Assembly: GCA_043741175.1 (NCBI GenBank)
Contig: JAYUAV010000533.1
Span: 1 to 26,048, forward strand
Direction: 5' to 3'
Source: Verrucomicrobiota bacterium
GTDB lineage: Bacteria > Verrucomicrobiota > Verrucomicrobiia > Limisphaerales > JADLHS01
Length of the DNA stretch: 26,048 nt
The position numbers and the translations under genes were made by a program. How positions within the stretch are numbered: position 1 is the first letter of the stretch; every line of letters begins with the position of its first letter. The notes beneath the pieces are model-generated. The model worked only from the letters and a program-made list of their open reading frames with translations. It ran no database searches and was not told the DNA's origin. Below, piece by piece: positions 1 through 26,048 of this stretch.

Positions 1-831
1 TAGCAGGCACGTCGCCACTGCCGGGATCGTGCTCAAGATTCCTTCTGGATCGAAGAACAGATCATACTTACGCGCCGGCAGATGCTTGAAGTCGAAATGA
101 TTCGCGACGTTAAGTCCTGCATCAAACTTTCCGGTGACACGATTCGTCGTAGCGGCATACATCGTTTTCGCAGCAGCCCATGCGGGGCTGTCCTTGATGG
201 CGGAAGGATTGATTGCCGCAGCATTTCCAGATTCGCGAAATAGTTTTGAAGACTTCGTATCACCCGCCTGCTCCGACAGAATGGCGAGATTGGTTTTCTC
301 CAGTTGAATGTCGCGTATAGGGATGAAGTTCATCATCGCCCAATACCCGATCAAGATGCCGCCACAGATCGCCACGAGCATACGCGGCTTGAACCAACAG
401 AACAACAGCCCCGCCGCCGTGTACGCCAGCGCGATGCGATTCAACACTCCCAACAACCGCATGTCCGGCCACGGATTCGTGAACCCTCCAGAGTAAAAGA
501 TTCCAATCGCGAACAACAGGATGCCGCGCCGCAACACACGGCTCATCGCGCCTGTGCGTCCCGACTCGTTGATGATTTTTGTCAGTGAGAAAACGATAGA
601 TGCGCCGACCATGAATACGAACAACGGAAAGATCAGATCGTAGAAACGGAAGCCCTCCCACTCCGCGTGATCGAGTTGCTCGGCGAGAAATTTAGTCGCG
701 GGATTCTGGCTCATGCGACTCAGCGCATACACGAGCGAGTCCGCACCGATGATCCAGAACATATCGAACCCGCGCAACGCGTCGAGTGACATGAGGCGGT
801 TGGAGACAGGAGACGAAGTTGTGTTGCTCAT
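1..831 (-). CDS. DUF5009 / heparan-alpha-glucosaminide N-acetyltransferase-like membrane protein (partial, runs off left edge)
   Basis: Manual translation from ATG at 831: MSNTTSSPVSNRLMSLDALRGFDMFWIIGAD... and, at the window edge in the same frame, ...FDPEGILSTIPAVATCLL. Both are hallmark motifs of this family. The start overlaps the TGA of the zinc-ribbon gene (ATGA). Missing from the ORF track because its stop is outside the window. Confidence 0.85.
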   Translation of the reverse strand, partial: MSNTTSSPVSNRLMSLDALRGFDMFWIIGADSLVYALSRMSQNPATKFLAEQLDHAEWEGFRFYDLIFPLFVFMVGASIVFSLTKIINESGRTGAMSRVLRRGILLFAIGIFYSGGFTNPWPDMRLLGVLNRIALAYTAAGLLFCWFKPRMLVAICGGILIGYWAMMNFIPIRDIQLEKTNLAILSEQAGDTKSSKLFRESGNAAAINPSAIKDSPAWAAAKTMYAATTNRVTGKFDAGLNVANHFDFKHLPARKYDLFFDPEGILSTIPAVATCLL

Positions 832-1106
832 AGAATCCAAGTTAGAAGAATCGCACCCAACAAGGCAATCCCTACAAGCCACCAGGCCCAATGAAGTCCG
901 CTTGGTTTATTTGATGGCTTGCCGAACTCGCGCTTTGCGAATTCATCGTAATTGAAATCCTCGTCCGGCAATCCGAGGTCGGCAGCGGTGGCTTGCTGCG
1001 CGTCTTCGGCCCAACCCGTGTTTTCATCGGCGCCGCAACCGGGACAAGCCTTCGCATTGCGCGGCACATCTGCGCCACAGTTGGGACAGGTTTCTGGAAC
1101 GCGCAT
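828..1106 (-). CDS. Double zinc-ribbon protein with C-terminal transmembrane helix
   Basis: CPNCG...CPGCG pairs and a hydrophobic C-terminus (WAWWLVGIALLGAILLTWIL). Coupled to both neighbours (5-nt gap and ATGA overlap). Confidence 0.8.
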   Translation of the reverse strand: MRVPETCPNCGADVPRNAKACPGCGADENTGWAEDAQQATAADLGLPDEDFNYDEFAKREFGKPSNKPSGLHWAWWLVGIALLGAILLTWIL

Positions 1107-1111
1107 TCGAT

Positions 1112-1696
1112 TTAACCAGCGGCACTGGTGTATTCCTCGTCGGTCGTCAGGTCCAAGCCCATCAAAACGTAGTCGTGTTTGATCGCCTGCATGTCCTTCA
1201 CATAATCATCCAGACGCAGCAATTCACTAAATCCGAGCATCGCGAACATGTGGATCGCTGCCCCCTGCCCTCCGATGAATTCCGCCTCCACTTTCTCAAG
1301 ACCGGTCGCGCGTGCAATCTCCACAATCTCCTGAATCAAACCGCGCGCGATGCCGCGACCCCGCGTCGCCGGTTGCACCAGCACGCTGACGCGCCCGATG
1401 TGCCGCTTCCAACCGCCGAGTTGTTGGTGCAGCGTGGCGACACCGAGAATTTTGTTTCCATCCGTCGCGAGCAACGGCAGGTTGCGACCGAGATCAATGC
1501 CCTCGCACCATTCGCGGATGACGCCGATGTCCATGACGCGATGCTTGATGAACATTCGCTCCTGTTCAGGGATGGTCAGGAACAGCGCGTGAAACTCCTT
1601 TTCGTCGGAACGCTTGAGCGGGCGCAGCTTCACCTTCGAGCCGTCTTTGAGTTTGATGTCTTTGGGGAATTTTGTGAGTTCAAGTTCGAGTGACAT
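1112..1696 (-). CDS. GNAT-family N-acetyltransferase
   Basis: Acetyl-CoA motif A (VLVQPATRGRGIARGLI) and C-terminal LGF..L motif. Start moved to ATG 1696 (MSLELELTKFPK), which has AGGAAG upstream. The longer 1942 start overlaps the upstream gene. Confidence 0.85.
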   Translation of the reverse strand: MSLELELTKFPKDIKLKDGSKVKLRPLKRSDEKEFHALFLTIPEQERMFIKHRVMDIGVIREWCEGIDLGRNLPLLATDGNKILGVATLHQQLGGWKRHIGRVSVLVQPATRGRGIARGLIQEIVEIARATGLEKVEAEFIGGQGAAIHMFAMLGFSELLRLDDYVKDMQAIKHDYVLMGLDLTTDEEYTSAAG

Positions 1697-1698
1697 AA

Positions 1699-1732
1699 CG
1701 CTTCCTGAGTTTGGTCGCTTCCTGAGTTTGGT
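1699..1732. repeat. Perfect 2 x 17-bp tandem repeat CGCTTCCTGAGTTTGGT
   Basis: Units at 1699-1715 and 1716-1732 are identical and lie directly upstream of the GNAT start codon. Confidence 0.9.
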
Positions 1733-1790
1733 TAACCGCGACAGGCGCAGACTGCAACAACGGATTCCCGACGGCAAGAGCCAAGCTTGA

Positions 1791-2558
1791 TTAAAAATTC
1801 CCCGCCGCAGTTCCCGTGATGCCGGATTGATGCGCCACCATCCGCAGATCAATCTCCGCCGGGTCGAGACTCCAGCGTTGCGCGAGTTGGGAAACCTTCT
1901 CCACGTTCGTGACGATGTGATCTGCCATCGCCCAATCATCACTGCCGGGATTTTCGCCGTAGCCGAAGCAGTTCATCCCCAGAGCGATCTCGGCACTCGT
2001 CTTCACGCCTTGATTCCAGATCGTCGTCCCAGCCCAAGCATAACCGCGCAACACGCGCCCCGATTCCACCTGCGCCCAAGCATGATGTTGCAAGAGTTCG
2101 TCCGCTTGAAAGAACTGCACATGCCCAAGCCTCTGACTCAACTCGCGCAAAAAGCGATAGCACGCATCCACGTCATCATCAGGATTCGGCAAGCCCGCAC
2201 CGAGCACCAGTGTCCAGCCGTTGATAGGCGGCGCGATGAACACTTTGCGCGAAGAGAAAACACCTTCCGCCCACGAACACGGACGGGGATTGTCGAGTCG
2301 CAACGCCGCCTGCACTGCCAACATGTCGCGACTGCGGATCGCGAGCCAACGCGTAGGACGACGCGCGTGCAGTGGATTGTACGGTGCGATGCTGAACCGG
2401 GAAAATTCCTGCGCCAACTCCGTTTGCTCCTCCGTTCCCAACAACTTTCTCCGCGCCCGCAAATGCCGACGCACGAGAATAACCATCAAGACGCCACCGC
2501 CCAGCACGAAGCCGAGCAATGTCAGCAATGCGACCGCGAAGATGTCCTGCGGATCCAC
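1791..2558 (-). CDS. Hypothetical protein with N-terminal membrane anchor
   Basis: 255-aa ORF with GTG start, N-terminal hydrophobic helix and a globular Trp-rich remainder. Co-oriented with the GNAT block. Confidence 0.75.
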   Translation of the reverse strand: MDPQDIFAVALLTLLGFVLGGGVLMVILVRRHLRARRKLLGTEEQTELAQEFSRFSIAPYNPLHARRPTRWLAIRSRDMLAVQAALRLDNPRPCSWAEGVFSSRKVFIAPPINGWTLVLGAGLPNPDDDVDACYRFLRELSQRLGHVQFFQADELLQHHAWAQVESGRVLRGYAWAGTTIWNQGVKTSAEIALGMNCFGYGENPGSDDWAMADHIVTNVEKVSQLAQRWSLDPAEIDLRMVAHQSGITGTAAGNF

Positions 2559-2879
2559 GGGGATAATTTACAAAGCGGGCGGCGCAACGCAACACTTGTG
2601 CGTGTCAGTATTGCGCAATCATGTTTCCGTCGGGGTGCCATCCCATGAATACGGTTTCCCTTGCGGACTTGGCAGCCCGGCACATTCCCATCCGAGAGTA
2701 GTAGCTTGGTTTCACATACGGAACTCCAACGGAACCCCACCAGAGAAACACCACGAAAACACAGAAGCTCAAGCGGACACTTTTTTGAATCCAAATCTCC
2801 GCGTGCTGTTAAAACCCACACGCGACAAGGTGTGTAAAGAAATCACATAAATTTCTAAAAAAAACTGACAGCGATAACG

Positions 2880-2904
2880 CAGCGCAATCATTGAGATTGC
2901 GCTG
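2880..2904. promoter_or_regulatory. 10-bp perfect inverted repeat, possible operator
   Basis: CAGCGCAATC-ATTGA-GATTGCGCTG in the divergent intergenic region, with no U-tract. Confidence 0.4.
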
Positions 2905-3029
2905 AATGCGTAGTGAGCCGAAAGTAAGTGTTATCCGGGCTTGGAGGCGCGCTGAATGATGATTTGTCCATTCAAACAATTTGCAAAGTTCGAGTCTCGC
3001 AACTAATGTCCGCCACTAAATTCGCACCT

Positions 3030-3473
3030 ATGTCACAAAGTTTCTTTAGAAAGTTGATGTCCGGAGGCTCGTCCAAGCCCGCACACTCAGCGCACGCACA
3101 TGCCGCATCGCACACGCACGTCATGCCCAACCGCTCGGCTCAAAATCAAAAAGCGGTCTATTCAAAAGTTTTTCGCTGGCATCACGGACCCGGCGAACAC
3201 GATCCCAAAACTATCGAGATCGTTGGATCGTTCACCGATTGGCGGCCCGTGCCGCTGGCGAAGACTCCCGGCTCACACGGGAGTTGGCAGGCGACGATTG
3301 AAAACATTCCCGGTGGAAAGACGCATCACTACATGCTCTTGATGGATGGCAAACCGCACGCAGACAAACATTGCGACGGCTATGCCGTGCCGCTTGGACC
3401 ACAGGAAGAACGTTACGCCATGGATACACCGCGCGGCCCACGACTTTTTCTTTTGTTCGCGCAAGCCAAGTGA
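3030..3473 (+). CDS. Stand-alone glycogen-binding CBM48 (AMPK-beta-like) domain protein
   Basis: VFRW...IEIVGSFTDWRPVPL...W......GKTHHYMLLMDG matches the CBM48/E-set pattern. The start could be 3006 or 3030. Confidence 0.8.
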   Translation: MSQSFFRKLMSGGSSKPAHSAHAHAASHTHVMPNRSAQNQKAVYSKVFRWHHGPGEHDPKTIEIVGSFTDWRPVPLAKTPGSHGSWQATIENIPGGKTHHYMLLMDGKPHADKHCDGYAVPLGPQEERYAMDTPRGPRLFLLFAQAK

Positions 3474-3509
3474 CATCCTCATTTCGTTGATCCGATAATA
3501 ATCACTAAA

Positions 3510-4409
3510 ATGTCAAAGCCAACACTCCTCGTCCTCGCCGCAGGTATGGGCAGCCGTTACGGCGGCCTTAAACAAATTGATCCAGTCGGCCCGTCCGGCG
3601 AGACGATCATTGATTATTCCATCTACGACGCCATGCGCGCCGGTTTCGGCAAACTCGTGTTCGTCATCCGTGGCGACATCGAAGCACCGTTCAAGGAAAC
3701 CATCGGCGCGCGCTTCGCCAATCGCATCCAGGTAGAATACGCATTTCAGGAATTGGACAAACTCCCCGCCGGATTCAAAATCCCGGACGGTCGCACCAAA
3801 CCTTGGGGCACGACCCAAGCAATCCTCATGGCCGAAGACGTGATCAACGAGCCATTCGCCGCGATCAACGGCGATGATTTCTACGGAGCGGATTCGTTCA
3901 AGACGCTCGCCAACCAACTGAACTCCGGCAGCGCGGATTACTCAATGGTGGGATTCACCCTGCGGAATACATTGTCCGACTTCGGCAGCGTGGCGCGCGG
4001 CGTCTGTCAGGTTTCGCAGGACGGCTATCTCAAATCCATTCTTGAACTCACGAAGATCGAACGCGATGGCAACGGCGGAAAATACACCGACGCAAACGGT
4101 GGCGCGCAGAAACTTTCCGGCGACGAACCCGTCTCGATGAACATGTGGGGATTCCAAGCGAACATCTTCAAACATCTGCGCCGCGAGTTCACCGAGTTCC
4201 TGACCAATGAAGGTTCACAGCAAAAATCCGAGTGCTACATCCCGATGACAGTGGGCAACCTCGTCAACGCTGGTCACGCACGCTGCAAAGTGCTGCGCTC
4301 GAATTCTCCGTGGTTCGGCGTGACGTATCGCGAAGACAAACCGCGCGTGGTGGAAAGCATCCAGTCATTGATCGCCAAGGGTGAGTATCCGGCGAAGCTC
4401 TGGACGTAA
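3510..4409 (+). CDS. Sugar-phosphate nucleotidyltransferase family protein
   Basis: N-terminal LVLAAGMGSRYGGLKQ signature, plus KPWGT and INGDDFYG motifs. Confidence 0.9.
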   Translation: MSKPTLLVLAAGMGSRYGGLKQIDPVGPSGETIIDYSIYDAMRAGFGKLVFVIRGDIEAPFKETIGARFANRIQVEYAFQELDKLPAGFKIPDGRTKPWGTTQAILMAEDVINEPFAAINGDDFYGADSFKTLANQLNSGSADYSMVGFTLRNTLSDFGSVARGVCQVSQDGYLKSILELTKIERDGNGGKYTDANGGAQKLSGDEPVSMNMWGFQANIFKHLRREFTEFLTNEGSQQKSECYIPMTVGNLVNAGHARCKVLRSNSPWFGVTYREDKPRVVESIQSLIAKGEYPAKLWT

Positions 4410-4529
4410 TTCCACCCGAAAGAACCGCAGGGGAAAGTGACTTGGAACGCAATTATCCATTCAGTTAGTTGCAACCATCGCGCGCAAATCCTTTGAACAA
4501 TTAATTGGATTTGGCAGACTTTGACCGCA

Positions 4530-5525
4530 ATGCGCGTCCCGAACTTTCCCTTCAACGTCTATCTCGCGGCGTTTTTTGCCGCGCTCGTGACATCGTTCAT
4601 TGCGCTGCCCCTGTGTCGTGCGTGGTGTATCCGCATCGGGTTGGTGGATGATCCCGGACATCGCAAAATTCATCACACTCCCATCCCGCTCGCTGGTGGC
4701 CTTGCCGTTCTCATCGGATTGCTCGTGCCGCTGACAATAGCGACGGTGTTGCTGAAATTAAATTTCTTCGGCGAAGCTACAACTGCGCCGCTGCTTCACG
4801 GCCTGGGCAAGCGCGCGTGGCAACTTGCGGCCATCGCATTCGGAGCCGTCGGCATGACCGTCATCGGGTTGCTGGACGACAAACACGAACTGCGTCCCGT
4901 GCAGAAATTCGCCGGTCAACTCCTCATCGCATTCATCGTCGCGTGGGGTGGCGTTCGCATCACACTGTTTATTCCCAATCTCGCGTTCAGCTACTGCGTC
5001 ACAATTCTCTGGCTGCTCACCATCATCAATGCGTTCAACTTCATGGACAACATGAACGGTCTTTGCTCCGGCCTCGGAGCCATCGGCGCAGGGTTGTTCG
5101 CGCTCGTCGCGGCATTTCACGGACAATATCTGGTCACGATCACTGCCTTGCTGACGTGCGGCGCGTTGCTGGGGTTTCTCCCGCACAATTTTCCGAAGGC
5201 GCGCGCTTTCCTCGGCGACTCAGGAAGTCATCTCGTCGGTTACATGCTCGCCGTGCTTGCGATCCTGCCGCATTTCATCAATCGCGAACAACCCAACCGG
5301 CTCGCGGTGATCTCACCGTTGCTGGTTCTCGCCGTGCCACTCGGCGATCTCGTGCTCGTGGTGTTGATCCGCTGGCGCAAGGGGCAACCCTGCTACGTCG
5401 GTGACACAAACCATCTCTCCCATCGCCTCGTGCGTGCCGGGTTGCCCCAGACCACGGCGGTGATGCTGATCTGGCTTGTTGCGTTGTTGATCGGTGCATC
5501 GGCACTTCTCCTAGCCGCTCGTTGA
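4530..5525 (+). CDS. MraY/WecA-family (glycosyltransferase family 4) polyprenyl-phosphate HexNAc-1-phosphate transferase
   Basis: DDPGHRKIHHTPIPLAGG, GLLDD, NAFNFMDNMNGL, FLGDSGS and HLSHRL motifs with many TM helices. WecA/TagO-like. ATG 4530 is preferred over TTG 4521. Confidence 0.9.
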   Translation: MRVPNFPFNVYLAAFFAALVTSFIALPLCRAWCIRIGLVDDPGHRKIHHTPIPLAGGLAVLIGLLVPLTIATVLLKLNFFGEATTAPLLHGLGKRAWQLAAIAFGAVGMTVIGLLDDKHELRPVQKFAGQLLIAFIVAWGGVRITLFIPNLAFSYCVTILWLLTIINAFNFMDNMNGLCSGLGAIGAGLFALVAAFHGQYLVTITALLTCGALLGFLPHNFPKARAFLGDSGSHLVGYMLAVLAILPHFINREQPNRLAVISPLLVLAVPLGDLVLVVLIRWRKGQPCYVGDTNHLSHRLVRAGLPQTTAVMLIWLVALLIGASALLLAAR

Positions 5526-5608
5526 ATTCCGCGACACGCTGTCCCGTTTGAGGTTTGGAGTAACTCCAAAACATCCGTTCTCCCGGCTGTATCCATCCAT
5601 AGAACTGC

Positions 5609-5624
5609 TGGCACAGGAACTGCC
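5609..5624 (+). promoter_or_regulatory. Putative sigma-54 (-24/-12) promoter
   Basis: TGGCACA-GGAA-CTGCC against consensus TGGCACR-N4-TTGCW, with correct GG/GC spacing, 45 nt upstream of ATG 5670. Confidence 0.6.
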
Positions 5625-5669
5625 AAACAATTGCAACGCCGCATCGTGGCAAACAAGGAGATAAACAAA

Positions 5670-5930
5670 ATGAAGAAATTGACCGCATTCACATCTGTAT
5701 TATTGCTCACCGTTGGAATGGCATTCGCCGGAACTCCGACCGAAGCCGACCAAAAATGGCTTGAAGTCGCGCAGAAGAAAGCCGCCGAAGGACAACGCGT
5801 CTCGACACCGAGCGAAACCCGCGTGGAACTGCTCAAAGAATGGGCCGCTACAAAAGGCTACTCTGTCGAAATCACGAAGACGGACAAGAGTTTTCAACTT
5901 GAAGTGTCACGGGCATTTGCCCAGAAGTAA
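5670..5930 (+). CDS. Small exported protein (86 aa, Sec signal peptide)
   Basis: AAGGAG Shine-Dalgarno at 5655-5660. MKK + hydrophobic core + AFA cleavage motif. Followed by an intrinsic terminator. Confidence 0.8.
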   Translation: MKKLTAFTSVLLLTVGMAFAGTPTEADQKWLEVAQKKAAEGQRVSTPSETRVELLKEWAATKGYSVEITKTDKSFQLEVSRAFAQK

Positions 5931-5962
5931 TCGGACATCAGCGTAGCTTTGCTGAAATCAAG

Positions 5963-5997
5963 ACAGGCGCACATTCAGTGCGCCTGTTTTTTATTTT
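5963..5997 (+). terminator. Intrinsic terminator
   Basis: ACAGGCGCAC-ATTCA-GTGCGCCTGT stem followed by a T-rich tract. Confidence 0.85.
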
Positions 5998-6015
5998 GCC
6001 ACCGGAGCATCCGTG

Positions 6016-6051
6016 AAAACAAAAAGGCACTCCGGTTTGCGGAGTGCCTTT
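6016..6051 (-). terminator. Intrinsic terminator of hup
   Basis: AAAGGCACTCCG-GTTTG-CGGAGTGCCTTT 12-bp stem, followed by a T-rich tract on the minus strand, just after the hup stop. Confidence 0.8.
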
Positions 6052-6068
6052 GGAAAAAAAGATGCAGA

Positions 6069-6356
6069 TTACTTAGCACCGAGGATGGCGTCTTTGGCCG
6101 CCTTGGCCACGCGGAACTTCACGACTCTCTTCGCTGGGATTTGAATCTGTTCGCCTGTGGCCGGATTGCGGCCAAGACGTGCTTTGCGATTTACCAACAC
6201 GAGCTTGCCGATGCCGGGCAAGGTGAAGGTGTTCTTCGCGTTTTTGTAAGCGAGCTGTGCAACAATCTCGAGGATTTCAGCCGCCTGCTTTTTTGTGAGG
6301 CCTGCCTTCTCGGCGATTTCAGCCGCCACTTGGGATTTGGACAATGCTTTTGCCAT
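6069..6356 (-). CDS. hup: HU family DNA-binding protein
   Basis: 95 aa basic protein with TLPGIGKL and RKARLGRNPATGEQIQIPAKRVVKFR arm motif. Confidence 0.95.
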   Translation of the reverse strand: MAKALSKSQVAAEIAEKAGLTKKQAAEILEIVAQLAYKNAKNTFTLPGIGKLVLVNRKARLGRNPATGEQIQIPAKRVVKFRVAKAAKDAILGAK

Positions 6357-6507
6357 AGTGTGTGATGTTGTTTGTTTGGTTTAGTTGTGCGTTTAAGTCA
6401 CTCGACTGCTGCGAATAAAAGGTTTTCGGCTTTTCCGCGCAAGCATAAATTGCATGTTTTTTCTAAGCAAACTTGTACATTTCTGTACATCCATGAATCC
6501 AGAAAAA

Positions 6508-7011
6508 TCATCCCGCACTTTTTCGGTTCTTCCCTCTCACGCCCACCGCAGACAACAACTTCGATATCAATGAGCGTGAACCTTTCTTGGAAATTCTAGT
6601 CGTATCTGATGATGCCGACTTTACCACTTTGACAGGACGTCTCTTGATCACCGCAGATTTGGCGTTGGGTCTTCCGAGATACGGCTCGATCTTCGCGGTG
6701 AGCTTCAGGACGAGACTCTCGCTTTTGTATTGATAGATATCCTCCAGCCCCAGACTGATGACTTCCTTGCCCAGTGCGTCCGTGCCAAACCGGTTCGCAA
6801 TGACTTCCGCCTGCAACTCGTCAAAGATAAAGACCATGTCCGCCCATTTCATCACATCCTCCGTGAGTTGGTTCTTCGCAAAGGGTGCCGTTCCGCATGA
6901 ACGCACGTCTAAATCTGGCCGCACACGATAGAGATGCTCCGCCGTCAGACTGCGAACCTTGTTTTGGGTGCAGACAAACAACACGCGCAACTTCTGGCGA
7001 GACTCACTCAT
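6508..7011 (-). CDS. Low-molecular-weight protein-tyrosine-phosphatase-like protein with basic C-terminal tail
   Basis: N-terminal VLFVCTQNKVRS = C-x5-R-S P-loop; WADMVF; LGLEDIY general-acid region. Confidence 0.8.
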   Translation of the reverse strand: MSESRQKLRVLFVCTQNKVRSLTAEHLYRVRPDLDVRSCGTAPFAKNQLTEDVMKWADMVFIFDELQAEVIANRFGTDALGKEVISLGLEDIYQYKSESLVLKLTAKIEPYLGRPNAKSAVIKRRPVKVVKSASSDTTRISKKGSRSLISKLLSAVGVRGKNRKSAG

Positions 7012-7098
7012 TGATGCCGAGCATAATCAGGAACACCTCGCAGGAGAAAGTGAAAGTTCACGAATGATTCAGCCTGCGTAGAAAGCTACAGTCAGAAG

Positions 7099-7175
7099 TG
7101 GTGCGCGAAGCGGGAATTGAACCCACAACCTTCGGCTTCGGAGACCGACGCTCTATCCAATTGAGCTACTCGCGC
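7099..7175 (-). tRNA. tRNA-Arg(CCG)
   Basis: Reverse complement GCGCGAGTAGCTCAATTGGATAGAGCGTCGGTCTCCGAAGCCGAAGGTTGTGGGTTCAATTCCCGCTTCGCGCACCA folds into a cloverleaf with anticodon loop CT-CCG-AA, a TTCAA T-loop and encoded CCA. Confidence 0.97.
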
Positions 7176-7185
7176 AACCTTCACT

Positions 7186-7214
7186 AGCATAGGCACGAGC
7201 CAGCGGCGGCTCAA
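7186..7214 (-). promoter_or_regulatory. Sigma-70-type promoter of tRNA-Arg
   Basis: TTGAGC-17 nt-TATGCT on the minus strand, ending 10 nt before the tRNA 5' end. Confidence 0.6.
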
Positions 7215-7391
7215 TCGTTTTCCTCGGCATCGTTTTTTTACCAAATATCGGCAGCACACACCCTGAATGTAAACCCGCTCTCAGCGGAATGAATCACCAT
7301 TGGACAGAATTCCCTGCCCTTGCGCCCGAAGCGGGACATATTGGTGGCGATTCTATTGGTGCTGCGATTTCCACGACGTGTTTGTTTCAAA

Positions 7392-7549
7392 CGATTGAGG
7401 TTCTTTCAAAACTTTGTAGGGCACGACGTAAGGAGTGCTGCCCGGAGACGACTCATTACCTCGTCGCCTACAGTTTTGAAAGAGTCTCGATTGGTATCAC
7501 ATGCGTCTTGATTTGCGTTCGCACGAAGATGCGCGGAGTTTTTTTATTT
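7392..7549 (+). ncRNA. Candidate structured RNA (long hairpin plus terminator-like hairpin) upstream of glgP
   Basis: 22-bp stem 7392-7413/7472-7493 (18 Watson-Crick + 4 G.U) extended by inner stems. Then GCGTCTT/AAGATGC hairpin and T-tract at 7539-7549. No family assigned. Confidence 0.4.
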
Positions 7550-7615
7550 ACGCGGCATGTATCCGGCTACTACTTTCCGCCCAGTCGTATCCGGCAATAA
7601 ACAGTTTTTTCAACT

Positions 7616-9808
7616 ATGGCAACTAAAGCGTCGTCGCAAACCGAAATCACAGAACTCGTCAATGGCCTCCATAAAATGGCCCGCAATCTCTGGTGGACTT
7701 GGGATCAGGAAGCCCAGGAACTATTCCACGAACTCTCGCCCCGAAGTTGGACGAATCTTTACCATAACGCCGTCGCCATCCTCCACGAAGTTTCCGATTA
7801 CGAACTGCGCGTACGTCTTCAGGACAAGGAATTCGCCACGCACGTCCGCAATGTGCTCCGCGATTTCGAGAGCTACCTCGCCGAGAAGGACACCTGGGGG
7901 CGCAAGAACGCCGCTGTCCTGCACAAGAATCCCATCGCGTATTTCTCCGCCGAGTTTGGTTTCCACGAAACCCTGCCCATCGCGGCGGGCGGTCTCGGCA
8001 TCCTCGCTGGCGATCACACGAAATCCGCGAGTGATCTGGATCTTGGTTTCGTCGGCATCAGCTTGTTCTATCGCGAGGGTTATTTCCAACAGACGGTGGA
8101 CAACAATAACTGGCAGACGGAATTCTATTCGCGTCTCGATCCCAAAAACATTCCGCTCGAACCCGTGTTGGATGCCAAGGGTCAACAAGTCATCGTCACC
8201 GTTCGTATCGCGATGTCCGATGTAAAGTTGCTCGTATGGCGCGTCAACGTGGGTCGCGTGCCGGTTTATCTTCTCGACGCAAATCATCAGGGCAACGAAC
8301 AGCATTTCCGCGATCTGACCAAGCGCGTGTACGGCGGCGACAGCACCACTCGCATCATGCAGGAGATCATTCTCGGCGTGGGCGGCGTGCGATTGATGCG
8401 CGCGCTCGGCATCACGCCTTCCACGTTTCACATGAACGAGGGTCACGCCGCGTTTCTCACGTTGGAACTCATGCGCGAAAAGATCGCCGCTGGCGCGAAG
8501 TTCGAGGACGCACTCGCCGCGTCCAAGAAGGAGTGCATGTTCACCACGCACACGCCGGTGGAAGCAGGCCACGACCGATTCAACAGCGAGCTGGTGGCTT
8601 ACGCCGCACACAATCTCAGCGAGCAACTTAAAATTTCCCACGATCAACTCATGGCACTCGGTCGCGTCAAGACGGACGACAAGACTGAACCGTTCTGCAT
8701 GACCGTGCTGGCGTTGAAAGTTTCACGCTCCGCGAATGCCGTGAGCGAACTGCACGGCCAGGTCAGCCGCGAGATGTGGCATGTCATGTTCCCCGGCGTG
8801 CCGGAAAACAAAGTTCCCATCGGCCACATCACCAACGGCATTCACGTCGCCGGTTGGATGAAGGGCACAGTCCGCAAGTTCTGGCGGCAACGCCTTACCG
8901 TCGCCAACACCAACGGCGGCAGCGGCGACACCACGCGCTTCTGGAAGACCAAGGCCGGTCATGACTGGGCCAGCGAGATTAACTCACAGGCGTTCTGGTC
9001 CAAGATGCTGGATCAAACTTTCGTCAGCGACGAAGAGCTTTGGGCGTTGCGCTATAAACTGCGCCGTGAGCTGCTGGAATTCTCACGTCGCCGTCTGTTG
9101 CTGCAATCACAGCGCGTGACTCACGAAGATTTCATCGCGTTCGATTCGTTGCTGAATCCAGATGCGTTGACCATCGGTTTCGCTCGACGCTTCGCCACTT
9201 ACAAACGCGCGCCGCTGATCTTTGAGCAGTTCGATCACATTGTGAAACTCACACGCGACACGAAGCGTCCCGTGCAATTCATCTTCGCGGGCAAGGCGCA
9301 TCCGCGCGATGACGCGGGCAAGACGTTCATACAAAAAATTATTCATCTCAGCAAGTTCAGCGACCTCAAGGGCAACCTTGTGTTCATCGAGAACTACGAC
9401 GTCCACGTCGCGCGCCAGATGGTTTCCGGCTGCGACGTGTGGTTGAACAATCCGCGTCGTCCACTCGAAGCGTCTGGAACGAGTGGCATGAAGGCAAGCT
9501 GCCAAGGCTGCTTGAATCTGAGCATCCTCGACGGTTGGTGGCGCGAAGGTTTCGACGGCACGAATGGTTTCGCCATCGGCAAGGACGAACACTCGCAAGA
9601 CGTGGACGAACAAGATCGTGTGGACAGCGCGAATCTTTTCAAGGCGTTGACTGAGGAAGTCATTCCCGCTTTTTATGACCGCGATGCTGGCGGAGTTCCG
9701 CGCAAATGGATTCAAAAAATCCGCCGGGCGATGGCCACGCTCGTCGTGCAATTCAGCACCGACCGCATGGTGCGGGATTACGCGGAGAAGTATTATCTGA
9801 CGAAGTAA
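7616..9808 (+). CDS. glgP: Alpha-glucan (glycogen/starch) phosphorylase
   Basis: IAYFSAEFG, GGLGILAGDH, HMNEGHAAF, FTTHTPV, FARRFATYKR, FAGKAHP and the PLP-lysine motif EASGTSGMKA. Confidence 0.97.
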   Translation: MATKASSQTEITELVNGLHKMARNLWWTWDQEAQELFHELSPRSWTNLYHNAVAILHEVSDYELRVRLQDKEFATHVRNVLRDFESYLAEKDTWGRKNAAVLHKNPIAYFSAEFGFHETLPIAAGGLGILAGDHTKSASDLDLGFVGISLFYREGYFQQTVDNNNWQTEFYSRLDPKNIPLEPVLDAKGQQVIVTVRIAMSDVKLLVWRVNVGRVPVYLLDANHQGNEQHFRDLTKRVYGGDSTTRIMQEIILGVGGVRLMRALGITPSTFHMNEGHAAFLTLELMREKIAAGAKFEDALAASKKECMFTTHTPVEAGHDRFNSELVAYAAHNLSEQLKISHDQLMALGRVKTDDKTEPFCMTVLALKVSRSANAVSELHGQVSREMWHVMFPGVPENKVPIGHITNGIHVAGWMKGTVRKFWRQRLTVANTNGGSGDTTRFWKTKAGHDWASEINSQAFWSKMLDQTFVSDEELWALRYKLRRELLEFSRRRLLLQSQRVTHEDFIAFDSLLNPDALTIGFARRFATYKRAPLIFEQFDHIVKLTRDTKRPVQFIFAGKAHPRDDAGKTFIQKIIHLSKFSDLKGNLVFIENYDVHVARQMVSGCDVWLNNPRRPLEASGTSGMKASCQGCLNLSILDGWWREGFDGTNGFAIGKDEHSQDVDEQDRVDSANLFKALTEEVIPAFYDRDAGGVPRKWIQKIRRAMATLVVQFSTDRMVRDYAEKYYLTK

Positions 9809-9881
9809 TTGAAATCGTTTCAAGAAGCGTGGTGCGTGAACGGAAATTCGCGCACCACGTTTTCTTTTCATGCACCACGAT

Positions 9882-10003
9882 TGAAAGCACCAACATCCAA
9901 GCACCAGAGAATCTTCAAGCTCCAATCTATCGCGGACATGACACTTTGGCCTTTGGTGTTTGGAGCTTCTCTGGGTCTTGGATGTTGGTGATTGGATGTT
10001 TCA
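9882..10003. repeat. ~120-bp imperfect palindrome built from 7-nt units (REP/MITE-like)
   Basis: CACCAACATCCAAG (9888-9901) is the exact reverse complement of 9977-9990. AAGCTCCAA pairs with TTGGAGCTT and CCAGAGAA with TTCTCTGG. Units CCAACAT/CCAAGCA/CCAGAGA and TTGGCCT/TTGGTGT/TTGGAGC. Confidence 0.8.
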
Positions 10004-10051
10004 GAAGGTTTTGCATTTAGTTCCCCGCCTTCCCCCACTACACTCCCTCCC

Positions 10052-11251
10052 GTGCCGACCGACATCAAATCCCTGACCCGCGAAGAATTGGAAGCCCAGT
10101 TCGCTGCGTGGGAACAGCCCGTCTATCGTGTGAAGCAACTCATGGACTGGCTCTACGTCCAGCGCGTGACCGATTGGGAAGCGATGACGAACCTGCCCAA
10201 ACTGCTGCGCGAAAAACTCCGGCACGATTACACGCTCGGTTCGTTGCAACTTCTCCGCAAACACGGCGCGCGCGACACCACGCAGAAATTTCTCTGGAAA
10301 CTCGCGGATCATTCGCTCATCGAAAGCGTGTTGATCCCCGCCAACCCTGCACTCTACGGCGAAGCCAGTGATCGCCACACACTCTGCGTCTCCACGCAAG
10401 TCGGCTGTGCGTATGGCTGCAAGTTCTGCGCGAGCGGCTTGGATGGTTTCAAACGCAACCTGCTCCCGCACGAAATCGTCGAACAAGTCATGGGCGTCGA
10501 GCGGTGGGCCATCCAGGAAAGCTCCAAGTTGCAAGTTGAAGGTGGCAAGTTGGAGAGTGCCGAACCTGCAACCTGCAACCTGCAACCTGCAACTTCCACC
10601 CCACGCGCCGCCTCCGGCGCAACCAGCAGCGGCTTCCCCGGCGGTCGCCTCGTGGACAACCTCGTCATCATGGGCATGGGCGAACCGCTCGCCAACTACG
10701 ACAACCTGCTCAAAGCATTGCGTCTGCTGAATTCTCCGTGGGGCGGACGCATCGGTGCGCGGAAGATCACTGTTTCCACCAGCGGCCTCGCGCCGCAAAT
10801 CCGCAAGCTCGCGGATGAGCCGGAACAATTCTCCCTCGCCATCTCGTTGCACGGCGCGACGGATGAAGTGCGTGGACGAATCATGCCGGTGAACCGCAAG
10901 TATCCGATCAAGGAACTCACCTCTGCGTTGGATTATTATCAGGCCGAACGCGGACGCATGATCACGTTTGAATACATCCTCATCAAAGGCGTGAACGATG
11001 GACTGGATCAAACCAAGCCGCTCGGCGTTCTGGCGAAACGACTCAACGCCAAGGTGAATCTGATTCCCTACAACACGGTTGAGGGATTGGAGTGGTCACG
11101 ACCAGACGAAGCCGTCTGCGAAAAATTCCTCGCCGCGATGAAGGCGCAAAAAATTGTCACCACTCTGCGCCGGGAAAAGGGACATGACATTGACGCGGCG
11201 TGTGGGCAACTAAGGTTGAAGACGGAGCGGGAGATGGTAGGGATTTTTTAA
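10052..11251 (+). CDS. rlmN: Dual-specificity 23S rRNA/tRNA adenine C2-methyltransferase RlmN (radical SAM)
   Basis: TLCVSTQVGCAYGCKFCASG (CxxxCxxC), MGMGEP, ISLH, FEYILIKGVND and IDAACGQL. Likely GTG start at 10052 (PTDIKSLT). Confidence 0.97.
   Translation: MPTDIKSLTREELEAQFAAWEQPVYRVKQLMDWLYVQRVTDWEAMTNLPKLLREKLRHDYTLGSLQLLRKHGARDTTQKFLWKLADHSLIESVLIPANPALYGEASDRHTLCVSTQVGCAYGCKFCASGLDGFKRNLLPHEIVEQVMGVERWAIQESSKLQVEGGKLESAEPATCNLQPATSTPRAASGATSSGFPGGRLVDNLVIMGMGEPLANYDNLLKALRLLNSPWGGRIGARKITVSTSGLAPQIRKLADEPEQFSLAISLHGATDEVRGRIMPVNRKYPIKELTSALDYYQAERGRMITFEYILIKGVNDGLDQTKPLGVLAKRLNAKVNLIPYNTVEGLEWSRPDEAVCEKFLAAMKAQKIVTTLRREKGHDIDAACGQLRLKTEREMVGIF
10517..10595. repeat. Heptamer-repeat palindrome inserted in-frame in rlmN
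   Basis: AAGTTGC AAGTTGA AGGTGGC AAGTTGG (10526-10553) faces (AACCTGC)x4 + AACTT (10563-10595). Confidence 0.85.
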
Positions 11252-11388
11252 TCAACGGAAACGAATTGATCAACAGTGGAACGCCCGCAGAGCGCAGTTT
11301 CGCACCGCGCCATCGCGCTTCTGTCTCTGTTCTGTGCGACAGATCAAGGATAGATCAAACGATAAACGCCGCCGCCGATCCAGTCTGA

Positions 11389-11571
11389 AACGGCATCGCC
11401 AACCGTGGCGCGTCCGTGCGCGTCCCGCACAGCTTCGTGAACGCTGGCTACAAGGGCTACCTTGAAGACCGACGTCCGAACTCGCAGGGCGACCCCTACA
11501 AGATCGCAAGCCGCATCTTGCAGACGATTGCCACCGTGCCGACACCCGGCGCGAAGAAGGCGAAGAAGTAA
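11389..11571 (+). pseudogene. glnII: Orphan 3' fragment of type II glutamine synthetase
   Basis: Translates as NGIANRGASVRVPHSFVNAGYKGYLEDRRPNSQGDPYKIASRILQTIATVPTPGAKKAKK*. This is the GS C-terminal RGAS.R.P / YLEDRRP region, with GSII-type PHSFV..GYKG and NSQGDPY. Preceded in-frame by TGA, with no start codon. Confidence 0.85.
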
Positions 11572-11600
11572 TTCAACTCCGGCGTAACGCTGGAAGCTTG

Positions 11601-11638
11601 AAACAGGCGTGACCGCGAGGTCACGCCTGTTTTGTTTT
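11601..11638 (+). terminator. Strong intrinsic terminator after the glnII fragment
   Basis: AAACAGGCGTGACC-GCGA-GGTCACGCCTGTTT perfect 14-bp stem with a GNRA loop, followed by TGTTTT. Confidence 0.9.
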
Positions 11639-11671
11639 CCGAGTGGAAACAAAACTGAACCGAGGGAAAGA

Positions 11672-11740
11672 AACCGCTAATCTGCGCTGATCGTTGCTAA
11701 TCCAAAAATCATCAGCGAAGATGAGTGAAGATTAGCGGTT
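11672..11740. repeat. Palindromic element with 10-nt internal periodicity
   Basis: AACCGCTAATCT (11672-11683) pairs perfectly with AGATTAGCGGTT (11729-11740). Decamers GCTAATCTGC/GCTGATCGTT/GCTAATC and ATCAGCGAAG/ATGAGTGAAG/ATTAGCGGTT. Confidence 0.8.
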
Positions 11741-11775
11741 AAATTTCCGTGTTTCATTTCTCCGCAAAAGCAGGC

Positions 11776-11803
11776 TGGACAGTTTTCTTGTTCAGAATAC
11801 AGT
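11776..11803 (+). promoter_or_regulatory. Possible sigma-70 promoter driving the cassette genes
   Basis: TGGACA-16 nt-TACAGT, ~40 nt upstream of the first cassette boundary. Spacing is suboptimal. Confidence 0.3.
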
Positions 11804-11868
11804 CGTACTCATGAACCGAGATAGGATGAAAAACCCGAGGTCTAGTTAGATATTAGGCGGCAGTGTGT

Positions 11869-12162
11869 ATGCAGCGTAAGGCATCGATATTTTTGCTTTT
11901 TATTTCGCTCCTTATTTCGGGGTGTTCCTCGATTCTTACGCGGTCTCTAGCTCGTTCGGTCACGCCACCGCCCCCAGAGTATTTTGGCGGAGTGCGGAAT
12001 GATTTTGGTTTGATAGGTGAGTCGAAGAAGTGGGATGAGACGGTGTGTGCAGTTGTGTATGGAGTTGTTGATATGCCGTTTTCTTTTGTGGCAGACATCG
12101 TTCTCATTCCGTATGACGTTTACACTGATTGTCGTTACACCAACAAAGCGACCACACATTGA
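11869..12162 (+). CDS. YceK/YidQ-family lipoprotein (gene cassette 1)
   Basis: Lipobox LISGC; YFGGVRNDF and VDMPFSFVADIVLIPYD match the family pattern. AT-rich codon usage. Preceded by GTTAGAT and followed by an attC. Confidence 0.8.
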   Translation: MQRKASIFLLFISLLISGCSSILTRSLARSVTPPPPEYFGGVRNDFGLIGESKKWDETVCAVVYGVVDMPFSFVADIVLIPYDVYTDCRYTNKATTH

Positions 12163-12189
12163 GATGGGGATTCTCAGAAAGATTTTGCC

Positions 12190-12281
12190 GTCTAATCATG
12201 TGATGCAGCGAACCCGGCATTACGTCGCGGTTTGCAATCATTGCGTTCCGCGGGCCGGGTCGCTGAGCTTGAGTCGTAGAT
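12190..12281 (+). mobile_element. Integron attC site (R' core damaged)
   Basis: R'' GTCTAAT (12190-12196). Inner arms CAGCGA[A]CCCGGC / GCCGGGTCGCTG with unpaired extrahelical bases. R' reads GTAGAT instead of GTTAGAT. Sits between two small ORFs. Confidence 0.75.
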
Positions 12282-12292
12282 CACTTCGCGCT

Positions 12293-12511
12293 ATGAAGAG
12301 ATTCCGCGCCTATTGCTTCGCGCTCATGGCCTTTGTCGCACTTGGCTCTGGTTGCGCGACGACCCAGCACAACGCATCCTACAGGGGTGACCTTTTAGAG
12401 AGAGAAGTTGTTAAGACTCCGACTGAGGAGTTCACTGCGTATCTTACATGGTTTGTCCTAGAGTTTGCTTACGGGCTTGGCCAGAGTGGTTGTGCATTTG
12501 AGATTAAATGA
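12293..12511 (+). CDS. Small putative lipoprotein (gene cassette 2, 72 aa)
   Basis: ATG 11 nt after the attC; MKRFRAYCFALMAFVALGSGC lipobox-like signal. GTCTAAT (R''-like) lies 10 nt after the stop. Confidence 0.6.
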   Translation: MKRFRAYCFALMAFVALGSGCATTQHNASYRGDLLEREVVKTPTEEFTAYLTWFVLEFAYGLGQSGCAFEIK

Positions 12512-12642
12512 AATTTTCGTGGTCTAATACGGAGATAGGCTGAAAACTTCCTTCCCAGATCAACATATTGATTGTTGAACGTTTCCCTCCCCTTCAATTT
12601 TTCCTACCCATCCGTGTGCCTTCGCGCCACACTCGGCTCACC

Positions 12643-14010
12643 ATGAACACGAACAATTCTCAGCCACACGTCTCCCCTGCTCTGTCGCGTCGCTCGTTCC
12701 TGAAAAATTCTTCGCTCACGGTTGCAGGTGCGGCGGCGGTCAGCAATTTTCCGTTCGTCGTCACCAGCCACGCTGCGCCGGATGATCCCATCCGTGTGGG
12801 CGTCATCGGTTGCGGTGGGCGCGGCAGCGGCGCGATTCTCAATGCGTTGGGCGTGGAGACAAAAGTTGTGTATCCCAAATCCGGTTATCACACCGAGGAC
12901 ATCAAGGCTGGCGCGAAAGCCGCCAACTCGAACATCAGTGTCGTGGCGCTCGCGGATGTTTTCCCGGATCGGCTGGCGAATTGTCGCAAGAACCTCGGTG
13001 CTGTCAGCGTCAATGTGCCGGAAGAGAATTGCTTCACCGGTTTCGACGGCTACAAGAAGTTGCTCGCCATCCCGGAGATCAATTACGTCATCCTGGCCAC
13101 GCCGCCGCATTTCCGTCCGACGCATCTGATGGCTGCGGTTCAAGCGGGCAAGAATTGTTTCATCGAGAAACCCTGTGCCGTGGACGGGCCGGGGGTTCGC
13201 ATCGTGATGGAGGCTGGAAAGCTCGCGAAGCAAAAAAATCTCGGCATCGTCTCCGGCACGCAACGTCGTCATCTGAAGAGTTACAACGAGTGCATCAAAC
13301 GCATCCAGGACGGCGCGCTTGGCGAAATCGTCCACGGTTCATGCTATTGGAACGGTGGCGTCGTCTGGACGATTGATCGCACGCCGGAGATGTCCGATAT
13401 GGAATGGCAGATGCGGAACTGGGGCTATTTCACCTGGCTCAGTGGTGATCACATCGTCGAACAACATCTCCACAACCTCGACATCATGCGCTGGGTCATC
13501 GGTCAAAACCCGGTGAAGGCGATGGCGATGGGCGGTCGCGCCGCGCGTCCGAATCATCCCAACTACGGGCACATCTACGATCACTTCGCCACAGAGTTCG
13601 AGTATGCGAACGGTATGAAGATGTTCAGTCAATGCCGTCAGATGGACAAAACGGACAGCAGAGTTGGCGATTTCATTGCGGGCACGAAAGGCACGAGCGA
13701 TTGCAAATCGTTTATCCGCGTCACCGGCGGCCAAGCGTGGCGCTTCCGCGATCAGGACACCAATCCCTACGAGCAGGAACATCTCGATCTCATCAATAGC
13801 ATCCGCGCGGGTAAGCCGTTGAACGAAGCACAGGAAACCGCCGAATCCACGCTCATGGGTATCATGGGGCGCGAATCCGCTTACAGCGGCACGATTGTGG
13901 AATGGGATCAGATGCTCAACTCAAACCATCGTCTCGGCCCGGAGAAGTATGAGTTCGGCGCGTTGCCATTCCCGGAAGTGGCTGTGCCCGGACAATACAA
14001 GGTGACGTGA
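12643..14010 (+). CDS. Tat-exported Gfo/Idh/MocA family oxidoreductase
   Basis: Twin-arginine signal SRRSFLK, GVIGCGGRG nucleotide-binding motif, ATPPHFR, FIEKP and EQHLHNLD. ATG 12643 chosen as start. Confidence 0.92.
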   Translation: MNTNNSQPHVSPALSRRSFLKNSSLTVAGAAAVSNFPFVVTSHAAPDDPIRVGVIGCGGRGSGAILNALGVETKVVYPKSGYHTEDIKAGAKAANSNISVVALADVFPDRLANCRKNLGAVSVNVPEENCFTGFDGYKKLLAIPEINYVILATPPHFRPTHLMAAVQAGKNCFIEKPCAVDGPGVRIVMEAGKLAKQKNLGIVSGTQRRHLKSYNECIKRIQDGALGEIVHGSCYWNGGVVWTIDRTPEMSDMEWQMRNWGYFTWLSGDHIVEQHLHNLDIMRWVIGQNPVKAMAMGGRAARPNHPNYGHIYDHFATEFEYANGMKMFSQCRQMDKTDSRVGDFIAGTKGTSDCKSFIRVTGGQAWRFRDQDTNPYEQEHLDLINSIRAGKPLNEAQETAESTLMGIMGRESAYSGTIVEWDQMLNSNHRLGPEKYEFGALPFPEVAVPGQYKVT

Positions 14011-14810
14011 CCAATCTCCTCAAAGCACTCGCCGCTGAACTTGAACGTCCACGCTCAGTCTCACCGCAAGTCATCAAGCACATCGTCGGCACGCACGGAG
14101 TTGCACGCGAAGACGTCGGCGCGTTTCTCGTCGAGACATTTCCCAAGTTGGAGGATTACGAGGTTGATCTGGTTCTCGCGGCACTCTTCACGCCGTCGCT
14201 GGCAGATCAATCGGTGTTCGCTGAGTTGCTCGGCAAAAAGTCTGTCCCCGCAGATCAATGGCCAGCGTTGACTCAACAACTCGCGCAACGTCCGACTCTC
14301 GCCCGACTCACCACCGAAGACGGCGCGATACATCCAGTCCCCTTGCGCGATGTGATGATTGAACGGTTCGTCCATCGCCTTCGATTGGAAGGCACGATTG
14401 ACGACGGTGTATTCCAATTGATCGGCAGCCTGCCGCAAGCCGGAGATCGTGCGCTGCTCAAAGCCATCGCGCGTCGCGCGATCTGGGAGAACCCCAGCCG
14501 CCGAGAAATTCTCACGCGTTATCTCACGTCCGTCGGCGACGCGTTTCGCGCAGACGATGCCGGTGCGTTGTTGAAGCTTGCTGAAACCTACGAGCCAGCA
14601 AGTGTTGCCGAGTTGCGAGCGCGGATTCCGCACTGGCGACAAGTCCTACGACAAGAGATCAACGAAGGCGGCACGAAACCCTTCTTCAACGAGCGCGTCG
14701 AAGAACTCCACGGCGGCGGACGCGATCAACGTCGCCCCGACAATAGCCGCACAACCGCGAAAGAAAACGAACAGGCGTTCTTGGAACGACTGCAACGAGT
14801 CCTGATTTGA
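14007..14810 (+). CDS. Hypothetical protein (267 aa, mostly helical)
   Basis: GTGA overlap with the upstream stop and host-like codon usage. No recognisable domain. Confidence 0.75.
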   Translation: MTNLLKALAAELERPRSVSPQVIKHIVGTHGVAREDVGAFLVETFPKLEDYEVDLVLAALFTPSLADQSVFAELLGKKSVPADQWPALTQQLAQRPTLARLTTEDGAIHPVPLRDVMIERFVHRLRLEGTIDDGVFQLIGSLPQAGDRALLKAIARRAIWENPSRREILTRYLTSVGDAFRADDAGALLKLAETYEPASVAELRARIPHWRQVLRQEINEGGTKPFFNERVEELHGGGRDQRRPDNSRTTAKENEQAFLERLQRVLI

Positions 14811-14847
14811 AACCGAACAATCAAACCAACAAACAGCACAACCTGAA

Positions 14848-15441
14848 ATGAAAACAACCTCCTCGTTCTCCACCCGAATCCTCACACTGCTCGCCATCTC
14901 GATGATTCTTACTGTGGCACGCGCCGATGATTTCAAACCCGAACCCGGCTACGTCAGCCTGTTCAACGGCAAAGACCTCACTGGCTGGGGTTATTTGACC
15001 AACAACTTTGACGGCAAACTCGCGAGCGATGACGGACGCTTCTCCGCCACGAACGGCGCACTGACAGTTCACCCGCGCGAACCGCGCTTGATCCAGAAGA
15101 TTTGGACGACGAGAGAGTTCACCAACGATTTCATCCTCAAGCTGGAATTCCGCGCCGCTACAAATGCCGACAGCGGCATCTACGTTCGCGAGCCGCAACT
15201 GCAATGTCGGGACTACCTCGTCGCTGGACCTTACAAAAACTTGAAGCAATACAAGCCGCAGGACTGGAATGAGATCATCGTCATCGCTACGAACAACGTC
15301 GCCTTCTGCACTTGCAACGGCGAAGTGCTGGAAGCTGCGATGAAACTTCCCGCCTCCGGCCCGATCGGTTTTGAAGGAGATCGCGGCGAGATGGAATATC
15401 GCCGCGTGCGGTTGAAAGAACTACCGCGAAGTTCCCATTGA
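14848..15441 (+). CDS. DUF1080 (3-keto-disaccharide hydrolase / GH16-like) exported protein
   Basis: Signal peptide; SLFNGKDLTGW, F.LKLEFR, NADSGIY, WNEIII and GPIGFEG..MEYR motifs. Confidence 0.9.
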   Translation: MKTTSSFSTRILTLLAISMILTVARADDFKPEPGYVSLFNGKDLTGWGYLTNNFDGKLASDDGRFSATNGALTVHPREPRLIQKIWTTREFTNDFILKLEFRAATNADSGIYVREPQLQCRDYLVAGPYKNLKQYKPQDWNEIIVIATNNVAFCTCNGEVLEAAMKLPASGPIGFEGDRGEMEYRRVRLKELPRSSH

Positions 15442-15505
15442 AGGTTGGTCTTTGGCAAAAGCGCTGTTGTGCAAATGACTCTTGGTTTGGTTAATTAAGA
15501 ACGTG

Positions 15506-17275
15506 ATGAAAACTCAAAACCAAGCCACGCCTCCAAACAAGTTCGTCACAGACTGGGTGAGCGACATGGCAGCACTCTGCCAACCGGATCGCATCCATTG
15601 GTGCGACGGTTCGGAATCGGAAAAACAATCACTCACCGCCGAGGCCGTCCAAGCCGGAATCCTGATTCCGCTCAATCCACATAAACTTCCGGGCTGTTAC
15701 TATCACCGCTCAAATCCCAACGACGTCGCACGCGTCGAGCAATGCACCTTCATCTGCACGGATACCGAGGACGAAGCGGGGCCTACAAACAACTGGGCAG
15801 CACCCGCCGAGATGTACACCAAACTCCACGATCTCGCGCGGGGCAGCATGAAGGGGCGCACGATGTATGTCGTGCCGTACCTGATGGGGCCGCCGGGTTC
15901 GCCGTTGAGCAAGGTCGGTGTTGAACTCACGGACTCGATCTACGTCGTGTTGAGTATGAGAATCATGACGCGCATGGGTACCATCGCGTGGAAACAACTC
16001 GGCGCGGGCAACGCTTTCAATCGTGGTCTGCATTGCACTCTCGATCTGAATCCAGACCGCCGTTACATCGCTCATTTCCCGCAAGACAACGCCATCATCT
16101 CCCTCGGCTCGAATTATGGCGGCAATGTTTTGCTCGGCAAAAAATGTCTCGCGCTACGCATCGGCTCGTTTCTCGGTCGCAAGCAAGGGTGGATGGCGGA
16201 ACACATGTTGATCCTCGGAGTCGAATCGCCCAAGGGTGAAAAAACTTATGTGGCAGCGGCGTTCCCCAGCGCGTGTGGCAAAACAAATTTTGCCATGCTC
16301 GTGCCGCCCGAACATTTCACCGGCTGGAAAGTCTGGACGGTTGGAGACGACATAGCGTGGATGAAACCCGGCCCGGACGGACGGCTCTACGCGATCAATC
16401 CTGAAGCGGGTTACTTCGGCGTCGTGCCGGGAACAAATTACAAGTCCAACCCCAACGCGATGGCCGCCATGTCGCGCGACACGATCTACACCAACGTCGC
16501 ACTCACGCCCGATGGCGACGTTTGGTGGGAAGGTAAGGATGGCCCGCCGCCAGCCGAGTGTCTCGATTGGCGCGGCAACAAATGGACGCCGGACTCGAAA
16601 GAAAAAGCCGCGCATCCCAACAGCCGGTTCGCCGCGCCGATGACCAACAACCCCATGCTCGCGCCTGAAGTCAATGATCCCAACGGCGTGCCGATCAGCG
16701 CGATCATTTTTGGCGGTCGCCGCGCGGACACCATGCCGCTCGTGTATCAGGCGTTCAATTGGATTCACGGCGTCTATATCGGCGCGACGATGGGTTCGGA
16801 GATGACCGCCGCCGCCGCTGGCGTTCAAGGTCAAGTGCGCCGCGACCCGATGGCGATGCTTCCGTTCTGCGGTTACAACATGGGCGAATACTTCCGGCAC
16901 TGGATTCAAATCCGCAAAGCACTCAAGTATCCACCGCGCGTCTTCAACGTGAACTGGTTTCGTCGCGACAAGGACGGCAAATTCCTCTGGCCCGGCTACG
17001 GCGAGAACATGCGCGTGCTCAAGTGGATTGTGGATCGTTGTCGCGGACGCGCCGACGCGAATGAAACCCCGCTCGGCTGGGTGCCCGGCGCGAAGAGTTT
17101 CGATCTCGAAGGCATGGAGGGTTTTGATGCCGCGCGATTGGAAGCCGCGCAGACCATCAACTACGAGGATTGGCGGCGCGAAGTGCTGATGCAGGATGAA
17201 CTGTTCTTCAAACTCTACTCACACCTCCCAAAAGAACTCATCTTCCAACGCGAACTTCTCGTTGCGCGGTTGTAA
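15506..17275 (+). CDS. pckG: Phosphoenolpyruvate carboxykinase (GTP)
   Basis: [65 protein letters not shown] and [15 protein letters not shown] 15506 chosen as start. Confidence 0.97.
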
Positions 17276-17301
17276 TCTTAAACTCCGCAGTTGATTCCAA
17301 A

Positions 17302-17429
17302 CAACCACGGATGGACACCGATGGACACGGATTAAAACGAATTTCAATTCATTCACCCAGCGGGTGAAGCCCAGCAGTGGCGCAATTCCCCTCTCTTATC
17401 AGTGTGAATCCACCCACCATCCGTGATTG
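17302..17429. repeat. Palindromic element with 10-nt internal periodicity downstream of pckG
   Basis: CAACCACGGATGG (17302-17314) versus CCATCCGTGATTG (17417-17429) is 12/13 complementary. Decamers CACGGATGGA CACCGATGGA CACGGATTAA. Confidence 0.75.
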
Positions 17430-17535
17430 AAATCCGCTTTTGTGGTAACGGTAAAGCGACCATCGTTGCTTGTCGTTGTGGGTGTGAACCGCAGAACGCA
17501 TCAGGAATATCCGTAAGGACTTTTGCTTTTCTAGC

Positions 17536-17551
17536 TGGCACTCGCACTGCT
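17536..17551 (+). promoter_or_regulatory. Putative sigma-54 promoter with no downstream ORF
   Basis: TGGCACT-CGCA-CTGCT with correct -24/-12 spacing. Confidence 0.6.
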
Positions 17552-17561
17552 AAGTTGAGGT

Positions 17562-17700
17562 TGTCGTCGCGGCAACGGGTTGGTTGTCGCAGCTCGCGCG
17601 AGTTTCATGATTGCGCGAGATCGTCCGACAAATGGGTTGGAACTAGGTGGTTGGTTGGTTCGGCGGCGGGCGTTTGGTTGCGCTCGCCGCCGTTTTGTTT
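17562..17700 (+). ncRNA. Candidate sigma-54-dependent G/U-rich sRNA (~140 nt)
   Basis: Bounded by the sigma-54 motif and a strong terminator. Contains stem-loops and repeated GGTTG, with no credible ORF. Confidence 0.5.
17661..17700 (+). terminator. Intrinsic terminator
   Basis: CGGCGGCGGGCG-TTTGGTTG-CGCTCGCCGCCG 12-bp stem (one G.U) followed by TTTTGTTT. Confidence 0.85.
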
Positions 17701-17850
17701 GCCAACATCTCGCTGCGGCATTTTGCCCGTGCTGTTCATTTTCGCCCAGCGAACCTCTGGCTGCTTCTACTGAACTCGCTCACATTGAAAAATTATTTTT
17801 CCCTTTGGAATCAATGTGTTTCTCGCGTCCATGAATCTCTTTCACCGTGC

Positions 17851-17866
17851 TGGCATCGTTGCTGCA
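17851..17866 (+). promoter_or_regulatory. Sigma-54 promoter of glnK-amtB
   Basis: TGGCATC-GTTG-CTGCA, ~100 nt before the glnK ATG, preceded by an A/T tract. glnK-amtB is a classic sigma-54/NtrC target. Confidence 0.75.
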
Positions 17867-17913
17867 AAGGAGCGCACCAGCCGGTCCAGCGACTCGGAGT
17901 CATTGGAAAATAA

Positions 17914-18303
<390 letters not shown>

Positions 18304-18338
18304 TAGTTTTCAACCCTGAACAATTTGAATCTAAAACC

Positions 18339-19832
18339 ATGAAACGATTTCTCCTCACTCTCGCACTGATCGCCAGCACAGCATTAACCGCTGTGAACTC
18401 GCGAGCCGAAGACGCTCCCGCGACGAACGCTCCCGCTGCCGCTGCACCGGCCAAGGCTGATCCCGATCACGAACAACGCATCGCCGATCTCGAAGCCTAC
18501 ATCAACAATGTCGGTCGCGGTGCAGACGCCGTGGACGCCAAGGTCAACTCCAAGATTTCTGCGGCTGGCCCTGGCCACAACTCGTGGATGATGACCAGCT
18601 CGGCACTCGTGCTGTTCATGTCCCTGCCCGGATTGTTCCTGTTCTACGGCGGTTTGGTTCGCCGGAAAAACATTCTGTCCGTCATCGCACAATGCTTCGG
18701 CATCGCGGGACTTGTCACGATCCTATGGGTGCTGTTCGGTTACAGCGCGGTGTTCGCAGACGGCAAAGACGTGATACCCGGCGTTTGGGGTAACATGAAA
18801 TACGCCATGCTCAACGGCGTGGATAGCTTGCTCAATACGAATTACTCCTACTGGGTTTCGCACAACGTCTTCTCCATGTATCAACTCATGTTCGCGATCA
18901 TCACCCCTGCCCTGATCCTCGGCGCGATTGCCGAGCGCATGAAGTTTTCGGCCATCCTGCTCTTCATCGGTATCTGGATGGTTGTGGTTTATTTCCCGCT
19001 CGCTCACATGGTCTGGGGCATCAACGGCGCGATGAACGGGGTGTGGAACGCAGGCGCAACGATCAAGGCGATTGACTTCGCGGGCGGCACAGTCGTTCAC
19101 ATGTCGTCAGGTTGGTCGGCATTGATCCTCTGCATCATCCTAGGCAAACGGCGCGGCTTCCCGAAAGAACCGATGCCTCCGCACAGCATGGTACTTTGCG
19201 CCGTGGGCACTGGCATGTTGTGGGTCGGCTGGTACGGCTTCAACGCTGGCTCTGCTCTCGCGGCTGACGGCGTCGCGGCAAACGCCTTCATGACCACCAC
19301 CATCGCGACGGCAGTGGCTTCCTTCGTGTGGCCTGTGTTGGAATGGATTGTTCGCGGCAAGCCCAGCGTGCTTGGATTCTGCTCCGGCGCGGTTGCGGGA
19401 CTCGTCGTGGTGACACCGGCTTGCGGATTCATTGACGCGAAAGGCGCACTCGTCATCGGCCTCGCGGCGGGCATCATCCCGTGGTTTTTCTGCTACAAGG
19501 TCAAGGGCTGGTTCGGCTACGACGACGCACTCGACACGTTCGGTGTTCACGCCGTCGGCGGAACGTTGGGCGCGCTGCTCACCGGCTTCCTCGCCACGCC
19601 GAGCGTCAATGCAAACTTGAGCACAAACCTCAAGGACATCGTCGGCAAATCGCTCTGGCTCGAACAACTCAAAGCCATCGGCGTCACGCTCGCACTGGCA
19701 ATCGTCGGCACGGTCGTCATCGCCTTCATCGTGAAGGCCGTCCTCGGTGGATTACGCCCGGCTGAAGAAGTCGAAATGGCTGGCCTCGACCTCGCTGAAC
19801 ACGGCGAAGAAGGCTACCACAACGCCCGCTGA
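18339..19832 (+). CDS. amtB: Ammonium transporter AmtB
   Basis: YQLMFAIITPAL, AERMKF, DFAGGTVVH, WVGWYGFNAGS and DDALDTFGVH (twin His present). N-terminal signal peptide and linker. Confidence 0.97.
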   Translation: MKRFLLTLALIASTALTAVNSRAEDAPATNAPAAAAPAKADPDHEQRIADLEAYINNVGRGADAVDAKVNSKISAAGPGHNSWMMTSSALVLFMSLPGLFLFYGGLVRRKNILSVIAQCFGIAGLVTILWVLFGYSAVFADGKDVIPGVWGNMKYAMLNGVDSLLNTNYSYWVSHNVFSMYQLMFAIITPALILGAIAERMKFSAILLFIGIWMVVVYFPLAHMVWGINGAMNGVWNAGATIKAIDFAGGTVVHMSSGWSALILCIILGKRRGFPKEPMPPHSMVLCAVGTGMLWVGWYGFNAGSALAADGVAANAFMTTTIATAVASFVWPVLEWIVRGKPSVLGFCSGAVAGLVVVTPACGFIDAKGALVIGLAAGIIPWFFCYKVKGWFGYDDALDTFGVHAVGGTLGALLTGFLATPSVNANLSTNLKDIVGKSLWLEQLKAIGVTLALAIVGTVVIAFIVKAVLGGLRPAEEVEMAGLDLAEHGEEGYHNAR

Positions 19833-19858
19833 TCAATTGGTTTGGTTGTTGGTTCAAC

Positions 19859-19900
19859 TCGCGCCGCCGGAGGAGAAATCCCCGGCGGCGCGAAACATTT
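19859..19900 (+). terminator. Probable terminator of glnK-amtB
   Basis: TCGCGCCGCCGG/CCGGCGGCGCGA 12-bp GC stem with a weak tail (AACATTTT). Confidence 0.6.
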
Positions 19901-19982
19901 TGCCAGTCGTCTTACTCCGCAACATGGATCCGGCTAAAACAACTTTGACTTCGCGCCTGTCTTTCGCGTTTCATCTGCACGC

Positions 19983-21041
19983 GTGATTGATACTGAAGAA
20001 AGACTCGCTGCGTTTATTCCCGTCGTGCGCGCGGCGGATTGGATTGCCGTGGATACCGAGGCGGACAGCTTGCACGCGTATCCAGAAAAAGTGTGCCTCA
20101 TCCAGATCAGCACCAGTGCCGGGGATCGCCTCGTGGACCCGCTTGCGGACATCAACATTGATTCATTGCTCGACGCTCTTTCCGGCCACCAACTCATCAT
20201 GCACGCGGCGGATTACGACATGCGCCTGTTCTACAAGCATCACGGGTTCACGCCGCGAGCGATCTTCGACACGATGCTGGCGGCGCGGTTACTCGGCTAT
20301 CGCGAGTTCGGTCTGGGAGCGCTCGTTGAAAAAATTCTCGGCGTGAAGTTGGACAAAGGCCCGCAGAAAGCAGATTGGGCGCGACGACCCTTGACCGAGC
20401 GGATGGAAGTCTATGCCCGCAACGACACGCATTATCTCAGGAAGCTGGCCAATCACCTCACGCGCGAATTGACGGAGAAACACCGCCTCGACTGGCACAC
20501 GGAATCCTGCGCGCAACTCATCGCTGAATGTTCGCGCCCTGCGCCGGATGAATCTGACACGATCTGGCGCATCAAAGGCAGCCACGTTCTGAATCGCGCC
20601 GGACTCGCCGTCATGCGTGAACTCTGGCAATGGCGTGAGGACGAGGCCATCGCCGCGAACCGTCCGCCGTTTTTTATTCTCGCGCATGAGAAGATGGTAG
20701 CCATCGCCGAGGCCGCCGCCGCGAATCAGGAGATTGACCCCATCTTCCCGCGACATCTTTCACCACGTCGTCGCGAAGGGATTGCCAAAGCGATCACAGC
20801 GGCGTTTCTGCGCTCCGAAGATTCGTTCCCGCAAATTCTCCGCAACCGCACGCAACGTCCATCGGAAGCGGAGCGTCGGCGTTTTCATGTGTTGGAGGAG
20901 CGCCGCGATTCAGTGGCGCATACCTTGGGTATTGACGCGACGATCATCGCGCCCCGTTCCGCGATGGGCGATCTGGCGCGGGATTGGGACAAGCACGCGC
21001 CGGAACTGATGAACTGGCAGCGCGGGTTGTTGCAGGGGTGA
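19983..21041 (+). CDS. rnd: Ribonuclease D family 3'-5' exonuclease with HRDC domain
   Basis: AVDTEADS (Exo I), CLIQIS, MHAADYD, FDTMLAARLLG, QKADWARRPL and YARNDT, then HRDC (LWQWREDEAIAANRPPFFIL). Confidence 0.85.
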   Translation: MIDTEERLAAFIPVVRAADWIAVDTEADSLHAYPEKVCLIQISTSAGDRLVDPLADINIDSLLDALSGHQLIMHAADYDMRLFYKHHGFTPRAIFDTMLAARLLGYREFGLGALVEKILGVKLDKGPQKADWARRPLTERMEVYARNDTHYLRKLANHLTRELTEKHRLDWHTESCAQLIAECSRPAPDESDTIWRIKGSHVLNRAGLAVMRELWQWREDEAIAANRPPFFILAHEKMVAIAEAAAANQEIDPIFPRHLSPRRREGIAKAITAAFLRSEDSFPQILRNRTQRPSEAERRRFHVLEERRDSVAHTLGIDATIIAPRSAMGDLARDWDKHAPELMNWQRGLLQG

Positions 21042-21117
21042 AGTGCGCTGCACGGGTTATTCCGATCCGAGTGATCCGGTCTCGCGCATCGTGACGTAAG
21101 TTGTTTCACTGACACAG

Positions 21118-21151
21118 ACAGGGACGCATGAACAATGCGTCCCTGTTTTTG
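21118..21151 (+). terminator. Intrinsic terminator
   Basis: ACAGGGACGCAT-GAACA-ATGCGTCCCTGT followed by TTTT. Confidence 0.85.
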
Positions 21152-21255
21152 CGGTTCATCCACAAGTTGAGCTGACTCGTAGTTGTGGCCATTTCATGTC
21201 ACTGTCTGGATCATCTGGCGTTGCTTAACATGAAGTTAAGAACCAGAGCCAATTT

Positions 21256-23562
21256 ATGAAACGATTCATCCATAGCGCGCCGAACTGTTCGCGCTCGCTC
21301 CTCACTCTCATCGCATCGTTGAGTTGTTGCGCCACGATCTTCGCCGCTGTCCCGCGTCCAGAACATCCGCGCCCGGATGCCTTGCGCGAAAACTGGCTCA
21401 CGCTCAACGGCGAGTGGCAGTTCGAGATTGATGACCAAGCCGATGGCGAAGCGCGCGGTCTCACTTCCGGGAAAGAATTGTCATCGAAGATCACCGTGCC
21501 CTTCTGTCCTGAGAGCAAACTCTCTGGCGTGGGGCATTACGGCATCATGAAGCATGTCTGGTATCGGCGCGCGTTTGAAGTTCCGGCGTTGATGCGCGGC
21601 CAGCGCGTGCGATTGCACTTCGGCGGCGTGGATTATCAGACGTGGGTCTGGATCAACGGCAAACCCGTCGGCACTCACATCGGCGGAAATGTCTCGTTCA
21701 GTTTCGACATCACAAAATTCCTGCGCGATGGCAGCAATGAAGTGGTCGTCCACGCGTTCGACGACACCGCGAGTGGCAAGCAACCGACCGGCAAACAAAC
21801 CCACACCGTCAGCGAAGGCTGCGTCTATACGCGCACCACTGGCATCTGGCAACCCGTGTGGCTCGAAGCCGTCGGCTCGTCGTTCGTGGAAAACATTTCC
21901 GTCGTGCCTGATCCCGATCACTCGCGTGTGTTGATTGATGCGTCGGTGAATGGCGACGCGACGGGTCTGATGTTGACGGTCGAAGCATTCGCCAGCGGCA
22001 AGAAGGTTGGTTCGGTGACGAGTCCGGTTTCGCGGAACAGCAATCCGCTCGCGGTTGACCTCAGTCAGAAAAAGCTGTGGGAGATCGGATCGCCATTTCT
22101 GTATGACTTGAAGTTCACTCTCAAACGCGACGGTAAGAAAGTGGATGAACTCACCAGCTACTTCGGCCTGCGAAAAGTATCCATCGAAGGCCGCGCCATC
22201 TTGATCAATGGCAAACGCGTGTTCCAGCGACTGATCCTCGATCAAGGATTTTATCCCGACGGCATCTGGACTGCACCGAGCGACGATGAATTGAAGAAAG
22301 ACATCGAGCGTTCGATGGCTTGCGGTTACAACGGCGCGCGGTTGCACCAGAAAGTTTTCGAGCCGCGCTTCCTCTACTGGGCGGACAAGCTCGGCTATCT
22401 CGTCTGGGGCGAATATGCGAACTGGGGTTTCAATTTCCAGCCCGCCAACTATGCGAACTACACGAACGAATGGGCAGAAATTTTGCAGCGAGACCGCAAC
22501 CATCCCGCGCTCATCGGCTGGTGTCCGTTCAACGAAACTCCCGGCGAAGCTGGCGAGTTGCAGAAGATCGTCGTGCGCCAGACCAAAGCCATTGATCCCA
22601 CTCGTCCGGTGTTTGAAACGAGCGGTTGGTCGCACACGATTCCGAACGCTGAAGTACGAGATGACCATGACTACAACCAGAACCCCGCCAGCTTCAAACA
22701 ACGTTGGGAGGAATTCTTCTCCAGCACTCCAACGCTGCACACACCGGCTCGATATGGTTCGACAACCTCTTCAGCGCGCAAAGACCTCGGCGTGCCGTTC
22801 ATGGTGAGTGAATTCGGCGGCACGGTCTGGGGCGACACCAAAGCGGGTTGGGGTTACGGCGATGGCCCGAAAAATTTGGAGGAGTTTTATTACCGCTATG
22901 AAGGCTTGGTGAACGCGCTGTTGGATAATCCGAACATGTTCGGCTTTTGCTACACGCAGCTCACCGACGTGGAGCAGGAACTCAATGGACTCTACTACTA
23001 TGATCGTCGTCCGAAGTTCGATCTGAAACAGATGCACAAGATCACGTCGCGACAGGCGGCTTACGAAAAGACCGGCCCGACCGCACCGCAACCCACAGTG
23101 ACGGAAACGGAGCGTGATTGGAAAGTTCTCGTCGGCGCAGCGGCGGATGGCGATCTCGCGAAGCCCTATCACTTCACCACCATGACTCCGCCCGCGAACT
23201 GGACGGCGGACTTGTTTGATGACCGCGAGTGGAAGTTGGGGAATGCGCCGTTCGGCAGCGCGCTGCCGGGCGTCCGCACTCCTTGGAACACCAGCGACAT
23301 CTGGTTGCGCCAAAGTTTCCAATTCACAGACGCAGCGATCAAGACTGCCGCGCTCGTGATCTTTTACGATGAGGACACAGAGGTGTTCGTGAACAGCCAG
23401 TTGATCTGGAAAGGCAGCGGTTACACCACTGCCTATGAGACTCGCGATGTGACGGCGGTGTTGCGAAAAGCTTTGATCAAAGGTAACAACACGCTGGCGA
23501 TCCACACGCGGCAAACAGGGGGCGGACAGTTCATAGACCTAGCATTGCTTTATGAAAAGTAA
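21256..23562 (+). CDS. Exported glycoside hydrolase family 2 with C-terminal carbohydrate-binding-like domain
   Basis: Signal peptide; RPEHPRP, LNGEWQF, LHFGGVDY, TTGIWQPVWLE, LDQGFYP, RLHQK, RDRNHP...W..FNE (acid/base) and SEFGG (nucleophile). Confidence 0.92.
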   Translation: MKRFIHSAPNCSRSLLTLIASLSCCATIFAAVPRPEHPRPDALRENWLTLNGEWQFEIDDQADGEARGLTSGKELSSKITVPFCPESKLSGVGHYGIMKHVWYRRAFEVPALMRGQRVRLHFGGVDYQTWVWINGKPVGTHIGGNVSFSFDITKFLRDGSNEVVVHAFDDTASGKQPTGKQTHTVSEGCVYTRTTGIWQPVWLEAVGSSFVENISVVPDPDHSRVLIDASVNGDATGLMLTVEAFASGKKVGSVTSPVSRNSNPLAVDLSQKKLWEIGSPFLYDLKFTLKRDGKKVDELTSYFGLRKVSIEGRAILINGKRVFQRLILDQGFYPDGIWTAPSDDELKKDIERSMACGYNGARLHQKVFEPRFLYWADKLGYLVWGEYANWGFNFQPANYANYTNEWAEILQRDRNHPALIGWCPFNETPGEAGELQKIVVRQTKAIDPTRPVFETSGWSHTIPNAEVRDDHDYNQNPASFKQRWEEFFSSTPTLHTPARYGSTTSSARKDLGVPFMVSEFGGTVWGDTKAGWGYGDGPKNLEEFYYRYEGLVNALLDNPNMFGFCYTQLTDVEQELNGLYYYDRRPKFDLKQMHKITSRQAAYEKTGPTAPQPTVTETERDWKVLVGAAADGDLAKPYHFTTMTPPANWTADLFDDREWKLGNAPFGSALPGVRTPWNTSDIWLRQSFQFTDAAIKTAALVIFYDEDTEVFVNSQLIWKGSGYTTAYETRDVTAVLRKALIKGNNTLAIHTRQTGGGQFIDLALLYEK

Positions 23563-23679
23563 GATGCGCGACCTTTCAGCAAGATTGTAAAGCGTCGGTT
23601 GCTCCGTCAGGTTCAAAGTATGAAACCGATCGGGACAAGAGTTGACTGTGCGTAGTGCATGGAGCGACGCCCCCGTCAG

Positions 23680-24195
23680 TCAGGGCAGACAGGCGACGAG
23701 ACATTCTTGAGCCACGATCAGATCGCGGTTGAGTCGCACCATTTCGTCAGTGAGGGATGATAGGGCGGCACCGGGTATGTCGCGCATCAACCTGCCACTG
23801 ATTTCCACACCAGAACTAGCGTCAGCAAGGGCGGACGCATTGGCAGACTGTGAAACCACATTCAGTTCGTTTGAAGAACGGTTGATTGCAAAAATGGCAA
23901 GCGCAAGGAACGCGGCGAGTGCCGATGTCGGGATCAAACGCGGCCAGATTTTTCCCCATCCAAAAACAGGAGCAGACTCTGCGGAACTAACCGCTTGCAT
24001 GATCGAGTTATGAAGCCCTTCGGGTACTTCTGTTTCAGGCTTAGAATTCTTCAATGCTCGATCAAGTCTGGCGGAATCATCCGCGAAACGCCGCAGCGGT
24101 TCTGATTGAGTTGTGGCGAGCTTGACGGAAGGAGGAACTGGCTTTTGGTCATCTAGCGCGAAGGAGATTCTGAATTTTACGAGCCAGGTTTTCAT
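23680..24195 (-). CDS. Putative single-pass anti-sigma factor
   Basis: ATG 24195 overlaps the ECF sigma stop (ATGA). ~85-aa cytoplasmic part (PEGLHNSIMQAV), one TM helix (ALAAFLALAIFAI) and a short C-terminal part. Confidence 0.6.
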   Translation of the reverse strand: MKTWLVKFRISFALDDQKPVPPSVKLATTQSEPLRRFADDSARLDRALKNSKPETEVPEGLHNSIMQAVSSAESAPVFGWGKIWPRLIPTSALAAFLALAIFAINRSSNELNVVSQSANASALADASSGVEISGRLMRDIPGAALSSLTDEMVRLNRDLIVAQECLVACLP

Positions 24196-24797
24196 AGTGT
24201 TTTCTCCGCAAGATAGTTTGTTGAAGCAGGCGGAATCGCCCCGGCCAGAGTCTGGGCGGGATTCAACCGGGAGCCGAGAATCTCCCGGGCGCGAAAGAGC
24301 AGCACCTTGACATGAATCCGGGTTTTGCCAAGCACCTGTGCGACCTGTGCCACATCCATGTCCTCCGCATAACGAAGCCATAATGCCTGAAACTGATTGT
24401 CCGTCAGGCAACGTCGAGCCAGTTGCCAGAGTTGTTGTCGGTCTTCACGCCGGGCCAGAAGTTCTGCGGGGTGATTTTCATCCACAGCTTCAGGAATCGC
24501 AGACTCCGATACCGGGCGCGCGGCCCGGTGGCGATCAATACATTTGTGCCGCGCGATGGTGAACAGCCATGGAGCAAATTCCCTGTGTGAATCAAACTGC
24601 TGCACGCTTTGAAAGGCTTTCACAAAAGTGTCTTGTGTCACTTCGCGCGCGTCGGCGGCATTACAGCAGAGCTGCGTGGCGAAAGCGTGGACGCGATGCT
24701 CGTAGCGATGAACGAGTTGCTCAAATGCAGCCGCAGAGCCAGCCTGGGTTTGCCGGGCCAGCTCTGCGTCAGATTCCGTTGAACGTTCCGTGGTCAC
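24192..24797 (-). CDS. ECF-subfamily RNA polymerase sigma factor
   Basis: Region 2 (AFEQLVHRY...AREVTQDTFVKAF...FAPWLFTIARHKCID) and region 4 (LWLRYAEDMDVAQVAQVLGKTRIHVKVLLFRAR). Confidence 0.93.
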   Translation of the reverse strand: MTTERSTESDAELARQTQAGSAAAFEQLVHRYEHRVHAFATQLCCNAADAREVTQDTFVKAFQSVQQFDSHREFAPWLFTIARHKCIDRHRAARPVSESAIPEAVDENHPAELLARREDRQQLWQLARRCLTDNQFQALWLRYAEDMDVAQVAQVLGKTRIHVKVLLFRAREILGSRLNPAQTLAGAIPPASTNYLAEKTL

Positions 24798-24825
24798 CTG
24801 TGTTGTTCAGAATTGTGACTACCCA

Positions 24826-25791
24826 TTATTCTTTGGATGCCTTGTCAGCGAGGGCGGCTTTCCGCGCGGCGTCGGCCTTCATGATTTCGACAGCTTCGCC
24901 AGCGGGCAATACCAGATTTGCCATCACGCGGTCGCCCTCCTGCGCCAGTGAGATGGCATTGGCAACCTTGACCGATTCAGGTTTGTCGTTCTGCATTTTT
25001 GCCAGCGATACCAATCCTTGTACGATGGAAAGAACATTCGTCGCCACTTCTCCGCTGTCAGCCACAAGCGTTAGTCTGGCATTCAACTTTTTTTGCGATT
25101 CGCCTAATTCCAGTTGCAGCGATTGTGACATCTTCAGGATCGCAGCGTTCGGATCGGAATCAGGCAGTTTCATTTTCCGGACTGCGGCCTCAATGAAAGA
25201 AGTGCTCCCAGACACGCCAAGTTCAGAAAAGTTTTTTGTGCTCGCAAGATTGGCTGAACTACCTGAGATCACCGTCAAAGCCCGGGCCACTGCATCTTCA
25301 CGCTGGCCGAAGATAACGCGGTTGCCTTTGATCGCAGCATAGGTGCGCGGCTTGATGCCATCCTTGGACGTTTTCTTTTCATCAATCCAGCTATGGATGA
25401 CGACTGATCCATGGTCGCTGCTTTGATAGTCCTTGGCTGCTTGGGCAAGCGTGACGAGGCGGGCGGAATCGAAATCTGCATAGACCACCAGCACACCATC
25501 CTCCGGCGACGGGCTTTCGCTATAAACTGTCACGCCATGCAATTGGGTGCGGAGATCGAAATGAAAAATGGTTTGAAACGCCGCAAGTTTCGCCTTGGCT
25601 TCGGGCTTGCCTGTTTCCGATAGGACATGTTGACCGATGATTGTAGGTCGCAGGGCGTCGCAATCAAGATGCAGCAACCATGCGGGATTGGTGGTCACAT
25701 CCGCACGTTTCAGCGGAGCCGCCACAGCCAGTAATCCAGATGAGCAGACAGCGGCAGCGACAAAGATGGATTTCAGATGGTTCGAGTTCAT
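24826..25791 (-). CDS. Hypothetical exported protein (321 aa), first gene of the ECF operon
   Basis: Signal-peptide-like N-terminus (LLAVAA/APL), 28-nt gap to the sigma gene and an A/C-rich leader. Confidence 0.8.
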   Translation of the reverse strand: MNSNHLKSIFVAAAVCSSGLLAVAAPLKRADVTTNPAWLLHLDCDALRPTIIGQHVLSETGKPEAKAKLAAFQTIFHFDLRTQLHGVTVYSESPSPEDGVLVVYADFDSARLVTLAQAAKDYQSSDHGSVVIHSWIDEKKTSKDGIKPRTYAAIKGNRVIFGQREDAVARALTVISGSSANLASTKNFSELGVSGSTSFIEAAVRKMKLPDSDPNAAILKMSQSLQLELGESQKKLNARLTLVADSGEVATNVLSIVQGLVSLAKMQNDKPESVKVANAISLAQEGDRVMANLVLPAGEAVEIMKADAARKAALADKASKE

Positions 25792-25850
25792 AATGTTTTG
25801 CGTTCGTGTTTTGTGTGTTTGAGGCGGAGTTTTCCCGTCTCAACTAAGGA

Positions 25851-25877
25851 TACGTTGGCGGGTAGAGAGAGGTTACA
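25851..25877 (-). promoter_or_regulatory. ECF-type promoter (probable autoregulation)
   Basis: Minus strand reads TGTAAC-17 nt-CGTA, ~60 nt upstream of ATG 25791. Matches the -35 AAC / -10 CGT ECF pattern. Confidence 0.55.
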
Positions 25878-26048
25878 TTTGATTGAGATTTCTTTTCAGA
25901 TCAACAGTCAGTTGTCGGCCCGGTACGCCGCGTTCTCTGGCATTGATGGATTTGGAATAATTCTGTGGCCAGAATATGTCACAAGCCTTTTGCGGGGTGT
26001 GACTGAAAGTGCCGCTCAAGTTTGGGGCGTCGAGGGAAAAATGTGGAG

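Follow-up and report, generated by a model that had tools for sequence, protein, structure and literature searches.

A heptamer-repeat DNA hairpin is translated in frame within the rlmN gene of an uncultured freshwater Verrucomicrobium

Here, we describe a DNA hairpin built from 7-nt repeats that is translated in frame inside an intact rlmN gene of an uncultured freshwater Verrucomicrobium. We give a probability of about 70% to the reading that this element belongs to a family of heptamer-periodic palindromes found throughout the lineage, and that it is passively translated in a permissive loop and in which the architecture of the DNA, and not the peptide, is conserved. The evidence comprises the anatomy of the hairpin, its family and its in-frame status, a tolerant protein loop with relaxed constraint on the peptide, an order-wide hot spot at the rlmN site, and the matching of the hairpin arms to one another.

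RESULTS

The host gene and the anatomy of the hairpin

The window analysed is a 26,048-nt stretch of NCBI GenBank assembly GCA_043741175.1 (contig JAYUAV010000533.1, or C533). The assembly is a metagenome-assembled genome (MAG), here called G000, of 3.38 Mb, 85% completeness and 56% GC that belongs to the Pedosphaerales/Limisphaerales; the named genomes closest to it are freshwater and sediment MAGs of Verrucomicrobiota subdivision 3 that carry the label Pedosphaera or Limisphaerales. On the plus strand, positions 9992..11251 hold rlmN, encoding the radical-SAM 23S rRNA/tRNA A-C2 methyltransferase, as an open reading frame (ORF) of 419 codons if TTG 9992 is taken as the first. Translation more likely begins at GTG 10052, judging from the N-terminus MPTDIKSLT that this codon would yield, which is the consensus common to relatives.

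The ORF matches the Pfam families Radical_SAM (PF04055) and RlmN_N (PF21016), its product matches RlmN structures of the PDB by sequence (6fz6, 3rf9, 5hr6; E 5e-74), and its predicted structure matches them by fold (Foldseek, TM-score by target 0.82-0.89). In an alignment with 39 relatives, residues C132, C139, C143, C146 and C404 as well as MGMGEP at 227-232 are invariant. The CX3CX2C [4Fe-4S] motif (C139, C143, C146; 10406..10429, plus strand) lies just 5' of the insert described below, and the SAM-binding motif MGMGEP (10670..10687, plus strand), at the end of strand beta2 (223-227 in the model), lies directly 3' of it. With the radical-SAM core, CX3CX2C, the RlmN N-terminal domain and two mechanistic cysteines all present, the protein belongs to the RlmN/Cfr radical-SAM enzymes; we take the two mechanistic cysteines to be the equivalents of E. 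coli C118 and C355. A 336-codon ORF that runs antisense through rlmN and the hairpin (10001-11011, minus strand) is spurious, an annotation trap of the type that palindromic GC-rich inserts help to create.

The hairpin itself occupies window positions 10519-10595. Its left arm (10519..10555, plus strand) is a degenerate array of GTTGNAG/CAAGTTG-type heptamers that is translated as SSKLQVEGGKLE. A short, unique turn follows (10556..10562, plus strand; its ends, placed from folds of both strands, are approximate), and the right arm (10563..10595, plus strand) is a perfect (AACCTGC)x4.4 array translated as PATCNLQPATS. Tandem Repeats Finder reports the right array at 10563-10593 (AACCTGC, period 7, 4.4 copies, 100% matches, score 62) and the left array at 10525-10552 (CAAGTTG, period 7, 4 copies, 71% matches). 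The two arrays are inverted complements of each other, with arms at 10526-10555 and 10566-10595 that are 30 nt long each, 83% complementary and spaced by 10 nt. The 14-mer made of two units matches five times in the window, against 0.17 matches expected from shuffles, and none of 100 shuffles reached five. A first-pass annotation of this DNA had proposed an intact rlmN with all catalytic motifs and an extra peptide encoded by a palindrome of 7-nt units; both proposals are borne out, the former by the open frame, the cysteines and the invariant MGMGEP, the latter by the tandem arrays and the inverted-repeat arms.

A second long hairpin, with CCAANNN/TTGGNNN-type arms, lies at window positions 9882-10003 between the glucan phosphorylase gene (glgP) and rlmN; with a start at GTG 10052, this palindrome falls wholly in the glgP-rlmN spacer. 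Rfam assigns it a sub-threshold miRNA-precursor model (27.9 bits, E 0.001), a generic hairpin signal.

The rlmN site in relatives

A variable insert of 27-63 residues occurs at the rlmN site in all members of the genus that were searched, and most of these inserts are built from differing heptamers. A heptamer array at the site, defined as a window with at least 12/14 period-7 matches, occurs in 39 of 81 species-level genomes from the order, and 22 fold there with z < -3; about half of the orthologous sites are without a significant fold (median z -1.44), and several are without any array. For 17 of the 39 arrays, the same insert contains a stretch that matches the reverse complement of the array's own unit at 12/14 positions or more, compared with 1.4% of 1362 pairings with other units in a cross-genome control, a difference that we read as a pattern and not as a probability, related genomes being non-independent samples. 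As tandem units can be aligned in more than one register, complementarity was scored at the level of units in place of pair-by-pair covariation. At least ten different units occur at the site, each usually paired with its own complement.

The KLQVE...NLQPAT type found in G000 recurs in lineages whose RlmN is only ~70% identical, and forms the entire linker in some. Among the closest relatives, the differences resemble those of microsatellites. The right-arm unit CAACCTG of G000 reads CAACCTT in the relative L022, altered in every copy; L022 also has an extra AGTCCAA array that has grown in phase with the left arm, and L023 has lost most of the right arm. The triplet (CAACCTG)x3 is present in only 17 of 201 genomes of the order, with blooms of 37, 18 and 9 matches in three of them.

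The rlmN site is an old permissive hot spot at which a palindrome is kept at the DNA level. The idea of a recent colonisation of rlmN, raised in the first-pass annotation, does not survive this comparison, as arrays or hairpins occupy the site across the whole order. The insert is present but variable in relatives, and intergenic copies exist (see below).

In L026, L028 and L041, an extra GC-rich palindrome of non-heptamer type that encodes SLSPSDGERVAARPGEG-like peptides is nested beside the heptamer arrays at the rlmN site; thus, a second repeat family uses this hot spot.

Related changes are found in an Hsp70-like gene. In G000, an Hsp70-family gene (C368:7434-7515, equivalent to L101:965-1046) carries in frame a perfect hairpin with 27-bp arms, (GTGGTGC)x3 / (GCACCAC)x3, which probably formed or was homogenised very recently; in close relatives, this position is empty or holds different units. 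In the comparison of an Hsp70-like gene between genomes, the GGTGCGT/ACGCACC of G000 is matched in G009 by GTTGCGT/ACGCAAC, with both arms altered in a compensatory manner; the unit of G015 is unrelated, and G010, G014 and G005 have no hairpin.

The heptamer family across the genome

Is the rlmN hairpin a singular event in this genome? We counted 106 period-7 arrays in G000 (at least 3 copies, at most 1 mismatch), compared to 6 with a period of 8 and 2 with a period of 9. They fall into 43 canonical units, a few of which are dominant. According to gene calls from a simple codon-usage caller built here (2762 genes, 85% coding), 49 arrays lie >150 nt inside ORFs, and 41 of these 49 have same-frame coding potential on both flanks. 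A separate scan returned 26 hairpins with arms made of period-7 arrays, 14 of them intergenic and about seven deep in genes, where the hosts by Pfam are Hsp70, RecG, UvrC, class-III aminotransferase and molybdopterin-oxidoreductase genes. A PriA gene contains a period-7 array with a nearby complement that is 76% identical, which is under the threshold of the hairpin scan. In all of these genes, the hairpin or array is in frame.

Hairpins of the same type as that in rlmN (GTTGNAG/CAACCTN) were found in a molybdopterin oxidoreductase gene (C435:1985-2068) and at three intergenic sites (C265:1002-1081, C266:277-353 and C255:9273-9340). A proteome search for repeat-derived peptides, suggested in the first-pass annotation, led to the same oxidoreductase, whose peptide CRLQVEGSKL...NLQPSTFNLQP is nearly the same as the RlmN insert. 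When the five copies of this type are aligned, the arms and the layout agree; the loops are unrelated and the arm lengths differ.

The commonest unit, AATCGGC or AATCGCC, occurs deep within 13 genes (e.g. C275:1000-2748, C187:4027-4060 and C269:4322-4356), and all 13 arrays are oriented to read NRQSAIG / (I)GNRQSA(I). None is reversed, although the reverse orientation is free of stop codons, which points to a filter on tolerated peptides or to a link with the transcribed strand. One ORF of 2139 codons on C275 contains four arrays of this unit. On C81, a (CGTCATT)x5 array (6353-6388) coincides with or immediately precedes the N-terminus of a small prepilin-like ORF and is followed by its GFTLVEML-type hydrophobic segment. 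Many arrays near 5' ends may sit in leaders and not in coding sequence.

Could a discrete mobile element of RPE-, REP- or MITE-like kind have been transposed into rlmN and be moved in trans by a transposase or recombinase, with the periodicity as a mere property of the element? The occurrence of the same hairpin type in an unrelated gene and at three intergenic sites, its patchy distribution across the order with blooms, the many other contexts of the array in metagenomes (see below) and the unrelated-unit hairpins that close relatives carry at one site all speak in favour, but the copies share the unit type only, with neither loops nor ends conserved. A GTAG/CGTC tag is lacking, as are a target duplication and any terminal inverted repeat other than the arms themselves. 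The rlmN site, moreover, is occupied order-wide, and the closest relatives differ there by unit-wise expansion, loss and homogenisation.

No convincing association with a transposase was found either. The 85%-complete genome has four matches to the Y1 transposase (PF01797), and heptamer hairpins flank none of those that score above 50 bits; in particular, no such hairpin is near the clear Y1 genes on C45 and C416. The weak match (38.8 bits), which counts for mobility, lies in a 979-codon ORF (C266:358-3285) directly 3' of the GTTGCAG/CAACCTG-type hairpin C266:277-353. This is the sole transposase-hairpin adjacency seen in G000, and it may be a coincidence. Taken together, we regard a discrete mobile element as unlikely, and the mobility of the element as unproven. 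Of the RPE-like selfish element suggested in the first-pass annotation, the effect on the protein and the dispersed family with intergenic copies stand, and the discrete mobility is not supported, given the sharing of units only and the lack of a target duplication or tag.

Folding of the hairpin

As RNA, the hairpin folds with -38.4 kcal/mol (z -2.55) on the plus strand and with -56.1 kcal/mol (z -5.24) on the minus strand, where the fold is stronger because A.C mismatches become G.U. The minimum free energy of the whole variable region of G000 reaches a z of only -1.44, in contrast to the significant value of the hairpin alone, since the GC-rich 3' part of the region dilutes the hairpin. A search against Rfam returned no family above threshold, only sub-threshold miRNA-precursor models of the generic long-hairpin kind, and a scan of 10300-10800 found no promoter- or terminator-like sites. 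Metatranscriptome runs contain only 4-5% of the sampled words and are uninformative on expression.

We considered whether the hairpin is a selected cis-acting nucleic-acid structure with the peptide as a by-product: an mRNA stem that affects mRNA stability or that pauses the ribosome after the Fe-S motif, before the remainder of the barrel, or else an antisense RNA or a DNA array bound by proteins. Such a role would fit the order-wide retention of a hairpin at a single site, with arms that match whatever the unit, and the markedly better fold of the minus strand. This reading appears improbable, however, given that the fold is not significant at about half of the orthologous sites and the array missing from several, that the elements are also found in many unrelated genes and spacers, and that neither a promoter- or terminator-like site nor an Rfam family above threshold accompanies the hairpin. 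G.U mismatches in intragenic hairpins, besides, show no strand preference genome-wide. A strand-specific G.U signal of antisense RNA was sought in seven deep intragenic period-7 hairpins; with 12 antisense and 8 sense, we draw no conclusion from it.

The encoded loop and its constraint

In this RlmN, 56 residues separate EQV from NLVIMGMGEP, as the first-pass annotation had counted. In the alignment with 6fz6, the best homologue of solved structure, only about one residue of 6fz6 stands between query residues 173 and 216, which leaves about 42 extra residues here. This lineage-specific segment (residues 174-215; 10511..10636, plus strand), delimited by the gap in the PDB alignment and by the variable block in relatives, lies between helix alpha1 and strand beta2; it is missing from solved RlmN structures and hypervariable among relatives. 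In an AlphaFold model built with 39 relatives (mean pLDDT 80), helix alpha1 is predicted at residues 159-187, running into the residues encoded by the left arm with falling confidence; residues 188-222 are modelled as coil with a pLDDT <50 at 194-211, and strand beta2 is predicted from 223. The insert would thus be the alpha1-to-beta2 connection of the radical-SAM barrel. Going by the general architecture of such barrels, it would lie on the face away from the Fe-S/SAM site. Candidate tryptic peptides that span the junctions of the insert are LQVEGGK and LESAEPATCNLQPATSTPR.

Against the four closest relatives, dN/dS amounts to 0.41-1.13 in the insert and to 0.044-0.065 in the rest of rlmN. 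The tolerance of the loop, which the first-pass annotation had assumed, is confirmed by this roughly ten-fold difference and by the low pLDDT, and by its substitution rates the peptide is close to neutral. It is very improbable that the peptide is a selected protein feature, e.g. a flexible linker or an interaction loop specific to these bacteria. An insert of 27-63 residues with a conserved, NPGNGFPG-like C-terminal part is indeed retained throughout the genus, but the repeat-encoded part evolves at the dN/dS given above, is wholly different between relatives, is modelled as low-confidence coil and has a sequence that follows from the DNA repeat being read in three frames.

Presence of the segment in independent data

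Misassembly had been named as a possible objection from the start. That the palindrome is an artefact of assembly or binning is extremely unlikely: the perfect array does interrupt short-read contigs, and the whole 701-nt stretch is not covered by any single Logan contig, but three public runs yield error-free contigs whose overlaps span the two arms (X1, 10268-10591; X2, 10566-10876; X4, 10564-10900), and the orthologous insert is also in frame in independent MAGs of other assemblies. Such contigs are unable to reveal copy-number polymorphism. In four metagenome runs, the summed contig depth is very high and many divergent loose ends occur at 10560-10607, which indicates that the array is present in many other contexts in those metagenomes. 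Joints that skip 140-285 nt were considered as an insert-free allele and rejected; they stem from the rlmN of other organisms, with 90% likeness and unknown letters in between.

DISCUSSION

In the explanation that we favour, a heptamer element consists of an array of 7-nt units, a short unique loop and a complementary array. Its passive translation in rlmN would give a disordered peptide of about 26 residues inside the extra segment of about 42 residues, with no sequence-specific catalytic role. In this account, the arrays grow, shrink and homogenise by steps of 7 nt, in genes only net multiples of three survive, and the arms stay complementary whatever the unit. The hairpin would be an old resident of the rlmN site at the level of the order; its nearest counterparts would have been remodelled in place, and in more distant relatives, hairpins with other units would have taken its position. 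According to the best-supported reading, the element is a passive repeat at the DNA level, tolerated at a permissive position, that persists through the dynamics of its arrays and the complementarity of its arms and not through a need of RlmN. Selection for function is an alternative explanation for why a hairpin has stayed at one site throughout an order.

As the generator of such elements, we favour heptamer-specific replication slippage combined with templating from arm to arm or with ectopic conversion between hairpins, which would require no dedicated transposase. New copies and units may originate by slippage or by copying between loci. Local slippage is suggested by the in-place changes among the closest relatives and by the published idea of period-7 polymerase slippage (PMC4692102). 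Copying between loci is suggested by the limited shared vocabulary of units, the (CAACCTG)x3 blooms and the full replacement of units among close relatives. The limited vocabulary and the blooms look more like copying between loci than like purely local slippage, and a complete change of unit at one site among close relatives is hard to reach by point mutation.

We also put forward, as a tentative and rather doubtful idea, a process specific to the Pedosphaerales/Limisphaerales that seeds 7-nt arrays, duplicates them in inverted orientation and exchanges them between loci. If true, self-maintaining palindromes would hold fixed permissive sites in essential genes for as long as an order exists, and would keep rewriting the surface loops of the proteome. 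This would amount to a new class of non-transposase repeat dynamics, beyond a variant of RPE or REP.

Translated repeat hairpins are not peculiar to reduced intracellular genomes such as that of Rickettsia. They are frequent in free-living environmental Verrucomicrobiota, including essential genes (rlmN, Hsp70, recG, uvrC, priA). Their practical effects are distorted and inflated protein alignments, breaks of short-read assemblies inside genes, long spurious antisense ORFs, and inserts that can be mistaken for novel domains. An order-wide hot spot at which units turn over and arm complementarity is kept provides a natural experiment on how the dynamics of DNA repeats create and erase protein segments, and the question of why a period of 7 is favoured in some bacteria can now be tested in a second phylum.

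How does the element compare with known systems? Among long palindromes within coding sequence, Nematomorpha mitochondrial genes contain, according to the account in PMC6649704, long inverted repeats of which both arms are translated. These belong to animal mitochondria, are much longer and perfect, and do not consist of short tandem units. A MITE-like organisation, with terminal inverted repeats around a non-palindromic core and a target-site duplication, is not apparent in rlmN: the element consists of two arms and a loop of 7-10 nt, and no direct repeat is found in its flanks.

Heptameric simple sequence repeats (SSRs) such as the cyanobacterial STRR and the GGGNATC repeats of Xanthomonas and Nostoc, as covered in PMC4692102 (citing Mrazek 2007), are closer in their arrays. 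In common with them, the arrays of G000 show at least three head-to-tail copies, a genome-wide excess of period 7, inverted arrangements capable of forming stem-loops, and variation of copy number and unit at a locus between close relatives and among orthologues. Those SSRs, however, are over-represented in non-coding regions and use one G-rich unit (PMC4692102), whereas G000 has at least 43 units, at least 41 arrays translated in genes and many arrays arranged as array-loop-complement palindromes. For the Pedosphaerales, Limisphaerales or Planctomycetes, our literature search for heptamer repeats met with ecology papers only and no description of such repeats, an absence that is no proof of novelty.

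Closer in their effect on proteins are the intragenic REPs (Di Nocera et al. 2013, PMC3733652), GTAG-/CGTC-tagged palindromes that are most numerous in the verrucomicrobium Opitutus terrae. Both are small palindromes inside ORFs, often of replication or repair genes, that add 20-30 residues, and both occur in the same phylum. REPs measure 20-40 bp with a stem of 5-13 bp and a terminal GTAG or CGTC tag, the GTAG type being linked to RAYT transposases (PMC3733652); the heptamer element, by contrast, has heptamer-periodic arms of 30-33 nt, no GTAG/CGTC at either end and no RAYT link that we found. The word 'heptamer' is absent from PMC3733652.

The nearest counterpart in concept is the RPE (Ogata et al. 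2000, via PMC3733652 and PMC10969869), described in these accounts as hairpin repeats that lie between genes and in frame in many housekeeping genes. In both systems, a peptide is added to proteins that stay intact, and no dedicated transposase is known; as in an RPE, the rlmN element is an in-frame palindrome in an intact ORF with its peptide at a tolerant position. RPE families, in turn, have a conserved consensus of ~100-150 bp, whereas heptamer copies have nothing more in common than their stock of 7-nt units and an array-loop-array layout, and the five same-type copies of G000 align in the heptamer arms only, without a full-length consensus. Further differences are the microsatellite-array arms that vary in copy number and unit, the free-living Verrucomicrobium host and the occupation of one orthologous site order-wide. 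Homology to RPE-1 to RPE-8 is not expected, as both the structure of the units and the host differ. The element thus resembles the RPE and the intragenic REPs of Opitutus terrae in its effect on proteins, and is set apart from these families by the lack of a full-length consensus, of a GTAG or CGTC tag and of a RAYT link. In G000, it is a little-described cousin of the selfish palindromes of Rickettsia, and one of dozens of such repeats inside genes.

What the first reader, a model, noticed from the sequence alone, without database searches (positions are those of the whole stretch)
17536..17700. Candidate nitrogen-linked sigma-54 sRNA with GGUUG repeats complementary to the glnK leader
Seen: a -24/-12 motif (17536-17551), predicted start ~17562, and a 12-bp terminator with U-tract ending at 17700. 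No credible ORF lies between them, and glnK-amtB has its own separate sigma-54 motif at 17851. GGTTG occurs seven times in 17559-17680, mostly outside or at the edge of stems (stems: 17560-17576, 17584-17631, terminator). GTTGGTTGT (17579-17587) is the exact complement of ACAACCAAC at 17944-17952, 13-21 nt before the glnK ATG. Established: GcvB uses G/U-rich seeds to repress C/A-rich translational enhancers; CrcZ, NrsZ and GlnZ are sigma-54-dependent sRNAs; multi-motif sRNAs can also titrate RNA-binding proteins. Inference: an undescribed sRNA of the nitrogen regulon that either base-pairs with A/C-rich leaders or sponges a GGUUG-binding protein. This is my best candidate for a new system here. 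Caveat: both sequences are low-complexity, so a 9-nt match alone is weak.
Basis: partly seen in the sequence, partly recalled or inferred. Interest (0 to 1): 0.8.

Follow-up and report, generated by a model that had tools for sequence, protein, structure and literature searches.

The report
Sigma-54 small RNA gene beside glnK
A conserved, folded, non-coding RNA gene of about 140 bases, with its own sigma-54 promoter and terminator, sits just upstream of the ammonium-uptake genes glnK-amtB in one genus of uncultured Verrucomicrobiota; it matches no catalogued RNA family, it is probably a nitrogen-linked regulatory RNA, and what it targets is unknown.

Summary
The element is a real gene. Homologues occur once per genome in 16 of 24 genomes of the same GTDB genus (Verrucomicrobiota MAGs), always 265-295 nt upstream of glnK-amtB, while the upstream neighbour varies. 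All 16 keep a TGGCAY-N5-YTGCT box, which the RNA model did not include, and a GC-rich terminator with a U-tract. Of 34 base pairs, 24 show changes on both sides; 95% of cells are paired, against 33-55% in slid controls. The unpaired G/U-rich tract (AAUGnGUUGG...GGUGGUUGG) is nearly invariant. There is no Rfam match, no conserved ORF, no conserved antiterminator and no ANTAR features. glnK keeps its own sigma-54 box in all genomes, including genera that lack the RNA.

The specific claim of targeting the glnK leader is not supported. A 9-nt match occurs at 4.6% of gene starts, pairing does not co-evolve across species, and C/A-rich leaders are general in this genome. Expression is unproven: the metatranscriptome contigs overrun both predicted transcript ends.

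Best reading: an independent sigma-54-dependent sRNA whose G/U-rich single strand pairs with C/A-rich leaders, possibly helped by an RRM protein, since no Hfq or CsrA was found. It is a new RNA family of a known kind. The scan had not noted it on other DNA.

The parts
17536..17551 (+). Sigma-54-type promoter P1 (TGGCAC-N5-CTGCT; GG at -24, GC at -12)
   Evidence: A box of this form is present in all 16 homologues at the equivalent place, although the RNA model did not include it.
17562..17700 (+). Predicted sRNA transcript of about 139 nt. The 5' end is inferred from the -12 element; the 3' end is the terminator U-tract.
   Evidence: BLAST conservation in relatives starts at the -24 box and ends at the terminator. 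CM R1 gives 150 bits here and 113-160 bits in ten relatives. The 5' end is not mapped.
17562..17630 (+). 5' three-way domain: P1 17562-17568/17624-17630 encloses hairpin P2 17570-17576/17583-17589 (loop GGGUUG 17577-17582) and hairpin P3 17593-17601/17611-17619
   Evidence: RNAalifold consensus. Pairs with changes on both sides: helix 1, 6 of 7; helix 2, 4 of 6; helix 3, 7 of 8. In this genome two of the seven P1 pairs are mismatched.
17631..17660 (+). Single-stranded G/U-rich linker AAUGGGUUGGAACUAGGUGGUUGGUUGGUU; the candidate seed or protein-binding tract
   Evidence: It is the best-conserved stretch that lies outside helices: mean top-residue frequency 0.80, against 0.71 for paired columns. 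It is mostly predicted unpaired across homologues.
17661..17700 (+). Intrinsic terminator: 13-bp stem 17661-17692, loop UUGGUU, U-tract 17693-17700
   Evidence: Seven of 13 pairs change on both sides, and the five basal pairs are invariant in all 16. No conserved alternative pairing appears when the 3' arm is removed.
17732..17749 (+). Conserved box CTGTTCATTTTCGCCCAG between the terminator and glnK's promoter; a possible activator-binding (enhancer) site. This is inference.
   Evidence: It aligns in all 15 loci, and a similar box sits upstream of glnK in a genus without the RNA (G024). It is unique in this genome.
17832..17844 (+). Inverted repeat TGAA-N5-TTCA directly upstream of glnK's -24 box
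   Evidence: It is conserved in most loci of the genus. Its function is unknown.
17851..17866 (+). glnK-amtB's own sigma-54-type promoter P2
   Evidence: It is conserved in all 15 aligned loci and in glnK-amtB loci of other genera that lack the RNA.
17944..17952 (+). C/A-rich box ACAACCAAC in the glnK leader, complementary to 17579-17587
   Evidence: The complementarity is not above background and does not co-evolve.
17965..18303 (+). glnK (PII protein)
   Evidence: Pfam P-II, E 5.9e-33.
18339..19832 (+). amtB (ammonium transporter)
   Evidence: Pfam Ammonium_transp, E 1.2e-104.

Best explanation
This is a separately transcribed regulatory RNA of about 140 nt. It is made from a sigma-54 promoter and so needs an ATP-dependent activator protein. 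Given its fixed place beside glnK-amtB, that activator is most likely the nitrogen-stress (NtrC-type) activator. Transcription ends at a strong intrinsic terminator. A variable but always folded 5' domain and the terminator hairpin flank a nearly invariant unpaired G/U-rich tract with (U)GGUUGG repeats. I infer that this tract base-pairs with C/A-rich, Shine-Dalgarno-less translation start regions of several mRNAs and lowers their translation, as the G/U-rich R1 region of GcvB does. A small RRM-type RNA-binding protein may assist, because Hfq and CsrA were not found. What is shown: the gene, its conserved promoter-like box and terminator, its structure, and the conserved single strand. What is inferred: expression, nitrogen control, the base-pairing mode and the targets. 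I put the existence of an independent non-coding RNA gene at about 0.85, and the base-pairing mechanism at about 0.45.
For: Sixteen homologues were found in 24 genomes of the genus, one per genome. Every one has a TGGCAY-N5-YTGCT box upstream, found independently of the RNA model. Covariation: 24 of 34 pairs change on both sides and 95% of cells pair, against 33-55% for slid partners; 0 of 500 shuffles reach this. G-U pairs, the U-tract and the promoter all favour the + strand. rpoN and at least 7 full-length activator genes are in the genome, and sigma-54 boxes of the same type sit in front of flagellar and pilin-like genes. No Rfam family matches, even at E up to 10. glnK's own promoter is conserved, also in genera without the RNA, so P1 is not glnK's promoter. 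No conserved antiterminator exists. CCAA-repeat hexamers are 1.7-fold enriched at -20..-1 of gene starts and no Shine-Dalgarno signal is seen. No Hfq or CsrA was found in this genome, no Hfq in five relatives 91-96% complete, and RRM_1 proteins are present in all six. In Hfq-less Bacteroides, an RRM-1 protein binds sRNAs built as a single-stranded seed plus terminator (PMC11697453).
Against: There is no clean evidence of a transcript. The one clearly RNA-library contig covering it (X2, depth 3.9, from a relative) runs 69 nt upstream of the -24 box and 31 nt past the U-tract, so it may be DNA carry-over or a longer transcript. No target stands out: genes with exact matches of 10 nt or more have no nitrogen theme, and glnK is unremarkable. 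No activator binding site was identified for P1. In some relatives only about 50 nt separate a tRNA gene from P1. Gene starts were called crudely, so target statistics are rough. The family is confined to one genus of MAGs, so the invariant synteny may only reflect its youth.
Confidence: 0.5

Rival explanations
1. The RNA is a decoy. Its four to seven GGUUG-type sites in single-stranded or loop positions bind and titrate a single-strand RNA-binding protein (for example one of the small RRM_1 proteins). It would then work like CsrB/RsmY or CrcZ, with a different motif and protein.
For: The repeated motif sits mostly in unpaired positions and is conserved while the stems vary. Simple pairing searches found no convincing mRNA target. 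RRM_1 proteins are present in every genome checked, while Hfq and CsrA were not found.
Against: No protein with this specificity is known to me. No RNA-binding protein gene lies beside the RNA. There are only 3-7 sites, fewer than in CsrB or CrcZ (from my own knowledge of those RNAs). The same data fit a base-pairing seed equally well.
Confidence: 0.2
2. The RNA is a cis-acting leader of glnK-amtB. Transcription from P1 stops at the terminator unless a factor or ligand allows read-through into glnK, as in an attenuator, riboswitch or ANTAR-type antitermination. Alternatively, P1 activity affects P2 by interference.
For: The position upstream of glnK-amtB is invariant in 16 of 16 genomes, while the upstream neighbour varies between PEPCK and tRNA-Pro. 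Earlier notes of this scan describe ANTAR leaders before amtB-glnK in other phyla. RNA-library contigs run past the terminator.
Against: A conserved sigma-54 promoter lies between the terminator and glnK, and it is the only one in genera without the RNA. No conserved alternative pairing competes with the terminator. The P2 hexaloop GGGUUG lacks the A1/G4 pattern, and no hairpin overlaps the terminator. No ANTAR domain scores above the cut-off in 24 genomes of the genus, although that search rang in no control genome. No T-box or riboswitch model matches.
Confidence: 0.12
3. The G-tracts of the linker fold into a two-layer G-quadruplex, and that shape (perhaps dependent on cations) is the functional unit rather than the linear sequence.
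For: Every homologue, including the divergent ones, keeps at least four GG tracts with short spacers in the linker, for example GGUGGUUGGUUGG.
Against: This is pattern-based only. Two-layer RNA quadruplexes are weak (from my own knowledge). The U positions between the G-tracts are conserved too, which a quadruplex does not require.
Confidence: 0.04
4. It is a conserved DNA-level element, such as promoter or enhancer architecture of glnK, and is not a functional RNA.
For: Expression is unproven. The element adjoins conserved regulatory DNA of glnK.
Against: Compensatory changes in four helices, strand-specific G-U pairs and a terminator with a U-tract are signatures of selection on an RNA.
Confidence: 0.05

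Closest known systems
NrsZ of Pseudomonas aeruginosa (NtrB/C- and RpoN-dependent, nitrogen-regulated sRNA; PMC4253122)
   Same: Both are free-standing sRNA genes with a sigma-54 promoter that sit beside nitrogen-regulatory genes, and both are expected to be induced by nitrogen limitation.
   Different: There is no sequence or structure match (Rfam scan). NrsZ is made of repeated stem-loop modules and is processed. The RNA here has one three-way 5' domain, a G/U-rich single strand and a terminator. The phylum differs and there is no Hfq.
GcvB (G/U-rich R1 seed pairing with C/A-rich leaders of amino-acid transporter mRNAs; from my own knowledge, no paper read here)
   Same: Both have a conserved unpaired G/U-rich tract whose complement is the C/A-rich type of leader. 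Such leaders are enriched before start codons in this genome.
   Different: GcvB depends on Hfq and is controlled by GcvA/GcvR through a sigma-70 promoter. Here no Hfq was found, the promoter is of the sigma-54 type, and no target is established. There is no Rfam match.
GlnZ of enterobacteria (PMC9731577) and NsiR4 of cyanobacteria (PMC9196836)
   Same: All are sRNAs tied to the nitrogen-stress regulon and physically or regulatorily linked to core nitrogen-assimilation genes.
   Different: GlnZ is cut from the glnA 3' UTR, and NsiR4 is NtcA-dependent. The RNA here has its own sigma-54 box and lies upstream of glnK. There is no homology.
GibS/FopS sRNAs with the RRM-1 protein RbpB in Bacteroides thetaiotaomicron (PMC11697453)
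   Same: The host lacks Hfq and CsrA and has small RRM-1 proteins. The functional module is a conserved single strand next to a Rho-independent terminator.
   Different: FopS is a multicopy family with a 5' seed and sigma-ABfr promoters. The RNA here is single-copy, has a structured 5' domain, and puts the conserved strand just before the terminator. There is no sequence similarity, and RRM binding is untested.
ANTAR antitermination leaders before glnK/amtB
   Same: Both are a promoter-to-terminator RNA element upstream of ammonium-uptake genes.
   Different: Here there are no dual A1/G4 hexaloops, no hairpin overlapping the terminator, no ANTAR protein found, and a separate promoter lies between the terminator and glnK.

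Membership tests
Sigma-54-dependent transcription unit | -24 GG and -12 GC elements with canonical spacing (TGGCAC-N5-TTGCW) | tested here: met
   17536-17551; conserved in all 16 homologues.
Sigma-54-dependent transcription unit | rpoN and enhancer-binding activators encoded in the genome | tested here: met
   One Sigma54_DBD gene; at least 7 full-length Sigma54_activat genes.
Sigma-54-dependent transcription unit | Activator (enhancer) sites serving this promoter | tested here: inconclusive
   There is no conserved block upstream of P1 across the genus. A conserved box at 17732-17749, downstream of the terminator, might serve both promoters. This is inference only.
Sigma-54-dependent transcription unit | Transcription abolished without RpoN or the activator | not testable with these tools
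   Needs genetics or in vitro transcription.
Independent trans-acting sRNA | Own promoter, own intrinsic terminator, no conserved ORF | tested here: met
   Indels of 1-2 nt break every overlapping frame.
Independent trans-acting sRNA | A discrete transcript of the predicted size | tested here: inconclusive
   The sequence is present in a freshwater metatranscriptome, but the contig overruns both predicted ends.
Independent trans-acting sRNA | Conserved accessible seed with conserved targets | tested here: inconclusive
   The seed-like tract is conserved and mostly unpaired. No target rises above background.
Known Rfam RNA families (NrsZ, GcvB, CrcZ, glutamine riboswitch, T-box and the rest) | Score to the family covariance model | tested here: not met
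   No hit at gathering thresholds. The best hit at E up to 10 is 15.6 bits, to unrelated families.
Hfq-dependent sRNA (GcvB-like) | Hfq present in the host | tested here: not met
   No Hfq in G000 (85% complete) or in five relatives 91-96% complete. The control genomes rang.
CsrB/RsmY-type protein sponge | CsrA/RsmA in the host and GGA motifs in loops | tested here: not met
   No CsrA. The motif is GGUUG, not ANGGA.
ANTAR antitermination leader | Two hexaloop hairpins (A at position 1, G at position 4), the second overlapping the terminator; an ANTAR protein in the genome | tested here: not met
   The loop is GGGUUG, and a 30-nt single strand precedes the terminator. No ANTAR domain scores above the cut-off in 24 genomes, but the control genomes were silent.
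Riboswitch / transcription attenuator | A conserved alternative (antiterminator) pairing, and direct continuity with the regulated ORF | tested here: not met
   The partners of the terminator's 5' arm differ between homologues. A conserved promoter lies between the terminator and glnK.

The most novel reading that the evidence does not exclude
The RNA is a sigma-54-driven multi-site decoy. Its GGUUG repeats, possibly folded as a two-layer G-quadruplex, sequester a single-strand RNA-binding protein such as an RRM-1 protein, or the factor that loads Shine-Dalgarno-less C/A-rich leaders. Translation would thereby be reset globally under nitrogen starvation. This would be a CsrB/CrcZ-like titration system with a new motif and a new protein class, in an Hfq-less phylum.
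Probability: 0.15. Interest if true: 0.75.

Novelty: new member of a known kind. Interest (0 to 1): 0.52.

Why it matters
In the full-text searches run here I found no regulatory RNA described for Verrucomicrobiota. The genus lacks the usual sRNA chaperones Hfq and CsrA, and its genome shows no Shine-Dalgarno signal. A covariation-supported sRNA with a sigma-54 promoter beside glnK-amtB gives a concrete entry point for two questions. How is nitrogen stress handled after transcription in this widespread freshwater and soil lineage? How do sRNAs find targets when leaders are C/A-rich rather than Shine-Dalgarno-based? The family is confined to one uncultured genus and its function is unknown, so its present value is as a well-defined candidate rather than a surprise.

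Tried and rejected
1. glnK leader as a specific target. A 9-nt match is common (4.6% of starts). glnK ranks about 1524 of some 2880 in duplex energy with the linker. Cognate and non-cognate pairs do not differ, 7.0 vs 6.8 nt. I rejected it as evidence; it is not excluded as biology.
2. Genome-wide target search by exact complement. The nine best candidates (DUF1501, GFO oxidoreductase, Ig-domain protein, AAA, methyltransferase, MFS, ABC ATPase and two unknowns) have no common theme.
3. RNA-seq support. Two run searches and one lay of four runs were made. The contigs do not respect the predicted ends, so the result is inconclusive.
4. Wider distribution. The exact-pattern scan of genome contigs returned only the nine species already known, plus chance hits. 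The CM search of 151 genomes of the order gave only weak hits outside the genus. Two of them (G091, G152) are (GGUUGG)n-plus-terminator elements that are not near glnK and have no sigma-54 box.
5. ANTAR, riboswitch and T-box readings: rejected.
6. Coding potential: rejected.
7. Defining the activator box through glnA. The GSII gene starts 43 nt from a contig end, so its promoter is not assembled.
8. The second GGTTG cluster at 10569-10706 (-) is a tandem heptamer repeat inside a coding frame and is unrelated.

Full report
OBSERVATION. TGGCACTCGCACTGCT lies at 17536-17551 and TGGCATCGTTGCTGCA at 17851-17866. These are the only two matches to TGGCAYN5YTGCW in the window, against 0.15 expected. 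GGTTG occurs seven times on the + strand in 17559-17680. A 13-pair terminator (11 G-C pairs) at 17661-17692 is followed by TTTTGTTT. GTTGGTTGT at 17579-17587 is the exact complement of ACAACCAAC at 17944-17952. As RNA the stretch folds at -68.3 kcal/mol, z = -3.99. The flanking genes are a GTP-dependent PEP carboxykinase (15482-17275), glnK (17965-18303), amtB (18339-19832) and an RNase D-like gene.

IS IT A REAL ELEMENT? BLAST of 17500-17720 against 40 relatives hit 10 genomes. The matches began at the -24 box and ended at the terminator. Alignment of ten species shows an invariant TGG...TGCT promoter core, invariant G/U-rich segments, and stems that change by paired substitutions. RNAalifold gives helix P1 closing two hairpins (P2 and P3), a 30-nt single strand, and the terminator; 12 of 34 pairs already have changes on both sides.

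I built a covariance model from the transcript only, without the promoter. It found one copy in 15 of 24 genomes of the genus. With filters off it found a sixteenth, upstream of one of the glnK-amtB copies of G005. On the 16-sequence alignment 95% of cells pair, against 33-55% when partners are slid. 24 of 34 pairs change on both sides, and none of 500 shuffles reaches the observed values. That alignment was fitted to the model, which inflates pairing somewhat, but the MAFFT-based result points the same way.

All 16 homologues have a TGGCAY-N5-YTGCT box upstream. In twelve it lies 19-21 nt before the model start. In G005 it lies some 40 nt before, at -474 from the glnK ATG. In three shorter variants (G002, G003, G019) it lies 60-85 nt further upstream, so their 5' domain differs. 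Because the model did not contain the promoter, this is independent confirmation.

The overlapping mechanical ORFs have no family match and are broken by 1- and 2-nt indels in relatives. Titles of the relatives' records place the genus in Verrucomicrobiota, with one isolate named 'Pedos-510'. Some MAG labels there are clearly unreliable.

CONTEXT. Every homologue lies 265-295 nt upstream of glnK-amtB. The upstream neighbour varies. It is PEPCK only in this genome, and tRNA-Pro(UGG) in G011, G017, G023 and G018. glnK's own sigma-54 box is conserved in all 15 aligned loci. It is the only such box before glnK-amtB in four other genera of the order, and in genus members or second operon copies that lack the RNA. 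So P2 is the ancestral glnK promoter, and the P1-RNA-terminator unit is a genus-level addition placed just upstream of glnK's conserved regulatory DNA. That DNA includes the box CTGTTCAnTTTCGCyCAG (17732-17749), which also occurs in genus G024. The host has rpoN and at least seven activator genes. Boxes of the same type precede flgB, a FliW-like gene, a prepilin-like gene and a secretin-like gene at sensible distances.

WHAT IT IS NOT. No Rfam family matches at gathering scores or at E up to 10. No conserved antiterminator can be found. With the terminator's 3' arm removed, the 5' arm's partners differ from species to species and the 5' domain is unchanged. ANTAR features are absent: the P2 hexaloop is GGGUUG, a 30-nt single strand precedes the terminator, and no ANTAR domain scores above the cut-off in the 24 genomes. 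That last search rang in no control genome, so it carries little weight. The element is single-copy, so it is not a repeat family.

EXPRESSION. Two searches for public runs found freshwater and soil metatranscriptomes holding parts of the stretch. In the one lay allowed, a 269-nt contig of RNA run X2 covers 17532-17701 at depth 3.9. It has 18 differences, which match those of the G015 relative. The contig continues 69 nt upstream of the -24 box and 31 nt past the U-tract. A contig of run X9 (library type unknown) ends at 17700/17701. One of X8 (also unknown) passes the terminator. This shows presence in RNA libraries, not a bounded transcript. DNA carry-over cannot be excluded.

MECHANISM. The part common to all 16 is a closed 5' domain of variable content, the unpaired tract (CA)AAUGnGUUGG...GGUGGUUGG, and the terminator base CGGCGGCG/CGCCGCCG with its U-tract. 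Conservation of primary sequence in an unpaired tract, beside covarying stems, points to sequence-specific recognition, either of RNA or of a protein.

In favour of RNA pairing: the complement (CCAACC-type) is 1.7-fold enriched at -20..-1 of crude gene starts, and no Shine-Dalgarno signal is seen. That makes C/A-rich leaders the normal ribosome-loading region here.

Against a specific glnK target: exact matches of 9 nt or more occur at 4.6% of starts, against 3.4% for a same-sense control. glnK is about median in duplex energy with the linker. Five of the nine pairing bases are inside P2. Across 16 species, cognate RNA/leader pairs are no better than non-cognate ones. C/A-rich glnK and amtB leaders exist without the RNA. 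The best exact-match candidates share no theme.

Hfq and CsrA were not found here, Hfq was also not found in five near-complete relatives, and small RRM_1 proteins are present in all six. In Bacteroides, likewise without Hfq, the RRM-1 protein RbpB binds single-stranded parts of sRNAs built as seed plus terminator (PMC11697453). I therefore rank the readings as follows: a base-pairing sRNA for C/A-rich leaders, perhaps RRM-assisted, first; a protein decoy second; a cis-acting leader third. All homologues also keep at least four GG tracts in the linker, so a two-layer quadruplex is not excluded.

COMPARISON AND NOVELTY. In regulation it would work like NrsZ (PMC4253122). In seed chemistry it would work like GcvB. 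In chaperone context it resembles GibS/FopS-RbpB (PMC11697453). It is a member of none of these families (see Membership tests). GlnZ (PMC9731577) and NsiR4 (PMC9196836) are further nitrogen-linked sRNAs of different origin. Full-text searches found nothing on such an RNA in Verrucomicrobiota. The scan's earlier notes hold no look-alike on other DNA. It is a new RNA family of a known kind.

VERDICT. Interest is moderate, 0.52.

Noticed in passing
window 17732-17749 and 17832-17844: Two conserved DNA blocks lie between the RNA's terminator and glnK's sigma-54 box: CTGTTCAnTTTCGCyCAG, and the inverted repeat TGAA-N5-TTCA directly before the -24 element. The first also occurs upstream of glnK in another genus (G024). 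They are candidate binding sites for the nitrogen activator or a repressor.
   Followed up: partly
L062:1351-1428, L063:1336-1413, L065:1664-1741 (-), L067:1348-1425; tRNA 3'-end-like fragments in L068, L069, L076: In several relatives tRNA-Pro(UGG) lies only 50-110 nt upstream of the RNA's promoter. G003, G019 and G007 show only a ...TCGCTCCGACCA fragment, which ARAGORN does not call as a tRNA. This may be a remnant of rearrangement or integration at this tRNA.
   Followed up: partly
L071:1501-1591 (G091) and L074:1501-1589 (-) (G152): Two other families of the order have intergenic runs of (GGUUGG)3-4 directly followed by a strong terminator. They are not near glnK and have no sigma-54 box. 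They may be analogous G/U-repeat sRNAs.
   Followed up: partly
window 10569-10590 (-), and G000 contigs C13, C150, C275: Tandem heptamer repeats (GCAGGTT x4 here; GGTTGAR x4 elsewhere) lie inside long open frames. They account for part of the window's GGTTG excess (87 observed, 58 expected). The first stage had already flagged them as 'periodic palindromes'.
   Followed up: no
G000 contigs C12, C490, C282, C548: Intergenic sigma-54 boxes precede flgB, a FliW-like gene, a prepilin-type (LIELLVVIAIIAIL) gene and a secretin-like gene. The sigma-54 regulon here therefore covers motility and pilus genes as well as glnK.
   Followed up: partly
G000:C410:44 onward: The only glutamine synthetase found (type II-like, MAKYKLEYIWLDGY...) starts 43 nt from a contig end, behind a C/A-rich leader (AACAACAACCACGCAC). 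The first stage noted an orphan GSII 3' end at 11389-11638 of the window. Possibly an assembly break within or next to glnA.
   Followed up: no
G011:C2:335980-336077 (-) (L070) and G011:C2:337194-337403 (+): A weak second model hit (33 bits; a GGUUGG motif plus a terminator) lies 1.1 kb from one of the RRM_1 protein genes of G011. This is probably coincidence.
   Followed up: no
window 17602-17610: The P3 loop UUUCAUGAUU is complementary to AAUCAUGAAA, a frequent start-codon context in this genome (12 of the 9-mer hits). The loop is conserved only in the closest relatives.
   Followed up: no
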